A stretch of 57,117 bases of DNA from a virus. The notes beneath the pieces were generated by a model that ran no database searches, had not been told where the DNA came from, and worked only from the letters and a program-made list of their open reading frames with translations. The stretch lies in the IMG/VR virus record IMGVR_UViG_3300030381_000056; one strand, written 5' to 3'. How positions within the stretch are numbered: position 1 is the first letter of the stretch; each line of letters starts with the position of its first letter. The translations under genes were made by a program, and so were the position numbers. Below, in pieces: positions 1 to 57,117 of the stretch.

Positions 1-99
1 CAAATGCTTCTTGCCATACTTTTTCGTATTCAGCAGTAGCATCCATGATTTCCTTGGTAAGGTCAATTCCTGATCCACCAGCACCTGATGTTTTTCCGG
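1..99. repeat. Terminal direct repeat, identical to 57019..57117 (circular assembly overlap or terminal redundancy)
   Basis: Read directly: caaatgcttcttgccatactttttcg...tgatgtttttccgg occurs at both window ends. Confidence 0.9.
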
Positions 100-1702
100 A
101 ATCTGTTGTCTGTGGCTGTACGTTCAGTTCATCAATTCCTAAAGTGTAATTCTTTGCCTTTTTGGCGCTTTTCCCTACTTTATCCAGTGCATCTGCCGTG
201 TCTTCCAAATCTTTATTGTACCCGGATACACCTTGACCGAATGACGAAAAGTCAATCTTAATTCCCAGTAAATTTGCCACACTGACAAGCAATCTTTTAA
301 TCGCAATAACGACACCGTTAATAACAGGAAGCACTTTCTGCAATACCGGAATAAATAACTGGCCTAGAACCATTCCAGCTTCTTTCACGTTGTTTGTGAA
401 CTGGCGAATCATGTTGCTGGGTGAATTGATTGTGTTGGCCAAGTCTCCCCATGACACTTTGGACTGATCTAAGATTGCCAGTAAGCGCAACTGCTGTTTC
501 TCTGCCTGTGACATTTCAGATACAGCCTTTTCAATGCCGTATTTGTAAGCATAAGTCTGTAATGTGGCATTTGTGATATCAATACCATACTTATACAGTG
601 CTCTTGACTGACCGATTAAACCGGACTGTAAATTAGTTGCAACTGTACTGAAATCTACGTTAAACAGAGAGGAAATATCTCCGGCAAGCATTGTCATGGA
701 CTTTGAAATTGCCGTAGTAACTTCTCCGGTCTGCCCTAAAGAGTTGGTGATAGATGCAAGTTGTGAAGCGTACTGAGTAATCTCCTGTAAATTCAACCCC
801 AGGTTCTTCATTCCACTTTCAGAAATCAGTCCACCATCTACATCTACTTTCAGACCGGACATTTTGCCAAGAAGTTCATTTACACGATTCCCGAAACTCT
901 GCGCATAATCTTCTGCATTGTCGTAACCGTATTTTTCAAAGTCCTTGCCCCATTCCTTGCCGACTTTATTGAAAGCAACCGTGTAGTAGTTAAATGCTTC
1001 GATATAGTCCGTAGTTCCCTCTATGGATTTCCACAGGCTTTTAATTCCACGGATAACAAGAAAATACGTTGCGTAGAATTTTCCGAAAGCCGCTGCAAGG
1101 CTGAATGTGCTCTTCGTGGCTCTTTTTGCACTTGACGTATAAGTGTTCAGATTTCGTCCTAAAGAGTTTGCCGCTCTCCCGGATGCCGCACCAGTAGATG
1201 CCAGTCCTGCCAGTGCATTTGTCATGCGGATAATGTTCTCACTTACATTCGGTGCGGTAGACAAAGTGGTGAATAACTGCTTCAAATTCTTTGCCAGTAA
1301 AGGAATGTTCGTGATTGCTCTGCCGGATGCCACACCGCCAAGTTTTGAGATAGACGATGCAATACTTGCAATATCCCCTATTCCATCTACTTTTGTTCCT
1401 GCCATATCAGCAGAAAAAGTCTTTAACGCAGATGAAATTCTACTTAATCCACTTGTATCTATTTTCCCCATTCTGTTAATGGAATTTGTCAACGTGGAGA
1501 TATTCTTAATACCGCTCGTATTCATGGAATTTGCGGCATTTGCGATACTCTGTATGCTGTTGGAAATGCTTGTCAGTTTGGATGTGTCAATAGACAAGCT
1601 TTTTTGAAAATTCGTAAGGCTATTTGCCAACTTATCCAGTGCGTTACTTGCGCTAGTTGCATCCGCTTTTATTTTAATCTGCAAAGAATCAATATCTGCC
1701 AT
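1..1702 (-). CDS. Tail tape measure protein, N-terminal part (gene crosses the contig junction and continues 57018->55571)
   Basis: Minus frame is open from ATG at 1702 (MADIDSLQIKIKADATSASNALDKLANSL...) to the window edge, in the same phase as ORF 55571..57064. Helical and repetitive. Lies between the tail chaperone and distal tail genes. Joined length 3150 nt (1049 aa). Confidence 0.8.
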   Translation of the reverse strand, partial: MADIDSLQIKIKADATSASNALDKLANSLTNFQKSLSIDTSKLTSISNSIQSIANAANSMNTSGIKNISTLTNSINRMGKIDTSGLSRISSALKTFSADMAGTKVDGIGDIASIASSISKLGGVASGRAITNIPLLAKNLKQLFTTLSTAPNVSENIIRMTNALAGLASTGAASGRAANSLGRNLNTYTSSAKRATKSTFSLAAAFGKFYATYFLVIRGIKSLWKSIEGTTDYIEAFNYYTVAFNKVGKEWGKDFEKYGYDNAEDYAQSFGNRVNELLGKMSGLKVDVDGGLISESGMKNLGLNLQEITQYASQLASITNSLGQTGEVTTAISKSMTMLAGDISSLFNVDFSTVATNLQSGLIGQSRALYKYGIDITNATLQTYAYKYGIEKAVSEMSQAEKQQLRLLAILDQSKVSWGDLANTINSPSNMIRQFTNNVKEAGMVLGQLFIPVLQKVLPVINGVVIAIKRLLVSVANLLGIKIDFSSFGQGVSGYNKDLEDTADALDKVGKSAKKAKNYTLGIDELNVQPQTTDSGKTSGAGGSGIDLTKEIMDATAEYEKVWQEAF

Positions 1703-1761
1703 ACCGCACCGCCTTTACACATAAAAAGAACGGTAAGTTGTGACACCTACCGTTCCTAAAA

Positions 1762-2637
1762 TTATTTCTTAAGATATTCTCTCGTAGCCGCACCGCACTT
1801 GCAATCAACCGTGATTCCGACTTTCTTTTGGAATACTCCGATTGCCGTTGCTGTGTCTTTACCTAAAATTCCGTCAATGTTGCTCTTTCCCTTTGCATTC
1901 ACCGCAGATAAGCAACCATGATGAATGAGTGCAAATTGCAACCACCGAACATCATCACCTCTCATGCAAGGAACTGTTTTCTTCAACAGTCTTGTCGGTT
2001 CTGCGTAAGGGTTGCTGTACGCTTTCGTATTGCCCTGTACGGCTTCTAACTCCTTGTACCATACATTCATATCTACATTTCCTACAATACCACCTACACG
2101 CCCTTTAGAAGTATACTGCCAGCCTACCATGTTCGGTACTTGCGGTTGATACTTCACATTACACTTGCCGTTATTCTTGCCGTACCGTGCGATCCACATT
2201 GGATAACTCACACCGCCATAAGGCTTAATGTATGTCTTGTAAAAACTTTCCCCGGTGTATACACCGAACTTTAATCCTGCATTGGTGATGACCTTTCCGT
2301 AAGCATTGATAATTGGAATCAGATTCTTACCGAGATTCTTCATCACGGCATCTTCAACATCCATCCAAACCATAGGCTTACGGTTTCCAAGAATAATAAG
2401 CACTCTCTCAGCAGCAAATTGTGCCTTTGATACAGTGGTAGCATAGCTGTAGTTATACACGCCTTGCACTTTCATTCCGTATGCTTCACAATTTTTCCAG
2501 TTCTCTTCAAACTCCTTGTCCGGGTTCAAATCCTTGCGGATGATTTTCAAAATAGCAAAATCAATACCGTTCTGTTTTACCGCCCACCAGTTAATCGTCC
2601 CCTGATATGAGGACACATCAATTCCTGTTAAACTCAT
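1762..2637 (-). CDS. Endolysin: GH25 muramidase plus C-terminal peptidoglycan-binding (PG_binding_1-like) domain
   Basis: N-terminus GIDVSSYQGTINWWAVKQNGIDFAILKI is the GH25 signature. C-terminus RGDDVRWLQFAL...DGILGKDTATAIGVFQKKVGI..DCKCGAATREYL fits the PG-binding repeat. Confidence 0.85.
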   Translation of the reverse strand: MSLTGIDVSSYQGTINWWAVKQNGIDFAILKIIRKDLNPDKEFEENWKNCEAYGMKVQGVYNYSYATTVSKAQFAAERVLIILGNRKPMVWMDVEDAVMKNLGKNLIPIINAYGKVITNAGLKFGVYTGESFYKTYIKPYGGVSYPMWIARYGKNNGKCNVKYQPQVPNMVGWQYTSKGRVGGIVGNVDMNVWYKELEAVQGNTKAYSNPYAEPTRLLKKTVPCMRGDDVRWLQFALIHHGCLSAVNAKGKSNIDGILGKDTATAIGVFQKKVGITVDCKCGAATREYLKK

Positions 2638-2639
2638 GT

Positions 2640-3475
2640 TTATTTCTCCTTTTTTGGATGTGATAATTCAAAATTAGCCTGCATTGCCATAAGTCCTGCA
2701 AGAAATGCCTTTCTTTGTTTTTTCAATTCCTTTTCGTTGCTAGCAGTTTCAACACGCTCCATAATAGGCTTGTCTATATACTTCGATTGTGCTTTTCTGC
2801 CGTTTAAGCAATGGTCTACAGCAAAGATTAATGCAGATATTCCGTAATTTCCCCAACGTTGCCATGAGTTCCTATCTTCTTCCTCTTTTTTTAGTTTATA
2901 TCCTTTGTAGCACCACTCTAATTTTTTAGGATTCAGATGTTTGAACTCTTCTATCGAGATCCCCATGGAAAAAGCAAATGGAAAATATTCTTCCCATATT
3001 ATTTTGTGCCAGTCGATTTCTTCTTGTGATCCTGTGGCATCTTCGTTACCTTGCTGTCCTCTTTCTCCATTTCTTCCTTGGTCTGCGTCATCATTTCCGT
3101 CAGACCCGACAGTTCGAAAAAACCGTCTTCTTTCATACAGTCTGTCAGTTCTCCATACAGCTTCACAAAAGAAAGACCGTTTGCTTTCATGTATTCTTTC
3201 ATTAAAGCATTGGATTCATCCGGTGTAATACCTTCGTGGTTTTCGATAAGACCAGCATAAAAAGCCGTTTTGCATACATGAGGAAATTCTGCAAGCATAT
3301 ATCCGCTACCATCTACAATTTCTTCTGGTGTGGGCTTCTGTACATTTTTTGCTTTTTTAGCTACATAGCCACCGGAAAGCATAAGAAACATCTTTTGAAT
3401 CAAATCCTTGCACTCCACAGCACCGAACCCAAACTCTAAAGTATATTCAACATCATTAACTAAAATCTTCTTCAT
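2640..3475 (-). CDS. Tail assembly chaperone -1 frameshift fusion product (lambda G-T-like), predicted ~278 aa
   Basis: ORF 2640..2966 is in the -1 frame relative to the chaperone. That frame is stop-free upstream through the heptamer T TTT TTC (3116..3122). Position between major tail and tape measure genes is canonical. Confidence 0.6.
2999..3475 (-). CDS. Tail assembly chaperone (G-like), 158 aa
   Basis: MKKILVNDVEYTLEFGF..., acidic C-terminus, directly downstream of the major tail gene. ATG 3475 has GGGGAAAGGA upstream; the longer ATG 3499 sits inside a hairpin. Confidence 0.7.
   Translation of the reverse strand: MKKILVNDVEYTLEFGFGAVECKDLIQKMFLMLSGGYVAKKAKNVQKPTPEEIVDGSGYMLAEFPHVCKTAFYAGLIENHEGITPDESNALMKEYMKANGLSFVKLYGELTDCMKEDGFFELSGLTEMMTQTKEEMEKEDSKVTKMPQDHKKKSTGTK
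3116..3122 (-). promoter_or_regulatory. Candidate -1 ribosomal slippery heptamer U UUU UUC
   Basis: Zero frame reads GGT TTT TTC GAA (..DGFFE..); X XXY YYZ pattern; the -1 frame is open from here to 2640. Confidence 0.5.
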
Positions 3476-3511
3476 AAAAACATATCCTTTCCCCAACATT
3501 TTGTTGGAAAG

Positions 3512-3531
3512 GAGCCGCCCGAAGACGGCTC
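3512..3531 (-). terminator. Stem-loop (8 bp stem, UUCG loop) after the major tail gene; possible attenuator or partial terminator
   Basis: Minus strand GAGCCGTCTTCGGGCGGCTC followed by CTTTCC (weak U tract). Confidence 0.4.
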
Positions 3532-3610
3532 TCTTTTGCTTAAATCAATGGTTCGTCTACCTCTTCATCAAAGTCAGCCACGGCAGTGTTATTTGTTTCT
3601 GACTGACTTG

Positions 3611-4087
3611 CTATTCCCCCGTTGTTAGTTCAACGGTAGCGTCCAATCCCTTGTATTCCTCAATGGTAAGATTCATTTCAATCGTCAGAAGTTCATTCTG
3701 TCCGATCTCTGGCTGTGGAATCTGCTCAGGCGGCTGTGCAACAACGAAGAAAGATTTCTCTTCTCCGGGAATGACAGTTTCAAACCACATTCTCTTTCCA
3801 CCAGTAAGAGCCTTGTAGGCTGTGATAAGTGTAGTCCATTCATCCACGGTATCTGATGTAAAGTTGACTGTGACTGCAAAAGATCCACCAGTATCTGCAC
3901 GACCTTTTACATATCTAGTGATCGCATCTTCCAGTGCGGAAGCATCAATCTGCTCCGGTTCAATGTTGATGCCACCGATAGCATTTATTCTTGTAAGTTG
4001 TTTAAAACTCGTAGGTTTTGTTCCGGCTGTTGTCTCTGTACCATATCCGAAAGTAATTCCTAAAGTAGAAATTCCGGCTGCTGCCAT
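3611..4087 (-). CDS. Major tail protein (TP901-1/phi13-like, Phage_tail_2-type)
   Basis: 158 aa, MAAAGISTLGITFGYGTETTAGTKP...; size, composition and position upstream of the chaperone pair. Confidence 0.75.
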   Translation of the reverse strand: MAAAGISTLGITFGYGTETTAGTKPTSFKQLTRINAIGGINIEPEQIDASALEDAITRYVKGRADTGGSFAVTVNFTSDTVDEWTTLITAYKALTGGKRMWFETVIPGEEKSFFVVAQPPEQIPQPEIGQNELLTIEMNLTIEEYKGLDATVELTTGE

Positions 4088-4141
4088 GATAAATACCTCC
4101 TTAATTTTGCATAAAAAAATAGAGCCGTTTGGCTCTAATAG

Positions 4142-4549
4142 TTACAATGTATCGTCAGCACCAACAATTCGTCTGAACCGTGCTGTGCTTCTGTATGTGT
4201 TCTGCGAAGTATTATTAAACTCCGGCATAGAAGTTATCTGAAATCGCAGACGTTTGAAAAGTCCGGCAACCGTAGCCATGATAGCTTCAGCTTCTTCCTG
4301 ACTCTTGTTGGTTATCACATCCACCTGGTACGATGCTGTGATTCCGTTGATAGACCGTCCTTCAAGGTCTTGTCCTGTCTCTGTGAACGGCATAGCATGA
4401 AAGTAAACTGTGGGGAATGTGGGTTCTGATAAGTCCTTACTTTTGTCCGTCACATAAGCTTTAGGATGGCTTTGCGGTATTTTCATTTTCAAGTATGATG
4501 CAATCTTGACTTTGAAGTCTGATACCCATTGATATTCATTAACCGCCAT
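4142..4549 (-). CDS. Tail completion / tail terminator-like neck protein
   Basis: Position between the HK97-gp10-like gene and the major tail gene. Start moved to MAVNEYQW (AAGGTGG RBS); overlaps the upstream stop by 11 nt. Confidence 0.5.
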   Translation of the reverse strand: MAVNEYQWVSDFKVKIASYLKMKIPQSHPKAYVTDKSKDLSEPTFPTVYFHAMPFTETGQDLEGRSINGITASYQVDVITNKSQEEAEAIMATVAGLFKRLRFQITSMPEFNNTSQNTYRSTARFRRIVGADDTL

Positions 4550-5075
4550 TTCCAAACACCACCTTTGCTGTCTGTAATACAATTTCACGAATTTCTATTG
4601 CAGTCAGGTACATAAATGGTCTTGAAGGCATTCCTTCGGTGAAGTACCACTTACCATCATCAGCCGGATAAAACCAACCGTATCTACCGTCTGCAAGTTG
4701 CCGTATGGTTTTTCCGCTTGCATATTGCCATGTGACACCTTCTGGTAACTTTCCTTTGTACGGTGATTGTTGTCCGACAATTCCAGTACCAAACTCAACA
4801 AATGCCGCATGGTCTGTTCCAGCAACAACCGCCCATATTCCACCGCCTTTTACCGAACCAACATATTCAGCGTGGATACTCTGTATCAGTTCGCTAGTAA
4901 AGATAGCGTCAAGGTCTGCAATCTGTACTCTAGCAATCTCTACACCGTTTTCTGCCAAAGTTTCAGCCAGTAGCCTACATTTATACTCTAAGCTATTTTC
5001 ATAGTCTTTAAGAGCCTTTACAGCCGCTTGTATGGACTTTTGGTCAAACAGGTTGATATTTATTGTCTTTCCCAT
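4539..5075 (-). CDS. HK97 gp10-family head-tail joining protein
   Basis: AAFVEFGTG ... MPSRPF motifs typical of the HK97 gp10 family; neck-module position. Confidence 0.7.
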   Translation of the reverse strand: MGKTININLFDQKSIQAAVKALKDYENSLEYKCRLLAETLAENGVEIARVQIADLDAIFTSELIQSIHAEYVGSVKGGGIWAVVAGTDHAAFVEFGTGIVGQQSPYKGKLPEGVTWQYASGKTIRQLADGRYGWFYPADDGKWYFTEGMPSRPFMYLTAIEIREIVLQTAKVVFGNGG

Positions 5076-5187
5076 ATGTCCCTACCATTTCTTTAGAATA
5101 GTCACATCCGTGAATCCATACACCTTTTTCAGTGAAAATTCCATTTTCCAGTTTTGGAATAGTTAATTTTTCTTTGTCACCTTCCAT
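5044..5187 (-). CDS. Small hypothetical protein (47 aa)
   Basis: MEGDKEKLTIPKLENGIFTEKGVWIHGCDYSKEMVGTYGKDNKYQPV; AGGTGA RBS 7 nt upstream; fills the gap between neck genes; below the ORF-track cutoff. Confidence 0.4.
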   Translation of the reverse strand: MEGDKEKLTIPKLENGIFTEKGVWIHGCDYSKEMVGTYGKDNKYQPV

Positions 5188-5197
5188 AGTCAATCAC

Positions 5198-5620
5198 CTA
5201 CTTCACCGTCTTCTGCAACAAGAACAAATCTGCTGTCAATCCTTCGTCTGCAACGCCTTTGACAACATAGTCCGCCGTCTTATCATCAACCAGTCCATCA
5301 CTATCTCGCCCCACATCAGATTTCTTCCAAACAATGTCTCCTGCTTTAATCGGCAAATATCCCTTATCGGTAACAATCTGACAATAGGAACTGGAATCAT
5401 CAATACCAAATTCCTTTACCAGTACTTCCGACAACTTATTGCTGATATTGGCAGAAAAAGGAACAGGGTCAGAAAATCCGATAGCTTCTCTCAAAACTAC
5501 TGGAATCTTTTCACCGTCAACCTCGATGTACTTAATGTTTCCATTTTCGTCACGGTCGTAGATTGTGACTTTCTCACCCTGTTTGGAATACTTCATTTTT
5601 TGCTTATTTGCTTCAAGCAT
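5198..5620 (-). CDS. Putative head closure / head-tail adaptor protein
   Basis: 140 aa, neck-module position, AGGTGA RBS; no motif recognised. Confidence 0.4.
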   Translation of the reverse strand: MLEANKQKMKYSKQGEKVTIYDRDENGNIKYIEVDGEKIPVVLREAIGFSDPVPFSANISNKLSEVLVKEFGIDDSSSYCQIVTDKGYLPIKAGDIVWKKSDVGRDSDGLVDDKTADYVVKGVADEGLTADLFLLQKTVK

Positions 5621-5882
5621 CTTTCTTCACCTGTTTGTAAATCTGATTTACTCCTGTGCTTGCCAAACCGGAAACAATGCCGACAGCAATAGCATTTAGT
5701 ACGTCATTTGCCGGGAAATCCGGAATAACATACATTCCTACTACTCCGAGAATGCCACCTACAATGCCGACAACAACCGGAATGTAATTATCCTTAATAA
5801 CCGGAATAAACTTCGCTCCAATACCGGCAAGATAGCAGATAACTACGATTGCAACGCAAGTTCCTACTTGTGAAAAATCCAT
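5613..5882 (-). CDS. Holin (three predicted TM segments, charged C-terminus)
   Basis: 89 aa: VGTCVAIVVICYLAGIGAKFI / YIPVVVGIVGGILGVVGMYVI / VLNAIAVGIVSGLASTGV then KQVKKDA; resembles Gram-positive phage holins. Confidence 0.7.
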   Translation of the reverse strand: MDFSQVGTCVAIVVICYLAGIGAKFIPVIKDNYIPVVVGIVGGILGVVGMYVIPDFPANDVLNAIAVGIVSGLASTGVNQIYKQVKKDA

Positions 5883-6187
5883 TATTCTTTACCTCCATTC
5901 TTCAATCTGATTTCTTTGATTTCCTCGTACATTTTGGTAGCCATTCCATTTCCGCCTAACGCATGATACGCATTGTACATCTCTACAAAATTCTCATACG
6001 CATAACTAGGAATTTCTCCCAACTTCATGTACTTATCGTGATACTCAATAAGTTGAACACGCAAAAGAAGCATTGTTCCCTTACTGTTTGCATCCCTGTC
6101 ATTCTTTTGTTGTTTAAGGAGCCAGACAATATATCCTAATAAAATAGGCAATACAATAGTGTATGTCTGTAATAAAAAATCTTTCAT
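5882..6187 (-). CDS. N-terminally membrane-anchored protein, translationally coupled to the holin (lysis accessory?)
   Basis: MKDFLLQTYTIVLPILLGYIVWLLK..; AGGAG RBS before ATG 6187; TAATG overlap with the holin start. Confidence 0.4.
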   Translation of the reverse strand: MKDFLLQTYTIVLPILLGYIVWLLKQQKNDRDANSKGTMLLLRVQLIEYHDKYMKLGEIPSYAYENFVEMYNAYHALGGNGMATKMYEEIKEIRLKNGGKE

Positions 6188-6348
6188 TTCATATCTCCTG
6201 TTACTTATTGTTGGCACACCGCCCACCACCCTTAAAGTGTGCCGCCTGCAACCTTATTACTGAAATCAGTAACATGGTCACGCACAATCTTCTAAACCAC
6301 TCGATTTCGATAGGGTTATTTTACGCATGGTAAATAGGTTATAGTGTT

Positions 6349-6702
6349 TTAAAAACATTTAACGTGCCAGCATATCCCAAAGTAGTTTAAAATCTCTTCC
6401 TTACTATTCCAAACCCTAGATATTCCATTTTCTGAATAACTAGAACTATAATCGGCACCTAATTTGTTTCTGTCATAAAGAGCAAGTTCAACAATCGCAT
6501 CTTCTTTTTCTTTCAAATATTCTTCTTTTTTACTATCTGAAATTCCAGAAATGTTAATTATTAGGTTTTGATTTTGCTCTAATAATAGTTCTAACAAAGG
6601 GTTTTCTTCCGGCTTTTCAAAAACAACTTTGAAGCTTTCAGAATCAATATGGAATTGTTTTAAGCGGATTTTTACTTTCTCCAAAGTCGTATATTCTGCC
6701 AT
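6349..6702 (-). CDS. Head-tail connector (gp6-like) protein
   Basis: 117 aa, MAEYTTLEKVKIRLKQ... pattern; position just after the capsid genes. Confidence 0.5.
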   Translation of the reverse strand: MAEYTTLEKVKIRLKQFHIDSESFKVVFEKPEENPLLELLLEQNQNLIINISGISDSKKEEYLKEKEDAIVELALYDRNKLGADYSSSYSENGISRVWNSKEEILNYFGICWHVKCF

Positions 6703-6712
6703 GTGTTACCTC

Positions 6713-6952
6713 TTAAAGTTCAAACTTTTCAATCAGAATCTTTTTCAACTCACCGCCAGTAGTTTCATCCGCATCAACAATCCCATGCTCTTTCGCAAGA
6801 GATTGTAGTTCTGCGGTACTCATGCGGTTAATCTCGCTTTTGGTATATTGCTTAAAATCAGAAGATCCCGAAGTCTTTCTCTCCGGGATCTCTTCTCCTG
6901 CCTTATACCATTTGCCGTTGAATTTGACTGTGTACTGTGCCTTCATAAGCAC
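6713..6952 (-). CDS. Small protein with HeH/SAP-like helix-extension-helix C-terminus
   Basis: STAELQSLAKEHGI..TGGELKKILIEKF; located immediately after the major capsid gene. Confidence 0.45.
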   Translation of the reverse strand: MLMKAQYTVKFNGKWYKAGEEIPERKTSGSSDFKQYTKSEINRMSTAELQSLAKEHGIVDADETTGGELKKILIEKFEL

Positions 6953-6957
6953 ACCTC

Positions 6958-8049
6958 CTACGCTACCTTCATAACAACAACGCTGTCCATACCCTCAAAG
7001 GTAGGAAGTCCGATCATGGACACTACGCAGTGAGTATTGATAGGATGGTTGGTAGCATAAGTATAAACGGAAATACCAGTTTCTACGATGGACAAATTGC
7101 CATCGGTGATGCTTCCGCTTCTTTCCTCGGGGGTTTTCCCAAATACATAATCACCAAGGTATACGCCAGCGCATTGAGCGGATACAACACCAGTAGGTAC
7201 AAAGTACTTGGTCTGACCGTCTGCAGGATCAATGTACAACTTGTCATACACCTCGATCTCAATTCCGTATCCACGCAGATATTCAGTAACCTGAGACTGC
7301 TGTAAACGGATTCCACCATTGTAAGCAGTGATTCCGAGAACCTGCTTCTTGGTGTCCTCTGCTTTCAGAACCATTTCCCACGTCTCGGTGTTCATGGTAA
7401 ATCTTGTCAGGGAATAACCAGTCTTCTTTGCGAAGTTTCTTCTGGTTTCAATCATATCATCCAGCGGTGTTGCGGTTGCCGGAACGTTCCACTTATCACT
7501 CTCTCCGGAAATTTCTACGAAATGGTCTTTCTTATGTTCAACTCCTGCATCGGAAGTGTAATCAACATAAAAACTCTTACCACCGATAGTGACTTGTACA
7601 CGGGGAATGCCGTCTGCCGGTGCAAGCAACTGCCAGATTTGTCTCTCCGGAACAACTCTTGCTCCTTCAATTAGCATCATGGGCTTTTTACTGATTTCAC
7701 GGAGAACATCATTTGCAAGGGAAGCATTCTCTGCATTCTGGTAATTTGCGTATTCTTGTTCTTCCTTTTCAGTTACCATGTAGGATTCACGGTAAAAAGG
7801 CATTTCGTTTTGAATGTCGGAGAATCCTCCAACATCTCTTAACTCTGCCTGTGCATCAAAATTAGATGCTTTCAGAGAAACAGGAAGACCGCTCTTTCCC
7901 TTAATAAATCTAAGGTCGAGACTATCCTGCTTTCTTGTGCCAAACTTTTGTCTGCCAAGGTAAGGCGCAGAACCTAAAGTTTTTTCATAGTTATTCCACA
8001 TTACACCGAGACTTCTCGCTGTAAATGCTTCGCTTAATGGTAATGCCAT
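6958..8049 (-). CDS. Major capsid protein (lambda gpE-like family)
   Basis: 363 aa; follows the scaffold and a D-like decoration gene in the lambda order; C-terminal ...MIGLPTFEGMDSVVVMKVA resembles the gpE end. Confidence 0.75.
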   Translation of the reverse strand: MALPLSEAFTARSLGVMWNNYEKTLGSAPYLGRQKFGTRKQDSLDLRFIKGKSGLPVSLKASNFDAQAELRDVGGFSDIQNEMPFYRESYMVTEKEEQEYANYQNAENASLANDVLREISKKPMMLIEGARVVPERQIWQLLAPADGIPRVQVTIGGKSFYVDYTSDAGVEHKKDHFVEISGESDKWNVPATATPLDDMIETRRNFAKKTGYSLTRFTMNTETWEMVLKAEDTKKQVLGITAYNGGIRLQQSQVTEYLRGYGIEIEVYDKLYIDPADGQTKYFVPTGVVSAQCAGVYLGDYVFGKTPEERSGSITDGNLSIVETGISVYTYATNHPINTHCVVSMIGLPTFEGMDSVVVMKVA

Positions 8050-8077
8050 AGTTAATACCTCCTTGAATTGTTGTTAA

Positions 8078-8419
8078 TTACACTGCGGAAATTTGTGGTG
8101 CACCGTAAAAAGTGACTCTCGGTGTAGCTTTTCTAGCTTCATCAGAGATTGTCAAACTCTTTACTTTTTCCCAATCAATAGTTCCCTGGTATACATAGGT
8201 TCCGGGCGCATCTCCCATAGTCACATCCACATCTTCAAGCAGATAACCTACGCACTTTGCATCATTAGACGGATATGGTGTACCTGCAGGCACAACTTTT
8301 CTTCCGTCAGTTCCCGCGCTCACACCGCTCTGTTCTACGATGCACGCTGCTCCCTCATAAGGGAAAAACTTCAAAATACCTTTACTTTGTGTAAAGTCTC
8401 TGGTAATAGGCTTACCCAT
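8078..8419 (-). CDS. Head decoration protein (gpD-like)
   Basis: 113 aa, immediately upstream of the E-like capsid gene; GTPYP..G.YVYQG composition. Confidence 0.6.
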   Translation of the reverse strand: MGKPITRDFTQSKGILKFFPYEGAACIVEQSGVSAGTDGRKVVPAGTPYPSNDAKCVGYLLEDVDVTMGDAPGTYVYQGTIDWEKVKSLTISDEARKATPRVTFYGAPQISAV

Positions 8420-8432
8420 AATTTTTTACCTC

Positions 8433-8981
8433 CTATAAAACATAATGGTTTTTTGCTTCTTCGCTTGCAGATGCATTTCCGAATGTAATTTTTTCCGCAT
8501 TCTCAACATCCGCAGTTTTACTTTCAGAACCGCCAGCACTTCCACCGCCAGGATTAGTAGATCCGTTTGCAATCTCTTGTTCCTTAGCCTGTGCCGCAGC
8601 GGTTTCTTTATCAGAGATAATTTTTCCGAGAACCTCAAAATCAAAACTGCCATCATCTTTAACAACCTGTGCTGCCTGTTCAGCGGTGATTTTGAACTTA
8701 TCGGCTGCACTTGTACGCTGGGTTGCTAAAGTCTGTGCTTTTTCCAACTCTTCGATACGTTTATTTGCTTCCTCTAACTGCTTTGCTGCCTTTTCTTGTT
8801 CGGAAAGATTTTGGTCTTTCATGGCATTAAATTCTTTTTCAATGCCCTGTAACCGTTCCATTTCAGCATTGTTTTTGGTTGCCTTTGCATTAGCTGTCTG
8901 AACATCTTTGCCGTTTTCGGCAATAACCTTTTCAATCTGTTCCTCAGTTAATCCCATTGCAGCTAAATCTTCTCTCTTCAT
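8433..8981 (-). CDS. Scaffolding protein (Phage_GP20-like)
   Basis: MKREDLAAMGLTEEQIEKVIAENGKDV..., long acidic coiled coil; lies between portal and capsid genes. Confidence 0.7.
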   Translation of the reverse strand: MKREDLAAMGLTEEQIEKVIAENGKDVQTANAKATKNNAEMERLQGIEKEFNAMKDQNLSEQEKAAKQLEEANKRIEELEKAQTLATQRTSAADKFKITAEQAAQVVKDDGSFDFEVLGKIISDKETAAAQAKEQEIANGSTNPGGGSAGGSESKTADVENAEKITFGNASASEEAKNHYVL

Positions 8982-9097
8982 AAATTACCTCCGTTATGTC
9001 CTACGTTTTTTTACGGTGCAACGACACCGAGTGACATTGCCGATTTGTACGCTCACGGCTTTGCGAATTTTTATAAAATAAAAACAGCTACCTATTT

Positions 9098-10531
9098 CTA
9101 GGAAACTGTCTTATTTTGCATTTGTTTTACAATTTCCTGTGCTTTCGCTAACTGCTCTTCCATATTGATAATGTCAGCAGTTTTCCAAAGAGCATCAAGG
9201 TAAGGTTTTGAAAGGTTGAAAGTCTTTTCGCAATCTCCCCAAAGTCCAACCGTTTTAATTGCAATAAGAGGATGAATACCGCACTGCAAAAGCTGCAGCA
9301 ATGTCTGTGACTTGGTATACATATTATCTTGTGGACTGTGGTTGATCTGCACATCAAAATCTCTAAGAGTGATTTTCAGATTCTCTTTCTTAATGCGGAT
9401 AACATTCAGCGCAACCTTGGCCAGTCTCTTCTCTGCTGTCTTAACAACCGGATCTTTAAGCCTTGCTCTTGATTTTGAGAAATCCCATCCGTTCCTCAGC
9501 TCGACCGCACCCTGCGTATCACCGCCAGTGTTTCCTTGTTTGTTTGGTATTCCCAAAATTGAAAGTGCGCTGTCTGTTAAATCGTCTTTGGATACCTGTG
9601 TCTGCGTTTGGTCAAGTTCTTGCGACATTACATCAACATCAGACTTGTTATCCTTGTTAATGGACTTTACAACCAATGCATGGTTCATTTTCATTTTTTT
9701 GAACTGTTCTTCATCAACTTCACAGTTTACAAATTTGTACCATGCCTGTATAAACTGCTCTATGCCGTCCATTCTATTAGACTGCGTATTATTTATTGCA
9801 TCCAGCAGGTCTATAACAAGTTCAATATCAGATAAGCGTTCATGGTTGTTTGGAAATTCCACAATAGGAATGCCACCAAAACCATGTAACTTCCATGAAT
9901 CAGCAATAACGGAACTTTTTTTTATTTTGCATTCATGCGTTTCTGTATAGCAAAGTTTATACCATTCTCCGTTTTCATCCTTTAATTCTTGGACTGCTAA
10001 AATCGGTTCTTCGGAACTACGGTTGTAAATGACAAATGTATTTAGTGGATTAGGTGCAACTACACGGATAGGCACATCTCCATTCACAATCTGAATAGCT
10101 TTGAATGATGTTCCGGTTGCCGACTGCCACTCACCAGCTTTTATGTCTTTCTCATGCTTATTTGCATCTGCTAAGTAATCATTCAGTTCATCTACTGCCT
10201 TATTTACAGCTTTATCATCTTTTCTGCTGACAAACTGAATAGGCTCTCCGTAAGTCTGACCGACCTTGAACTGTACCCACTCATAAGCATGATTCTCAAC
10301 GATTTTGTTTGTTATATCCTCATTTGACAGCTTTGTTCTGTACAGTACCGGCTGATCTCCTTTGTAGTACTCCCACAAGTACTTGATAACTGACTTATTG
10401 TAATTAAAAACACCGATGCAATCACCAATAACCTTTACAATGTTGTCTTCGGTTATCTGCTCCACATCCGTATATGCAATTTTTCTACCGTGACAACCTT
10501 TTACAAGGTCTTGAAATTTCATAGTGTTCAT
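9098..10531 (-). CDS. Portal protein (SPP1 gp6-like)
   Basis: 477 aa; WEYYKGDQPVLYR region; size and position upstream of the scaffold gene. Confidence 0.8.
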   Translation of the reverse strand: MNTMKFQDLVKGCHGRKIAYTDVEQITEDNIVKVIGDCIGVFNYNKSVIKYLWEYYKGDQPVLYRTKLSNEDITNKIVENHAYEWVQFKVGQTYGEPIQFVSRKDDKAVNKAVDELNDYLADANKHEKDIKAGEWQSATGTSFKAIQIVNGDVPIRVVAPNPLNTFVIYNRSSEEPILAVQELKDENGEWYKLCYTETHECKIKKSSVIADSWKLHGFGGIPIVEFPNNHERLSDIELVIDLLDAINNTQSNRMDGIEQFIQAWYKFVNCEVDEEQFKKMKMNHALVVKSINKDNKSDVDVMSQELDQTQTQVSKDDLTDSALSILGIPNKQGNTGGDTQGAVELRNGWDFSKSRARLKDPVVKTAEKRLAKVALNVIRIKKENLKITLRDFDVQINHSPQDNMYTKSQTLLQLLQCGIHPLIAIKTVGLWGDCEKTFNLSKPYLDALWKTADIINMEEQLAKAQEIVKQMQNKTVS

Positions 10532-10539
10532 ATTTTCAC

Positions 10540-10740
10540 CTACATAAATGTCATTCCGCTGCTCTGATCTCTTTTGGGAAGTTTCTTGATCTCACGTTCT
10601 CCGGTCTCCGTATGATAAACAACCATCTTATCGCAATTCCGGCACTTATATGTCTTGTCGATATGTGATTTTGCACTACATTCACCGACCAACCGTCCGC
10701 ATCCAGGACAGTACACTCTAATTTTTTTGTTAAAAATCAT
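10540..10740 (-). CDS. Zinc-ribbon protein (66 aa)
   Basis: CPGCG...CRNC pairs; AGAGG RBS before ATG 10740. Confidence 0.5.
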   Translation of the reverse strand: MIFNKKIRVYCPGCGRLVGECSAKSHIDKTYKCRNCDKMVVYHTETGEREIKKLPKRDQSSGMTFM

Positions 10741-10760
10741 AAATACCTCTTTTCTGCGCA

Positions 10761-10792
10761 CAAAAATACCGCCCTTTCTGATAAGAGCGGTA
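10761..10792 (-). terminator. Rho-independent terminator after the DUF3307-like gene
   Basis: Minus strand TACCGCTCTTATCAGAAAGGGCGGTA (about 10 bp stem) followed by TTTTTG. Confidence 0.6.
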
Positions 10793-10897
10793 CTTCTGTA
10801 GTCTTCACATGATCTGAGGATGAAATGAAAAATATCTTGGAATCTTTCTGCATCTTAATAGTATCACGGAAAAATCGGACATATCGGACAAGTTTGT

Positions 10898-11188
10898 TCA
10901 GATTAAATATAATAATCCAACCAAATAATGTAAAACTTGGTCTTGTGCATACGTAATTTTATTCCATCTCGCTTTTAATGGATCAATAATCAAATGTGTT
11001 GCAAAAACTATCGGCAACTGCCATGTCCATCCAAAAACAATTAGAAAAGGAAGGCAGTATAATGCACAGTGCACAAATAAATGATACCAATTTTTCCCTT
11101 TCGTTGATGCAATAAAGTCACATTGTAATACATAATCTCCCACTAAATGGCACAGCACAATTAACACTATTTCTTTAATAATTTGCAT
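10898..11188 (-). CDS. DUF3307-like polytopic membrane protein (moron)
   Basis: HLVGDYVLQ motif plus a histidine-containing second half (THLIIDPLK); hydrophobic throughout. Confidence 0.55.
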   Translation of the reverse strand: MQIIKEIVLIVLCHLVGDYVLQCDFIASTKGKNWYHLFVHCALYCLPFLIVFGWTWQLPIVFATHLIIDPLKARWNKITYAQDQVLHYLVGLLYLI

Positions 11189-11209
11189 TGTTTATACTTC
11201 CGTATTGTT

Positions 11210-11650
11210 TTAATTTGCCATGTAACGATCGAATGCTTTTCTTACGCTATCCTCTGTGTTTCCACCACCGATTCTATCAGCAACCTTGTTCCATGATAAT
11301 TTTTCAATAAAACGTAAATTGATGATCCGTCTTATACGGCTGTCCTGAACGCTTGCAATAAATTCTTCGACTTCATTATTTTTTTGCAGTAAATCGTCCT
11401 CTAAAAGCTGTAAAGTAGCCTTCCTGGAATAAAGCAGTGTCCGTTTTCTGCTGTACTCCGGATAAGGGAATCCTTCAATACGAAAATGTTCAGTGCCGCC
11501 GCATCCACCTGATACGCTGTCAACAACATTCCCATCCGATTCAATTTTTCTGATATCCGATTCAAGTTTTTTAATCTTCTGCTGTACTTCTTTGATTTCT
11601 TCCTGTAAATCTATGTATTGAGACAAAACATCTTTATTCACCATAATCAA
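11210..11650 (-). CDS. Sigma-70 region-4-like HTH protein with N-terminal coiled coil (RinA/DUF1492-like late regulator?)
   Basis: C-terminus DSRIRRIINLRFIEKLSWNKVADRIG..NTEDSVRKAFDRY resembles sigma region 4. Confidence 0.45.
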   Translation of the reverse strand: MIMVNKDVLSQYIDLQEEIKEVQQKIKKLESDIRKIESDGNVVDSVSGGCGGTEHFRIEGFPYPEYSRKRTLLYSRKATLQLLEDDLLQKNNEVEEFIASVQDSRIRRIINLRFIEKLSWNKVADRIGGGNTEDSVRKAFDRYMAN

Positions 11651-13401
11651 TACCTCCGTCCGAAAGAGAATGGGTTTTGAATTGCTTCTACTTTTGCTAC
11701 CCTGTTTCCGTTTGTAATTCGCAATGCAAAGTTTGAAAATACATCAGGTACATCATCTAACTGTTTTTTTCCTGAAACAGAATACCTTTTCAGTAACGAC
11801 ATCATTACTCCGTATGGCTCATTCGGTTTGTAACGTGACGGATCCTTGAAAATAACGTGTTGCAATATCCAGTTAGAACACTGGAAAATTCTTGCTTCTT
11901 TGTTTGTCTCAGTCGGTGTGTCTGTGATGTTGCATATCCATCCTTTACTCTCTACACGCTTATTTACTTCCATTGCCACACGGTCACCACCGGCATTACG
12001 TTCAAATTCGCACTCTTGCACTTTATTATTAACAAGTACATTTGCCGCATTTTCATACTGCATTTCATAATCTGCTGTATTGTCGCACACGCAATCAACG
12101 CAGTAATAATCTTCTCCGTACTTTTGTAATACCGGAAGAACAAAAAAGTCTGTTCCTTTTCCCTTGGTATCGCATTGCCCAGTAACGATTTCCGGCTCGC
12201 CATGAGGAAGATTAAGATAACGTCTGATTTTTTCTTCCGGGAATAACAATCCCTCACGTTCAATAGGCTCTTGCTTATAAAGACACCTATAAGAGATTTC
12301 ATCCATGAGCAATTGTTGATCTTCAAAAAAAGCAACCGTAAATCCGGAAAATTCGTAGTCAAAATTGCTTAATCCTGTTTTGGGGTCAATATCCGGCACT
12401 GCAATTACTTTTACTCTCGGATTCCCTTCATACATATTTTGGATCCGACCGATTACATCATTTACGCTCCACCTGGTTGCAATATGGATCTCTTTGCAAT
12501 TCTTTCCGTCAGTATCTTGTGTCTTTCTTTGCCTTGCATCTACCGCATACTTGTCCCACAGTTTATCCAAAATTATAGGATTCATAGCTTCTTCGATGCC
12601 ACCGATCATGTCATCTACGAACAAAAACTTAGATGCACGTACTTTACCAGCATTTTTACTTCCTACGGATGTGCACTGAACTGATGGAAATGGTTTATAT
12701 TTTCCGATGTTAAACTGTTCCATTTTTGCGTTAGTACTGGTAACAGAAAGATTTGGGAAGATTTCATTCCAAGTGTACTCGTCAGAATTTGTGCAAATAT
12801 CGTACACACCGTCATAGTACATACGTGTAATATCTCCACTGTGGGAGTAAAAAAGGTTGAAATCTCTCGGAAACCATCCTGCTACCAATGCATTCAGCAT
12901 TTTTTCAACCGTAGTTTTTCCGGCACCAGGGATAAGTGACACGCAGAGAATGTCGTATTTATCATCAATCATTCCTTGAATGGCATTCATTAGACCGATT
13001 TTAAGAAATTGCTTTCTACGTGGCATGTAGAACCGCTCTCTAGGTTCTCTTTTCTTTTCCAAGTATCGGTATGCACTGTCCACAACCTTATTTTGTGCTT
13101 CTAGTAAAAGAACATCGTATAATTTATCTGTCAGAGAATAGTGCGTCTTGTTTGCAAAGGAATACTTTTCCAAATCCCATATGGTTCCTCCGGTTCTTTC
13201 CATACAGAAACGCTCTACAATGCCTTTAGAACGGTTTGTTATCTGTAAGCCATAAGTTATATCCTTTTCACCGTTAATTGCCACTCTACAGGCTTCTATG
13301 TACGCATCAATGACCTGTTCATCAATCCCATGTTGCTCTATGTACTTGTCGTAACTGTTTACTGCCGATATAAGGCTCTGACTTGCCAAAAGAAAAAGCA
13401 C
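11647..13401 (-). CDS. terL: Terminase large subunit
   Basis: Walker A LIPGAGKTT, Walker B FLFVDDMIG, ATRW coupling motif, acidic nuclease half; 584 aa. Start codon is non-ATG (GTG/TTG) and uncertain. Confidence 0.85.
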   Translation of the reverse strand: MLFLLASQSLISAVNSYDKYIEQHGIDEQVIDAYIEACRVAINGEKDITYGLQITNRSKGIVERFCMERTGGTIWDLEKYSFANKTHYSLTDKLYDVLLLEAQNKVVDSAYRYLEKKREPRERFYMPRRKQFLKIGLMNAIQGMIDDKYDILCVSLIPGAGKTTVEKMLNALVAGWFPRDFNLFYSHSGDITRMYYDGVYDICTNSDEYTWNEIFPNLSVTSTNAKMEQFNIGKYKPFPSVQCTSVGSKNAGKVRASKFLFVDDMIGGIEEAMNPIILDKLWDKYAVDARQRKTQDTDGKNCKEIHIATRWSVNDVIGRIQNMYEGNPRVKVIAVPDIDPKTGLSNFDYEFSGFTVAFFEDQQLLMDEISYRCLYKQEPIEREGLLFPEEKIRRYLNLPHGEPEIVTGQCDTKGKGTDFFVLPVLQKYGEDYYCVDCVCDNTADYEMQYENAANVLVNNKVQECEFERNAGGDRVAMEVNKRVESKGWICNITDTPTETNKEARIFQCSNWILQHVIFKDPSRYKPNEPYGVMMSLLKRYSVSGKKQLDDVPDVFSNFALRITNGNRVAKVEAIQNPFSFGRRY

Positions 13402-13488
13402 CTCCGCTTGTGGCAGAAGTGCCTTATAGGATTCTGCCTATAATTTTTCTAGGTTAGCGACTAACTCCGTTTGTTAGCCGGTGATTTA

Positions 13489-13716
13489 TTAACAATTTAT
13501 CTTAATTCCCTCTGTAAGAATTGATGTGCCGTCTTCTGAAATCATCAGTTTTCCGTATTCATCAACCTTGTGCCATGTGGCTTCTGCAACTATCGTCGGT
13601 TCACATCCTACATGACCACTAAACCGTAAATCAATGTCTGTACAGAGGACTTTCTTACCGTCAATCCATACTTCTGCCATGTTTCCATCAGAGATAATTT
13701 TAATTTTCTCTTTCAT
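13489..13716 (-). CDS. Hypothetical protein (75 aa)
   Basis: MKEKIKIISDG...; GGTGGAG RBS; TAATG coupling with the upstream ORF. Confidence 0.5.
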   Translation of the reverse strand: MKEKIKIISDGNMAEVWIDGKKVLCTDIDLRFSGHVGCEPTIVAEATWHKVDEYGKLMISEDGTSILTEGIKINC

Positions 13717-13934
13717 TACTCCACCAACTTTCTGCCGCACATAGGGCAAAACTCAATATTGAAATATCCCATAGCCGCTGTATGTGCAAAAATAACAATG
13801 GCGGGTTTATCGTATCCAGTATTTTTCAGAATCATTGCATATGTCAAATTTGTTTCATTCGCACATTTATGAATTTTTATGTCATCTCCGAAAATTGTAT
13901 TTTCGTCGTACCAGTTTTCACAAAATTTACACAT
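13716..13934 (-). CDS. Cys-rich (zinc-ribbon-like) hypothetical protein
   Basis: CKFC...CPMCG; co-oriented and overlaps its neighbours. Confidence 0.5.
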   Translation of the reverse strand: MCKFCENWYDENTIFGDDIKIHKCANETNLTYAMILKNTGYDKPAIVIFAHTAAMGYFNIEFCPMCGRKLVE

Positions 13935-14112
13935 GCTTATTTTTCAACTTTTCTATTAACCGTTCACATTTATCAAGATTTTCGCAAGTAATGTTGTTTA
14001 AGCATCTTTCGGTTTTGTCAGATACTGTTGTTATATTCACTTGTATCAGTTTCGGTTCAAAATCTTTACAATACTGACAACAATCTTGAAGAATAAAGTG
14101 AAATCCATTCAT
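13927..14112 (-). CDS. Cys-rich hypothetical protein (61 aa)
   Basis: MNGFHFILQDCCQYCKD..; GGAGG RBS 9 nt before ATG 14112. The longer ORF-track version (to 14256) runs through a tRNA. Confidence 0.5.
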   Translation of the reverse strand: MNGFHFILQDCCQYCKDFEPKLIQVNITTVSDKTERCLNNITCENLDKCERLIEKLKNKHV

Positions 14113-14129
14113 GAAAAATTCCTCCGTAA

Positions 14130-14202
14130 CCCATGCAGACGGAATCGAACCGCAGACACACATCCTATGCGGATGCCGCTCTTCCACTGAAGCTATGCAT
14201 GG
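14130..14202 (-). tRNA. tRNA with CAU anticodon (Met or Ile2-type), non-canonical (G33, one T-stem mismatch)
   Basis: Hand-folded: CCATGCA/TGCATGG acceptor, D arm GCTT-CAGTGGAA-GAGC, anticodon arm GCATC-CGCATAG-GATGT, T loop TTCGATT. Confidence 0.5.
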
Positions 14203-14361
14203 AAATTGCACCGTAAAACCTTTTATGGCTTGCGCTTGCCATAACCAAATGTGCACCGCCTACTTGTCACTGACTATCCACAATCTCACAGTCTTGTCTG
14301 TTCTCTATTTCATAGGCTTGGTTTTCGCTAAACGTATGTGGCTTACGTTTTAGCCAGGGAA

Positions 14362-14469
14362 TAGTTGCCGTGGGAGTTGAACCCACCCGGCCCAAACAAG
14401 GTACGACTACTTTTGAATCTGCAAATTCTACTCGCAGAAGTGTTTTTCGTTGACCGATAATGAGCAACT
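14362..14469 (-). ncRNA. Oversized (108 nt) tRNA-like element
   Basis: Canonical T arm GTGGG-TTCAACT-CCCAC and 7-bp acceptor AGTTGCT/GGCAACT, but about 35 nt too long and with no standard anticodon arm. Confidence 0.4.
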
Positions 14470-14538
14470 ACTATCCATACATCTCCCATCGACCTGAACT
14501 ATTGCAGTAGTGCCAGACTAAGTGGAGATAAGGATAAA

Positions 14539-14606
14539 CACGCCCGGAAAGCATCGAACTTTCGTTAGAGGTTTTGGAGACCACATTCTGACCAACAGAC
14601 AGACGT
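14539..14606 (-). tRNA. tRNA-Trp (CCA), short D arm
   Basis: Anticodon loop CTCCAAA within GGTCTCCAAAACC; T arm GAAAG-TTCGATG-CTTTC; acceptor ACGTCTG/CGGGCGT with 2 G-U pairs. Confidence 0.6.
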
Positions 14607-14758
14607 ATATAAAGTTTTCACGATTTTTTGAAACTTGAAACGGTCAAACTTTTTCATTGCTTTCCAAAACAAGAGGAATTGTCGCCACCTCAACAAAGCT
14701 ACTTTCTAGAATTTTCGCTTCTCAATAGCAACCACTGGTCGCATCCTTCAGCAACGCA

Positions 14759-14842
14759 CGCCATGTTAGGGATTTGAACCCCAGAGACTTTTACATCCTG
14801 ACTGTTTTCAAGACAGCACCCTCGACCAACCGGACACATGGC
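14759..14842 (-). tRNA. tRNA-Ser (UGA), type II
   Basis: GCCATGT/ACATGGC acceptor, anticodon arm GCTGT-CTTGAAA-ACAGT, 17-nt variable arm, T loop TTCAAAT. Confidence 0.8.
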
Positions 14843-14936
14843 AAATATAACATGGTTAATTGCTAAAACAGGTATCTCAACTCACAATTATGCATATCCC
14901 CCTGCGAACAATGATATGCGTTCCCACTCGTATAAA

Positions 14937-15019
14937 CGCAGATACAAGGACTTGAACCTTGACAGCATTTCTGCTGGATAGCTTAGCAAGCTACTGTGAT
15001 ACCATTACACCATATCTGC
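14937..15019 (-). tRNA. tRNA-Ser (GCU), type II
   Basis: GCAGATA/TATCTGC acceptor, anticodon arm GTAGC-TTGCTAA-GCTAT, 16-nt variable arm, T arm CAAGG-TTCAAGT-CCTTG. Confidence 0.8.
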
Positions 15020-15176
15020 AAGGGGAGGTTTTTTACTTGGTTTTCCTCTGCCCAAGGATCTTTTAGTCAGCCGCAAGCGGCTCTATCAAGTTCCCATGAG
15101 ATAAACATTAACCGGTGTATTTATCCCCTATGCTTCTGTAATAAGCATACTCGGAGTGTACTTGCAACAACACCTA

Positions 15177-15250
15177 TTGTGACGAAGGGACTCGAACCCA
15201 TACCCCACAGCTTAGAAGACTGTTGCTCTCTCCATTTGCGCTACGTCACA
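15177..15250 (-). tRNA. tRNA-Arg (UCU)
   Basis: TGTGACG/CGTCACA acceptor, anticodon arm ACAGT-CTTCTAA-GCTGT, T loop TTCGAGT. Confidence 0.75.
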
Positions 15251-15725
15251 ATGTGCAATTCCTCAAGCTGTCTGCCGACATTTAAGGTTCGGACACCAAA
15301 CAACACTTACGGCATTTTTTTAATTCAAGTGGGATTCTACCACCAACACTCTATCCGGTAGCGAACCGGAAACATATGTGGGTAAGGATTTGCACCTCAC
15401 ATAGCTTGTATTCCTGTGAACGTCTGCCAGCGTATTACCGCCCGACCATTATCAAGCCTTACACATTAACAATACCTATTCTGTCACCACATACACCCAT
15501 CTTATGTCTGCAAGGGTAGTGCAGGATTTTTATGTCTTTACTGACAACCCACGGATTAAAACCTACAACGGTATTCCGCAAAAACCGGGCTATCATAAAC
15601 CGGTTAAACCCTCACGAGCCTTGCGACGGCTCTTAACAGCATTCCGCTATGAGGTGAAAGGAGTATTCCATGTAGATGGAATATTCGCAGATGGCAAAGA
15701 CCGAAAGAAGAAAACATCTGCGAAA

Positions 15726-15797
15726 CAGGACTACCAGGATTCGGACCTGGGAATGCAGCAGTCAAAGTGCTGTGCCTTACCGCTTGGCGATAGTCCT
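15726..15797 (-). tRNA. tRNA-Gln (UUG)
   Basis: AGGACTA/TAGTCCT acceptor, TCGCCAAGCGGTAAGGCA D region, anticodon arm CAGCA-CTTTGAC-TGCTG, T arm CCAGG-TCCGAAT-CCTGG. Confidence 0.8.
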
Positions 15798-15868
15798 AAA
15801 CTCCGGGAGAGAGACCATCTGCTCCCGGATTATTATCGTGAAACACCCTATATTGCTTTATATAAAAA

Positions 15869-15898
15869 ATTTTTACGCCTGTGCACGGTACTTTGCAA
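15869..15898 (-). promoter_or_regulatory. Sigma-A-type promoter upstream of the tRNA array
   Basis: Minus strand TTGCAA - 17 nt - TAAAAT, about 70 nt upstream of tRNA-Gln. Confidence 0.5.
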
Positions 15899-16099
15899 AA
15901 CTTGGTGTTGTCGAACGCATATTTCCATTTTTCGTTTCCCACACACAGGCTACATACACTCTTGATGCCTTGATTTCTCTGCCACATATCCAATGCCAAC
16001 ACAACACCGGATATTCGGCAATAACAATGGCTTTATGAATTTAACCCATTCAACATTGTGATATGGGATAATTCGCATAATCTCCGGTAACCACATAGG

Positions 16100-16252
16100 C
16101 TATACCCACATAAAAGTTATTCCAAACGCAAGGAACATTGCAAGTGCGAAGAACGTTACTCCTTCTGATGCTGTTTTTTGTTTAGGAGCATACCAAGCAC
16201 CGGATATTGCTAAAACTGTCAATACCAACGTTGTCATTATTTTTAAAATCAT
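16100..16252 (-). CDS. Small two-TM membrane protein (50 aa)
   Basis: MILKIMTTLVLTVLAISGAWYAPKQKTASEGVTFFALAMFLAFGITFMWV; ATGA overlap with the upstream ORF stop. Confidence 0.5.
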   Translation of the reverse strand: MILKIMTTLVLTVLAISGAWYAPKQKTASEGVTFFALAMFLAFGITFMWV

Positions 16253-16662
16253 GTATCCAAGCATTTTTTCTTTGTCCTTCCTTCAATTTCATCAATCATT
16301 GCCATTACCAGTGCTTTAGCAAACTGGCTATTGTTGTGCATTTTAATCAGCAGATTGCCTTGCCGGATAAGATACGACCAGTCATCATCCTTTTTCGGAT
16401 TAGCGCACTCTTTATGGATTTTCCAAACTTCTGTGTAAATCTCTTTAATCTCCGGCGGCAATTCACATTTCTCCTTAACTGGCAAATCTTCTTTAGGCTC
16501 TTTATCAAGTCTGCTCTTTTGGTGCTTCATCTGACAGCTAACCATTTCCGTAACGTTCTCACGGTCTCTCTTAATCCCATGACCTTGCAGAAACAATTCG
16601 CATTGCAGGACTTCACCGCATTTTGAACATTCGTCTTTAATCTCTTTTCCGTAGATTTGCAT
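16249..16662 (-). CDS. Hypothetical protein (137 aa)
   Basis: Co-oriented ORF with coupled neighbours; no motif recognised. Confidence 0.55.
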   Translation of the reverse strand: MQIYGKEIKDECSKCGEVLQCELFLQGHGIKRDRENVTEMVSCQMKHQKSRLDKEPKEDLPVKEKCELPPEIKEIYTEVWKIHKECANPKKDDDWSYLIRQGNLLIKMHNNSQFAKALVMAMIDEIEGRTKKKCLDT

Positions 16663-16673
16663 ACGCTATAACC

Positions 16674-16781
16674 TCAATCCTTAGTTCCACATATCCCCAG
16701 GAGGATCAATAGCAAATACATCCACCAAGGAGCCTGCAATGTATATAAAATCCAAAATAGCATAACGAGTAAAAAAATCAT
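16674..16781 (-). CDS. Small hydrophobic peptide (35 aa)
   Basis: MIFLLVMLFWILYTLQAPWWMYLLLILLGICGTKD; AGGAGG RBS. Confidence 0.45.
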   Translation of the reverse strand: MIFLLVMLFWILYTLQAPWWMYLLLILLGICGTKD

Positions 16782-16794
16782 GCGTTTCCTCCTG

Positions 16795-17028
16795 TTAATC
16801 GTATTTTCCATCTGTGATTTCTACCGGGCAGCTATTTACATTCAGTATTGCTACCACTGTGCCCGTATTGAGACTTACTCTCCCAATAACCGGATTTTTT
16901 AAGTAGCTGACAGCTTTTACATACACATAGGTGTTAGTGGTCTTACTGCCAACTACACGATATCCATATCTTTTAAAATATCTTCTAGCCTTTGTAATAG
17001 CCTTATCTTTTTGAATGAATGGTATCAC
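16795..17028 (-). CDS. Hypothetical protein (77 aa), GTG start
   Basis: AAGGAG RBS before GTG 17028; basic protein. Confidence 0.45.
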   Translation of the reverse strand: MIPFIQKDKAITKARRYFKRYGYRVVGSKTTNTYVYVKAVSYLKNPVIGRVSLNTGTVVAILNVNSCPVEITDGKYD

Positions 17029-17215
17029 GGCTATTCTCCTTAATTGGTCTTTTTTATTTTTGAGGAAATTTGAGGGACTAAGTAGGGGCTGTTCGTTGAT
17101 CCTGTCAGACCCCCTCCCCTGTCTGTTTTAACTATGCGTTAAACTAATCTTTCACGCAGTCTTTATTGACACGTCCTTAACTATCCCATATTTCCGTGTG
17201 TTTCCGCTGTTGTTG

Positions 17216-17905
17216 CTATTCATTCGCATTTGTGTTGTTTCTGTCATACGCTCCGGAATCGGTCAACATTGATTTATTTTGTCCAAAATCTGTGTCTAAT
17301 CGTGGGAGCTGATCGGCTGTCCTGGTTATTTTGTGTACAATCTCTTGCTGTGTGGTCTGTTTCCTCCCGTGGTCGTTGTTTAATCGTTCCGTTGCTCCTA
17401 GCGCATTCCGCAGATTAAAAGCGACAAGTTGATCGCAATCCGCATCATCTAACCAATTTACAAAAGCTTTTCTGACCTCGTCCATGCTCGATGTACTTGA
17501 TTTTGTCCTCCATGCACTTAAAGCCTGTTTAGATATACCTGTTAATATCTTAAATGTATCAGCTGTAGCAGTCATATCATAAGCATTAGCTAACTCCCTA
17601 AGATATAAATAAACCTCATACAACAGATCTATGTTGTACGCATTGTAGTTAGTTAACATTTGATTAATACTATTATCCACTACGTTTTTTGGTATATCTT
17701 TTAATACATTGTTAGGTCTTATATAATTATTATATATATACTGCATGGCACCATTAAAAACCGGTTGCCGTTGTGATCTCATGTCATCGATGCCATAAGC
17801 TGCACAATAATCGTCAAAGTATTTACGGATATTTTTTTTAATCTCGTCAATGTTTGGAATCTCTCTGACGTCCTGCACCGCTCTGCACCTCCTAAAAATC
17901 CGCAT
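17216..17905 (-). CDS. Candidate terminase small subunit / DNA-packaging HTH protein
   Basis: 229 aa, first gene after a long non-coding region. Central HTH-like FKILTGISKQALSAWR resembles TerS DNA-binding motifs. Assignment is tentative. Confidence 0.4.
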   Translation of the reverse strand: MRIFRRCRAVQDVREIPNIDEIKKNIRKYFDDYCAAYGIDDMRSQRQPVFNGAMQYIYNNYIRPNNVLKDIPKNVVDNSINQMLTNYNAYNIDLLYEVYLYLRELANAYDMTATADTFKILTGISKQALSAWRTKSSTSSMDEVRKAFVNWLDDADCDQLVAFNLRNALGATERLNNDHGRKQTTQQEIVHKITRTADQLPRLDTDFGQNKSMLTDSGAYDRNNTNANE

Positions 17906-18438
17906 AAAAAATCACTAGGCATCACTTAATAAACCCATGCTTTTTTGATCTCATCAACGTGTATCAGTAAAAACATAAATCTAAAAAAGTGACAAGCTAG
18001 TGACTTCTTGTCGTTTCCGGTCTGTCGGCTCCGGTGGTCTTGGTTGCAATCTAGGCGGCTGCATATCCAGAGGGGGATGGATTTGTACCGCTGTCACTCG
18101 CACCGTGTTAACGTCGGCTCCCTAACTGCTTTTATCATACCATAAGTGCTATTTATAAATCTACAACAACCTTTTACGCATTTGACGATTTGTTATTGTG
18201 GTATGTCTGCCGGTGATCTTGAGCAAATAAAAATCATGCGATTAAAAAATATCATCCGGTTAAATTTGATAAATGGGATTATTTGACAGACAGACAGGTG
18301 ATTTTTGCAGATGGGTGTATGGTGGGAGCTGGTCAGCTCTAGTATTTATATATACTTGGTATATCATTGTCTTTCTGCACTTATTTATTTTTATTTTATT
18401 TAATCTCCTTTTATTTAATCTAATCTATACTAATCTGC

Positions 18439-18468
18439 GTCTACAAAATGTCTACAATTTGTCTACAA
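18439..18468. repeat. Three direct GTCTACAA repeats with 11-bp phasing
   Basis: Copies at 18439, 18450 and 18461, in an AT-rich non-coding region upstream of 17905. Confidence 0.7.
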
Positions 18469-18510
18469 AATTTAGCGCGTTAAAATGTCGCAGTGAAAAT
18501 AGATCAAGAA

Positions 18511-18532
18511 AAGCAGGCTGTTGCACCTGCTT
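18511..18532 (-). terminator. Rho-independent terminator after ORF 18542..18844
   Basis: Minus strand AAGCAGG-tgcaacag-CCTGCTT followed by TTCTTG. Confidence 0.55.
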
Positions 18533-18541
18533 AATTCCTGT

Positions 18542-18844
18542 TTATGCTATTGCTTTTCCCGTTCTTCTGATCCGTTCCGCTCTTGCTGTGATCCGGTCAA
18601 TTAGTGCCCTGTCAGCGTATGCGGTTTTGCTGGTCAATAACTCTGCATCTGTCATACTGTCCAGTGCTTGGAGCGTTTCCGCTTGCACCGTTTCCAGTGC
18701 TTGTAGTTCTGCCCGGTTAAATTCTTTCAGCCGTTCGGATTCCGTTGTTTCCAGTTGCTCTCGGTAGTACCGGAAGAACTGCCGGACGTTTGAGCGGATC
18801 CGGGCGGCTTTCTTTGCTGTGATCTGCTCCGGTGTGCCTGTCAT
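18542..18844 (-). CDS. Hypothetical helical protein (100 aa), GC-richer than its surroundings
   Basis: Overlaps the upstream RHH gene stop (ATGA-type coupling). Confidence 0.55.
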   Translation of the reverse strand: MTGTPEQITAKKAARIRSNVRQFFRYYREQLETTESERLKEFNRAELQALETVQAETLQALDSMTDAELLTSKTAYADRALIDRITARAERIRRTGKAIA

Positions 18845-19293
18845 GCTTTCTGCTCCTTTTCTCTTTGTATTCGTTCCATACCTTGCTTATAAATTTCTTC
18901 CGCTTCTTTCCTCTTGCGTTCTACCCATTCAACATTGCTTTCGTCTGGCCGCTGTCCGGGTAAGCCTGCCCATTTCGGAGGATGTTTTATAACTGGTTTA
19001 ACTTCTCCATGCTCTCTAGCGGCTCTTTCTGCCGCTGTTTTGGCTTGTAAAGCGTGTAGCCGTTCATTTGCCTGCATGAGTGCGATTTTCTCGTCTATGG
19101 GGCTTTTAGAGCCTGTCACGGGTGTTTCTTTCGGTTGCTCTGTTACTGTCTGCGGCTGTACTGGTTGCAATGCTGCAATCACGGCACCTATAACAAACTG
19201 GTTGACACTTACACAGTTCTTTTCTGCTTGCGCTTTGATCTGCGGTTCTAGGTCTTTCGGGAATCTAATCATTTGGTTAAATGTTTCCGCCAT
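18841..19293 (-). CDS. Ribbon-helix-helix (CopG/omega/ParG-like) DNA-binding protein with extended C-terminus
   Basis: N-terminus MAETFNQMIRFPKDLEPQIKAQAEKNCVSVNQFVIGAVIAAL fits beta-alpha-alpha. AAGGAGG RBS. A repeat array lies immediately upstream. Confidence 0.6.
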   Translation of the reverse strand: MAETFNQMIRFPKDLEPQIKAQAEKNCVSVNQFVIGAVIAALQPVQPQTVTEQPKETPVTGSKSPIDEKIALMQANERLHALQAKTAAERAAREHGEVKPVIKHPPKWAGLPGQRPDESNVEWVERKRKEAEEIYKQGMERIQREKEQKA

Positions 19294-19312
19294 TTTAGCA
19301 CCTCCTTTTCTT

Positions 19313-19411
19313 GTGATATCATTTATGTGATATCATTAGTTTTTTGTGATATCATTTGTGTGATATCATGACATCATTAGTGTGATATCACTTGTTTGAT
19401 ATCGTGATATC
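19313..19411. repeat. Array of about 7 GTGATATCA repeats (6 exact, 1 degenerate)
   Basis: Copies start at 19313, 19327, 19346, 19360, 19381 and 19403, plus TTGATATCG at about 19395. The array abuts the RBS of the RHH gene. Confidence 0.85.
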
Positions 19412-19420
19412 ACTATAGCA

Positions 19421-19829
19421 TTTTGTGCCTTATATGTCAATATGTTTTTGTGCCTTATTTTAATATTTTTTCGTCATGCTCCAGTTTTTCCGCAACAGCT
19501 AATTTTATAAAATCATTTACACTCTTATAACCTAATTTATTGATGCGGTCTTTTGTGCCAGTTGCAAAACGGCAATTCACCCGTTCAAATTTGTTGTCGT
19601 ATTTGTAAATCGCTTTTCTTGTTGCATCTGTAGTTTTTCGCTCCATTGTTTGCACCTCCTTATATAAATGTATCTTTATTATATTTGTTTGTGCCTTATA
19701 TGTCAATATTATTTTTTATCTACTATAATATAATCATGTTTTTTGTGCCTTATATATTTTGCACAACAAAAGAGCTTATTTTGTGCCTTATATTTGTATA
19801 TTATTGCATCTTGCTTTTGTGCCTTATAT
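19421..19829. repeat. Six same-orientation copies of TTTGTGCCTTAT(AT) bracketing the small RHH gene
   Basis: Copies at 19421, 19446, 19688, 19742, 19780 and 19816. Copies 1 and 3 share 22 bp (TTTGTGCCTTATATGTCAATAT). Confidence 0.85.
19455..19646 (-). CDS. Small ribbon-helix-helix-like protein (63 aa)
   Basis: MERKTTDATRKAIYKYDNKFERVNCRFATGTKDRINKLGYKSVNDFIKLAVAEKL; AAGGAGG RBS before ATG 19646. Confidence 0.55.
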   Translation of the reverse strand: MERKTTDATRKAIYKYDNKFERVNCRFATGTKDRINKLGYKSVNDFIKLAVAEKLEHDEKILK

Positions 19830-19944
19830 CTGTTATAGTTATCTCAACAAATAAAAAAGCCGCCCGGCATCCTGCAAGACTTCCGAGCGGCACCCAAAAA
19901 GAAAGGCACCCAAATTATAACACGGGTGAAAAGGTAAAAGCAAT

Positions 19945-20346
19945 ATGTTGAAAACAAATTGTAAAAAGGCAATGGAGAACATAAAAAAGGAAATTATTGA
20001 CGCTTACGAATCAGCGGAAGAATATTATACCTTTAACGGCAGGGAAGCGAAGAAAGAATACAACGATATTTGTAAAGATATCATGAACGCATTTTACATT
20101 GAAAAAGTAAAATATGATTGCAGGAGAATGAGCCGCCAAGAATTATTTATTGACTGGATGTCAGGACTTCCAACCGCTTTCCCTGTATCTGATGAAATTT
20201 ATTTGCGTTCTGCATCCGACTGGGTGGGAAAAATCTTGGAGCAGGCAGAAGAAGAAAAAGCAAAATACACCGAGGAAGAATCCGAAAAATTAGCTTGCTA
20301 TTTGCTTTTCAGGGAACTTGAAAAACACGCAAGCAAGGCAAAATAA
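19945..20346 (+). CDS. Hypothetical protein (133 aa), first gene of the plus-strand accessory block
   Basis: Intact ORF, acidic and helical; no motif recognised. Confidence 0.55.
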   Translation: MLKTNCKKAMENIKKEIIDAYESAEEYYTFNGREAKKEYNDICKDIMNAFYIEKVKYDCRRMSRQELFIDWMSGLPTAFPVSDEIYLRSASDWVGKILEQAEEEKAKYTEEESEKLACYLLFRELEKHASKAK

Positions 20347-20358
20347 GAGGTTAACAGT

Positions 20359-20436
20359 ATGAAAATTATAACCGCTTTAGTTTCCGGCATTGCTGCCGGG
20401 TACATCATCAGATATTACAGAGAGTTAAGCAAGTAA
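20359..20436 (+). CDS. Small TM peptide (25 aa)
   Basis: MKIITALVSGIAAGYIIRYYRELSK; AAGAGG RBS; followed by a terminator. Confidence 0.4.
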   Translation: MKIITALVSGIAAGYIIRYYRELSK

Positions 20437-20448
20437 GATAGGCTTACA

Positions 20449-20476
20449 ACCGGGATCGAGTCCCGGTCTTGCTTTT
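20449..20476 (+). terminator. Rho-independent terminator
   Basis: ACCGGGA-tcgag-TCCCGGT followed by CTTGCTTTT. Confidence 0.55.
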
Positions 20477-20519
20477 ACCCGGAAACGGGAAAATTTGAAA
20501 AATGCGGAGGATCGAGAAA

Positions 20520-20858
20520 ATGAAAATTATAGAAAAATCGAAAATGCCTGACGGTACATTAATACAGCTAGAGGATTGGCACGATAAAAACACAAAAGAT
20601 TATATGGATTTATATGGCTATGAGATAGGTGCATATCCAGTTGCTAAAAATTCCGGTTGTTGTGGATGGGTAAAATCCGGGAAAAAATTTAGGATATCAA
20701 TTAGTTATAATAAATATGCAAATTATACTGATGAAATGGTGTTGAGTGATTTTGAATCGTTAAAAAATGGAGAAAAAACATTATCAGATTTAAAAGATCA
20801 TTTTTTTAATAACTTTAAAGATCAATTTTATTTAGGAATCATAGATTTTGAACCTTGA
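20520..20858 (+). CDS. Hypothetical protein (112 aa), AT-rich
   Basis: GGAGG RBS 10 nt before ATG 20520. Confidence 0.55.
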   Translation: MKIIEKSKMPDGTLIQLEDWHDKNTKDYMDLYGYEIGAYPVAKNSGCCGWVKSGKKFRISISYNKYANYTDEMVLSDFESLKNGEKTLSDLKDHFFNNFKDQFYLGIIDFEP

Positions 20859-20877
20859 CAGCCGCCGCAGAGGATGC

Positions 20878-20905
20878 CCGCCGGATCACTACCGGCGGCG
20901 GTTTT
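20878..20905 (+). terminator. Rho-independent terminator
   Basis: CCGCCGG-atcacta-CCGGCGG followed by CGGTTTTAT. Confidence 0.55.
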
Positions 20906-20948
20906 ATGGGTAGAATTTACCCAAAAAATGAAAAAGGAGGTTGCCAGG

Positions 20949-21065
20949 ATGAAAGAAAAGAACCTTGATAGACTTTACAAGCTGTTGGAACGTGCGGAGC
21001 GAGAGCAAGACACGGAGACAACTGCCGCCCTGCGGTGGGCAATTTTTGAACTTGAAAACAGATAA
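20949..21065 (+). CDS. Small helical protein (38 aa)
   Basis: MKEKNLDRLYKLLERAEREQDTETTAALRWAIFELENR; AAGGAGG RBS 8 nt upstream. Confidence 0.45.
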   Translation: MKEKNLDRLYKLLERAEREQDTETTAALRWAIFELENR

Positions 21066-21089
21066 AAGACGGCTTACAACCGTCTTTTT
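21065..21089 (+). terminator. Rho-independent terminator
   Basis: AAAGACGG-cttacaa-CCGTCTTT followed by TT. Confidence 0.65.
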
Positions 21090-21176
21090 GTCGTGTCCTG
21101 TGTGATCTGCTGCCGTTTGGCGGTCTACTTGTGTTACTATTCCAACGGATCCGGTCAGATCCTTCTTCCGGATATA

Positions 21177-21206
21177 TTGACGGCTTGCGCTGTCTTGGTG
21201 TACAAT
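21177..21206 (+). promoter_or_regulatory. Sigma-A-type promoter
   Basis: TTGACG - 18 nt - TACAAT, 28 nt upstream of ATG 21235. Confidence 0.5.
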
Positions 21207-21234
21207 CAAATATTGCAAGGGGGATTTTGTCAAA

Positions 21235-21429
21235 ATGCGAAAAGTGGGAATCGGTCATGTATACGACATTATGGAGAGCGTAGCGGATGCCGGGAAACGG
21301 CTGGAAACCGTTTTAAATGTAGAATCTGCCAGGGGATGTCTGTCTCCGGAATCTGCGGAGCTGTTGCGGTCTGCGTATGGTTCCATGCTTTCGGCAGTCG
21401 GAGACCTTGCGAAAGCTGCGACACGGTGA
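21235..21429 (+). CDS. Hypothetical small protein (64 aa) in a GC-rich patch
   Basis: AAGGGGGA RBS and own promoter. Several overlapping ORFs on both strands here are treated as shadows. Confidence 0.45.
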   Translation: MRKVGIGHVYDIMESVADAGKRLETVLNVESARGCLSPESAELLRSAYGSMLSAVGDLAKAATR

Positions 21430-21508
21430 ACGGGTGACAGGTCCAGGACTTGCACCGCAAAAGTGAACAAGTGTTCCGCACCTTGAATCGGTCTGAAAAA
21501 AATCAGCG

Positions 21509-21735
21509 AAAAATCTCTGAAAACGGATTTTTCAGCTTGAAAAGTGCTACCCCGGGGGGTATTTTGAAAAAGGCATTATATTTTGACGAAAAAATTTTCT
21601 TTCAAAAACCTCTGAAAACGAGATTTTCGGTTGAAAATGCAGACCTACGGGGGTATCAAAAGAAACACATTAAAATTTTTTACGAAAAAAGTCTCAAAAA
21701 ATGAGATTTTTAATAAACCTATAGGGGGAAATATT
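21509..21735 (+). repeat. About 2.4 tandem copies of a degenerate 95-bp unit forming the leader of the downstream gene
   Basis: CTCTGAAAACG at 21515 and 21610. Each unit has an A/T hairpin and an ACC(Y)A..GGGGG box. The last GGGGG is the RBS of ATG 21736. Confidence 0.7.
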
Positions 21736-22596
21736 ATGAATTGCTACAAGTGTGGTAAAGAAATGAGAGTTGTTCCGGAACAGGTGGCTACGGATGAGAA
21801 AGGTCTTCCTGTGTATCACAGAATAGGTTATTGTGATTCTTGCATGTCTAAATTTGATATTGACATTTTGGAACAGCAAAAAAATCAGACAGTTCAGAAC
21901 AATCAAAAGCCGCCTAAGAAAAAGCAGAGCACATTAAGTACGTTGGCGGCTGTGTTTTCTATTTTGACATTTACTATTCCGGTTGCTGTTATTCTTGCAA
22001 TAATCGACATTGCTACTGGTGATAAAAAGAATAAATTGCATACTGGTTCGTGGTTTGCCATTATATGGTGTGTTCTTGCAATCATAGTTTACAACATAGG
22101 TAACAAACCTGGTGACGATGTTTCTATACCTATTGCAGAAGTAAAAGTTTCTGTAGAATCTACAGAGGAACAGACACCGGAGCCTATCATAAATAAGTCA
22201 GATACTGTCATTTATCCCGGTTACACATTTGATGCAGACGGTTTACAAGTCACAATAAATGACTTTGACCTTAACTTCACCGATTATGAGGATGAATACG
22301 GTTGGAACACTCCGGCAGACGGAATGAAATACATAATGATTGATGTTTCCTATCAGAATAATAGCAAAGATGATAAGTATGTAAGTATCTATGATTTCCA
22401 GTGCTACGCAGACAATACAGATTGTGAACAAAATTACAGTGTTGTGGAAAACTCTTCGTTAAATGCGAATATTTCAAGTGGAAGAAATACCTCTTACAAA
22501 ATTGCATTTGTAGTTCCACAAGGTGCACAGAGTATTGAACTGGAATATGAAACAAGTATATGGACCGGTCATAAAGAGGTCATAAAATTACAATAG
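21736..22596 (+). CDS. Zinc-ribbon / TM / DUF4352-like extracellular domain protein (possible superinfection-exclusion or surface moron)
   Basis: MNCYKCGKEM...CDSC, two hydrophobic segments, C-terminal beta-rich domain (..YIMIDVSYQNNSKDDKYVSIYDFQCY..). Confidence 0.55.
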   Translation: MNCYKCGKEMRVVPEQVATDEKGLPVYHRIGYCDSCMSKFDIDILEQQKNQTVQNNQKPPKKKQSTLSTLAAVFSILTFTIPVAVILAIIDIATGDKKNKLHTGSWFAIIWCVLAIIVYNIGNKPGDDVSIPIAEVKVSVESTEEQTPEPIINKSDTVIYPGYTFDADGLQVTINDFDLNFTDYEDEYGWNTPADGMKYIMIDVSYQNNSKDDKYVSIYDFQCYADNTDCEQNYSVVENSSLNANISSGRNTSYKIAFVVPQGAQSIELEYETSIWTGHKEVIKLQ

Positions 22597-22611
22597 AATA
22601 TAGGATTTTAA

Positions 22612-22637
22612 GGGCATCCGCAAGGGTGCTCTTTTTT
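22612..22637 (+). terminator. Rho-independent terminator
   Basis: GGGCATCC-gcaa-GGGTGCTC followed by TTTTTT. Confidence 0.65.
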
Positions 22638-22638
22638 G

Positions 22639-22667
22639 TTGCGAACCTACGTTCTTCATGATATAAT
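22639..22667 (+). promoter_or_regulatory. Sigma-A-type promoter with about 190-nt leader before the Rha-like gene
   Basis: TTGCGA - 17 nt - TATAAT. Confidence 0.55.
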
Positions 22668-22860
22668 ATGTGTCAGTTAGGAAGTCTTGCACCACGTCCG
22701 GCGAGTGAAAGCTGATTAGACAGCCTAGATTGTAACCAAGACCCGGAATAAAGACAGACCAAAAAAAGATTGGAAGCTCGCTACTCCAACAGTAACAGGG
22801 GTAGTGGGCTTATTTTTATGCTCTTCTGCCCCATGACAATGTATTTGTTGGAGGTAGAAA

Positions 22861-23508
22861 ATGTTAGTTGAAATCAAAACAGTAAACAAAGAAGAAGTAA
22901 CCGTTGTAACAAGCCTTGATGTGGCTGAAACGTTTGGAAAAGAGCATAAACGTGTCATGCAGGACATAAGAGAACTTGATTGTAGTGAAGAATTTAGAGA
23001 GCACAATTTCGTGCCTATCTCTTATACAGATAGTATTAACAGGAAAAAACCTATGTTTGTTATGACAAGAGACGGCTTTACTCTTCTTGCTATGGGATAC
23101 ACTGGTGAAAAAGCAATGCAGTTCAAGGAAGCCTATATTAAGCAATTCAAAGCAATGGAAAAAGCCCTTATTGGGAAAATACGAGAACGTGAAAAGGGAA
23201 TCGGTGTCCGCAGGGTACTTACGGATAGTTTGCAGAGGACTTCCGAAAATGAACGGATGCACGGTCATGCATACTCTACCTACACCGATTTGATTTATAA
23301 ATCAGTATTCGGAAAAACCGCAAAGCAATTACGGCTTGACCTTAATATTGGCAACAAAGAAAACATCCGGGATTATCTGACTGAGGAAGAACTACTGTTA
23401 GTTCAGAATGCAGAAATGCTTGTAAGTTCACTGGTTGGATACGGTTGGGGATACGGAGAAATTAAGGAATTTTTGGAAAATAAGTCGGTGAATAAACTGG
23501 TCGGATGA
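22861..23508 (+). CDS. Rha-family phage regulatory protein
   Basis: N-terminus VTSLDVAETFGKEHKRVMQDIREL...FVMTRDGFTLLAMGYTGEKAMQFKEAYIKQF matches the Rha family pattern. Confidence 0.75.
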   Translation: MLVEIKTVNKEEVTVVTSLDVAETFGKEHKRVMQDIRELDCSEEFREHNFVPISYTDSINRKKPMFVMTRDGFTLLAMGYTGEKAMQFKEAYIKQFKAMEKALIGKIREREKGIGVRRVLTDSLQRTSENERMHGHAYSTYTDLIYKSVFGKTAKQLRLDLNIGNKENIRDYLTEEELLLVQNAEMLVSSLVGYGWGYGEIKEFLENKSVNKLVG

Positions 23509-23557
23509 TAGACACCCTAGATTCAATCTAGTGCATTTTTATTTTTTGGAAAAATGC

Positions 23558-23599
23558 TTGACTTGTATCTCGAAACATTATATAATGTATCTCGAAACA
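23558..23599 (+). promoter_or_regulatory. Promoter with duplicated operator-like TGTATCTCGAAACA
   Basis: TTGACT - 17 nt - TATAAT. The 14-mer occupies the spacer (23564..23577) and the region just after -10 (23586..23599). Confidence 0.6.
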
Positions 23600-23604
23600 A
23601 GGAG

Positions 23605-23787
23605 GTGATAACCATAGCACCTAAAAGCAGAGCCGATTACTTCAAAGAGCGAAGAAAGAAAACAAAAAATTTTAGTGTTGAAATCGAAAAGGAAAAGTTT
23701 GAGAAGTTAGAGGAAAAACTTTCCCAAAAAGGATTGACTAAAACGAAATGGTTTAACGAAAAAGTTGATGAAGAAATAGGAAACTAA
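23605..23787 (+). CDS. Small RHH-like basic protein; start codon uncertain (no ATG after the promoter; GTG 23605 or ATA 23614)
   Basis: ..APKSRADYFKERRKKTKNFSVEIEKEKFEKLEEKLSQKGLTKTKWFNEKV; AAGGAGG at 23599..23605. Confidence 0.45.
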   Translation: MITIAPKSRADYFKERRKKTKNFSVEIEKEKFEKLEEKLSQKGLTKTKWFNEKVDEEIGN

Positions 23788-23912
23788 AAAAGAAGGAGCA
23801 GCCATACCAGCAAAGTAACCGGCTGCTCCTTTACCCCAAAAGGATTATGTAAATTATAGCACTGCATCTTCCTTTTGGCAAATTATTTTTTGATTAAATG
23901 GAGGAGCTGAAA

Positions 23913-24017
23913 ATGAGAGAAGAACTTATCAAAAAAATTATCTGTAACCTTGAAAATACCAGCATTCATTTCCTCAAATGCATATTGGCATATACAAATA
24001 TACTTTGTGATAGATAA
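23913..24017 (+). CDS. Small hypothetical protein (34 aa)
   Basis: GGAGG RBS; MREELIKKIICNLENTSIHFLKCILAYTNILCDR. Confidence 0.35.
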   Translation: MREELIKKIICNLENTSIHFLKCILAYTNILCDR

Positions 24018-24035
24018 AAAGAAAGGAAAAATAAT

Positions 24036-24701
24036 ATGGAAAATATTGTAAACGTTGAAGGAACAGAGTTAGATGTCAGAGAATACAATGGTCAGATGGT
24101 TGTTACTTTTGACGATATCGACCTTGTTCATAAAAGACCACACGGTACTGCAAGAAATGCTTTTAAAAGAAATAAAAGGCATTTTATAGATGGTGTTGAT
24201 TATTTTGTGTTGGAAAAGGAAAATTCTAATGTACACGAAACGTACATTAGAAATATTGATATTCCAAACAGAGGTATTACTGTATTTACCGAGAGTGGAT
24301 ACCTTATGCTTGTAAAGCCATTTAAGGATGATTTATCGTGGGATGTTCAGAGGAGGCTTGTAAATGCTTATTTTGCATTAAAAAATCAACAACCCACCGC
24401 CGCAATCGAGGAAAAGCCGACATTAGAGTTTGAAACAGACTGGTTCTGCATCAACCGTGGAAAAATCAACTACGTCTGCCGTTGCTACGATATTACATCA
24501 AAGGAATATATGCATCACTTACTTGAAGTTTTGGGAAGAACGTATAATTTTGATGAAGCGAAGAGGATTTACAGTGCAACGACCGGAAACTGGAAATGCA
24601 GAAATTCCGAAGTAATCACCTACTTCCCACAGCTTTCAGACCTTGCATCTAAAATTCTTCAAAAAGATTTAGCGGACTGTGCAACAGAAGAGACCCCATA
24701 A
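24036..24701 (+). CDS. ORF6N/KilA-N-type DNA-binding (antirepressor-like) protein
   Basis: VREYNGQMVVTFDDIDLVHKRPHGTARNAFKRNKRHFIDGVDYFVL fits the ORF6N domain pattern. Confidence 0.6.
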   Translation: MENIVNVEGTELDVREYNGQMVVTFDDIDLVHKRPHGTARNAFKRNKRHFIDGVDYFVLEKENSNVHETYIRNIDIPNRGITVFTESGYLMLVKPFKDDLSWDVQRRLVNAYFALKNQQPTAAIEEKPTLEFETDWFCINRGKINYVCRCYDITSKEYMHHLLEVLGRTYNFDEAKRIYSATTGNWKCRNSEVITYFPQLSDLASKILQKDLADCATEETP

Positions 24702-24714
24702 CAAGGGGTCTTTT
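24692..24714. terminator. Hairpin terminator at the end of ORF 24036..24701, at the convergent junction with the minus-strand operon ending at 24883
   Basis: GACCCC-ataacaa-GGGGTC followed by TTTTC. Confidence 0.55.
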
Positions 24715-24882
24715 CTATGCCATTCTTTTATTCGACGAAATTCGTCGAAATAAATATTTAAGGGATTATTTTTCCCCTAAAACACATTTTACTGGTATTC
24801 TGATTTTGTTAAGCGACACGTTGTCGCTCAATTATTCTATTGTATGTTAAACATACGAATCAAATCTCAATGTGAATGTCTG

Positions 24883-25203
24883 TCACATTGCCATTCCAAC
24901 AATACCTCTTATCAGTTCATCAGCCAGTGCAAACACTTCTCTTCCGTAGGTAGCCAAAAAGTCGGCAACAATCTCTTCTGTCTGAATATCCATAGTCAGA
25001 TTGTAGGATAAACAGAACGCATGGCACAATTCATGGCACAGCACACGGTCAAAGAATGAGCCATTGATTCTGTTTGAAATATAAATGCACTGTGTATTTC
25101 GGTCTGTCATTCCAAACGTGTATGTATTATCAGAACGCATTAACATAGTGCTGTGTGGCTCTACAAGCCTTAAATTCCAAACGATTCCATTTATCGTGAA
25201 CAT
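24883..25203 (-). CDS. Small HExxH zinc-metallopeptidase-like protein (ImmA/SprT-like)
   Basis: VLCHELCHAF motif; 106 aa. Confidence 0.5.
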   Translation of the reverse strand: MFTINGIVWNLRLVEPHSTMLMRSDNTYTFGMTDRNTQCIYISNRINGSFFDRVLCHELCHAFCLSYNLTMDIQTEEIVADFLATYGREVFALADELIRGIVGMAM

Positions 25204-25250
25204 CTTACCACCTCCAACATAAAAGGGGCTAAATAAGCCCCTTATGTGTG

Positions 25251-25898
25251 TTATCCAATTTTTGTTACCAGTGCAGACAGCTTGCTTTTAAGGACAGACT
25301 TCTCTTCCGGTGTGGCATCATTTATGATTTCGGACATATCCGTTGCCAGTTCCGTCATGTAGGTGTTCAGGTCACGCACTTTTGCTTCCTTGTCCGCAGG
25401 AGTGTTAGCTTTGTGCAGTTCCTTATTTTCCATGTAGGCTCTACGGCTCATGCCGCTTCTGCCCTCTCTTGAATCACGCATACCAGATAAAGAAGTTTCC
25501 GTGTAGTACATACGCCCCATGTCTCTGTCCATGTCACGGTGATACATTTCCGGTGTCATGTGATAATAAGGCGGTTCCTCATATCCTCTACGGTACGTTC
25601 CATGCCCTTTCGGTGCAAATCTTCCATCAGCATAGCGGTAATGGTCGTAGAAACGCTTGCCACCGTCACCATAACGTTCAAACATTTCCATGTTTTCGTC
25701 CGGGTCATATTCCTGCATGGTTTTTGTCAGTTCCCGGTAGTACATAGCTTCGGACAAGTCCTTAATCATATCAATGACGTTTCCCATTTCGCAAGTATCT
25801 ACTTTGTCAATTCCTTTGTCAAACTGCGTTTTAGCGCATTCAGAAAGTTTTTCAATCATTTCATGCATTCTTTTAACATCCAATTTATTTACCTCCAT
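25251..25898 (-). CDS. Hypothetical protein with helical ends and a Tyr/Arg/Met/Asp/Gly-rich disordered centre
   Basis: ..RFYDHYRYADGRFAPKGHGTYRRGYEEPPYYHMTPEMYHRDMDRDMGRMYY.. Confidence 0.55.
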   Translation of the reverse strand: MEVNKLDVKRMHEMIEKLSECAKTQFDKGIDKVDTCEMGNVIDMIKDLSEAMYYRELTKTMQEYDPDENMEMFERYGDGGKRFYDHYRYADGRFAPKGHGTYRRGYEEPPYYHMTPEMYHRDMDRDMGRMYYTETSLSGMRDSREGRSGMSRRAYMENKELHKANTPADKEAKVRDLNTYMTELATDMSEIINDATPEEKSVLKSKLSALVTKIG

Positions 25899-26691
25899 AT
25901 TCTGATATAACTTGTTCTATATCTTTTTTGTTTACCAATATTTCTTTTAATAAAATTTTATAATCGATCTTTTTATCTCTTGATATTAGTCTCAAATCTA
26001 CTTCTTTCCCGTTGTAATACGTTTTGCAAAATCCACTTAAATTCATAGCAATTTCAAAAGGAAGTTCTAAGTTGCAAACCCTATGGTACATAATTTCATA
26101 TTTCAAATTGTGGATTTCACATAACTCACTTAATGTTTTTCGCTCTCCATTGTAATCAATGTAAATGTTTCTTCTTGTATTGTTGCATTGCTCTTTTTGC
26201 GTAATCCAACGGCAATTTGATGGTTCATAGTTTCCGTTAAAATCTATTCTATCTATGGATAATCCATTTTTATAGCCATTCTTTACAGACCAGTTATAAA
26301 AATTTTGAAATCCATTTTCACCTTTCCATTCAGAACATACCTTAATGCCTCTGCCGCCATACCACATATATGCCGTTTCTTTTTCGTTTTCGCATCTTTT
26401 TCTCATAGAGCACCAAATTTTAAATAATTTAGTACCGCTCATTTTATGTGTAGTTAATTCTTCTATATGGTTCTTTCTGTTTTCTTCATTAAGGCATCCG
26501 CAACTCTTGGTGTATCCACCTTTGATTTTCGAGCTTTCAACAATTGTTTCTTTTCCACAAGAACACTTACATTTCCAATATGTCTTTTTGGTGTTCTCCT
26601 TATATACTCTTTCAACAACTGTCAGGCGGTTAAATATTTTTCCTGTCAAATCATCAAAATTATATGGTGTATTTCCTTTCTTAAAAGCCAT
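25885..26691 (-). CDS. Zn-ribbon plus conserved YGGRGI..C.EW module protein (phage DNA-binding / endonuclease-like, function unknown)
   Basis: WKCKCSCGKETIV...SCGC then W..M..RC...YGGRGIKVCSEW...NCRWITQKEQ. Confidence 0.45.
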   Translation of the reverse strand: MAFKKGNTPYNFDDLTGKIFNRLTVVERVYKENTKKTYWKCKCSCGKETIVESSKIKGGYTKSCGCLNEENRKNHIEELTTHKMSGTKLFKIWCSMRKRCENEKETAYMWYGGRGIKVCSEWKGENGFQNFYNWSVKNGYKNGLSIDRIDFNGNYEPSNCRWITQKEQCNNTRRNIYIDYNGERKTLSELCEIHNLKYEIMYHRVCNLELPFEIAMNLSGFCKTYYNGKEVDLRLISRDKKIDYKILLKEILVNKKDIEQVISEYGGK

Positions 26692-26749
26692 TTCTCAATC
26701 TCCTTTATACGTATATACCATTTTACGTGTATTATATCAATTTTATAAC

Positions 26750-26778
26750 TTTACGTCAATACGTATTTATGGTAAAAT
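26750..26778 (+). promoter_or_regulatory. Promoter of the small RHH gene, in an intergenic region with ATACGTAT-type palindromes
   Basis: TTTACG - 17 nt - TAAAAT; palindromes TATACGTATA (26706..26715) and ATACGTAT (26759..26766). Confidence 0.45.
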
Positions 26779-26801
26779 ACACTTAAAAAGGAGGTTTTAA
26801 A

Positions 26802-26948
26802 ATGTCAAAAATCAAATTCACAACAACAATGGAAAGCGAATTACTGAAAAAGATTAAAATTCAAGCAATCAAAGAACACCTTCCTGTATCAGCAATACTG
26901 GAAAGACTTATTAAAGAATACTTGTCAAGCCTGCCTAATAACGATTAA
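26802..26948 (+). CDS. Ribbon-helix-helix (CopG-like) protein, 48 aa
   Basis: MSKIKFTTTMESELLKKIKIQAIKEHLPVSAILERLIKEYLSSLPNND; AAGGAGG RBS; 3' end overlaps the convergent gene by 24 nt. Confidence 0.6.
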   Translation: MSKIKFTTTMESELLKKIKIQAIKEHLPVSAILERLIKEYLSSLPNND

Positions 26949-27347
26949 ATTAGAGTTCTGAACCTCTACTGCCTGACTTGATGTATTCATTACCGAAACT
27001 GTTGAACAACAGCATCTTGGAACGTCAATATATGCTTGTGAACTAACATTCTGTAAATTCTCTGCTGCTGCCGGAGTTACAATCATTCTTGTGGACTGTA
27101 AAGGTTCTCCGTCTACTGCCAGTGCAAGGGAAATTTCCTCAACAGTTCCACCCGTGGGAATCTGAATGTTGCCGGAATAACTTACAAGGAATCTTGCACG
27201 ACACTGATTAGTGATACCTCTTAACTTCACAATCCCGGATCCCTCTCTGTGAGTGATACAACCACTTCCATTCACGGCAGTTTCGGTAAAAGCAATGTCT
27301 GCTCCCGCTGCCACAGTCTGTAATGCTACTGCTGTATATTCAGCCAT
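26925..27347 (-). CDS. BclA C-terminal-domain-like (C1q/TNF-like jelly-roll) protein, 140 aa
   Basis: AEYTAVALQTVAAGADIAFTE..ITH..GSG..FLVSYSGN..ISLALAVDGEPL..STVSVMNTSSQAVEVQNSNLIVIRQA follows the pattern of small BclA-CTD proteins; contains a CCC triplet. Confidence 0.5.
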   Translation of the reverse strand: MAEYTAVALQTVAAGADIAFTETAVNGSGCITHREGSGIVKLRGITNQCRARFLVSYSGNIQIPTGGTVEEISLALAVDGEPLQSTRMIVTPAAAENLQNVSSQAYIDVPRCCCSTVSVMNTSSQAVEVQNSNLIVIRQA

Positions 27348-27460
27348 AAAAAGTACCTCTCTTTCAAAATAATAGGGGCAAACCATGCAGTCTGCCCCAT
27401 GTTGTCAGTAATTCTGCATAGCAGACATAACCATAAGGTTAAGTTACTCGATATGCAGTT

Positions 27461-28237
27461 TTAGCATCCGCAACCAGTGTTGCAACCACACCCGTAATAT
27501 ACGTTAGGGTTGGGAACCTGATATGCAGGAATAGGTGCAGGTTTCACAGTGTTGATGATCTGCTGTGTCTGAGCCGCCATCTGAGTAGTGAGAAGTGCAT
27601 TCTGCCGATCCTGTGAAGCTGCTCTGCGCAGATCGTTATTCTCTGCGGTCAGAGTTGCAATCTTGTCTTGGCATAAGTAGTCAAGGATTGCTCTCGTACC
27701 GGCATTTTGACTGTCGATAATGTCACGAGTGTTGTTGTTCATGGTGTTCTGCAATGCGCAAGTATTCGTTGCCATATTGTAGTTCACACCCTGGATAGCT
27801 TCACGGGTATCGCAGCAGCACTGTGCTAACTGTGCCTGTAAAGCATTAGCATTCTGCATTCCTGCTACGGTGTCTGCATTGATAGCCTGTTGGATGCCAT
27901 AGCCGGTCTGTAAAATGTTGGTATTTACGCCATTAAATCCGGTAAGCATACCGTTGTTTACAGCGTAGAATCCGTCACACAGACCATTGTTGATTCCATC
28001 CAGTTTACCGATGATAGACTGGGTGTCGAACCCTCTTTGCAATGCAGAATCGGTGTAGTAACTGGAGTTAGAGCCATTACCGCCCCATCCATTACCGCCC
28101 CAACCGCCAAAAGCAAAGAAAAGGACGAAAATAATAATCCACCAGGCACCATCGTCACCCCATGCACCGTTGTTACCGTATCCGCCATTAGCCGGCATAA
28201 CAGGCATGGTAAAGGGAGTATTGTTACTCTCAAACAT
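27461..28237 (-). CDS. Gly/Trp/Asn-rich membrane-anchored protein with Cys-rich tail
   Basis: ..GGYGNNGAWGDDGAWWIIIFVLFFAFGGWGGNGWGGNG.., Q/N-rich helical middle with CCC, ends YYGCGCNTGCGC; GGAGG RBS before ATG 28237. Confidence 0.6.
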   Translation of the reverse strand: MFESNNTPFTMPVMPANGGYGNNGAWGDDGAWWIIIFVLFFAFGGWGGNGWGGNGSNSSYYTDSALQRGFDTQSIIGKLDGINNGLCDGFYAVNNGMLTGFNGVNTNILQTGYGIQQAINADTVAGMQNANALQAQLAQCCCDTREAIQGVNYNMATNTCALQNTMNNNTRDIIDSQNAGTRAILDYLCQDKIATLTAENNDLRRAASQDRQNALLTTQMAAQTQQIINTVKPAPIPAYQVPNPNVYYGCGCNTGCGC

Positions 28238-28291
28238 AATTTTTACCTCCATATAAGATTTTTTATACTTAATCTTGCAAGAATTTAGTAT

Positions 28292-28531
28292 CTACTTCAT
28301 AGGAAACTGACGCTTGAATTTATCAAATTCGGAATCAAAATCCATACCTCGTTCCTTAGCAATATTTCTTCCTAACTGCTCTACTCCAGCAAAATCTCCT
28401 TTTTGAGCCATGCCCATTATATTTTTAGCCATAGGGTTTGACATGATCTGACTGTTTCCCATCATATTTTGGATAAACTGTCGTGGATTCCCCATTGTCT
28501 TAAGCATCTGCATAGGGTTCATCATATTCAT
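28292..28531 (-). CDS. Met/Asn/Pro-rich small protein (14 Met in 79 aa)
   Basis: MNMMNPMQMLKTMGNPRQFIQNMMGNSQIMSNPMAKNIMGMAQ..; overlaps the upstream stop. Confidence 0.55.
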   Translation of the reverse strand: MNMMNPMQMLKTMGNPRQFIQNMMGNSQIMSNPMAKNIMGMAQKGDFAGVEQLGRNIAKERGMDFDSEFDKFKRQFPMK

Positions 28532-29004
28532 TCTGCATCATCCTTTCTTTGCGATTGCGGAGTTTTTCTTTGCGATTGTGAAGATTTCAACTGCTCAATC
28601 TTCTGTTCCAGTTCATCAAACCGCTTCATAAATACCTCTGTAGCTTCGTCTGATAGGTCAAATTTCGTCTTTTCTGCGGTCTGCAGTGAATTGTTATCGT
28701 TATCTTCCAAAACAGGCTTATAGAGCCTTGTATAAATTTTCCCATCTGCTCCCCATGATTTAGCATAGATCTCTGACATATCCTGTTTAGGGAAAAATGC
28801 CGTATTGCCATCCATAGGAACCTCATTCGGTGCTATGCATTCCTGCGCTGGCACAATGCGACCGTACATCTGTACTGCGTTTTGCTGTGGCTGTTGCATA
28901 AACTGCTGTGGTTGGAATTGTTCCTGTTGTGGCATAAACTGTCCGTACATAGGTGTTCTATACTGCGGATTGAAATAGTTCGGATTCATAATCGGCTGTG
29001 GCAT
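28528..29004 (-). CDS. Protein with Gln/Pro/Met-rich N-terminus and coiled-coil C-terminus
   Basis: MPQPIMNPNYFNPQYRTPMYGQFMPQQEQFQPQQFMQQPQQ...; C-terminal tandem SQSQRKTPQSQRK. Confidence 0.55.
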   Translation of the reverse strand: MPQPIMNPNYFNPQYRTPMYGQFMPQQEQFQPQQFMQQPQQNAVQMYGRIVPAQECIAPNEVPMDGNTAFFPKQDMSEIYAKSWGADGKIYTRLYKPVLEDNDNNSLQTAEKTKFDLSDEATEVFMKRFDELEQKIEQLKSSQSQRKTPQSQRKDDAE

Positions 29005-29057
29005 GGCTATTCTCCTTTTCTTCCATTGATTCTATCTGTTTCGCAATTTCCACTTCA

Positions 29058-29246
29058 TCAAGTGTCTGATATGTCGGTTTGTTCAAAAGTCCCAACGGGC
29101 TGAAATTCATAAGCATTACCAAGTTCTCCTATAACTTCCTCTGCTGCATGGACTACGATTGATTGATATTTAAGCGGAACACTTCCCATCTGTTCTTTAC
29201 TAAAAATACGTTCCAACGCTTCATCTGAAAATCTAAATTTTGCCAT
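29058..29246 (-). CDS. Hypothetical acidic protein (62 aa), first gene of the attP-proximal cassette
   Basis: AAGGAGG RBS; MAKFRFSDEALERIF... Confidence 0.5.
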   Translation of the reverse strand: MAKFRFSDEALERIFSKEQMGSVPLKYQSIVVHAAEEVIGELGNAYEFQPVGTFEQTDISDT

Positions 29247-29280
29247 AAGGTCATTCCTCCTTATGCTTAAATTTTGGCAT

Positions 29281-29302
29281 AAAAAAAGACGGTCTACCCG
29301 TC
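29281..29302 (-). terminator. Rho-independent terminator downstream of the integrase/attP region
   Basis: Minus strand GACGG-gtaga-CCGTC followed by TTTTTTT. Confidence 0.6.
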
Positions 29303-29372
29303 ATGTATCCGTCACATTTCATTCACTATAAAATTATTGGAATCTTTGCAAAAAACTCCTTTCGTTTTAGGC

Positions 29373-29557
29373 TTGACTACTATTTTGACTACTATTCGAC
29401 TACCCATTGCCCGGGAATGCCCATTTTATCAGCTTTTTCGAGTGGAAGCAAGGGGGCTCGAACCCCACTCTATTCCTCTTACTTTCCGCATATTTACTGG
29501 CTTTCTAGGTGTTTTTTGTTGATTACTTTTGACTACTTTTGCAAAAATAGTAGTCAA
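29373..29557. mobile_element. attP: tRNA 3'-end core (about 29443..29470) flanked by six arm-type TTGACTACT(A/T)T repeats
   Basis: Minus strand ..GGGGTTCGAGCCCCCTTGCTTCCA is a T arm plus acceptor 3' half with no 5' half. Repeats at 29373, 29385, 29396, 29519, 29529 and inverted at 29547. Adjacent to the integrase gene. Confidence 0.65.
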
Positions 29558-29558
29558 A

Positions 29559-30779
29559 TCACCTTGCCTGTAAATCTGGGATACTACTCAAAATAGACGA
29601 TTTCTTTTCAATGGTTTTCCTATTCCTATGATAGTGTATTTCTGAAGTCATAATATCTGTATGCCCCATCTGATCCATGACAAGTCTTTTGTCTACATTG
29701 TTATCCATAAGAATAGTTCCATATGTCTTTCTTACTTTGTGCGGTGGCTTTGGATAAATTTTCAATTTTCTGCAAAGCCTTTTTTGCCTTTGCCTAACCG
29801 CCTGTGCAGTAACCCTGATATCATTTTTGGTAAAAATGTAATCTCCAAATGGATTCATGTACTTTATTTTATCACAAATCCATACATAATCATTCGGTAT
29901 AATTGCTGTTCTGATTCCTGCCTTAGTTTTAGGATACTCTTTTACTTCAACAACATTGTTTCCGTTTTCGTCTTTATACTTCGTCTCCGTTCTGCGAACG
30001 TTAAAAGTATTATCAAAAAAATCGGAATGTCTTAATGTTACAACTTCTCCGATACGCACACCAGTTAAAAACATAAGCAATATAGCAATATTAGAAGTGT
30101 CAAGGTGGTTGACAAGATATTTAATCATTACATCCGTTTCATATTCGTCGAATACCTCTTCATAGTCTTCCTTTATTACTTTTTTAAAATCACTATCAGA
30201 TACGTCAAGATTCTCAAAAAGTTCTACAATATTAAAATCAATAAGTTTACGTTTTTTCGCCCGTTTAAGGAAGGTTCTTGTAATTCCTTTTAGACCGGAA
30301 AAAGATTTAGGTGTCAACTCTTTATCGGCAATTTCTTCCTCTAAAAAATCCCCCCATTCATCTTCTGATATTGATTTTATTCTTCGCTTACCTAACTCTC
30401 CATAGTGTCTTAGAAAATATCTCTCATCTCTATCGTATGTTGCTTTGCATATCTTTTTAAGATACAATCTTCGGTCTTCACATTCGTAAAACACTTCTGT
30501 AACTGTTGGATTTTGCTCTTTTTGGTAGTAAAACTTAATAACTTCTTCTTTGAGATCTTCCTCGCTTTTCTTTTTTACAAGTCTCCTTCCTTTTTCCTCA
30601 TCCGGCAAATAAGTTCTCCAGTATCCGTCTTTGCCTTTGTTGATCGCGTATTGATGTTTCTTTAGATACTCTTCTTTCTTTTTCATTTCAATGCTTTTTT
30701 GCAAAGATTCCGTGTCAATCATACCATTGCTAACGGCATATTGCAATATTTCCATATTAGAAAGTTCCAAATCTATCAC
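29559..30779 (-). CDS. int: Tyrosine recombinase / phage integrase
   Basis: 406 aa; C-terminus ..HKVRKTYGTILMDNNVDKRLVMDQMGHTDIMTSEIHYHRNR (R..H..GH..Y catalytic pattern); N-terminal arm-binding-like DGYWRTYL. Confidence 0.85.
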   Translation of the reverse strand: MIDLELSNMEILQYAVSNGMIDTESLQKSIEMKKKEEYLKKHQYAINKGKDGYWRTYLPDEEKGRRLVKKKSEEDLKEEVIKFYYQKEQNPTVTEVFYECEDRRLYLKKICKATYDRDERYFLRHYGELGKRRIKSISEDEWGDFLEEEIADKELTPKSFSGLKGITRTFLKRAKKRKLIDFNIVELFENLDVSDSDFKKVIKEDYEEVFDEYETDVMIKYLVNHLDTSNIAILLMFLTGVRIGEVVTLRHSDFFDNTFNVRRTETKYKDENGNNVVEVKEYPKTKAGIRTAIIPNDYVWICDKIKYMNPFGDYIFTKNDIRVTAQAVRQRQKRLCRKLKIYPKPPHKVRKTYGTILMDNNVDKRLVMDQMGHTDIMTSEIHYHRNRKTIEKKSSILSSIPDLQAR

Positions 30780-30978
30780 CTTCTAACCGCTTAAGCTTAT
30801 TTTTTATAGACCTCACTCTTCTTTCTACAGTAGTTACAGAAATGGAATGTCTAAAGGATATTTCTTTTTGAGAAATTCCCCTAGACAAATCCCAAAACAC
30901 TTTCTCTTCCTCTTCCGTAAAATTGGCGTTCCGGAAGATTTCATCAAGTTCTGGCTTAGTCAGTTTTGACAACTTCAT
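30757..30978 (-). CDS. Sigma-70 region-4 / LuxR-type HTH protein (possible excision or integrase regulator)
   Basis: FWDLSRGISQKEISFRHSISVTTVERRVRSIKNKLK; overlaps the int start by 23 nt. Confidence 0.5.
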   Translation of the reverse strand: MKLSKLTKPELDEIFRNANFTEEEEKVFWDLSRGISQKEISFRHSISVTTVERRVRSIKNKLKRLEGDRFGTF

Positions 30979-30993
30979 AAGCCAGTCTCCTTT

Positions 30994-31308
30994 TTAAAAT
31001 TTAGTCAATCTTTCATTCATGTGTTTTATTCTCTCGCAATACTTTATCCCTTTGTTGAGAATCTTGATCTCTTCATCAATATCTCCAACACAGGAATAGG
31101 ATATTTCTCCGTCCTTTGCTACGATAACCTTATTGCGCAGATCGTATAAATCCTCTTTCTTTTTATACTAGTAATACATGATAATGTACTTTGTAAACTT
31201 GAACATCTTATTGAGTAATTCCAACGACCACCAGATAGCGGTAAGGATAATTGCAATAAGTCCCATAATAATCAAAATATTGAATAGAATATTTTTGAAT
31301 ATCTCCAT
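30994..31308 (-). pseudogene. 104-codon reading frame interrupted by a single in-frame TAG (31168..31170)
   Basis: GGAG RBS; MEIFKNILFNILIIMGLIAIILTAIWWSLELLNKMFKFTKYIIMYY*YKKKEDLYDLRNKVIVAKDGEISYSCVGDIDEEIKILNKGIKYCERIKHMNERLTKF. The downstream half has no start codon of its own. Confidence 0.5.
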
Positions 31309-31390
31309 TTCGTCTCCTTTACTAAATTTCAGTTTTATTGTGTAATATTACCCATATTTACCCAACAAAAAAACCACCTACCGATTATGG

Positions 31391-31597
31391 TTAGTGGTTA
31401 TAATCTGCATTGTTAATAGTTATCAATGCTTTTTCAAGTTCCTTTGCTTCTTCATACCTTCTTTCATTGCAAAGCCGCTCAATTTTGGCTCTTACAACGA
31501 TTCCGACTGTCTTAAATGCTTCTTCCGCTTCTTTTTCAGCAGACACTGAAAAAGGATGCCCGTAAGTCTCAATCGTCTGTGTAAATTCTCTATCCAT
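31391..31597 (-). CDS. Hypothetical protein (68 aa)
   Basis: GGAGG RBS before ATG 31597 (MDREFTQTIE..). Confidence 0.5.
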   Translation of the reverse strand: MDREFTQTIETYGHPFSVSAEKEAEEAFKTVGIVVRAKIERLCNERRYEEAKELEKALITINNADYNH

Positions 31598-31667
31598 GCA
31601 TTCGCACCTCCCTGATATTGAGAATACTATACCACCAACCATATTCAGTTTTCAAGGTTCTCCGGCT

Positions 31668-31823
31668 CTATGCCGGTAAATATTCATCCAGCGCCTGCCG
31701 AATCACCCAGGAGATAGGTCTGTCCTGCTGCCGGCAGTAATCAATTAATCTCTCGTACTGCTCCGGATCCATGCTGATGTCTTTCCGGATGTTCTTCTTA
31801 CCTTCTTTCTTGGGTCTTGGCAT
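31668..31823 (-). CDS. Ribbon-helix-helix (CopG-like) protein, 51 aa
   Basis: MPRPKKEGKKNIRKDISMDPEQYERLIDYCRQQDRPISWVIRQALDEYLPA; below the ORF-track cutoff. Confidence 0.55.
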   Translation of the reverse strand: MPRPKKEGKKNIRKDISMDPEQYERLIDYCRQQDRPISWVIRQALDEYLPA

Positions 31824-31841
31824 AGGCCTATCTCCTTTCTT

Positions 31842-32078
31842 TTACCTATTCTTCAGAGCAATAATCAGATCATTATATGTTGCCTGATTCATATACATGG
31901 TCATATGTACCTGATCTACAACCGTTTCTCCGCGTTTTTGCCAATCTTTGGTGATGTATCCATACCGCTTAATCCACTTTTTATTGATGCGCTTCTTTTT
32001 GTGTCTGCGCCGCTGGACCTGTTTGGTTGTAACTATAACGGTATATCCGCCCATCAGATCGTTCATTTTACTTAACAT
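31842..32078 (-). CDS. Hypothetical basic protein (78 aa)
   Basis: Co-oriented ORF; RRRHKKKRINKKWIKRYG basic patch. Confidence 0.5.
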   Translation of the reverse strand: MLSKMNDLMGGYTVIVTTKQVQRRRHKKKRINKKWIKRYGYITKDWQKRGETVVDQVHMTMYMNQATYNDLIIALKNR

Positions 32079-32116
32079 GCCTATCTCTCCTTTCGTTACA
32101 CAATTTTTCCGATATT

Positions 32117-32599
32117 TCAGTTTAGTTCCTTAACCCAACGCTGCTTCTTTTCTCCGATGGGGTATTTCGGTTTTTCTGGGAACAAACTCATTTGTGTTGC
32201 GATAACCTCTCTCGGTCTGCTCGGCACATTCCAATCAGTTCCACCAACCCCATTAGCTTCGAGCACCCATCCTGATGCTTTAAGACTCGCCCCGGATTCT
32301 GACGAAAGAATGTATGTTATGATTCTGCGATACCCCATTTCTTTTGCTATTCTTGCGGCTCTTGAATAAAGAAAACTGCATACATCCTTTGTGCCATTTG
32401 TGCATAATCTTAATACCTCGAGCGTTTTACCATCGTCCAGGACTCTTGATACTGGTCTTCCAACTTGCACAACTCCAACTATTTCATTATCTTGCATTGC
32501 TGCTATTCGGAATTTGTCTCTGTGTGCTGCCTGATGATGCCTGTGATATTTGTTTATATAGGACTGTGCATCTTTCAATTCAATAGGTACTGCTACCAA
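32117..32599 (-). CDS. XF1762-family / GNAT-like protein, TTG start
   Basis: INKYHRHHQAAHRDKFRIAAMQDNEIVGVVQVGRPVSR...CTNGTKDVCSFLYSRAARIAKEMGYRRIITY pattern; GGAGG RBS. Confidence 0.55.
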   Translation of the reverse strand: MVAVPIELKDAQSYINKYHRHHQAAHRDKFRIAAMQDNEIVGVVQVGRPVSRVLDDGKTLEVLRLCTNGTKDVCSFLYSRAARIAKEMGYRRIITYILSSESGASLKASGWVLEANGVGGTDWNVPSRPREVIATQMSLFPEKPKYPIGEKKQRWVKELN

Positions 32600-32642
32600 A
32601 TAATCACTTCCTCCACTAAATCCTAATTTAACTTATTAAAAA

Positions 32643-32722
32643 CAACTCAAATAGAAACTCAAATTTTTAATAAAATTTTTCACTTTTTAACTCAACTTTT
32701 GAGTTATTGAGCGGGAACTCAA
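32643..32722. repeat. Four direct AACTCAA heptamers plus an AACTC/GAGTT hairpin in the intergenic region
   Basis: Copies at 32643, 32655, 32688 and 32716. Confidence 0.55.
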
Positions 32723-32727
32723 TTTTT

Positions 32728-32802
32728 TTAGTTCCTGATTTCACTTCCTACGCTTGCGCCGCCACCACCAGCAAAGCAGTCAATGATAATGTTATTTTTC
32801 AT
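32728..32802 (-). pseudogene. 24-codon remnant carrying a SAM-dependent (C5-type) DNA methyltransferase motif I
   Basis: MKNNIIIDCFAGGGGASVGSEIRN*; ATGA-coupled to the upstream methylase stop. No continuation in any frame. Confidence 0.5.
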
Positions 32803-33500
32803 GGCATCACCTCCGGCATAAAATCAGATAATCGCATTTGTGCCATTTCTGCATCTAATCTCTTTTTGGACAAATCATAATAATGTTTGTCCAGTTCAAA
32901 GCCAACATATGGATGGTTGGTTCTGTAGCAGGCTATCAAGCTGCTGGCACTGCCTACATGTGTGTCCAAGATAATGTCTCCGGGCTTTGCATAGCGGTTT
33001 AGGAGCCATTCATATAGTGCTACCGGCTTTTGTGTAGGGTGGATACGCTTTTCATTTAATGCCTTATTCCCCTGCTGAATAGTTCCTTCAGTAATGGACT
33101 TTCCCTGAAACATTCCGTTCCACATATAACTGAACAATCTTACAGAATCATGCATACTGCAGTAAGCGATCTCGCAGTCTGAAAAATCACTGTTACCATT
33201 GCACTTGTCCCATACAATTCTTCCTGGACTGAATGGATATTCAAAATAATTACATCCCCAAATTATCTGCTCTTTTGACACCCTAAACAATTCTTTGAAA
33301 TAATCTTCATCCGGCACCTGCCAACATTCTGACTTTTCGTATATCCTCTGTACACCTATTGGAGATATCTTTTTACCATAGAATCCTCTTCGTTCAGGTC
33401 CTGAGAAATACGGTGGATCCACAATCGCAAGGTCAAAGTAACCATCCGGGAACTCTTTCATCCCATCCATGCAATCCATGTTGTAATATCCAAAATCCAT
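32799..33500 (-). CDS. DNA methyltransferase (N6-A/N4-C family, DPPY motif)
   Basis: IVDPPYFSG near the N-terminus, ILDTHVGSASS (SAM motif) near the C-terminus; 233 aa. Confidence 0.75.
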   Translation of the reverse strand: MDFGYYNMDCMDGMKEFPDGYFDLAIVDPPYFSGPERRGFYGKKISPIGVQRIYEKSECWQVPDEDYFKELFRVSKEQIIWGCNYFEYPFSPGRIVWDKCNGNSDFSDCEIAYCSMHDSVRLFSYMWNGMFQGKSITEGTIQQGNKALNEKRIHPTQKPVALYEWLLNRYAKPGDIILDTHVGSASSLIACYRTNHPYVGFELDKHYYDLSKKRLDAEMAQMRLSDFMPEVMP

Positions 33501-34348
33501 TACGGCATCACCCCCGGAATATCCTCAAAACTAATCTGATTATCTCTTTCAAAGACAATCATCTCATTTTTGGCTCTCTGATAAAAGTTGCGGTCAATCT
33601 CAAATCCGAATGCACTTCTCCCGATCTCTGCGGCTGCTCTTAAGGTACTTCCGCTACCACAGCAAGGATCAATCACTACATCACCGGGATCTGTAAAAAT
33701 CTCTATCAGTTTTTTCAGTACCGATACCGGCTTCTGTGCCGGATGGATTTTCGGAATATCTTTTCCGTCTTTCTCCCATGTGAACCAGTTAAAAATCATT
33801 TTCCCAGTGCCACGGATTGTCTTTCCGTCCTCGTCAACCTTTGCACCGTTCCGGAACTTCGGCAGCTTGTCACGGTAGAACACAAGAGCATATTCAGTAG
33901 CACCAACCACACGCATATTTGCCTTAAGCACCTGCGGACTGTAATTTTTAACAAATACCAACGGTATGTAATGGACGAATCCATGCTTATAGGCGGCATC
34001 AATCAGCGTAGGCATCTGTTCAAAAGAGCAGAACACGATCATGCAAGGGCTGTTGCTACTTCTTCCCCTGGTAACGCTATTCTTGTCTTCTTTTTTCAGC
34101 ATCTTTGAGCAGAAATGGAAATACTCATACAGATTAAAGTTGAAATCGGAATTGAATGCCGCCTTGCCTGCCAGCTTGCTTTCTCCGTTCTTATTATCCC
34201 CACCGTTGTACCACATAGGGTTACTGCCGTAGAAGTTCTTGCCGACATTATACGGGACATCGGCAATGATAAGCTGTGCCGGAGGTATGGCATATTTCTT
34301 ATAGTTCTGCATTGAATCTCTGTAAATCTCACATTTTAATTTTTTCAT
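33500..34348 (-). CDS. DNA methyltransferase (N6-A/N4-C family, DVPY motif)
   Basis: IIADVPYNVG and VIDPCCGSGSTLRAA motifs; 282 aa. Confidence 0.75.
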   Translation of the reverse strand: MKKLKCEIYRDSMQNYKKYAIPPAQLIIADVPYNVGKNFYGSNPMWYNGGDNKNGESKLAGKAAFNSDFNFNLYEYFHFCSKMLKKEDKNSVTRGRSSNSPCMIVFCSFEQMPTLIDAAYKHGFVHYIPLVFVKNYSPQVLKANMRVVGATEYALVFYRDKLPKFRNGAKVDEDGKTIRGTGKMIFNWFTWEKDGKDIPKIHPAQKPVSVLKKLIEIFTDPGDVVIDPCCGSGSTLRAAAEIGRSAFGFEIDRNFYQRAKNEMIVFERDNQISFEDIPGVMP

Positions 34349-34407
34349 TTTTTCAAGGAGACCGCATATGCTTCACTCTGGCCAGAGTCTCGGCTCCTTT
34401 CTTGGTT

Positions 34408-34878
34408 TTATCTAACTATCGTTTCTGCTTGTTCCTTGTACTGCATCCCCGCCATCTTCACCAGATAATGCTGTAAGGCTTCTTCGACGCTGATTCTGTG
34501 CTTCACGCAGTATCTGTCAACATACCGCTTAAAGTCCTCATTTTCGGCATACAGGGCGGTATAATCAATGTTATTCATTTTTGCATCACGCTCCTTTAAG
34601 ATTTCATCCAAGCAGTCATTCCATCCTATCTTGTATGATGGCATTTTACCGCCTTTTGCATAATAATCAGAATTGTATTTTCCACACACTTCCATCTTTT
34701 CCGGCAGTTCCCGGAGCGGACACCAATCCGGTCTATCTTCGTAGTGCCCGCCATTTATCGGAATCGTTTCTCCTGTAATTGCACAGTCGTAAAGTTCATC
34801 ATCTTTATAACTGGGATATTTGCAAGTGCAATTTTCACAGGTATCCGGCATATCCATAATCAATACTGCTTTAGACAT
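34408..34878 (-). CDS. Hypothetical Cys-rich protein (156 aa)
   Basis: Co-oriented ORF; CENCTC..C...C pattern. Confidence 0.55.
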   Translation of the reverse strand: MSKAVLIMDMPDTCENCTCKYPSYKDDELYDCAITGETIPINGGHYEDRPDWCPLRELPEKMEVCGKYNSDYYAKGGKMPSYKIGWNDCLDEILKERDAKMNNIDYTALYAENEDFKRYVDRYCVKHRISVEEALQHYLVKMAGMQYKEQAETIVR

Positions 34879-34881
34879 CCT

Positions 34882-35169
34882 CTACACCTCCTGTTTTAAG
34901 TTTAATGTCCCATCCGAGTTGAAAATAATTTCAGCAATAATAATTCTTCCGTTTTTACTATTACTGCCTCTTAACTTTCTCAGGCACTTCATTTCGTCCA
35001 GCAATTTAATATATTTACTGTTTCCCTTTGCCATAAATGATATTTGCACCCTTGGACTCACATAAAAAGACTTGCACCCGGTATTTACTTTGGCTACTGG
35101 AATATACAAAGAAATAAAATTATTTGCTGTCTTATATAATTTCTCCCAATCATAGCTGTCTATATTCAT
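34882..35169 (-). CDS. Hypothetical protein (95 aa)
   Basis: Start trimmed to MNIDSYDWEK, just after the upstream stop at 35171. Confidence 0.45.
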   Translation of the reverse strand: MNIDSYDWEKLYKTANNFISLYIPVAKVNTGCKSFYVSPRVQISFMAKGNSKYIKLLDEMKCLRKLRGSNSKNGRIIIAEIIFNSDGTLNLKQEV

Positions 35170-35170
35170 G

Positions 35171-35833
35171 TCACACTCCTTCCGGTTTCTCGCACCGCTC
35201 AAATTCAATAACCCAAACCCACGGATTCGCATTCCAACCGTAGCGGTTAATGTCGGATTTCTTGATGGTGGAGTTCCAAAGTTTATGAAATCCATCGACC
35301 ATATTAGGGTCTCCACCACTGTCTGGGTCTGAAAACGTTGGATGCCATCCATTGTTTTCGTAGCATACTTCATCCCAAGGGTCTGTGCCCTCCATGCATG
35401 CTTGTTCCTCTGTAATCTCCTGTAACCGCTCCACCCTCACATCCGTAACCTTAAGCCAGATACGTGCCGCTTCTTTCGGCATGTGGATGGATGGGTGCCA
35501 CTTTATCACATTTCCAAGATGGTCAATGTTCTCCCCATCTGCCTTATATACATATCCAAAGGACAATTCCGAATACGATTCTCTCACGTACAATATATCG
35601 CTCGGGCATATCGGGCAGGTACGTTCTGCTATGCTTAACTTGTCTGTGTGCTCTTTGTCCGCATAATTATGTACTGCGTAAGTACGTTTATCAGAATCAT
35701 AAAAATCCATATCCGGCACAACATAATCATTGGCATCTTTATTGATTCTTCTAGTGCAACTCTTTCTCCCGTCCAGAATCGCCCGAACCATCTCGGTGTT
35801 GAATAAAATCGGTTTAATTGCCATCCCCTGCAC
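35171..35833 (-). CDS. ASCH-like domain protein
   Basis: KPILFNTEMVRAILDGRKSCTRR N-terminus is typical of phage ASCH-type proteins. Confidence 0.55.
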   Translation of the reverse strand: MQGMAIKPILFNTEMVRAILDGRKSCTRRINKDANDYVVPDMDFYDSDKRTYAVHNYADKEHTDKLSIAERTCPICPSDILYVRESYSELSFGYVYKADGENIDHLGNVIKWHPSIHMPKEAARIWLKVTDVRVERLQEITEEQACMEGTDPWDEVCYENNGWHPTFSDPDSGGDPNMVDGFHKLWNSTIKKSDINRYGWNANPWVWVIEFERCEKPEGV

Positions 35834-36206
35834 CTACTTTCTCAAAATAGAACTTAATCGGTTCTCTGTTTTCCTGCACCATGCCGTATCTGACTGCGAT
35901 ATTGTATGTGCACACATCTCTTGCCAGCCTGTCCGGTATCTTCTGTAACTGCTTTCGAAAGTCTTCCAGTTCCATTGTTGCCTTGTAGCGATTGCACGAA
36001 CCACAAGACGGCATCAGATTGCTTATGTCGTGTACGTCTATTCCGGTAAATTCCTCTGTGTACTCATAATTTCTAAGACAATGCAAATGATCTACATTAA
36101 AACATTTCTCCGGTATTTCACAGCCGCAATAAGCACAGTGACCATTGTATTTCGCATACACTAATTTTCTAACTGATTTAGGAATCGGTTTTCGCATCTG
36201 CTCCAC
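35814..36206 (-). CDS. HNH endonuclease
   Basis: GHCAYCGCEI..FNVDHLHCL...MPSCGSCNRYK. Confidence 0.75.
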   Translation of the reverse strand: MEQMRKPIPKSVRKLVYAKYNGHCAYCGCEIPEKCFNVDHLHCLRNYEYTEEFTGIDVHDISNLMPSCGSCNRYKATMELEDFRKQLQKIPDRLARDVCTYNIAVRYGMVQENREPIKFYFEKVGAGDGN

Positions 36207-36501
36207 CTGCCTTTACAATCTCCAACAAATCATCTACCAAATCCTTGACCTCATACATCATCATAGTGTCGTAGGATTTTGACTGCTGATCTTTTGTCTT
36301 ATTTCCATACTTCGCACAGTCTTTCAGGAATTCTGTGCGTTCTTCCAACTGTTCCACAGCCTTGTCCGGGTCGTAGGCGGTCGGCTGCGCATCAATAACA
36401 GAGGCAGCACGTAAAAAGTCTAAGCAATCCATATCTTCATTCTTTGAAATTGCTTTTTCTAAATCCGCTTTTAATTTATCCGCATAAATCAATTTTCCCA
36501 T
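36178..36501 (-). CDS. Hypothetical protein (107 aa)
   Basis: Co-oriented, overlapping junctions. Confidence 0.5.
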   Translation of the reverse strand: MGKLIYADKLKADLEKAISKNEDMDCLDFLRAASVIDAQPTAYDPDKAVEQLEERTEFLKDCAKYGNKTKDQQSKSYDTMMMYEVKDLVDDLLEIVKAGGADAKTDS

Positions 36502-37001
36502 CGTTCATCCTCCTGTTTCTCGCCAGATGAATTGTACATACTCAAATATGTTTCAAAATCGTTCGGGTTCATCTTGTCCGCAAGGAAATCCAAGAAATCC
36601 TTATTCCGCAAACATTCCTCCACCGTGCAGATCTGACGGTACTGCTTATGCTCTTCCATCATCTCAATCAGCTTTTTGAGGTCGTACCCTCTCTGCACTA
36701 GGTTATCCTCAAATTTTATGTATTCTGCGATATTGTCCTGGTCAATCCCACGCTCGATCATAGCTTTGCAGATCTCAACGGCATTTCTACAGGTGCCAAT
36801 CTTTCCGATCTGGCGGTACTGTTGCACCTCTTCCAGTGCCTTAATTGCTGTTTTCACACTTGTAATGTGTTCAGCGCCAGTACCCTGCATATAACATAAT
36901 TCGCAATCATCGCAACTTTCATTACAACTTACAATTTTTGCTCTACGGCTTTCACATTCAAGATATGCATGTAATTTTTCTATTGCTTCATTCTCCGTCA
37001 T
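36489..37001 (-). CDS. Hypothetical protein (170 aa)
   Basis: Co-oriented, overlapping junctions. Confidence 0.5.
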   Translation of the reverse strand: MTENEAIEKLHAYLECESRRAKIVSCNESCDDCELCYMQGTGAEHITSVKTAIKALEEVQQYRQIGKIGTCRNAVEICKAMIERGIDQDNIAEYIKFEDNLVQRGYDLKKLIEMMEEHKQYRQICTVEECLRNKDFLDFLADKMNPNDFETYLSMYNSSGEKQEDERWEN

Positions 37002-37003
37002 GG

Positions 37004-37447
37004 CTACCCCTCCAACAGTTCCGGGCTGTCAAACGTATTGCCGATAACTTCCATTCTACTTGCTATATATTCGTCAAGATAAAGATATTGCAAACCCATA
37101 GGACTTCTATATTTTCTAACAAATGACGCTTGCATTTTGTTCCATTCAATGCAAATTGTTTTTTTATCTCTTGTGATTAAATCGGAATAACTAGCAATAT
37201 CATTCTCCCAAATCACCCTACCGTTCTTGTCCTTCAGTCCGGTACACTGGCAGATGGTATTCGGGTCTATCTCGTAGAAATTTATACCAGTAACATTCCA
37301 ATCATCACAAGCAGTTCCATTGTATTTTTCAATAACAATTCCGCCAATAAATACTCTTCCATTTTCAAATCCATCATCAAACAAGTAACCATGTACCCAT
37401 TCTCCATTATCAATCCGCTTTCCACGGAATAAATATCTATCTTGCAT
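37004..37447 (-). CDS. YopX-family protein
   Basis: MQDRYLFRGKRIDNGEWVHGYLF... and C-terminal EVIGNTFDSPELL are typical of YopX. Confidence 0.7.
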   Translation of the reverse strand: MQDRYLFRGKRIDNGEWVHGYLFDDGFENGRVFIGGIVIEKYNGTACDDWNVTGINFYEIDPNTICQCTGLKDKNGRVIWENDIASYSDLITRDKKTICIEWNKMQASFVRKYRSPMGLQYLYLDEYIASRMEVIGNTFDSPELLEG

Positions 37448-37450
37448 CCT

Positions 37451-37657
37451 TCATTCCTCACTTTCTTTCTGTAACCATGCCAACGTACAATCTTTACAAT
37501 CATGACTAAAATCGCATACCTTGTCACTTTTTAATAAATTCCGCAGTACACATAATAGCGCCATTGCCAACTCCTCGTCCGTCATGCTCCTGATCCGGTC
37601 TGCGTTTGTCTGTTTATTTGTCACTGCATATCCATTAGGATGTATTCCATCTTTCAT
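37451..37657 (-). CDS. Hypothetical protein (68 aa)
   Basis: Co-oriented ORF. Confidence 0.45.
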   Translation of the reverse strand: MKDGIHPNGYAVTNKQTNADRIRSMTDEELAMALLCVLRNLLKSDKVCDFSHDCKDCTLAWLQKESEE

Positions 37658-37658
37658 A

Positions 37659-37820
37659 TCATTCCTCTCTTTCTCGGTACGACTCCGGCAGTGGCATCCA
37701 AGCTATAACTACATGATCTGTACCGTATAAAGTTTTACCTTCGTTTGTTCTCGTCCACCACTCTTTGTTGTCATGTCTGTAAACACCAATACACACTTCT
37801 CCAGTATCAAAAGTAACCAT
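37659..37820 (-). CDS. DUF551-like C-terminal half (53 aa)
   Basis: MVTFDTGEVCIGVYRH...HVVIAWMPLPESY; below the ORF-track cutoff; starts 2 nt after the upstream stop, in another frame. Confidence 0.45.
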   Translation of the reverse strand: MVTFDTGEVCIGVYRHDNKEWWTRTNEGKTLYGTDHVVIAWMPLPESYREREE

Positions 37821-37822
37821 AT

Positions 37823-38032
37823 TTATCGGATAGTTTCCGATATCTTTTCCGGCAGTCTCTCACTCACCGGAATCCACACCGGCTGATTCTGCAAGGCGGT
37901 GATTGCCATTTGTAATGCTTCCTCACAGCAATGATCTACTCCTGTTTGTCCGTACAGATGACATTCTTCACAAACCTCTGAGTACCGTTCGCTCTGAGCC
38001 TTTAAGCAGTAAATAGCTTCTTCTCTCTTCAT
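37823..38032 (-). CDS. Cys-rich protein ending in a DUF551-like N-terminal motif
   Basis: ...QPVWIPVSERLPEK then stop. Confidence 0.45.
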   Translation of the reverse strand: MKREEAIYCLKAQSERYSEVCEECHLYGQTGVDHCCEEALQMAITALQNQPVWIPVSERLPEKISETIR

Positions 38033-38451
38033 TCCGCACCTTCCATTTCTGCCAGTTTGGCTTCGGCTTCGTTTTTTGTTAAGAATACTATTTTGCCAAA
38101 ATCACATTCTCTAAAATATACTCCTATAAAATGATTTGTTACCTTAGCGTAAATTCTATATTGTTCTCCGCTTTCATAAAATGATACACTAGAAACATAA
38201 GCTTCATAGACTTCGTCTTTCATGTTCTCATCATATTCAATATCATCAAACACATTAAATGGAGAAGTGACTACATAAACTGTATCTCCCACCTTGCAAG
38301 GCAACCGCAGTAACAATTCCTGTTCCTCGGCATCCTCATAGGCTTTGAGTTTTCGATAAACTGCATCTATTGCCTCACAATCCGGTTCGCATGCCCTTTC
38401 CCACATTTCATCATCAATCCATGACGGATTTCTTTCTGTCAGTCTCTCCAT
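38029..38451 (-). CDS. Hypothetical protein (140 aa)
   Basis: AAAGGAG RBS; co-oriented. Confidence 0.5.
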   Translation of the reverse strand: MERLTERNPSWIDDEMWERACEPDCEAIDAVYRKLKAYEDAEEQELLLRLPCKVGDTVYVVTSPFNVFDDIEYDENMKDEVYEAYVSSVSFYESGEQYRIYAKVTNHFIGVYFRECDFGKIVFLTKNEAEAKLAEMEGAE

Positions 38452-38605
38452 CCTTGCTCCTTTCCGGAATCCTCGGTCTCTCCGCCATCACTGGATATCT
38501 GCACTCATACGGCTTCGTGCGTCCGATTCTAATAGCATCAGCAACCGGATGTGTAGCCATGTAGAGTAAGTCACCGTTCTGAAAGTTTCCTGTTCCCTCT
38601 CTCAT
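38414..38605 (-). CDS. Hypothetical protein (63 aa)
   Basis: ATGA coupling to the upstream stop; start trimmed to MREGTGNF. Confidence 0.4.
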   Translation of the reverse strand: MREGTGNFQNGDLLYMATHPVADAIRIGRTKPYECRYPVMAERPRIPERSKDGETDRKKSVMD

Positions 38606-38904
38606 ACAGCTACACTCCTTTTTCCGTATGTACTTGCGATTCTGTATACATTGCAAATTTCTCTGTAATATATTTCCTGTGCATGGATATGAGCATCCAC
38701 ACGGTCAAGTTCCGTCTCACACCACTTTGCAAATTCTTCTGTGGATAACGGTGTCTCTGAAGCATCGAATTTCTCACTTTTATCAATCACAAAACTCACC
38801 ATATCAACCGGAATGTGGTTCAAATCCGCAAGAATCTGAATCTGTTTGTCCTTATCCTCCGCTTTTTCATAATTTTCCAACAATTCATAGCCTGTCATTT
38901 GCAT
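38602..38904 (-). CDS. Hypothetical acidic protein (100 aa)
   Basis: Co-oriented ORF. Confidence 0.5.
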   Translation of the reverse strand: MQMTGYELLENYEKAEDKDKQIQILADLNHIPVDMVSFVIDKSEKFDASETPLSTEEFAKWCETELDRVDAHIHAQEIYYREICNVYRIASTYGKRSVAV

Positions 38905-38909
38905 TTATA

Positions 38910-39332
38910 TCACCTCTTATCAAGTTTGATTTCGTTGTCGTAACAACGCTTCTTTGGATTTCCCTCTACGGGAGAAACCATCTTTTTAGGGTCTGTGGTG
39001 TATGCTCCGTTTAGCTTTACACCTATTTTGCTTTTTTCATCCACGTAGCACGATGGCTTGTAACGATCTGGTGGAATGTAGTTGTGAATGCGCCAGTGCT
39101 TTACCAGCACAACACCGCTATCAAAAGATAGCAGGAATCTGCTGTCTATAAGTATCTTCAAATCATCATCAGAAGCGCCGCACATCCTTATGATTTTCCG
39201 TGGATTGTTCACAAATCCGTCATCGTCAGCGTTCATGCAGATATGGAAATAAAGCATTTGAGCCGTAGCAGGAATATCCAAAAAAGCATCACTCTCAATT
39301 ATTTTTGCGCTGAACATTCTTTTTTCTGCCAT
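38910..39332 (-). CDS. Replisome organizer (Phage_rep_org_N / DnaD-like N-terminal domain)
   Basis: MAEKRMFSAKIIESDAFLDIPATAQMLYFHICMNADDDGFVNNP matches the family pattern; AAGGAG RBS. Confidence 0.7.
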   Translation of the reverse strand: MAEKRMFSAKIIESDAFLDIPATAQMLYFHICMNADDDGFVNNPRKIIRMCGASDDDLKILIDSRFLLSFDSGVVLVKHWRIHNYIPPDRYKPSCYVDEKSKIGVKLNGAYTTDPKKMVSPVEGNPKKRCYDNEIKLDKR

Positions 39333-39342
39333 ATAGAACTCC

Positions 39343-39918
39343 TTACTCAAAAATAGGCTTCTCAATATAGATCCCGGTATTTTCCACCAGTTCTCTCCAT
39401 AAATCCATGAAATCCTTTCCGTTGCACTTGTCTCCAGCTTTGTCCATGTGGTCAGAAAACTTATCCTTGAAATTCGTCAGTTTCTTCTTACCGAATCCAT
39501 CTTCCATAAGGATCACCATTCCATATAGGATGTACCTTGTGGACAACTCATTGATAAGATTGTTGCATCTGACCTGTTCCTGGATGCATTTCTGCGCTAC
39601 AACCGACTTGTAATGCGGATAATCAGCTTCGGTAAATTCCTTGTACTTAATCGTCCAGTCTGCAAAATCGTTAAGCCTGCTCTGTAACTCCGTATAAGGC
39701 TCATTCTCGTACTTTTCGTTGTACTCTGTGAATTTACCGCAGAAGTCGGAAAGTTTCGTCTGTGAGTACTTGTAGTCTTTCCACAAGGTATAGCAGAAGA
39801 GTGTAAGTATTCCGGTGAATGGACTTCTCTCCGCAGACTGCTTCAAAAGTTCTGTCTGCCGCATGATTTTCAAAATTTCCTGCGGATTGTCATATCGTTT
39901 TGGCATTTTATGTATCAC
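39343..39918 (-). CDS. Hypothetical protein (191 aa), replication module
   Basis: Co-oriented ORF. Confidence 0.5.
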   Translation of the reverse strand: MIHKMPKRYDNPQEILKIMRQTELLKQSAERSPFTGILTLFCYTLWKDYKYSQTKLSDFCGKFTEYNEKYENEPYTELQSRLNDFADWTIKYKEFTEADYPHYKSVVAQKCIQEQVRCNNLINELSTRYILYGMVILMEDGFGKKKLTNFKDKFSDHMDKAGDKCNGKDFMDLWRELVENTGIYIEKPIFE

Positions 39919-40106
39919 CTCTTTTCAAGTTCTGGCTCTTTCTTTTTGCAATGAGTAGCACCAAATTCTGACTTTCCTGCATATTCGTAGCAATCAACAC
40001 ATTTCCATTTACAACTCTGATATGGTTTGTGAGTACGTCCGTTGATTGAGTGCATTGTGTTTGGGTACTCATTCCAACAGCTACAATCGTAATTTTTTTC
40101 ACTCAT
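39915..40106 (-). CDS. Cys-rich small protein (63 aa)
   Basis: Seven Cys; co-oriented. Confidence 0.45.
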   Translation of the reverse strand: MSEKNYDCSCWNEYPNTMHSINGRTHKPYQSCKWKCVDCYEYAGKSEFGATHCKKKEPELEKR

Positions 40107-40132
40107 GTAATCTTCTCAAACTTCTTTAACAA

Positions 40133-40297
40133 TCACTCATTACACAACTGGATGCCCTCAAAATCGTAAAGTTCCTCGACTTCATCATCGCATTCGTCAC
40201 AGTAAAGATTTTTCACATTACGGTTCGGACAACTGCTGCCGAGACAAGGATAACTTTCAGTAGCACATCCGCAGTATTCATCTTTGTATTTAACCAT
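40133..40297 (-). CDS. Cys-rich small protein (54 aa)
   Basis: MVKYKDEYCGCATESYPCLGSSCPNRNVKNLYCDECDDEVEELYDFEGIQLCNE; below the ORF-track cutoff. Confidence 0.45.
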   Translation of the reverse strand: MVKYKDEYCGCATESYPCLGSSCPNRNVKNLYCDECDDEVEELYDFEGIQLCNE

Positions 40298-40514
40298 CGT
40301 TCTTATCCTCTATATCTTCGGACCACTTAAAGTTCTTGCAACGATTCCAATAGTTTTTGTTTTTCTCATGCAATTTGCAGAAACCACTATCGGATAATTC
40401 TCTATCCCAAAACTCGCAATTACTGCATCTTGTGTTAGATTTCTTGCTTTTATCAACTCTCCTCATCACTACTACCGTCCTTTTCTCCATGCAAAAGTTC
40501 CATAAACCGAACAA
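40290..40514 (-). CDS. Cys-rich small protein; start uncertain
   Basis: RCSNCEFW...FCKLH...RCKNF. Confidence 0.45.
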   Translation of the reverse strand: MFGLWNFCMEKRTVVVMRRVDKSKKSNTRCSNCEFWDRELSDSGFCKLHEKNKNYWNRCKNFKWSEDIEDKNDG

Positions 40515-41061
40515 ATTGTCTTTGCGACACTGAATTATTTTGCTTCTCCGGCTTCAAACCTATGACAAGATGCTTGTCGGCAATGTTCGCAAGTTCCCTT
40601 GCAAGGTTGATTCTGCCTTGCTGAATGCCTTGTGAATAGGTTTTAGGCTGTTTGTATTGCCCTGTTACTTGCTTTCCTTTTCCTTGGCTTCCTGCCGTGA
40701 CGTTATACATCTGAATACCACTGTCAGAGCATTTTTTAATATACTCAACTTCTTTTTCATCAAGTTCTGATAACCCACAAATTAAAAAATGTAATGACCA
40801 CCCATGCGGATTGTCTTTACTCTTAAAACCATGTTTTTTAAGGCTCAATGCTATATGGTCGTATTCCGCAAGGTGAGAAGATGTCCGCTCCAAAAGTTTG
40901 ACAGCTTGCCCACAATATCCTCTTCTGATTCCTGCTTCGTCCACTCTGTAGAATAAATAGATTCCGCTAACATTCGATATTTCGGGGCATATCTGTTTTA
41001 TTCTTTTCTCACGTTCTGCTTTCATAGCATAGATTTTCTTCCAATCAGCCAACCACTTCAC
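40453..41061 (-). CDS. GIY-YIG nuclease-domain protein
   Basis: SGIYLFYRVDEAGIRRGYCGQA...E..YI motifs. Confidence 0.6.
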   Translation of the reverse strand: MKWLADWKKIYAMKAEREKRIKQICPEISNVSGIYLFYRVDEAGIRRGYCGQAVKLLERTSSHLAEYDHIALSLKKHGFKSKDNPHGWSLHFLICGLSELDEKEVEYIKKCSDSGIQMYNVTAGSQGKGKQVTGQYKQPKTYSQGIQQGRINLARELANIADKHLVIGLKPEKQNNSVSQRQFVRFMELLHGEKDGSSDEES

Positions 41062-41264
41062 CGCCTTTCAAATGGAATCAAATATCCGTCCGGCAAAGCA
41101 TTTATAATATTTCTCAATGCCCCATATCCTGTCTTTTGCATATTGACTAAAGAATTGTTTTGACAGGTATTCAGTTCGGATATGTTTGAATCAATGCTCT
41201 GCATTATTTCACTTCTTAATTGTGGTGTAAGTGGTCTATAAAATGTGTCAGCCATTCGCACCAC
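41058..41264 (-). CDS. Hypothetical protein (68 aa)
   Basis: Co-oriented, overlapping junctions. Confidence 0.45.
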   Translation of the reverse strand: MVRMADTFYRPLTPQLRSEIMQSIDSNISELNTCQNNSLVNMQKTGYGALRNIINALPDGYLIPFERR

Positions 41265-41583
41265 CCTTTCTGTACTTTTCCAGTTCTGTAATCATTTCTT
41301 TTCTTCCGATGTCTCCGCTCCCATGCCACTCTACCGCATGGAAAACACCGTTAAGATTCTCACTCAAAACCTCAATTCTGATACTTGCTGACTGGATGTA
41401 CTCAATCAACCGCTGTGTATCTCGTGCTATGTCCTCGTAACCATACGCCTGTAAGTGCTGAACCATGCTTTCAAGTTCGGAGATACCTGACGGCTCCATC
41501 AACTCCGGCACATCTTTGTAGCACAAATAACCAAAACTTCCACCACTCAAAACGGACACTCCTTTCCATTCCTCAAAATCCAT
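41248..41583 (-). CDS. Hypothetical protein (111 aa)
   Basis: Co-oriented, overlapping junctions. Confidence 0.5.
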   Translation of the reverse strand: MDFEEWKGVSVLSGGSFGYLCYKDVPELMEPSGISELESMVQHLQAYGYEDIARDTQRLIEYIQSASIRIEVLSENLNGVFHAVEWHGSGDIGRKEMITELEKYRKGGANG

Positions 41584-42275
41584 TCTTTACCGCCCTGTGC
41601 AACGTCCACATAAGCCATAGGAGCAATCTTTTTGACCTCTGCGACACATTCACTGGGTTCTGCATTATCACGGCTTAAATGGCACAATATGACGTTTTGC
41701 AAGCTATCTGTTTTGTTAGCCATCACAAAATCTTTCACAGTTCCAAGTTCCATGTGACCACGAAAAACGTGATTCCTTTTCGCAACATTTTCATCATCAA
41801 TGTACTTCTTCTGATAGTTACATGAGATTAAAATGTGGTTTACATCTGCAAATCTCCACTTGCAAAATTCCGTGTCGGTAATGTACAGAAGTTTTCCCAT
41901 TTCCGGGTGGGTTATCAGAAATCCATAACAAGGACATTCCGTACCGTCTGCGTTCGTGTGCGTCCATTTGCCGTCCAGTGTTGTCAGGTCAAATCCCTGT
42001 ATTCTCCACTCACATTTTCCGATTGCAATAGGTTCAAGACTTTCATACGGTTTGAACACAGGTATTCCCATGACTTCCAAATCCACTACCGATTGAGAAT
42101 GATCCTTGTGGCTGTGGGTGCATATCGCACCCACAACACACTTAATATTCCAGTTAAGACCACGTTTTATGTCCATGATAGGAAGTCCTGCATCCAGTAA
42201 AAGTGTTTCACCGTTATCTGCTGCCAGTGCATAACAGTTACCGGAAGAACCGGAGCCTAAACATTTTAGCTTCAT
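41547..42275 (-). CDS. Metallo-beta-lactamase-fold protein
   Basis: LLLDAG...CTHSHKDH motif. Confidence 0.7.
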   Translation of the reverse strand: MKLKCLGSGSSGNCYALAADNGETLLLDAGLPIMDIKRGLNWNIKCVVGAICTHSHKDHSQSVVDLEVMGIPVFKPYESLEPIAIGKCEWRIQGFDLTTLDGKWTHTNADGTECPCYGFLITHPEMGKLLYITDTEFCKWRFADVNHILISCNYQKKYIDDENVAKRNHVFRGHMELGTVKDFVMANKTDSLQNVILCHLSRDNAEPSECVAEVKKIAPMAYVDVAQGGKEWILRNGKECPF

Positions 42276-42547
42276 GTTTCTACCTCAATTTCGTCATCGT
42301 TCGGAAACTGAAAACAGCCATATATATTAACAGAAGCTCCAACGTATTTTTTGTAATGTTCTCCAAGCATTTCCATAGCTTTCTTTGCCTTTTCTTCTGT
42401 GGAATATTTAGCAATAACCATATCACTACAAAGTTGTTCTACACCTGTGAGGTTCTTATTCAGAATGTAAATTTCACACCTAAATCTCTGAATAATCACC
42501 TGTTCATAAGGAATGTCTAATGTTCCATCCTGCGATATAATTCTCAT
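42272..42547 (-). CDS. Hypothetical protein (91 aa)
   Basis: Co-oriented ORF. Confidence 0.5.
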   Translation of the reverse strand: MRIISQDGTLDIPYEQVIIQRFRCEIYILNKNLTGVEQLCSDMVIAKYSTEEKAKKAMEMLGEHYKKYVGASVNIYGCFQFPNDDEIEVET

Positions 42548-42556
42548 GGTGTCCTC

Positions 42557-43309
42557 CTACTTAAAGCAATCCGGTGTCTCTGCGTTAGCAATGGTCTGTT
42601 CCGTGCTGTCCGTGGTGACTTCCTCAAAAGTTGCATCGGGAAAATCAACAGAATTTGCGTTTGCCTGAATTTCCTCTGCAGCAACTTTTTCTACATCAAG
42701 TTTCACATCGGAAACATCAGGAAATTCTTCCTGTGCATACAGGCCTTGGAATTTATCAGGAAAAGCTTCTCTTAATGCCTGTACAACTGCAACTTTTCTT
42801 ATCATTGTTGCAGGCTTTTTAGACCATTGACCGTTGATTGTTCCATCTTTTTTTCTTCCAACATATTCATCGAAAGATACTGACTGGTACTCCGGTGTCT
42901 CTCTTCCTTTGATAAACACTTTAGCCCAACCTCCTACAATAGATTCGTCCTTAAGGACAAAAGATCCTTCTCTTTCTTCAACGGAACCATCTTTCTTCTG
43001 AACAATAATTCCTGCTTTTTTTCCTGCATAATTCGGATTTGCATCGGCTCTTTTTGTAAAAACATCTTTTCCGGTAACAATCGTAGCAGGATCATTGTTT
43101 CCAAACTTAATGAGGTATGCTTCTTTCAAAAAAGGATTAAGATGCTGATATCTGCAAAGAGACAAAAACATCATTACTTCCTGATCCGATACGTTTCCAC
43201 CACCGCTTACAAGGTACTTTCTTACCGTTGTTGGGGAAATTTTTACAATTTCCCCATTTGATTCGTATTCCACAATTCCTGTGTTTTCCTGTTTCTTTTC
43301 GTCTGCCAT
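42557..43309 (-). CDS. recT: RecT/Bet-family single-strand annealing recombinase
   Basis: ..KISPTTVRKYLVSGGGNVSDQEVMMFLSLCRYQHLNPFLKEAYLIKFG.. matches the RecT family pattern. Confidence 0.8.
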   Translation of the reverse strand: MADEKKQENTGIVEYESNGEIVKISPTTVRKYLVSGGGNVSDQEVMMFLSLCRYQHLNPFLKEAYLIKFGNNDPATIVTGKDVFTKRADANPNYAGKKAGIIVQKKDGSVEEREGSFVLKDESIVGGWAKVFIKGRETPEYQSVSFDEYVGRKKDGTINGQWSKKPATMIRKVAVVQALREAFPDKFQGLYAQEEFPDVSDVKLDVEKVAAEEIQANANSVDFPDATFEEVTTDSTEQTIANAETPDCFK

Positions 43310-43317
43310 GCTGCTAC

Positions 43318-44178
43318 CTACCTTTCTACTTTCTTAAGTCCTTTAATGTTAATGATGAATACCTGGCTTGTCTTGGGATTCTGAATCAGCGCAAGGTGAG
43401 TATTATGCGCCCTGTCATGCTTCGCAATGTTCAAAACATTTGCAACCATCCCGTCTTCAACCGAAACTCCATTAACATAATTTTGCCTATAACTTCCAAG
43501 TCCACTCCATGCATAGTATGTTGAATAGCAATGACCACTATGTGTTACCTCTACCATGTCACCGACATGAATTTTGCTGTCATCCTCTTTCTGCGCTTTC
43601 TCTTCCGGTTTGTAGTTTTCAAGGACAACGTACTCTATGTGCCATAATAAGCACTCGACATCAGTTTTTTTGCAAAAGCATCCTGCATTGCTAGTACAAA
43701 TTACCTTGAGAATATCTCCATTTTTATAAGTATCAAAAAGAGAATGCTCATCAACAACCTTGATATACTCACCGACTTTAGCTTTTCTTTTCACCTCACG
43801 GACACCATCATCAGGCTTTACATCTTCGCCCATCAGCCGATTAAAAGCCAACTTAGCACCTACATGAAAATCAAATTCATCAACCGGATTGCACTTGGCT
43901 TCTGCTTTCTTGCCAGTGGATTTGTCCAGTGCAACTACTTTGTTGTCATTGCGGTAGATTACTATGGTTTCACTTCCGACTTTTTCCAAATTATCAGAAA
44001 ATATAGAACCAATTTCAAACATTTTCCTACCACTAGTTTCTCTTTCGACATCTTTGTAAGAAACAAAGTCACCATTGATTTCTGTGATTTCAATTACCGC
44101 AGCATTGTCTAAAATCATTCTGCTTTTGTATCTTTCTCCAACTTTAAATTTACGTTTTTCCATATCCTTATTTCTCAC
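43318..44178 (-). CDS. Hypothetical protein (286 aa)
   Basis: Co-oriented ORF; no confident motif. Confidence 0.5.
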   Translation of the reverse strand: MRNKDMEKRKFKVGERYKSRMILDNAAVIEITEINGDFVSYKDVERETSGRKMFEIGSIFSDNLEKVGSETIVIYRNDNKVVALDKSTGKKAEAKCNPVDEFDFHVGAKLAFNRLMGEDVKPDDGVREVKRKAKVGEYIKVVDEHSLFDTYKNGDILKVICTSNAGCFCKKTDVECLLWHIEYVVLENYKPEEKAQKEDDSKIHVGDMVEVTHSGHCYSTYYAWSGLGSYRQNYVNGVSVEDGMVANVLNIAKHDRAHNTHLALIQNPKTSQVFIINIKGLKKVER

Positions 44179-44449
44179 TTTCCGGCTCGTTCATAAACTT
44201 GCCAAATTCATCATTTTTCACTTTTACATCAGCCTTGCAAATTTCCATAATGCTCTTAGGCATCACGTTCCATGTGACATCAGTACCGGAAATCTTTCCC
44301 TTGAATTTCAAGGCTCCACGATCTGTCAGACCCATGTAAACTCCCGTGTAGCACTTGCCCTCTGCATTAAAAACCACGGTGTCACCGGCATTGATTGTTT
44401 CACCGTTCGTTGTCAGAACGGAAATGACTGTTTCTTTCTTAATCTGCAT
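44168..44449 (-). CDS. Hypothetical protein (93 aa)
   Basis: Co-oriented ORF. Confidence 0.5.
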   Translation of the reverse strand: MQIKKETVISVLTTNGETINAGDTVVFNAEGKCYTGVYMGLTDRGALKFKGKISGTDVTWNVMPKSIMEICKADVKVKNDEFGKFMNEPESEK

Positions 44450-44644
44450 TTACTTTTCCACCCTTATCCTTTCCTCAAATAAGAATCTTCCTACCCTTGC
44501 GTTAAAAGAAAAGAAAACTGCTTCTATACCTGTAACTTCCCTAGCCATACTTGCAAACGGTTCAGTTTTCATGGCATCTGCAACGGCTTTTGTAAAATCT
44601 GTGCCAGATATAGGCACTTTCTTGTTCAAATCATAATCAGGCAT
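44450..44644 (-). CDS. Hypothetical protein (64 aa)
   Basis: Co-oriented ORF abutting its neighbours. Confidence 0.45.
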   Translation of the reverse strand: MPDYDLNKKVPISGTDFTKAVADAMKTEPFASMAREVTGIEAVFFSFNARVGRFLFEERIRVEK

Positions 44645-46588
44645 CTACATTTCCCTCACTTTCAACTCTTTGTCATCACTTCTGCGGAACATAATTAACT
44701 GGCTGTCAACATCAGGAATCTTCCAAGGGTCAAGGCTCTCGGTATCGTCTGTCATAATCGGCAACTCCACACCGCACTTCTTCTGAAACGCTCTGCAAAT
44801 ATCGATTTCTGTCAGAATCTTCGCACCGTGGTTCATGTTCCGGCTGTAAGGCTCTCCCTTGTAGATAAAGTCGCAACATTCCTCGGTATCACCGTTCACA
44901 AGCGGTCTGAACATCCGCACAGTACAGAAAGAAAGATACTTGTTCACATCAGCTTCCAACAGTTCGTTCTTCTTCCGGCTGAATTTCTTTAACAGGTCAA
45001 GTTGTGCCTGCACATCCGTAATCTTCTGTGCAATATCTCTTCTCTCCTGTTCCAGTTCTGCGATCCGCTTATCAATGCTCTCGTTAATGCTCACGCTAGC
45101 CAGTTTCTTGTTTACCTGTTCAATATCTGCCCTAATTTCTTCCTCTGCGCATTTCAGTTCAATTCTCATGCTCTGCATATCCGCATAGCGGTTCATGGCA
45201 GCTTCTTTCTCAGCAATCTGTGACTGGATAGCTTTGTATTCTTCTGTGTTGGAAATATCCACGCTTGCCGGAATGGAATTTAAGGAATTATCAGCAATAG
45301 CAATCTCTTTTTCCAACCGCTCCACTTCATCCTCGGTCTTTTTCAGTTCCTTGCGCTTATGCTCCAGTTCTGCCTGATCCGCTTTGATATGGTCAGCACA
45401 GGAAGAACCCTCTTTGGTAATCAGTTCCAATTCATGTGCCTTATGCGTATCAAACTCCGTTCTTAACTGCTCTTTCTTCTCTTCCGGATATTCCTGTCCG
45501 CAGTAGGAGCAAACCAGAGAGTTTTCATCAAATTTAAGGCTTTTATTCAAATCCCAACTCTTCTTCAAATCCTGTCTCTTCTGCTCATACTGTGCGATAC
45601 GCTTTTCCAGTTCCGTGATCTCTTCACGAATGGTATCTGCCTTAAGTAACTCTTTCTGGTGTTCATTCTGAATCTGATTCAGTGTTGTGCGTTTCTCTCG
45701 CCTATCAGCATCCAGTTTTTCATTTGCTTTCTGCTGTAATGTGCTCAACTGACCTTTTAACTCAATGATTCCATCTGAAAGCTTGTCGTACTTTTTCATA
45801 CTCTTCTGATTGTCGTTCTGCTGCTCAATGTTGTCATTAAGCTTTTCCAACAGTGCATTCTTCTGTAATTCCAGTTCCGCAAGGTCAATATCTTCTCTAC
45901 GCTTGCTAACCTCGTCAATTCTTGTTGGTATATCATCCAGCTGATCCTGTAACCCCTTAGAGCCATTTCTGCCCCTTGTGCCGTAAAGCTGTGTGTTGCA
46001 ACGTTTTTTCAATTCATCAACCGTGCCGTCATGCAGTACAGATTTCAGAGGTGAAAACTCCGGATACATGTCGCAAATATCATCATTACTGTGCTGACCA
46101 AACATATCAGCAAGAATTGCTCTCTGATCCGTGCCACCTTTCAGCAGAAGTGTCATGGCATTGATGCAAAGTGAAAACTTATCTTTTCCGCATACACTCT
46201 CTTCCAAAAATGCTTCAAAATCTGCTGCCTTTTTTGGAATATCATTCACATAGTAATCCGTGACGTTGCCGGTAAACTCGCCTTTCTTATTGAAGTTCTG
46301 ACGGCATACTTTTTTCAGAACCTTGTCTGTACCGTCAATCTCCACGGTAACTTCTGCGGTAATATCTCCGTCAATGTCATTGCCACCCTTATCGTGCGGT
46401 CTGATTCCGGTGATCTCTCTGCCGTTCTCGTCACGGCATCCAAAAATATACTGAATTGCTCTTTTGATTGTGGACTTTCCAGTTTCATTCACTCCGGAAA
46501 TCTCTGTCCGGTCGTAAATGTCTGCGTCCAGTGTGTTAGAACCATAGAATTTACAGAAATTCTGCAAAAAGATGTGCTTAATCCTCAT
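44645..46588 (-). CDS. SMC/Rad50/SbcC-like AAA ATPase with long coiled coil
   Basis: MRIKHIFLQNFCKFYG...SGVNETGKSTIKRAIQYIFG (Walker A), about 350-aa coiled coil with central CSYCGQ hook-like motif, C-terminal ...IMTDDTESLD. GGAGG RBS at ATG 46588. Confidence 0.7.
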   Translation of the reverse strand: MRIKHIFLQNFCKFYGSNTLDADIYDRTEISGVNETGKSTIKRAIQYIFGCRDENGREITGIRPHDKGGNDIDGDITAEVTVEIDGTDKVLKKVCRQNFNKKGEFTGNVTDYYVNDIPKKAADFEAFLEESVCGKDKFSLCINAMTLLLKGGTDQRAILADMFGQHSNDDICDMYPEFSPLKSVLHDGTVDELKKRCNTQLYGTRGRNGSKGLQDQLDDIPTRIDEVSKRREDIDLAELELQKNALLEKLNDNIEQQNDNQKSMKKYDKLSDGIIELKGQLSTLQQKANEKLDADRREKRTTLNQIQNEHQKELLKADTIREEITELEKRIAQYEQKRQDLKKSWDLNKSLKFDENSLVCSYCGQEYPEEKKEQLRTEFDTHKAHELELITKEGSSCADHIKADQAELEHKRKELKKTEDEVERLEKEIAIADNSLNSIPASVDISNTEEYKAIQSQIAEKEAAMNRYADMQSMRIELKCAEEEIRADIEQVNKKLASVSINESIDKRIAELEQERRDIAQKITDVQAQLDLLKKFSRKKNELLEADVNKYLSFCTVRMFRPLVNGDTEECCDFIYKGEPYSRNMNHGAKILTEIDICRAFQKKCGVELPIMTDDTESLDPWKIPDVDSQLIMFRRSDDKELKVREM

Positions 46589-46898
46589 TTTTCCTATCCT
46601 CCCAAAGATATAAATACAGTGAATTAACAAACATATAGATTGAGACCGGCTTGTCTGTCTCGTTGATTTTCTTGTACAACTCTGTGGTTGTGTTTATCTT
46701 GTCAACAACCCACTTGATTGCCCGATACACGCTTTCCTTGGTTGTGCTGTGTTCCTCTCCGATAATCCGGTAGATTTCAGAAAGTCTTCTGTTTCGGTTC
46801 TCAAACATCAGCGTTTCAACCTCGATGATGTACTGAAATCCCGGCAAGTACTGTTTCAGCCCCAATTCTACCAAGATTTTTCTGATTTTCCTTTCCAT
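46578..46898 (-). CDS. Spo0A C-terminal-domain-like DNA-binding protein
   Basis: ILVELGL...GFQYIIE......EIYRIIGEEHSTTKESVYRAIKWVV follows the Spo0A_C pattern (ITK.LY..IA....TT...VERAIRHAI). Confidence 0.55.
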   Translation of the reverse strand: MERKIRKILVELGLKQYLPGFQYIIEVETLMFENRNRRLSEIYRIIGEEHSTTKESVYRAIKWVVDKINTTTELYKKINETDKPVSIYMFVNSLYLYLWEDRKNED

Positions 46899-46996
46899 TT
46901 CCTCATTCCTCCGGCTTTCAGTCTTCTGTTACGTGGATCATGTTGTCCTCTCCGATATACAAGATTCCTACATCTAACAATCCTGTAATCAGAATC

Positions 46997-47191
46997 TCAT
47001 TCGCACGGACGATGGGGATAATTTCTTTCTTCAACATGGAAATACTCCTTTCTTATCCATTTTTTCATTCCTGTCTCACGGTTCACCAGTCGGTAGTAAA
47101 ATGATGTTTCACGGTCGATTTCCCACTCTTTAGGATTGAAAAAGAATCTTCCGATTACTCCTTTGACTGTAAACCGCCTTTTGGCACTCAT
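46997..47191 (-). CDS. Hypothetical basic protein (64 aa)
   Basis: ATGA coupling with the upstream stop; start trimmed to MSAKRRF. Confidence 0.45.
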   Translation of the reverse strand: MSAKRRFTVKGVIGRFFFNPKEWEIDRETSFYYRLVNRETGMKKWIRKEYFHVEERNYPHRPCE

Positions 47192-47595
47192 TCTCCTTCC
47201 TCCGCAAGTTTGGCATACTTCCAACCTGCAGCATCATCGTATCCGTCAACAGAATAAGATGTACAACCTCTGTTCCATGCAAAAACAATATTGCTTTCGT
47301 ATCTTGCGAAATGTCTTCTTTTCCACCGTACATCTTCTGAACCTCTCACCAAAATTTTTGTATCAACAGGCACTTTAGACCAGTCAACAGCAGGCTCTAC
47401 ATATTCCTGCTTTGACCATTCTTTAATTCTCTTTTCGCAAGAACGCTTATCATCAGTTTCAGTTTCCGCAAATATGCAGTTATTGCATCCAATATCAGTG
47501 CATCTACATATGTTTCCTTTTTTGTCTACTGCAACCGAACCGCCAGCCAGTGCAATATCAAGAATCTGTTCCGCATACTTCTCTCTGTTCGTCAT
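47188..47595 (-). CDS. Hypothetical Cys-containing protein (135 aa)
   Basis: Co-oriented ORF. Confidence 0.5.
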   Translation of the reverse strand: MTNREKYAEQILDIALAGGSVAVDKKGNICRCTDIGCNNCIFAETETDDKRSCEKRIKEWSKQEYVEPAVDWSKVPVDTKILVRGSEDVRWKRRHFARYESNIVFAWNRGCTSYSVDGYDDAAGWKYAKLAEEGE

Positions 47596-48065
47596 TTTCC
47601 ATTCATCCTTTCCAGTTCTGCGCTCCTGGTTAATATCCAGTCTGCGTAATCACTTAATTCTGTTTTAGTTGTTGCATTTTTCTCACCGTGGTAAACCATG
47701 AGCACAATTCCTACATCACAATACTTTTCAAACAATTCCGACAAGTAGTCGGCTCCCACATGGATATTGCCGTCCACGGAGTAGATGTCTGTTACTCCCA
47801 AGCGCTCCATTCGGTCTTTGTGCCAGCGGTCTGAAATCTGCATCAGACCTTTGCAACCGCCACTTTCCACATCCGGTCTGCCGGACGATTCTTTCTCAAT
47901 CATTGCCATGAGCAGTTCCGGGCAGATGCCGTATTCCTCACCGTACTTTACACACGATTCCTGCGCTTCCTCGGAGATAAAACTGCCGGCTGGCTGTGCC
48001 GTGGAAGTAAATGTGATGGAGAGTGCTATTATAATAGGAAGAAACAGCTTTATTGTTGTTCTCAT
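47592..48065 (-). CDS. Secreted lytic transglycosylase (SLT domain) with signal peptide
   Basis: MRTTIKLFLPIIIALSITFTSTAQP signal; MIEKESSGRP...GLMQIS catalytic region. Confidence 0.7.
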   Translation of the reverse strand: MRTTIKLFLPIIIALSITFTSTAQPAGSFISEEAQESCVKYGEEYGICPELLMAMIEKESSGRPDVESGGCKGLMQISDRWHKDRMERLGVTDIYSVDGNIHVGADYLSELFEKYCDVGIVLMVYHGEKNATTKTELSDYADWILTRSAELERMNGK

Positions 48066-48073
48066 ATCACTGC

Positions 48074-48529
48074 TTACCTTTCTGTTAAAATTCTTCCATC
48101 TTGGAAGACATACAGACTTTTTACTTTGAAAAATTCTGATTCTTCTAATTCCAAATTATTGCAGTATACATAGCGCACTCCGGTTTTTTCATCGTTTTCT
48201 CCAAAAACATCATCTGTGTAATACAAAACCATTGAAGAAAATTCTTTTATGTCATTTTCCGTAACGGGTCTGAGAAGAAGCTTTGATTCTTCCTCTTCAT
48301 TTGCATGGTCAATGATTGCAATGTGTTGTCCATCTAAACAATCATCCCTTAAGTAAACAGCAACATTTCGTTCATTGCTTTCAAACCATACAACGACTTC
48401 TTCATCGTCAGCGTTGGAATTTACATCCGAAACAGTAAGCCCTACCAAATCCCTTAAATCACTGCCGTGCAGGACTTTGTTGCCATATTTAAGTCCTCTA
48501 TCGTAATTTGCTTTTCTTACGTTATTCAC
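48074..48529 (-). CDS. Hypothetical acidic protein (151 aa)
   Basis: Co-oriented ORF. Confidence 0.5.
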   Translation of the reverse strand: MNNVRKANYDRGLKYGNKVLHGSDLRDLVGLTVSDVNSNADDEEVVVWFESNERNVAVYLRDDCLDGQHIAIIDHANEEEESKLLLRPVTENDIKEFSSMVLYYTDDVFGENDEKTGVRYVYCNNLELEESEFFKVKSLYVFQDGRILTER

Positions 48530-48547
48530 TTAAATGTCTCCTTTCAT

Positions 48548-49270
48548 CTAAACACTTCTCTGTGTTTCTATTTTTCTTCTAATTGCATCAATACCTTTTT
48601 GATAAACAAGTGTTTTTATAGATATATGTTCCTCCCCATTCTTGGTGTATTTCTGCTCTATTACACGGAACCATCCGCAATCAACATATTTTTGATACGG
48701 CACATTCCATTTATTTAACATTCCTGCTTCACGCAGAAATGCAAATAAATTATTTCTTCCAAAGTCCTTAAATCCGAGAATTTTTGCCACTTTATCCATC
48801 GGAATTGCGGTTTTGCTATCTGCCACTGCGTCAAAGAAATCTGCTTTTGGTCGCATATCTTCAATTTGCTTCTCTTTTTGTGCAATAATGTTCTGTGCTA
48901 CAATAAGTGCGTTCGCTACAATCTGCTCTGGTGTCAAATTCTCCTGATTTGCTATGTACCCACCATTCTTGCGTATAGACGGCAAAACATCTGATGTTAC
49001 CCAGTGTTTGAACCTCTTTGCTGAATCAAGTTTGCTTCCGATAATTGCAGAATATAAACCGCTTTCATTTATTAAAGAAGACTTCATATTCATACCATCC
49101 AAAATGGATGATTTGGAATCTTCCTCGTCTATGCGCTTCATCATATTACTCGTCTGCGCATACCCAAGTTTGTCGGCAACATCTTTTGCTACAAACCAAG
49201 GCTCGCCATCAATAGTTTTTATTCTGATTGTCCCAAATTCATCTGAATTAAATACCTGTAATTCTTCCAT
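48548..49270 (-). CDS. Antirepressor (BRO-N domain plus KilAC/ANT C-terminal domain)
   Basis: LQVFNSDEFGTIRIKTIDGEPWFVAKDVADKLGY (Bro-N); C-terminal half is phage antirepressor-like. Confidence 0.75.
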   Translation of the reverse strand: MEELQVFNSDEFGTIRIKTIDGEPWFVAKDVADKLGYAQTSNMMKRIDEEDSKSSILDGMNMKSSLINESGLYSAIIGSKLDSAKRFKHWVTSDVLPSIRKNGGYIANQENLTPEQIVANALIVAQNIIAQKEKQIEDMRPKADFFDAVADSKTAIPMDKVAKILGFKDFGRNNLFAFLREAGMLNKWNVPYQKYVDCGWFRVIEQKYTKNGEEHISIKTLVYQKGIDAIRRKIETQRSV

Positions 49271-49281
49271 GTTTCTCCTTT

Positions 49282-49458
49282 CTATTCAGTTTTAACTCTT
49301 CTTGAATCTTCAAATGCCACAAGGTCATCCTCTGTGATCCTGTATTCTCTTCCTAACTTGATTGCCCCAAGTTTTTTTTGACGAATCCATTCCCAAACAG
49401 TAATGACTTTTACCTTGTATCTCTCTGCTACCTCTTCACAAGTAAACATTTGTGCCAA
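49282..49458 (-). CDS. Excisionase-family (HTH_17/MerR-like) small DNA-binding protein; Cro/Apl-like first gene of the leftward operon
   Basis: (MAQ)MFTCEEVAERYKVKVITVWEWIRQKKLGAIKLGREYRITEDDLVAFE; AAGGAG RBS favours TTG 49458 (the ATG is at 49449). Confidence 0.6.
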   Translation of the reverse strand: MAQMFTCEEVAERYKVKVITVWEWIRQKKLGAIKLGREYRITEDDLVAFEDSRRVKTE

Positions 49459-49485
49459 AATATCACTCCTTTCCGTAAATAATAC

Positions 49486-49514
49486 TTGTATATACCTCGG
49501 TTTAGTGATATAAT
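49486..49514 (+). promoter_or_regulatory. Rightward promoter (extended -10) for the XRE gene
   Basis: TTGTAT - 17 nt - (TGa)TATAAT. The spacer contains the operator-like ACCTCGGTTTAG. Confidence 0.55.
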
Positions 49515-49600
49515 CTCCTTTGTCGAACGAGTTACATCTTTTTAACGAAGTATTTTTCTAGAAACTATTTTTATATTTCGTTTTGCCGAGGTATGTACAT

Positions 49601-49629
49601 AGTATATCTCGCTAAACCGAAGTTGTCAA
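49601..49629 (-). promoter_or_regulatory. Leftward promoter for the HTH_17/antirepressor/early operon
   Basis: Minus strand TTGACA - 17 nt - TATACT. The spacer contains ACTTCGGTTTAG. It faces the rightward promoter about 115 bp away. Confidence 0.55.
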
Positions 49630-49673
49630 TAGTCTATTTCGTTATGCCGAAATATTTTTTAAGAGGTGATATT

Positions 49674-50393
49674 ATGTACAAAACTTTCGAAAAATTGTGT
49701 GAATTAAAAGGAATTACACCATATAGGTTTGGTAAAGATACTGGTGTTAACTCTTCTACTTTAAGCACATGGAAAAAGAAAAATTCTATGGCAGATCCGA
49801 AGACCTCTCAAAAAGTCTGTGAATACTTTGGAGTATCTATGGACTTCTTAATGGGAAAAACTGATAAAATTGTTTGTGAAGAATGTGGAACAGAATACAA
49901 TCCATTTGATGACTTTGATTGTGCTATTCACGAAAATGTTCATAAAACTATAGAAGCAGCAGAAAAATTAAATATAGACTTGGTTCCATATAAGGATATT
50001 ATAAAAAAACGAGTAGACTATAAAATTAAATTAGAAGATGGAACATTTGACTTCGAAAATGATTTGACTGATTATTTGGAAGTGCGATATTCTGATTATA
50101 TTTATAACAATGTTGGTAGCACTAATCTCATTGACAGAATGGGTTATTATAAGAAATGCCTTGTTGAGATTATCAACAAGGGATTTGTGCCGGAAAATAA
50201 TATAAACACTTTTGTAGAATCATTTGGATTAAATAGAGATTACATAGACATGAACGGAGCTTTTATAGCCAGAATAAGCAAAAATTATGATGTGATGAAA
50301 CTTGCTAAAATTGCCGAAAAGCTTCCACCAGAAATGCTCAATATGCTTTTGTTTCAAGCGGAAGCTTTTTACGATAAATATACCAAGGGGTGA
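49674..50393 (+). CDS. XRE-family HTH regulator with Zn-binding-like C-terminal extension (candidate lysogeny repressor)
   Basis: MYKTFEKLCELKGITPYRFGKDTGVNSSTLSTWKKKNS...VCEYFGVSMDFLMG; AAGAGG RBS. Confidence 0.65.
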   Translation: MYKTFEKLCELKGITPYRFGKDTGVNSSTLSTWKKKNSMADPKTSQKVCEYFGVSMDFLMGKTDKIVCEECGTEYNPFDDFDCAIHENVHKTIEAAEKLNIDLVPYKDIIKKRVDYKIKLEDGTFDFENDLTDYLEVRYSDYIYNNVGSTNLIDRMGYYKKCLVEIINKGFVPENNINTFVESFGLNRDYIDMNGAFIARISKNYDVMKLAKIAEKLPPEMLNMLLFQAEAFYDKYTKG

Positions 50394-50519
50394 TTATTCA
50401 CCTCTTGTTTTTTCTTTTACAAATTCATAGAACCACTGCAAAATATAGTTTTCATTTATGCTTCCAAACATATTTGACAACTCTTTTCTGTATTCTTCAT
50501 TTGTCATTTCTTTTTCCAT
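50394..50519 (-). CDS. Small acidic protein (41 aa) behind an SOS-box promoter
   Basis: MEKEMTNEEYRKELSNMFGSINENYILQWFYEFVKEKTRGE; GAGAGGGG RBS-like; below the ORF-track cutoff. Confidence 0.4.
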   Translation of the reverse strand: MEKEMTNEEYRKELSNMFGSINENYILQWFYEFVKEKTRGE

Positions 50520-50578
50520 CGTAACCACACCCCTCTCCCCTTTAATTCTCCGCAGAATCTAAAGTAGCGATACATCAC

Positions 50579-50607
50579 ATTATAGAACATACGTTCTAAA
50601 CAATCAA
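50579..50607 (-). promoter_or_regulatory. Leftward sigma-A promoter with a LexA (Cheo-box-like) site in its spacer
   Basis: Minus strand TTGATT - 17 nt - TATAAT. The spacer contains AGAACGTATGTTCT (GAAC-N4-GTTC, 50585..50596). Confidence 0.6.
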
Positions 50608-50612
50608 TATAT

Positions 50613-50641
50613 TTGACGCACGTTTTTTATTGTTGTAAAAT
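50613..50641 (+). promoter_or_regulatory. Rightward promoter for the CI-like gene (back-to-back with the SOS promoter)
   Basis: TTGACG - 17 nt - TAAAAT. Confidence 0.55.
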
Positions 50642-50754
50642 ATCAACAAAAAGAGGACGGTGAAAACGCCAATAAACACCGCCCTCGCCAGAACTTGATG
50701 TCCCTTGAAACAAGGGATGTTACAAGTGTATCATGTGAAAGGGGGATAATAAAC

Positions 50755-51546
50755 ATGATGAAAAAAGACCGAATCAAAGAAATATCGACACATCTATCAG
50801 TCAACCGTGCAAATTATATGTTAAGTTTTCGTGGGAATCTCCACGAATTTCTTAATGAGCCGGACATGACGGTGTACAAACTTGCAGATGAAGCTAATTT
50901 GCCTTATTCTACGCTTAATTCACTACTGTACGGTAATTCTAGCGACACGAAGCTATCGACCGCCGTTGCGCTTGCTAGAGCCTTTGGAATCAGCGTAGAT
51001 GAACTGGTAGGCTGTGGTACTATGGAAGATAAGATGTTGGAATCTGTCAAGATATGCCGTAGTCTGCCGGAACACTCTCTTTACCTTATCCGTTACTTCA
51101 TCCGTCACCAAGCTAAAATCTATTCCAGTCTTGAAAAATCGCAAAAGTATATTTCTGTCCTCAAACCGCAACTTGTAAATGGAATTATCGCAACCACAAA
51201 TGCTGTGGAACCAATTTGCATAGACAATTTACCGGAAGATATAAAATCCAAGGCTTATATCGGTTTAAAAATTCCGTGCGACTACTATATGCCGTTTTAT
51301 CTGCCTGGGGAAATTATTATCCTTTCCGCAGATCGTGAACCGCAAGACGGTGAACGATGTATTGTGACCAGTAATGGTGGGATACAAATTGCCGTAAAAA
51401 CCCATATAATAGAATATGGCGTTAGAAAATGGAGATATGTTTCGCTCATGTCTCCGAACAGTATACTTCCGGAACACATAATTGATGACATGATAGGATA
51501 TGTGGTTGGTTTTGTAAATAATGATGGTGACTGGGGAATCAGATAA
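50755..51546 (+). CDS. CI-like regulator: XRE HTH plus S24-like C-terminal domain, apparently without the catalytic Ser
   Basis: ..MTVYKLADEANLPYSTLNSLLYGNS..LSTAVALARAFGISVDELVG. In the C-terminus, CDYYMPFYLPGEIIILSADREPQDGERCIV...AVK sits where LexA/CI have G-D-S-M-x-P. Confidence 0.6.
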   Translation: MMKKDRIKEISTHLSVNRANYMLSFRGNLHEFLNEPDMTVYKLADEANLPYSTLNSLLYGNSSDTKLSTAVALARAFGISVDELVGCGTMEDKMLESVKICRSLPEHSLYLIRYFIRHQAKIYSSLEKSQKYISVLKPQLVNGIIATTNAVEPICIDNLPEDIKSKAYIGLKIPCDYYMPFYLPGEIIILSADREPQDGERCIVTSNGGIQIAVKTHIIEYGVRKWRYVSLMSPNSILPEHIIDDMIGYVVGFVNNDGDWGIR

Positions 51547-51553
51547 AGAGATT

Positions 51554-51584
51554 AAGAGCATGGCTTTTACACCATGCTCTTTTT
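51554..51584 (+). terminator. Rho-independent terminator after the CI-like gene
   Basis: AAGAGCATGG-cttttaca-CCATGCTCTT followed by TTT. Confidence 0.75.
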
Positions 51585-51656
51585 GATTGATTTATTTTTA
51601 TTGCTAATCTGCATACATCAGTTATCATTACTTCTGTAAATGGCAAGTTAGTATCT

Positions 51657-51956
51657 TTGGACGATGTAGTATCAATGATGGTTAACACCGATAGTAATAG
51701 TGCAACTTTTAAATTAAAATTAACACCAAGTGGTTCATATACTAGATACACCGCACTTTTAGTATTGTGCAATAAAGATACAATTTTAATTGGCACATAT
51801 GCTATAGGTGTTAATGATGTTGGTCAAACTATCAATAAAATTGCAGGCGTAGATGCAACGATATCTAGGAACGGAGATAACGTTACTGTTACTTTTTCGT
51901 CAGATAATATATGGTCAACTGGACTTTTGATTGCACCTAGAATATTTACAGAATAA
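51657..51956 (+). CDS. Hypothetical beta-rich protein; start uncertain (TTG 51657 or ATG 51675; frame open from 51591)
   Basis: Lone plus-strand ORF between the repressor terminator and the convergent tail-fibre gene. Confidence 0.35.
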   Translation: MDDVVSMMVNTDSNSATFKLKLTPSGSYTRYTALLVLCNKDTILIGTYAIGVNDVGQTINKIAGVDATISRNGDNVTVTFSSDNIWSTGLLIAPRIFTE

Positions 51957-51960
51957 CTAA

Positions 51961-52464
51961 TTATTGACACATATAGACACATGATAGCCTCAATATATGC
52001 CCTTTTGATACTGGCTTACGGTTTACGATTGCTGAACCATTGATATAAAAATCATTATAAGTATTATCCTCTGCAACAAAGGCACCAGGATAAGGATTAC
52101 CTGTATACGTTTGTGGTAGATTACTAACTATAGTGGAGTATGCATCTATATCATTTGTGGTGGTTAATGTGCCACATCCAATGCACATATGTCCGATTCT
52201 GGTATATGTAAATATGCCAGTGATATTATCATGAACTATTGCTTCAGTTACGGTGTCTAACTTGCCATTTACATCATTTATGGCTGCGTTAGTATCATTG
52301 ATGTCTTTTGCACCGAATGATGTGCCTACTTGCGTATATTCAGTAACATCAACAAAAGAAACAGTTCCATCGTCATTTTGTATTTGCTGATATTTTCTTA
52401 ACTGATTTTTAGTTGTGTCTAATACATCATCAACATAGTTTGTTTTTAAATCTGCCATAATCAC
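51961..52464 (-). CDS. Tail fibre / receptor-binding protein (distal)
   Basis: Last gene of the tail operon; N-terminus ADLKTNYVDDVLDTTKNQLRKY is typical of Gram-positive phage fibre proteins. Confidence 0.5.
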   Translation of the reverse strand: MIMADLKTNYVDDVLDTTKNQLRKYQQIQNDDGTVSFVDVTEYTQVGTSFGAKDINDTNAAINDVNGKLDTVTEAIVHDNITGIFTYTRIGHMCIGCGTLTTTNDIDAYSTIVSNLPQTYTGNPYPGAFVAEDNTYNDFYINGSAIVNRKPVSKGHILRLSCVYMCQ

Positions 52465-52883
52465 ACCTTAAATCCTTTCTGACCGCCAAGCGTAAAAGCA
52501 AGTCGGTTCTGCGCTTTTCTTTGTGCTACTAACGTATTGTATATTTTTAACTGCAACGATTCTATCCTGTTCCAGTCTTCATATGTTGGAACCGATTTAT
52601 TTTCTTTCCATGTTTTGAATTGTTCGGAAAATGAGAAAGTGGAACTGTTAATTTCTGCCAGCGTAGTTTCAAATAAAGTGACTTCATCGGCATAAATCAG
52701 ATCTGCTTCAACCTTATCATCTCCAAGATTAAAAGATGATATTTTATACATAGATTCTGCAGTGTTTTTTAGTTCCAAAAGATTATTTTTAATACGGTTA
52801 TAATCTGTATGTAAAAAATAATCTCCTATATATGTTTCACCATTCCATTCAGAAGACCAATTTGTTTTAGGATCTGCCCACAT
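52461..52883 (-). CDS. Tail fibre-associated protein
   Basis: ADPKTNWSS...DYNRIKNNLLELK...WNRIE motif pattern common in tail-fibre modules. Confidence 0.45.
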   Translation of the reverse strand: MWADPKTNWSSEWNGETYIGDYFLHTDYNRIKNNLLELKNTAESMYKISSFNLGDDKVEADLIYADEVTLFETTLAEINSSTFSFSEQFKTWKENKSVPTYEDWNRIESLQLKIYNTLVAQRKAQNRLAFTLGGQKGFKV

Positions 52884-53110
52884 TATGCTTCCTCCACATC
52901 TCCAAACAATTCTATATATTTCTCTGTATCATTCAGCCCCAAATACTCTTTTATATCTTCTTTTGTTTTCGGCACTATTTCTCCGTTTGGATAAAACAAG
53001 AAAAAATTACCTTTTTCTGTTCTGAATATTTTTCTATTTGTCATTTCATCAACATATATTATTTCAGAAGTTTGCGTGTTATACAGAAGACCGTTAATTA
53101 TTTTTTTCAT
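52883..53110 (-). CDS. Hypothetical small protein (75 aa) in the tail module
   Basis: Coupled start/stop (ATGA-type) with both neighbours. Confidence 0.45.
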   Translation of the reverse strand: MKKIINGLLYNTQTSEIIYVDEMTNRKIFRTEKGNFFLFYPNGEIVPKTKEDIKEYLGLNDTEKYIELFGDVEEA

Positions 53111-53120
53111 TACAACCTCC

Positions 53121-55157
53121 TTATGTTCTCATTGCTCTTCGCAATTGCAACGATCCATTAAAAGCACCATTAAAGTTTAATTTGTGTTTTTCCACTTCTA
53201 CTTGTAAGCTGTTTACAATATCACTTTCCATGAAAATAATATCAGCAGCTTCCAGCACCGGATCCCCTCTGTATTGAACATCATAAGAAATATTATTCGC
53301 ATAATAATTCCCAAGCCATTCAGCAACTGTCCTTGCGTGTTCTTCTGTTGAAATAAGTTGGTTTTCACAATACCTTATTTCTCCAGAATTGTTGATTGAT
53401 TTCTTTAGATAGATGTTATCTTCAACTACTTGCGGTGTATTATTCTCTCCGTTTTGAAATGTATATATTTTAACGAAAACTTCTTTTGTCTTTCTTTCTG
53501 CGTATCCATAAGTATTTTCTGTCATGGAGTCCTTTTTTAACTCATAATCAGATAAATCTCCAAAACTGATCTTATCAATCAAAACTCTGTTTTTAGGATA
53601 TGCTTTTGTTATCTCGAAACGAATACTGTCGAAGTTTTCAAATTCATCATTTAATAATGATTTTTCTTTCAAATCATCATATTTAAAAGTCTTAAGAAGT
53701 GTATCTCCATTATATGTCGATACTTTCATCTTTTTTGGAGCATTTCCTTGAAATGAAATATACAATCCATAATACGTGTATGCTGCAGGAAGTTTTAATG
53801 TAAGCACTGGATTCTCCGAAAACAATCCATTATCATCAGAAACATTGCTCGTAACATATCCTGTCTGTTCTATGGCTGTACCTGTATTTCTCGGAAGAAA
53901 TAATTGTGAACCATCTACACGCATAAAATTTCTTGTCAGCTCTGCATATACATTGTTGTTTCCATATAATACATTAGTGGCATTTCCCCACCACGCATTT
54001 CCGTTTGAGGCAACCTGCATATCTGCAGGATCTATAACATTTGCAAAGTTGGCTTTAATATTTACTCTTCCGTCAGAATCTACAAATAAAATGCATCTTG
54101 AAGCGTTGCACAATAACTGCAAACATTCTTTGTGAGATGCTTCCGGCATTGGATTGTGTAGGCTCACATCTCTTAAACAATCGTCAACAAAATACTCGTC
54201 AGGCTCGAATCCGGCATCTGTTAGAATGCTAATAGCTTCTTCATATGCTGTTCTATCGTATATTTTGTTTCCTATTGTATAATTGTCTTCCAAAGTTGAA
54301 AGAATATCATTTGCGGTGAAAGACATTTGATTTTTTTTAGAGTTCCAATCAGTCAAAATCATTGTGGCTTTTTTATGCCATTCCACTGTTTCGTCTGACA
54401 GGACCATTCCGTATGATAACTCCATTTTTTGTCCAGTTTCAAGGAAGTTGATAAAGGAATTATCATCGTCTACATTGTATACATTATTTTTATCCAGTAT
54501 TGTTACAGATAATTTTCTGTATGGAATCTCCGCTGATACTCCATTAACAAATTCTTCAAAAGAAGATGTTGATACATCATTATTCCTATATGTCAATCCG
54601 ACACCCATTACAATTTTTTCTACTCTAAGTCTTTTGTTTCCACCTGACATAGATATAGGAATTATTTGTATGTTTGTAGTGTCTCCAATTACATCTGTTG
54701 TTGAAAAATCGTGTTTATCATTTGTATAAGTCAATTCTTTTTCATCTGTAACAATTTTGAAGCTAGTCGGGTAATATTTCCCAAAATCTATTGTAAGTCC
54801 TTTGATGGAATACTCTTGTGGAAATGCTACTTTTACAGTTTCCATTATGTTTTTTGTAGTTAATGGAGCGTTACGTAGTTGGTACAATCCGCTTGTCTCT
54901 CTCGGAAGAAAATACATTTGACCGTCCACGCGCATATAATTTTGCTCTAATGTAGCATATTCCGTATATTCCGCATCATTTCTAAATGGCAAAACCTTGT
55001 TTCCCCAGTATGCGTAATCACCTTCAAAATGAGCCGTGTTTTGTGCATCACCATTTACTACACCAAGAGTAATTGATATGTACGCCCTGTCTCTTATTTT
55101 TTTCTGCATCGCAGATTTATAAGCATTAGAAGCCTTTATCATTCTTCCCACCCGCAA
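53121..55157 (-). CDS. Tail-tip / baseplate protein (Tal/Dit-like) with two internally repeated CBM-like modules
   Basis: 678 aa, second gene after the tape measure. Repeats ..WGN...Y.E....N(Y/F)MRVDG...FLPR(E/N)T.. at aa about 50-185 and 389-533. Confidence 0.6.
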   Translation of the reverse strand: MRVGRMIKASNAYKSAMQKKIRDRAYISITLGVVNGDAQNTAHFEGDYAYWGNKVLPFRNDAEYTEYATLEQNYMRVDGQMYFLPRETSGLYQLRNAPLTTKNIMETVKVAFPQEYSIKGLTIDFGKYYPTSFKIVTDEKELTYTNDKHDFSTTDVIGDTTNIQIIPISMSGGNKRLRVEKIVMGVGLTYRNNDVSTSSFEEFVNGVSAEIPYRKLSVTILDKNNVYNVDDDNSFINFLETGQKMELSYGMVLSDETVEWHKKATMILTDWNSKKNQMSFTANDILSTLEDNYTIGNKIYDRTAYEEAISILTDAGFEPDEYFVDDCLRDVSLHNPMPEASHKECLQLLCNASRCILFVDSDGRVNIKANFANVIDPADMQVASNGNAWWGNATNVLYGNNNVYAELTRNFMRVDGSQLFLPRNTGTAIEQTGYVTSNVSDDNGLFSENPVLTLKLPAAYTYYGLYISFQGNAPKKMKVSTYNGDTLLKTFKYDDLKEKSLLNDEFENFDSIRFEITKAYPKNRVLIDKISFGDLSDYELKKDSMTENTYGYAERKTKEVFVKIYTFQNGENNTPQVVEDNIYLKKSINNSGEIRYCENQLISTEEHARTVAEWLGNYYANNISYDVQYRGDPVLEAADIIFMESDIVNSLQVEVEKHKLNFNGAFNGSLQLRRAMRT

Positions 55158-55540
55158 TCAATTAGATTAAATTTACATGTTTCATAGTTTCTATAAAATA
55201 TATCATCCAAAAACAGCGGTTTTCCGGTAGTGTCTCCTGGATACATTGTGTATGTATGCCTTACATTGTCATCACCAGTAAACGTAACCAGCACAAAAAA
55301 TGGTTCTAATGCATCCTGCATTTCTTTCCATGTTTCAGCGTCCAGTCCGTTCCATTGCAGATTATTTATCTTCCACAATTTTCTTCCGACTTTTTGACCG
55401 ACAACTGCAGCATTTACATTTCTTCCTGAATCAACCGTCTGCGACCGAACTATTTCCATTCCCGGAGCTGGGCACGGAAAACGTACTCCATTTACTATGA
55501 TGAAATCACTTGCTCTTGCTATCATTGTGTTTTCCTCCAT
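55139..55540 (-). CDS. Distal tail protein-like small protein (133 aa)
   Basis: First gene after the tape measure; beta-rich. Confidence 0.45.
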   Translation of the reverse strand: MEENTMIARASDFIIVNGVRFPCPAPGMEIVRSQTVDSGRNVNAAVVGQKVGRKLWKINNLQWNGLDAETWKEMQDALEPFFVLVTFTGDDNVRHTYTMYPGDTTGKPLFLDDIFYRNYETCKFNLIDCGWEE

Positions 55541-55570
55541 AGAAAAAAAGAGTGGGAATAAATCCCACCC

Positions 55571-57117
55571 TTAAGTAATAATCTGTAATCCCATAGTTTT
55601 CTGACCTCTTAAGCTTGCCCTTGCTATGTCTCTATCACCGATATTTACAGATGTTTCTTTTGCAAGTAATTGCTTTAACAGGCTGATTTCTTCTGCCATC
55701 ATACGCATTTGTGCTTCTGCCGTGGAATTGATAGCTTCTTTGATTCCTGTTATTTCAGCTCCACCGGCAACCGCTGTCTTACCACCTACTGTTCCGGCAA
55801 TCTCTGGCACTCCGTTTTCTCCTGCCATGAACATTGTGTATCGACTAGGAACGTAACCGCCTGTCTCAAATGTGGGGATTCTGCCAAGGTTTACACTTCC
55901 GCCCGGAACAAGTTCTTTTCCGAGTACAACAACCGGATCCCATGAAAAGTTTAACTTATCATTTATCCAGTTTGCAAACCTATTCCAAATTTGTTTGACA
56001 GCCTCTATTGCATTATTCCATGCATTAGATAATCCGTCTTTAATGCCACTCCATGTCCATTTTTCGGTAGTAAAATATGATTTTACGTTGTTCCACCACT
56101 TTGCAAAACCAATATTTTTCCACCATGCGGTAAATTCATTCCATTTCGTAGAAAGTGCGGTCTTAATATTTGTCCCTAATTGATTCCATTTTTCAGCAGA
56201 AAACCAAGGCTTGACAGATTCATTAAACCAGTTTTCAACAATAGGTTTTAAATTTTCAAACACTGATACTAAACCAAATGTATCATTTATGTCCAGTTTA
56301 AATTGTGATAAGAAATCAAAAAACTGTCTTATCGGCATTGTTTTTGTCAAAAAATCTGCCGCATCAGAGTTCATCTGTTTCCAAGCGTCAAAAAGTATTG
56401 AAAAATCTGTGTTTTTTATTGTATCAAAGAATCCACCTTCTCCAAAAAACGAAAAATTATCATATGTTTCTTTATCATCAGGGAAAAGTGCTTTACCTAA
56501 TGATTTACCTACATTAAATCCAATTTCCCAAGTAACAGAAGCTATTGCGATTGTAGGAACTATTCCTATGCTTGAACCAAGTACTGTGGCTGATAACTTA
56601 TCCGATATTTTTCCCCATATAATATCTCCCACACCAGTAAACTTCAAAAGTCCTATTGCCGTCAGAATCGTGGTTTCAATCGGTGCTGCATCGAAACTTC
56701 CTTTCCACAGATCGATTGCCGCATCTATGGCAGTTTCTATGAAATTTCCAGCAGATGTAAAAATGGCAGTCCAATCAATACCATTCAAGAAACTTCCTAT
56801 ATGTCTTCCGATTTTTTCCCAGTCCACAGAATCTATTGCTCTTGTAAACCAGTCAAAAATACCAGTTACTAGTTTGGACGTATCCATTCCGGCAACTTTA
56901 AACCATGAATCAGAATCAAACTTAAATGCATACGCCAGATCTTCTATAATATCTTTTACTGGTTTAAACACCTTGCTTACTTTGTCAGCCCAACCCATAG
57001 CTGTATTCTGCATCTTGTCAAATGCTTCTTGCCATACTTTTTCGTATTCAGCAGTAGCATCCATGATTTCCTTGGTAAGGTCAATTCCTGATCCACCAGC
57101 ACCTGATGTTTTTCCGG
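55571..57117 (-). CDS. Tail tape measure protein, C-terminal part (continues from 1702..1 across the junction)
   Basis: Frame is open upstream of the listed Met to the window end. W/F-rich repeats (..KWNEFTAWWKNIGFAKWWNNVK..) and a Gly-rich C-terminus are typical of TMPs. Confidence 0.8.
   Translation of the reverse strand, partial: GKTSGAGGSGIDLTKEIMDATAEYEKVWQEAFDKMQNTAMGWADKVSKVFKPVKDIIEDLAYAFKFDSDSWFKVAGMDTSKLVTGIFDWFTRAIDSVDWEKIGRHIGSFLNGIDWTAIFTSAGNFIETAIDAAIDLWKGSFDAAPIETTILTAIGLLKFTGVGDIIWGKISDKLSATVLGSSIGIVPTIAIASVTWEIGFNVGKSLGKALFPDDKETYDNFSFFGEGGFFDTIKNTDFSILFDAWKQMNSDAADFLTKTMPIRQFFDFLSQFKLDINDTFGLVSVFENLKPIVENWFNESVKPWFSAEKWNQLGTNIKTALSTKWNEFTAWWKNIGFAKWWNNVKSYFTTEKWTWSGIKDGLSNAWNNAIEAVKQIWNRFANWINDKLNFSWDPVVVLGKELVPGGSVNLGRIPTFETGGYVPSRYTMFMAGENGVPEIAGTVGGKTAVAGGAEITGIKEAINSTAEAQMRMMAEEISLLKQLLAKETSVNIGDRDIARASLRGQKTMGLQIIT

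Follow-up and report, generated by a model that had tools for sequence, protein, structure and literature searches.

Here we describe a widespread accessory module of seven genes, carried by phages of gut Clostridia and without an assigned function, that is passed on as one block among unrelated tailed phages of these hosts. The window, a stretch of 57,117 nucleotides of viral DNA (IMG/VR record IMGVR_UViG_3300030381_000056), holds a copy of it beside the phage attachment site. As the best explanation, to which we give a probability of roughly 40%, we propose that the module may encode a membrane-tethered cytoplasmic assembly made during phage development, and not a constitutive, spore-directed conversion factor; indeed, we see no specific tie of the module to spores or to lysogeny. 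The module is among the most widespread uncharacterised ones in phages that infect the Firmicutes dominant in the human gut, and it stays intact across phage lineages with differing integrases and genome layouts. Knowledge of its function would give annotations to six or seven genes across thousands of genomes of gut phages, and might bring to light a phage-built cellular structure of a new kind.

Extent and spread of the module

A preliminary description of this region had pointed to a cassette of five co-oriented, tightly coupled genes ending at position 26925. All five (g1 to g5) are confirmed on the minus strand of the window, and ribosome-binding sites back the start codons first proposed. 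Tight coupling holds for g2 and g3, which overlap by 4 nt, but not for the others, which are set apart by gaps of 53-113 nt and, between g4 and g5, by a strong hairpin. Nor does the unit end at 26925: two further genes, p215 and p106, continue it to give the order g1, g2, g3, g4, g5, p215, p106. The features of this part of the window are listed below.

29559-30779: tyrosine integrase
29443-29466, minus strand: attP core, 3' end of tRNA-Val(CAC) (T-arm and acceptor strand); 24-mer match in integrated copies
29281-29302, minus strand: weak hairpin and T-run directly before the g1 ribosome-binding site (z = -1.7)
29058-29246, minus strand: g1, acidic protein of 62 aa, pI 4.4
28528-29004, minus strand: g2, 158 aa, core member, phrog_21718
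28292-28531, minus strand: g3, 79 aa with 14 Met; 4-nt overlap between its start and the g2 stop
27461-28237, minus strand: g4, 258 aa, phrog_16490 (E 2e-61)
27375-27398, minus strand: strong GC-rich 10-bp hairpin with U-rich tail in the g4/g5 gap, attenuator- or terminator-like (z = -3.8; folding matched in 0 of 200 shuffles)
26925-27347, minus strand: g5, 140 aa, predicted stand-alone BclA_C / TNF-C1q-like jelly roll, phrog_20016
25899-26924: selfish insert of ~1 kb (HNH and RHH) that splits the module in the window genome, separating g5 from p215 and p106
26802-26948, plus strand: RHH ORF of 48 aa
26731-26759, minus strand: strong promoter-like site in the insert
25885-26691, minus strand: HNH endonuclease
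25251-25898, minus strand: p215, 215 aa, conserved partner (79/86 loci)
25223-25243, minus strand: hairpin between p215 and p106 (z = -3.2)
24883-25203, minus strand: p106, 106 aa, putative small zinc metallopeptidase, SprT-like / M78-like, with HExxH and a downstream Glu pair
24757-24828: terminator-like hairpins closing the module and facing a convergent anti-repressor gene block (z = -3.7)

The neighbourhood recurs far beyond the window, with the order g2, small gene, g4, g5, p215 kept in more than 100 phage and prophage loci of Lachnospiraceae and Oscillospiraceae. Among the 86 loci with sufficient flanks, g2 is present in all 86, and g5 and p215 in 79 each; an ORF of 66-91 aa fills the g3 position in nearly all loci, and g1 is restricted to closer relatives of the window phage. 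At 90% identity the g4 family splits into more than 8000 clusters of homologues, and the g5 family has more than 3100, from which we conclude that g1 to g5 are genuine genes and not chance ORFs. Furthermore, the exact g4 protein of the window is present on contigs from hundreds of samples.

The named members of these clusters are all annotated as "hypothetical protein" in their source. Searches of Pfam, NCBIfam and PHROGs with all module members returned only PHROG families of unknown function, for g2, g4 and g5, and weak peptidase matches for p106, with zero matches for g1 and g3. Single-sequence and profile searches of PDB sequences with g4, g5, g2, p215 and a protein that replaces g5 in some lineages (g5', see below) gave chance-level coiled-coil matches only. 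The earlier remark that no known system has such a gene set thus stands after Pfam, NCBIfam, PHROGs and PDB.

Genomic context and mobility

The placement of the cassette directly downstream of attP is borne out by two integrated copies (L050, L058), in which the attP 24-mer recurs exactly as part of a complete tRNA-Val gene just upstream of g1 and the module occupies the prophage edge. This att-proximal location, taken at first to mark lysogenic-conversion cargo, is however one of three contexts: the module may neighbour a tyrosine or serine integrase, lie within the head-gene region or follow the endolysin. In most viral loci fetched it stands with an SPP1-gp7-like minor capsid gene on one side and the genes for scaffold and major capsid protein on the other, and the head-region copies share a strand with the late genes. 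The position after the endolysin is found in further loci, including that of Butyrivibrio phage Ceridwen, for which only lytic growth has been observed and whose record lists no integrase or excisionase; with this carrier, a tie of the module to lysogeny is not supported. The Ceridwen module proteins are QHJ73766-QHJ73769. Its host, Butyrivibrio fibrisolvens, is classically described as a non-spore-former. In the window lineage the module lies beside att, and a block of genes on the opposite strand separates it from the packaging genes; the window phage has the normal gene set of a siphovirus, with large terminase, portal, major capsid, major tail and a tape-measure protein of 1086 aa.

The description of these genes as accessory cargo holds up well, as the module is both dispensable and horizontally mobile. 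Its dispensability follows from natural deletion variants: a 3.6-kb deletion removes g2 through p215 in one locus (L163), and three lineage mates (L127, L135, L148) are without g2-g5. In some phages p215 persists where g2-g5 are missing, and it may therefore serve another function. Tyrosine- and serine-integrase variants differ by a recombination breakpoint precisely at the T-run preceding g1; the serine-integrase variant of the window phage is integrated in a truncated sigG/sigF-like gene, and some hosts of the window lineage carry spoIIGA and sigE.

With phage morons, such as the toxin genes that phages of Gram-positive bacteria carry between lysin gene and att, the module shares its proximity to att in the window lineage, its terminator-like flanking hairpins, its dispensability and its exchange between phages. 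It differs from them in its much greater size (seven genes) and far stronger conservation, in having no identifiable promoter of its own, and in occurring also in late-gene regions and in Ceridwen; a moron in the strict sense, confined to temperate phages and placed beside att, does not match a module carried by Ceridwen and within head-gene regions.

Selfish elements have entered the module more than once. Of two otherwise identical relatives, one has the HNH insert of the window genome (L238) and the other is without it (L236), and a probable group I intron is inserted exactly at the CCC motif of g4 in relatives. Conserved phage genes of this sort are preferred sites for homing endonucleases and introns, and such insertions indicate that the module genes are conserved and expressed.

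Transcriptional organisation

The conserved sequence of the module starts with the T-run that precedes g1. Ahead of it, each of three integrase/att modules brings a stem of its own; from the T-run onward the sequence is common to all three. The terminator described upstream of the cassette is present insofar as a hairpin with a T-run (29288-29302) precedes g1, although this hairpin is weak (z = -1.7). No promoter match was found in the ~40 conserved nt between the T-run and the g1 start; promoter-like matches were at chance level (26 found, 21.8 expected), no sporulation-type promoter was evident, and an Rfam search of 24500-30000 returned nothing relevant. In lysogens, where host tRNA genes lie immediately upstream of the module, it may be expressed by read-through.

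The module proteins

The central and most conserved member is g4, with 70-97% identity across phages of many hosts. A Gly/Trp/Asn-rich N-terminus with one predicted transmembrane helix (its sole hydrophobic, transmembrane-like span, AWWIIIFVLFFAFGG) is followed by a predicted long alpha-helix of ~160 residues, then by a linker rich in Pro and a Cys-rich tail (GCGCNTGCGC); the C-terminal end reads YYGCGCNTGCGC. A CCC motif in the helical part is invariant, and the Cys positions are conserved family-wide. The AlphaFold2 model has a long helical rod after the hydrophobic span, at low confidence (pLDDT 51). On this low-confidence prediction, g4 may be a helical rod that is anchored in the membrane by its N-terminus and ends in a Cys-rich tail, its membrane topology being read from charge distribution alone. 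It is the only module protein with a hydrophobic N-terminus, and by inspection of the sequences N-terminal signal peptides are absent from all of them. A supposed likeness of the g4 N-terminus to YjcZ-type tiny sporulation proteins was dropped when NCBIfam gave no match at E <= 1. The phi29 protein p16.7 has an N-terminal membrane anchor, a coiled coil and a C-terminal binding domain, and organises phage DNA replication at the membrane. In comparison, g4 would be similar in architecture (N-terminal transmembrane helix, coiled-coil rod, C-terminal module), while being twice as long and Cys-rich; this is a likeness of layout, not of sequence or fold, and we treat it as a lead only.

The proposed resemblance of g5 to the C-terminal domain of BclA is upheld at the level of structure: g5 is predicted to have the BclA C-terminal / TNF-C1q fold. 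Its AlphaFold2 model (pLDDT 83, pTM 0.78) is a compact all-beta jelly roll that Foldseek superimposes on F-BclA, BclA, ExsFA and BxpB (9h38, 1wck, 7r1m, 8d02) with TM 0.70-0.74 and E 1e-7 to 3e-5. Five of 74 g5-family representatives match BclA_C (Pfam PF18573; best E 2.3e-10); the window g5 itself has no BclA_C match in Pfam at E <= 0.1, and g5 profile searches against PDB sequences gave no match, including to 7r1m and 8d02. The protein contains RCCCS, with Cys30, Cys49, Cys113 and Cys114 conserved. With the Bacillus cereus group trimers (BclA C-terminal domain, ExsFA, BxpB) it shares the predicted fold, and like ExsFA and BxpB it is a stand-alone domain of ~140 aa; its likeness to those two is one of fold and not of sequence, and it is phage-borne at every locus examined. 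From BclA proper it differs in having neither an exosporium leader nor a collagen-like GXX stalk, in being phage-encoded and in being replaceable by another family. No fusion with a collagen stalk or with g4 occurs among the best 150 family representatives (76-196 aa). Indeed, in many lineages g5 is swapped for an unrelated Cys-rich protein, g5'; the idea that g5' is itself a divergent BclA_C domain was rejected (hhalign probability 0.9%). Knobs of phage spikes and tail fibres (phi812, cyanophage A4, A-1(L) and BFVD tail-fibre proteins) are also among the fold matches of g5. The TNF/C1q fold is generic and common among viral proteins.

In endospore appendages (ENA), the coupling of fibre subunits with BclA-like tip proteins runs through Cys-Cys motifs (PMC12357932). 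The module likewise pairs a predicted C1q/BclA_C-type domain with conserved CC/CCC partners, without signal peptides, and might be read as an exosporium- or appendage-like kit with a BclA_C-type head and CC coupling, which would yield a Cys-coupled, membrane- or envelope-anchored appendage or layer, assembled in the cytoplasm of the infected or mother cell, that alters the cell, spore or virion surface. We hold such a reading to be rather improbable. The ENA subunit families DUF3992 and DUF4183 gave no match among the module members scanned; furthermore, ENA are built of a beta-sandwich pilin whereas g4 is predicted to be a membrane-anchored alpha-helical rod, and they are encoded in sporulation loci whereas the module consists of phage genes.

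The remaining members are mostly of biased composition. g2 has a Gln/Pro/Tyr/Met-rich N-terminus (37 of the first 42 residues are Q, P, M, N, Y or F); its centre is a small domain that is conserved, and a C-terminal helix of coiled-coil type precedes a basic tail (SQSQRK-TPQSQRK). In p215, N- and C-terminal helices flank a disordered, low-complexity middle rich in Arg, Tyr, Gly and Asp. For g3, a supposed likeness to Met-rich STI1/DP domains was dropped, with no Pfam match at E <= 0.1. p106 has a zinc-peptidase motif, sharing HExxH and a downstream Glu with SprT-like and M78 (ImmA/IrrE) proteins: among 16 relatives, H57, E58, H61 and E77 never vary and E76 almost never does. Its Pfam scores are sub-threshold (M78, 19.6 bits against a cut-off of 22; SprT-like, 18.1 against 25.6), and 8 of the 16 relatives have weak SprT-like or M78 matches in Pfam (best E 2e-5), all below the curated thresholds. 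Unlike ImmA in ImmA/ImmR pairs, p106 has no adjacent XRE-type repressor partner.

Possible functions

In the membrane-tethered assembly that we favour, g4 would be the major subunit, a bitopic protein anchored via its uncharged Gly/Trp-rich N-terminal helix, with the rod and the Cys-rich tail on the cytoplasmic side. The coiled-coil and low-complexity proteins g2, g3 and p215 would assemble onto it; g5, with its trimer-type BclA_C domain, would be an exchangeable peripheral subunit; and p106 may process one component. Falling stoichiometry along the operon would result from the hairpins that follow g4 and p215. The assembly would form at the inner membrane face of the infected or induced cell, where it might act, for example, as an organising platform, as a modifier of lysis or the envelope, or as a block to superinfection. 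The timing of expression (lytic, lysogen or sporulation) is drawn from position and hairpins alone. It counts against this explanation that the head-gene-region position, the TNF-like fold and the selfish insertions suit a virion role equally well.

Such a virion role would make g4 a coiled-coil fibre or ejection protein whose hydrophobic N-terminus enters the host membrane, g5 and g5' a trimeric knob or decoration, p215, g2 and g3 assembly chaperones or scaffolds, and p106 a maturation protease. It agrees with the location of the module, in most viral loci fetched, between minor capsid and scaffold genes on the late-gene strand, with its carriage by a phage observed only in lytic growth, with the fold that g5 shares with spike and tail-fibre knobs, with HNH and intron insertions of the kind typical of conserved phage genes, and with the lack of signal peptides. 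We consider it unlikely all the same: no member falls in any PHROG, Pfam or PDB structural family, be it of head, tail, fibre or ejection proteins; a true transmembrane-like segment would be unusual in a virion protein of a tailed phage; the module can be deleted; and in the window lineage it lies beside att, cut off from the packaging genes by the opposite-strand block, in a phage that already has a normal siphovirus gene set. A superinfection-exclusion or defence moron, in which membrane-bound g4 would block DNA entry or trigger abortive infection with p106 as effector or regulator, could draw on the accessory, mobile and dispensable character of the module, its prophage-edge location and the combination of a predicted membrane-anchored protein with a small M78/SprT-like peptidase. 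It seems highly unlikely, however, as seven conserved, mostly structural or low-complexity genes are unlike known exclusion systems, Ceridwen has been observed in lytic growth only, and the identity of g4 across phages of many hosts amounts to very strong conservation. Conservation of this degree is atypical for fast-evolving defence genes.

The role first suggested for the cassette was that of lysogenic-conversion cargo that may remodel the spore surface. Spelled out, it would be made in the sporulating mother cell and would add to or remodel the coat or exosporium, with g5 as an ExsFA/BxpB-like hub and cross-linkable Cys-, Tyr- and Gln-rich partners. F-BclA, ExsFA, BxpB and BclA are indeed the best structural matches of g5; the lack of signal peptides is what mother-cell cytoplasmic assembly would predict; the CC/CCC motifs recall the Cys-Cys coupling of endospore appendages (PMC12357932); p215 is Tyr/Arg-rich and g2 Gln-rich; and the site downstream of tRNA genes at the prophage edge, the spoIIGA and sigE genes of lineage hosts and the insertion of the serine-integrase variant in a sigG/sigF-like gene would fit as well. 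Against this, neither g1-g5 nor p215 matches any coat or exosporium family in Pfam or NCBIfam (CotY/ExsY and CdeC/CdeM included), an unrelated protein takes the place of g5 in many lineages, and the module is found in a lytically growing phage of Butyrivibrio fibrisolvens and in late-gene regions. Moreover, a hairpin with a T-run would insulate it from upstream transcription in every variant, a sporulation-type promoter is not evident, and the TNF/C1q fold is generic. Spore remodelling strikes us as quite doubtful. Literature searches yielded no phage-encoded BclA or exosporium proteins for these hosts.

A Spo0A-C-like gene reported on the same phage was not found in a partial check of its ORFs, and tblastn with a B. 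subtilis Spo0A C-domain query gave E 2.7; the sole exact Spo0A-C 6-mer match lies in an ORF at 17216-17905 that is itself without a Pfam match. For work on the module in culture there are Butyrivibrio phage Ceridwen and the strain Lachnospira intestinalis CLA-AA-H89B, which carries a related prophage.

A conserved and mobile seven-gene module

The data establish a module of structural-type proteins that is conserved, moves horizontally and is dispensable; at its centre stands g4, a predicted membrane-anchored helical protein. In the window, the five co-oriented genes that the preliminary description had placed at 26925-29246 (g1-g5) were borne out as ORFs on the minus strand, and Shine-Dalgarno sequences agree with the start codons proposed for all five. 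The cassette as an observation therefore stands, but its boundary does not, as the unit extends past g5 to genes for a 215-aa and a 106-aa protein (p215 and p106).

Genes of the module in the window, in module order
g1: 29058-29246, minus strand, 62 aa; acidic, pI 4.4
g2: 28528-29004, minus strand, 158 aa; Gln/Pro/Met-rich N-terminus, SQSQRK-type tail
g3: 28292-28531, minus strand, 79 aa; 14 Met
g4: 27461-28237, minus strand, 258 aa; single hydrophobic span, CCC motif, Cys-rich end
g5: 26925-27347, minus strand, 140 aa; contains RCCCS
p215: 25251-25898; follows g5 in module order
p106: 24883-25203; last in module order

The unusual compositions claimed for these proteins are correct: Q, P, M, N, Y or F make up 37 of the first 42 residues of g2, g3 has the stated number of Met, and g4 combines one hydrophobic span (AWWIIIFVLFFAFGG) and 10 Cys with the C-terminal end YYGCGCNTGCGC. 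Only g2 and g3 overlap, the remaining gaps measuring 53-113 nt, and the g4-g5 gap holds a strong hairpin that is rich in GC and has a U-rich tail. Judged by their sequences, g1-g5 are genuine genes, because homologues abound (more than 8000 clusters at 90% identity for g4 and more than 3100 for g5), because g2, g4 and g5 match PHROG families, all of unknown function, and because the exact window proteins recur on many public contigs, where their label is always "hypothetical".

In tblastn and iterative profile searches of 33 fetched loci, extended later to more than 120, the order g1, g2, g3, g4, g5, p215, p106 proved constant. Of these loci, 86 include sufficient flanks for a count: all of them have g2, while g5 and p215 are each found in 79. 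Profiles detected the small genes g1, g3 and p106 in 22-25 loci; where g3 escaped profile detection, an ORF of similar size usually lies at its position. In the gut viromes of humans and animals this large conserved module is very widespread, and culturable carriers exist, among them Butyrivibrio phage Ceridwen (QHJ73766-QHJ73769) and a lysogen, Lachnospira intestinalis CLA-AA-H89B (locus L005). As the preliminary description had it, we found no described system with this gene set, and the links to known families are the g5 fold and a peptidase motif in p106 only.

Genomic settings, exchange and loss

The module occupies at least three settings: beside att, with a tyrosine or a serine integrase; in a small-gene island of ~44-kb phages, bounded by an SPP1-gp7-like minor capsid gene on one side and by the genes for scaffold and major capsid protein on the other, the commonest setting among the viral loci fetched; and immediately after the endolysin, as in Butyrivibrio phage Ceridwen. 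Furthermore, tyrosine- and serine-type integrase/att modules have been exchanged in front of the same cargo, with the breakpoint exactly at the T-run before g1 (window 29247-29302; alignment A3). Each integrase/att variant supplies its own, different hairpin stem, and the common sequence starts exactly at the T-run, which is able to pair with the g1 ribosome-binding site. The 40 nt between the T-run and the g1 start are almost invariant and hold the near-palindrome ATGCCAAAATTTAAGCAT.

The attP of the window phage itself is confirmed, since the 24-mer at 29443-29466 (minus strand) matches the 3' end of a complete tRNA-Val(CAC) in two integrated copies (L050 and L058), where this tRNA gene precedes g1 by ~200 nt and is co-oriented with it; the tyrosine integrase is encoded at 29559-30779. 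In lysogens, the module forms the outermost prophage genes, immediately downstream of host tRNA genes, and host genes directly adjoin g1 in three integrated copies (L035, L038 and L237).

The module is dispensable, because a close relative of the window phage (L163, IMGVR_UViG_3300045988_082428; 6157-7080) carries a natural, clean ~3.6-kb deletion from most of g2 through most of p215, retaining g1, the g2 start, the p215 end and the whole of p106, and because members of the 44-kb lineage (L127, L135 and L148) are without g2-g5. Being accessory, mobile and dispensable, it supports the earlier designation as cargo.

In L148 and L135, a p215-like gene still lies beside the minor capsid gene. Since this gene persists in phages that lost g2-g5, p215 may act in part without the other module genes.

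Proteins of the module

The g4 model is of low confidence (pLDDT 51); it places a single transmembrane helix at residues 32-44 and further helices at 74-108 and 119-231. The family alignment contains a conserved Gly/Trp-rich anchor and near-invariant segments such as NTRDIIDSQNAGTRAILDYLCQDK; the CCC motif includes an invariant CC, and the alignment also has a PxPxPAY linker and a Cys-rich tail whose length varies. In g2, a conserved domain of ~55 residues separates the variable N-terminus, rich in Tyr, Gln and Pro, from a coiled-coil helix at the C-terminus; p215 has an Arg/Tyr/Gly-rich low-complexity core between conserved N- and C-terminal helices; and in p106 the HExxH motif is invariant, as is one Glu of a pair ~15 residues further downstream, the other being nearly so, while its matches to SprT-like and M78 proteins are weak. 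Inspection of the module's sequences revealed no N-terminal signal peptide.

The likeness of g5 to BclA, proposed from its sequence pattern, is upheld by a confident, all-beta structure model (pLDDT 83), for which the leading matches, at TM 0.70-0.74, are F-BclA and BclA (their C-terminal domains) together with ExsFA and BxpB, exosporium proteins that stand alone; TNF/C1q family members and phage spike or fibre knobs rank next; the viral structures matched include proteins already named "BclA". The window g5 has no match to Pfam BclA_C, which is matched by 5 of 74 diverse family representatives (best E 2.3e-10). The family forms 761 clusters at 50% identity, the best 150 representatives are all stand-alone, and the alignment of close homologues shows four invariant Cys, two of them in a CC pair. 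In many lineages (L013, L015, L018-L020, L022, L023, L025, L026 and others; e.g., L019:6823-7227), the g5 position is occupied by a Cys-rich protein of 131-134 aa, g5', which starts MACKPVCKLC with a CxxxCxxC motif and has a CC pair of its own. This protein matched nothing among Pfam and PDB sequences, and hhalign detected no relationship to g5.

Candidate roles and expression

The preliminary description read the five genes as lysogenic-conversion cargo that may remodel the spore or cell surface, and the g5 fold, the CC motifs and the richness of the proteins in Tyr, Gln and Cys do recall exosporium and endospore-appendage assemblies (PMC12357932). The hosts of the window lineage have spoIIGA and sigE, and on two metagenomic contigs (L038:8366-8896 and L237:5377-5907) the serine-integrase variant of the same phage abuts a 5'-truncated sigG/sigF-family sporulation sigma gene, covering model positions 94-257 of 258 and adjoined by spoIIGA and sigE; this looks like a serine-integrase prophage interrupting a sporulation sigma-factor gene, of which one half was retrieved. 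However, their sequences place none of the module members in a coat or exosporium family, the unrelated g5' can take the place of the BclA_C component, and among viruses the TNF/C1q fold is a generic one. Moreover, one phage with the module infects Butyrivibrio fibrisolvens, classically a non-spore-former. The Spo0A-C-like gene reported earlier was not confirmed; among the ORFs scanned, a part of the total, its sole trace was an exact YLYLRE, in a 229-aa ORF (17216-17905) that has no Pfam or PHROG match.

Lysogenic conversion with spore remodelling is partly contradicted, also by the late-gene settings and the phage seen only in lytic growth; we hold it to be improbable. A virion-associated role, for a module found most often next to capsid genes among the viral loci fetched, is doubtful but less improbable, and one in exclusion or defence about as improbable as the spore reading.

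As for how this mobile module might work, its proteins would assemble within the cytoplasm or on the inner side of the membrane, since the partners carry no export signals and positive charge is missing on either side of the g4 anchor. The hairpins that follow g4 and p215 suggest that expression is graded along the module and that g4 is its major product. From position and hairpins we infer that expression would take place during phage development, not as a lysogen-specific conversion factor: a hairpin and T-run precede g1 in every variant, the remaining 40 nt hold no promoter match, and the module also lies in late-gene regions and in Ceridwen, seen only in lytic growth. Because the hairpin upstream of g1 is weak (z = -1.7), read-through from tRNA genes into the module is possible in lysogens.

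Selfish-element insertions and genome context

The module has been invaded repeatedly by selfish elements, with HNH genes at differing junctions. In the window, a ~1-kb mobile insert separates g5 from p215 (25899-26924), and two otherwise near-identical phages are with (L238) and without it (L236).

Features of the insert between g5 and p215
25885-26691, minus strand: HNH endonuclease gene
26731-26759: strong sigma-70-like promoter site
26802-26948, strand opposite to the HNH gene: 48-aa RHH ORF, overlapping the g5 stop

In Firmicutes bacterium CAG:882 (FR895360.1; L017:1556-2856), the g4 homologue is interrupted exactly at the conserved CCC motif by ~1.25 kb with a GIY-YIG-like ORF of 288 aa; the insert also matches the Rfam model for group I introns (34.6 bits, E 3.7e-6, under the Rfam gathering score) and is probably such an intron.

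A 1086-aa tape-measure-like ORF is open across the window ends (1-1714 joined to 55574-57117), so that the window represents a siphovirus genome that is complete and circularly permuted, with genes for large terminase, portal, major capsid protein, neck, major tail proteins and GH25 lysin; a listed 497-aa ORF (55571-57064) is merely the C-terminal part of the tape-measure-like ORF. The GH25 + PG_binding_1 lysin gene (1762-2637) lies between tail-chaperone-sized genes and the tape-measure gene, an unusual position away from the late-region end. A cluster of five tRNA genes (Met, Ser-TGA, Ser-GCT, Arg-TCT and Gln-TTG) at 14129-15798 lies upstream of the packaging genes, a set that varies among relatives to include Tyr and Glu.

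Follow-up and report, generated by a model that had tools for sequence, protein, structure and literature searches.

The window analysed here, 57,117 nt in length, is the complete, circular genome (about 57 kb) of a temperate siphovirus-like phage. Its integration site adjoins a MatE gene of Waltera intestinalis (Lachnospiraceae, human gut), a host read from integrated copies of the phage. One locus in its immunity region raises a double question: how such a prophage would sense DNA damage, and on which of two neighbouring regulators a 41-aa protein encoded between them would act. Prophage induction in gut Clostridia shapes the response of the microbiome to antibiotics, genotoxins and inflammation. 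To our knowledge, hardly any work has addressed the molecular switches of phages from Lachnospiraceae.

Layout of the immunity region

A first-pass annotation of the locus had described two back-to-back promoters, a palindrome in the spacer of one of them, a small acidic ORF, and genes for an XRE-family protein and a CI-like protein. Each was found in place, and they are listed here with the other features on which the argument draws.

49674-50393, plus strand: XRE-family repressor gene, 239 aa, with HTH_3, a CxxC/H zinc-finger-like stretch and a helical C-terminal part
50394..50519, minus strand: small ORF, ATG at 50519 and stop at 50394, 41 aa; candidate antirepressor
50579..50607, minus strand: promoter P_small, TTGATT (50607-50602), 17-nt spacer, TATAAT (50584-50579)
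50584-50597: putative LexA (Cheo/SOS) box AGAACGTATGTTCT, within the P_small spacer
50613..50641, plus strand: promoter P_CI, TTGACG, 17-nt spacer, TAAAAT; back-to-back with P_small
50653..50727, plus strand: conserved two-hairpin element in the 5' leader of the CI-like gene
50755..51546, plus strand: gene for the CI/LexA-fold regulator (CI-like protein), 263 aa, with an XRE HTH, two long helices and an S24-like beta domain
51554..51581: bidirectional terminator hairpin, 3' of the CI-like gene
50384..50407, plus strand: hairpin and T-run that form the XRE gene's intrinsic terminator and lie across the 3' end of the small ORF
49533, 49574 and 49635 (49533..49655): three copies of the motif TATTTCGTTWTGCCGARRTAT, about 21 nt, candidate XRE operators between the XRE and early genes
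49601..49629, minus strand: early (lytic) promoter, TTGACA, 17-nt spacer, TATACT; 11 of 12 consensus matches; divergent from the XRE gene
49282..49458, minus strand: first early gene, a 58-aa HTH_17 (Xis/MerR-like) protein in the Cro position
48548..49270, minus strand: Bro-N/KilAC antirepressor-family gene, second in the early operon
22639..22667, plus strand: second LexA-box promoter, TTGCGA, 17-nt spacer, TATAAT, with a TG extension; box CGAACCTACGTTCT at 22642-22655
22861..23508, plus strand: Rha-like regulator/antirepressor gene (phrog_2657, E=2e-67), 3' of the second LexA-box promoter

The immunity cassette thus has four parts: the XRE repressor gene, the candidate operators with the divergent early promoter, the small protein, and the LexA-box promoter. 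The -35 hexamers of P_small and P_CI lie 5 bp apart. The XRE gene ends one base short of the stop codon of the small ORF, and the two genes are convergent; the same layout, with the small ORF and the Cro-position side on either flank of the XRE gene, is seen at loci L082, L092, L095 and L099. The hairpin shared by the XRE gene and the small ORF has its T-run on the plus strand and none on the minus strand, and the single other minus-strand terminator-like site, at 50181..50159, is weak. A transcript from P_small would, as had been suggested, enter the XRE gene in antisense.

A probable LexA box within the promoter of the small gene

P_small matches the sigma-70 consensus at 10 of 12 positions. 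The sequence AGAACGTATGTTCT is a perfect palindrome that fills its spacer and shares the first base of the -10 hexamer. Its central N4, GTAT, fits the RNRY of the Cheo consensus CGAACRNRYGTTYC, which has a GAAC-N4-GTTC core. That core occurs three times in the window, against 0.55 expected, and three or more occurrences arose in one of 100 shuffles. The second copy lies in the promoter that precedes the Rha-like antirepressor gene, and this box and gene are either both present or both absent among relatives. The third, at 21465, has no promoter around it and is taken as chance. Promoter-like hexamer pairs are common in this AT-rich DNA (19 seen versus 11.8 expected per 3 kb), so the weight of the case rests on the conjunction of features and on their conservation.

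Conservation is extensive. Of 78 related phage contigs, 77 have an exact GAAC-N4-GTTC in this spacer and the last has one mismatch; variation in the box among the 78 is essentially confined to one N4 position. Both P_small hexamers are kept across these contigs, and P_CI is conserved too. The position of the box is also unchanged in phages whose CI-like proteins are 44-58% identical and whose promoter flanks differ (L085, TTGACAAAAGAACATCTGTTCGATATAAT; L087, TTGACATACAAGAACGTACGTTCTGTAAT). It is likewise present in phages that have no CI-like gene (L092, TTGACAAAAACGAACATCAGTTCTATAAT; L099, TTGACATAAACGAACATATGTTCTATAAT). In the TLEYLHTFIK subfamily, six of the eight box-positive variants have no CI-like gene within 1.5 kb; among all 14 variants of this subfamily the box is absent in five and degenerate in one. 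Small ORFs that have no upstream box are found also at L082, L091 (Dulem virus 39) and L095-98. Beside at least nine exchanged XRE cassettes the box is invariant, and its constancy despite these swaps argues that it is the operator of neither the XRE nor the CI-like protein.

The design of the promoter recurs in bacterial chromosomes. A scan of GTDB genomes for TTGA-N7-GAAC-N4-GTTCTATAAT returned matches in Bacillota and Chloroflexota, and the genes 3' of these matches include those for UvrB, RecA, RmuC and an IMS-family (Y-family) polymerase. Lachnospiraceae and Oscillospiraceae are included among the matched genomes. The first-pass reading of the palindrome as a box for host LexA is therefore strengthened by conservation in relatives and by a design shared with chromosomal SOS genes. 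Because the box is found in 77 of 78 relatives, in diverged phages, in phages lacking the CI-like gene and in the promoters of SOS genes, LexA control of P_small is well supported by comparative sequence evidence. Since the box overlaps core promoter elements, LexA bound there would exclude RNA polymerase.

A family of tiny two-helix proteins

The 41-aa protein has nine acidic and six basic residues and a pI of 4.85. A start at the alternative GTG, at 50528, would extend it to 44 aa. The Shine-Dalgarno sequence of the window variant is separated from the ATG by about 10 nt, a rather long distance. The AF2 model is a helix hairpin (pLDDT 92). The earlier remark that the protein resembles nothing recognisable was borne out by searches of Pfam and PHROG, and by Foldseek with the 41-aa model, none of which returned a match; tblastn of the consensus small protein against GenBank phages likewise returned none. 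The protein nevertheless belongs to a large unannotated family. At least 13 variants, 16-59% identical, keep both the ORF and the Shine-Dalgarno sequence, and share the pattern E-[DE]-Y-[KR]-x-x-I-I-x-h-h-x-x-I-x-[DN]-x-x-x-L-x-Y-h-Y-x-h-h. Further loci were sought with a degenerate DNA pattern. The two-helix family comprised 141 clusters in one search and 877 in another. Codons within variants show 14 synonymous versus seven non-synonymous alternatives. These comparisons support the view that the small ORF is genuine, encodes a conserved protein and is sited as the gene of a LexA-controlled antirepressor would be.

Co-variation of the small protein and the XRE repressor

Each variant of the small ORF occurs with one XRE type. 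In all 11 cassette pairs whose XRE proteins are at least 60% identical, the small proteins are 61-89% identical, and these pairs extend across phages in which the CI-like protein is 41-47% identical or missing. Conversely, the CI-like protein is at least 94% (94-100%) identical in 36 phage pairs whose small proteins are just 18-69% identical. By Mantel test the small protein correlates, modestly, with the XRE protein (r=0.22, p=0.014) and not with the CI-like protein (r=-0.04, p=0.66). The small ORF and the XRE gene are swapped as one cassette beside a near-constant CI-like protein.

One comparison suggests where the two proteins might meet. XRE types 18 and 26 share 27% identity over their full length and about 58% over the last 33 residues, as counted from their alignment; this C-terminal tail is their best-conserved part, and the small proteins paired with them are 59% identical. 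A profile comparison by hhalign of the small-protein family with XRE C-termini gave no similarity (probability 1%), so that a simple origin of the small protein as a dimerisation-helix mimic is not supported, nor is SinI-like mimicry of XRE C-terminal helices.

No S24 domain was found in the XRE proteins with Pfam. The 15-nt core of TATTTCGTTWTGCCGARRTAT is confined, in the window, to the intergenic region between the XRE and early genes, and its copies are probable XRE operators. On this evidence the XRE protein is probably both the immunity repressor and the target of the small protein, and most likely it is this non-cleavable protein for which an antirepressor is required. Neighbouring genes can, however, co-vary through physical linkage in a recombining cassette, with no interaction between their products.

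The CI-like protein and its leader

The CI-like protein matches HTH_26/HTH_3 in Pfam, with an S24 match below threshold (E=0.038). Foldseek aligned its model with lambda repressor (3bdn, E=3.6e-4), the lambda C-terminal domain (2hnf/2ho0), LexA C-terminal domains at moderate target-normalised TM-scores of 0.5-0.7, and BFVD entries named 'Repressor protein CI' (E=1e-9). A sequence search of PDB gave matches to the HTH only, the best being SinR, and hhalign of the family with E. coli LexA gave no meaningful alignment. The HTH is well conserved across the family.

The first-pass annotation held that the autocleavage serine is missing and that CDYYMP stands where LexA and CI have G-D-S-M-x-P. The loss holds; the register does not. 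A profile alignment with lambda CI, full-length though weak (E=0.008), puts Lys172 opposite Ser149 of lambda and the G-x-S-M position at G170-L-K172-I. There is no serine under either register, and none is conserved in the C-terminal domain among 25 homologues. The same weak alignment places K217, with low confidence, opposite lambda K192, in a column where most phage members have K and the distant ones R. The homologues have no conserved Ala-Gly cleavage site: C87-G88 of the window protein, directly after the HTH and ahead of the two long helices, is replaced by AG, VS, SD, SE, AC and others. Judged by sequence and model, then, the protein appears to be a pseudo-protease, a CI/LexA fold that has lost its Ser nucleophile.

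A GTDB genome scan for the CI-like protein found nothing, and blastn of the region against GenBank phages gave no match; tblastn of the protein against GenBank phages found Dulem virus 39 only, which shares the module and in which the box is absent. Distant homologues are chromosomal singletons with no small ORF alongside. The gene adjoins the small ORF in the window group and at L082, L085, L087, L090 and L091. The module of LexA box, small ORF, XRE gene and Cro-like gene occurs with no CI-like gene at L092-94 and L099-101 and in six further variants. The best reading is that the pseudo-protease is an accessory regulator and not the partner of the small protein.

The two-hairpin element in the leader contains a 12-mer, GCCAGAACTTGA, at 50687-50698, which recurs upstream of the integrase gene and at 39925. 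A search of Rfam with the region gave sub-threshold chance hits only. RNAalifold on a MAFFT alignment of the element found no consensus structure because the stems are out of register in the alignment; the folds are single-sequence predictions. It is conceivable, and in our view quite improbable, that the pseudo-protease and this element form a second layer of control on the same SOS promoter. The protein might keep LexA-like contacts with RecA filaments or with the LexA dimerisation domain and so tune occupancy of the box, or might instead bind the 12-mer. The logic would be near that of GIL01 gp7 but carried out by a LexA paralogue, and the phage would read DNA damage through two coupled LexA-fold proteins besides its cassette-specific small antirepressor.

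A model for induction and its alternatives

The reading that we favour, and consider reasonably likely, is that the small protein is a LexA-derepressed antirepressor of the non-cleavable XRE repressor, with the CI-like protein in an accessory role. In the lysogen, LexA on AGAACGTATGTTCT would shut RNA polymerase out of P_small. Upon DNA damage, active RecA would stimulate self-cleavage of LexA, and P_small would fire. In the manner of AimX with AimC, the small protein would bind the cognate XRE repressor, probably in the C-terminal part through which the repressor oligomerises. Release of the repressor from its operators would open the early lytic promoter, leading to expression of the HTH_17 gene in the Cro position, the Bro-N/KilAC gene and the remaining early genes. 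Convergent transcription into the XRE gene and same-strand read-through into the early operon may contribute. Three further genes of antirepressor families are present in this phage, so the main role in induction may fall to another protein. The earlier proposal of SOS induction through a small antirepressor is thus retained on the strength of the LexA box and the conserved ORF; its tie to a non-cleavable CI-like protein is not, as the small ORF co-varies with the XRE gene and the module exists without the CI-like gene.

That tie was the model implied by the first-pass annotation, in which the small protein would be an antirepressor of the CI-like pseudo-protease, itself unable to self-cleave. 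The two genes do diverge from back-to-back promoters, lie next to each other in several phage groups, and the CI-like protein has the CI/LexA fold with the nucleophile lost. But near-identical CI-like proteins stand beside very different small proteins, the module is found where no CI-like gene is, and the distant CI-like homologues are solitary, all of which makes this pairing highly improbable. The palindrome itself might be an operator for a phage regulator (CI-like, XRE, Cro-position protein or other) and not for LexA. Phage operators are often palindromes of 14-17 bp, the CI-like HTH is well conserved, and a 123-aa XRE subfamily has TGAAC-N4-GTTCA in its XRE/DUF739 intergenic region; a core of this kind may therefore be bound by a phage repressor. 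We regard this as very unlikely: the box has one copy at P_small and none elsewhere in the switch region, it is retained next to at least nine XRE types, whether the early genes are of the HTH_17 or the DUF739 kind and whether or not a CI-like gene is present, and an identical promoter/box design serves chromosomal SOS genes. As a CI-like operator it is rejected since the box is present without that gene, and as an XRE operator since it is constant beside those XRE types and the probable XRE operators are unrelated to it in sequence.

Two further explanations accept LexA control. One is that RNA acts, not protein: transcription from P_small, which aims at the 3' end of the XRE gene, would collide with or be antisense to it, and might read into the early genes further along the same strand, bypassing the repressed promoter, the ORF being incidental. 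The lack of a minus-strand T-run at the shared hairpin fits this explanation, and antisense control is the older model for aimX. In phi106 that model was considered and set aside: on removal of the AimX start codon or recoding of the overlap, the transcript alone has little effect (bioRxiv 10.1101/2025.11.23.689978). Here, moreover, the ORF is kept together with its Shine-Dalgarno sequence and the amphipathic pattern of two helices at identities of 16-35% and over hundreds of clusters, which argues for selection at the protein level. An effect of RNA alone is accordingly unlikely, although an RNA mechanism may coexist with the protein mechanism. The other explanation gives the SOS-induced protein a different function, such as modulation of host LexA or RecA in the manner of GIL01 gp7, a block of cell division like that exerted by other small proteins of the SOS response, or phage exclusion. 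The protein has no homology to any characterised protein, the phage already has its three antirepressor-family genes, and small LexA-binding phage proteins are known (PMC4551915). A host-directed protein, however, would be expected to be conserved within the phages of one host, and no gene of the region varies more than the small ORF, which follows repressor type; the fixed place of this ORF, convergent with the repressor gene, is the one that AimX occupies. We consider such a function decidedly unlikely.

Most likely, then, this locus uses a known way of waking prophages, a LexA-controlled antirepressor, here by means of a large unannotated family of tiny proteins. If antirepression of the XRE protein is correct, a single, readily recognised signature (a consensus promoter with a Cheo box in its spacer, followed by a two-helix ORF of 35-55 aa convergent on an XRE repressor gene) would explain DNA-damage sensing in many gut phages with non-cleavable repressors. 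It would give a function to some 900 clusters of tiny unannotated proteins, and would mean that the AimX-type antirepressor design exists without arbitrium and beyond Bacilli. The swapped XRE/small-ORF cassettes in near-identical phages of one host offer natural combinations, cognate and non-cognate, on which specificity could be studied.

Comparison with known systems

With lambda CI, LexA and UmuD (S24), the CI-like protein has in common the HTH and an S24-like beta domain. It differs from them in lacking the Ser nucleophile and a conserved Ala-Gly, in having K or R at the Lys position, and in the two long helices between its domains.

In SinI-SinR of Bacillus subtilis, a small helical antagonist acts on the helical oligomerisation domain of an XRE-type repressor. 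SinI is homologous to the C-terminus of SinR and is not under LexA control. The small-protein family, in contrast, shows no similarity to XRE C-termini by hhalign.

Coliphage 186 Tum and the Gifsy antirepressors belong to Gram-negative hosts, with a LexA box of the CTG-N10-CAG type. They and the Fels antirepressors follow the same logic as that proposed here, an antirepressor under a LexA box set against a non-cleavable repressor (Lemire et al. 2011, PMC3121763). Those proteins are larger and have no sequence relation to the small ORF, which has no Pfam or PHROG match; unlike the small ORF, their genes are not convergent on the repressor gene within the immunity cassette.

Sar-SroF of SPbeta/phi3T offers a Gram-positive case, with a small phage-specific antirepressor, a Cheo-type SOS box and cognate specificity (bioRxiv 10.1101/2025.11.27.690993). 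There the repressor, SroF, is a monomer with an integrase fold and Sar acts as a DNA mimic, whereas the repressor here is an XRE HTH protein whose likely interface is its C-terminal tail.

In the phi106 family, a LexA site precedes a 29-aa AimX gene, convergent on and overlapping aimC, which is followed by a cro-like aimL (Kabel et al., bioRxiv 10.1101/2025.11.23.689978). AimX-type proteins, of 29-80 aa and mostly helical, diverge fast and track repressor clusters (bioRxiv 10.1101/2025.11.23.689978), and the window phages share this co-variation of small protein and repressor. Compared by description, the window and aimX-aimC-aimL have the same gene order, a tiny helical ORF, and a short HTH repressor with no autocleavage domain. 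There, AimR/AimP lie upstream; the window family has no adjacent arbitrium genes, and its upstream neighbours are the CI-like gene or late/lysis genes. The hosts are Bacillus (Bacilli) there and Clostridia here. The window repressor is longer than AimC, at 239 aa with a zinc-finger-like insert, and the window adds to the AimX-type module a pseudo-S24 regulator and a structured element at the promoter.

Organization of the switch region

A reading of the sequence, with a listing of its ORFs, domains and promoter-like sites, bore out the first-pass annotation's description of this region: a promoter with a palindrome in its spacer, a 41-aa ORF antisense to a repressor-like gene, and a CI-like gene with a back-to-back promoter of its own.

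Features of the phage genome and its switch region
11647-13401, terminase
22639-22667, promoter TTGCGA-17-TATAAT, with box CGAACCTACGTTCT (22642-22655) inside it
29559-30779, integrase
30944-30955 (minus), 39925-39936 (minus) and 50687-50698 (plus), copies of the 12-mer GCCAGAACTTGA
49533-49655, XRE/early intergenic region, three copies of a motif of about 21 nt, TATTTCGTTWTGCCGARRTAT, flanking the early promoter
49629 to 49601, minus, early promoter, divergent from the XRE gene, 11 of 12 matches
49674-50393, plus, XRE/HTH_3 gene, 239 aa
50384-50407, hairpin across the stops of the small ORF and the XRE gene, T-run on the plus strand only
50519 (ATG) to 50394 (stop), minus, small ORF, 41 aa, purine-rich Shine-Dalgarno stretch upstream
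50607 to 50579, minus, P_small, the predicted promoter of the small ORF: TTGATT 50607-50602, 17-nt spacer, TATAAT 50584-50579; sigma-70-type, 10 of 12 matches
50584-50597, perfect 14-nt palindrome AGAACGTATGTTCT inside the P_small spacer
50613-50641, plus, P_CI, TTGACG-17-TAAAAT, predicted to drive the 263-aa HTH protein
50653-50727, two hairpins and the 12-mer GCCAGAACTTGA in the CI-like leader, z=-3.4
50755-51546, plus, CI-like HTH protein, 263 aa, leader of about 107 nt

The stop codons of the convergent small ORF and XRE gene are one base apart, and P_CI lies 5 bp from the -35 of P_small. The window holds three GAAC-N4-GTTC sites, where 0.55 would be expected. Hexamer pairs resembling promoters are by themselves common here (19 observed, 11.8 expected), so significance must rest on conservation.

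Conservation and identity of the putative LexA box

An exact GAAC-N4-GTTC occupies the P_small spacer in 77 of the 78 contigs of the phage group, the remaining contig having one mismatch. Variation inside the box is essentially confined to one N4 position across these contigs, the versions being AGAACATATGTTCT (n=41), AGAACGTATGTTCT (n=34) and AGAACGTATGTTCC (n=2). The box persists despite differing promoter flanks in phages whose CI-like proteins are only 44-58% identical; it reads TTGACAAAAGAACATCTGTTCGATATAAT in L085/86 and TTGACATACAAGAACGTACGTTCTGTAAT in L087/89, and L090 has one half-site mismatch. Phages without a CI-like gene, found through the small ORF alone, carry TTGACAAAAACGAACATCAGTTCTATAAT (L092-94) or TTGACATAAACGAACATATGTTCTATAAT (L099-101) before it. 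A further sample of one small-ORF subfamily gave a perfect box in 8 of 14 variants, six of these eight having no CI-like gene within 1.5 kb. The box is absent at the small ORF in five of the 14, and in L082, Dulem virus 39 and L095-98.

Because the box is constant beside at least nine different exchanged XRE repressor cassettes and is present where there is no CI-like gene, we rejected it as an operator of either protein. The pattern TTGA-N7-GAAC-N4-GTTCTATAAT, scanned over 185,579 species genomes, matched almost only in Bacillota and Chloroflexota, the phyla known to use a LexA motif of the GAAC-N4-GTTC type. Products encoded 3' of the matches include UvrB, RecA, RmuC, a radical-SAM protein and a number of Y-family (IMS) polymerases; many are from Lachnospiraceae, Oscillospiraceae and Ruminococcus. 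All four comparisons (78 contigs, phages with diverged CI-like proteins, phages lacking one, and the genome scan) agree with the initial reading of the palindrome as a LexA box, and LexA very probably controls P_small.

The small protein

The small protein has nine acidic and six basic residues (pI 4.85), and AlphaFold predicts a confident two-helix hairpin (pLDDT 92). It had been noted as resembling nothing recognised, which held: searches found no family match in Pfam or PHROG and no structural neighbour of the model in the PDB. In 80 close relatives, homology to the window ends just upstream of the small ORF or in its first codons, and where it breaks a different small ORF substitutes. This phage and diverged ones supply at least 13 variants of 35-55 aa. 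Their identity with the window protein is just 16-59%, but all retain a Shine-Dalgarno sequence, an equivalently placed ORF and a shared pattern, E-[DE]-Y-[KR]-x-x-I-I-x-h-h-x-x-I-x-[DN]-x-x-x-L-x-Y-h-Y-x-h-h. Alternative codons within variants are 14 synonymous versus 7 non-synonymous. From these comparisons we infer that the protein is real, fast-evolving and translated.

Profile searches recovered 141 clusters at 90% identity and 877 at 50%. Of the top-scoring members listed, nearly all measure 35-90 aa, and no Pfam family or informative name appears among the listed matches of the 141-cluster search. Some database members of 75-83 aa hold the motif twice in tandem, as two matched stretches. 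L095-L098 carry two paralogous small ORFs in one operon (2599-2715 and 3001-3117), separated by an 87-aa ORF; no LexA box precedes them.

Probable partner of the small protein

Each small-ORF variant pairs with one particular convergent plus-strand HTH gene or gene pair, and the CI-like protein stays 94-100% identical while these pairings change. Seventeen cassettes were compared by pairwise identities and Mantel tests. Where two XRE proteins are at least 60% identical (11 pairs), the small proteins are always 61-89% identical, also in pairs from phages that lack a CI-like protein or have CI-like proteins 41-47% identical; where the CI-like proteins are at least 94% identical (36 pairs), the small proteins share only 18-69% identity. 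Small-protein similarity correlates with that of XRE (Mantel r=0.22, p=0.014) and not with that of the CI-like protein (r=-0.04, p=0.66). The window XRE and its nearest type are 27% identical overall and about 58% over the last 33 residues (counted from the alignment); the corresponding small proteins share 59% identity. No sequence similarity emerged when the small proteins were compared with XRE C-termini. Physical linkage alone could yield this co-variation, so an interaction between the small protein and XRE is something we infer.

A domain search found no S24 domain in the XRE proteins. The three TATTTCGTTWTGCCGARRTAT copies, unrelated to the LexA box and without further copies elsewhere in the genome, are probably XRE operators. 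Given the missing S24 domain, the divergent early promoter, these intergenic copies and the cassette co-variation, XRE is the probable immunity repressor, and the swapped unit is read as a cassette of XRE, its putative operators and the small ORF.

Compared with window 49460-50560, L002-L080, whose CI-like gene and flanks are 94-100% identical, show at least nine unrelated versions of the XRE-to-small-ORF region; the swapped region sometimes holds a second small membrane or other gene. Recombination breakpoints fall within the opening codons of the small ORF or just 5' of them. These contigs amount to a naturally occurring collection of heteroimmune cassettes among phages of a single host.

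One subfamily has XRE repressors of 123-126 aa, and here the intergenic region between XRE and the cro-like DUF739 gene contains a palindrome of the type TGAAC-N4-GTTCA, whose core is that of the LexA box. It lies some 520-570 nt 3' of the start of the small ORF (L092, L093, L095-L101, L230, L243, L247, L255, L257, L259). Most of these loci have a perfect palindrome and a few have one half-site mismatched; it could serve as an operator for the repressor, as a site where LexA acts on the early promoter, or as both.

The CI-like protein and its leader

In the AlphaFold model of the CI-like protein (pLDDT 88), an HTH domain is followed by two long helices and a beta domain. Its Foldseek matches include lambda repressor, a lambda-186 hybrid, the C-terminal domains of lambda repressor and LexA (target-normalised TM-score about 0.5-0.7) and many models of viral proteins named "Repressor protein CI". 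A sequence search of the PDB recognised the HTH alone, and the Pfam S24 match fell below threshold (E=0.038). The first-pass annotation had placed a degenerate motif at the catalytic serine. That register is probably wrong, a weak profile alignment to lambda CI setting Lys172 at Ser149 and Lys217 at Lys192; its conclusion holds, in that 25 homologues share neither a conserved serine in the C-terminal domain nor a conserved Ala-Gly in the linker, and self-cleavage would not be possible.

The CI-like gene appears to be an accessory inserted between the late genes and P_small. Its most distant homologues (31-33% identity; L081, GCA_947631665.1, and L083) are single chromosomal genes in Clostridia, in surroundings that are not phage-derived. 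One has a Spo0A_C-domain gene and TrkAH as neighbours; the other adjoins genes for rubrerythrin/desulfoferrodoxin and for sugar-nucleotide functions. An HTH-S24-like architecture lacking the serine thus occurs outside phages as well.

The two-hairpin element of the leader keeps its fold with different stem sequences in 10 of 11 diverged versions, and it adjoins the -35 of P_small also where the phage lacks a CI-like gene. Its 12-mer is present in three genomic copies, with at most 0.27 expected. One copy is just upstream of the integrase, inside a 73-aa HTH ORF, next to another hairpin that shares the AACGCCAAT loop of the leader element. Rfam gave no family match; the element may be a CI-like binding site or an RNA element.

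Phage genome and host

The genome is complete and circular, its first 99 nt (1-99) recurring at 57019-57117 as a terminal assembly repeat. Nearly all genes are on the minus strand: tail genes run from 57064 down to 51961, oriented towards the CI-like gene, and early genes (an HTH_17 protein, a Bro-N/KilAC antirepressor, a lytic transglycosylase and others) from 49458 downwards. IMG/VR holds more than 180 near-identical contigs. Look-up of an integrase-adjacent phage protein gave circular and integrated forms, the latter bordering nrdD, pyrF, rlmL, rdgB and a MatE gene. These host proteins have exact matches that bear the name Waltera intestinalis (Lachnospiraceae, Clostridia, Bacillota), which identifies a temperate phage of a common human-gut Firmicute. 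Integration adjoins the MatE gene (L222, L225; window 29300-30978), and attP has to be located in the interval from about 29250 to the 3' end of the integrase gene (29559). The 73-aa sigma-region-4/LuxR-like HTH ORF (30757-30978) overlaps the integrase start.

The second LexA-box promoter (22639-22667, within the region 22610-23508) lies directly 3' of a terminator and is followed by a leader of about 190 nt, a Rha-like regulator/antirepressor gene and then an Ant-family gene (24036-24701). Box and Rha-like gene are both present in L223 and both absent from L222 and L224-226, so they behave as a mobile cassette. Nearby, three imperfect direct repeats about 81-95 nt apart (21496-21700; AAAA..TCTGAAAACG..ATTTT..) fill the region upstream of a phrog_806 ORF (about 21737-22596), whose product has a zinc-ribbon-like N-terminus and is predicted to contain a membrane segment.

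Proposed mechanism and comparison with known systems

We propose that LexA is released from the P_small box, that the small protein would then be synthesised and bind the XRE repressor, and that the early promoter would be derepressed; we favour this complete chain, with some reserve. The first-pass annotation had also raised antisense interference. With its T-run on the plus strand only, the 50384-50407 hairpin should terminate the XRE transcript and be a poor stop for minus-strand transcription. Antisense interference, same-strand read-through into the early operon, or both, may contribute alongside the protein; as the sole mechanism they seem unlikely, and in phi106-type arbitrium phages the antisense transcript is of little importance (bioRxiv 10.1101/2025.11.23.689978).

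Induction through the small protein has its closest likeness in aimX-aimC-aimL of those phages, which show the same order of LexA site, tiny helical ORF, convergent short non-cleavable HTH repressor, and divergent cro-position and early genes. In that system AimX, a protein of 29 aa, binds AimC at its C-terminal oligomerisation domain, AimX similarity follows AimC clusters, and the LexA site of aimX is reported to be likewise patchy (bioRxiv 10.1101/2025.11.23.689978). The general logic also matches that of the 186 Tum and Gifsy antirepressors (PMC3121763), as first suggested, and of Sar-SroF in SPbeta and phi3T (bioRxiv 10.1101/2025.11.27.690993). We found no description in the literature of such modules in Lachnospiraceae phages. 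Unlike the aimX-aimC-aimL phages, the window phage has no arbitrium genes. It differs from the compared systems in its Clostridium-class gut commensal host, in a small-protein family without detectable relation to characterised antirepressors, and in the LexA-fold pseudo-protease attached at the same divergent promoter.
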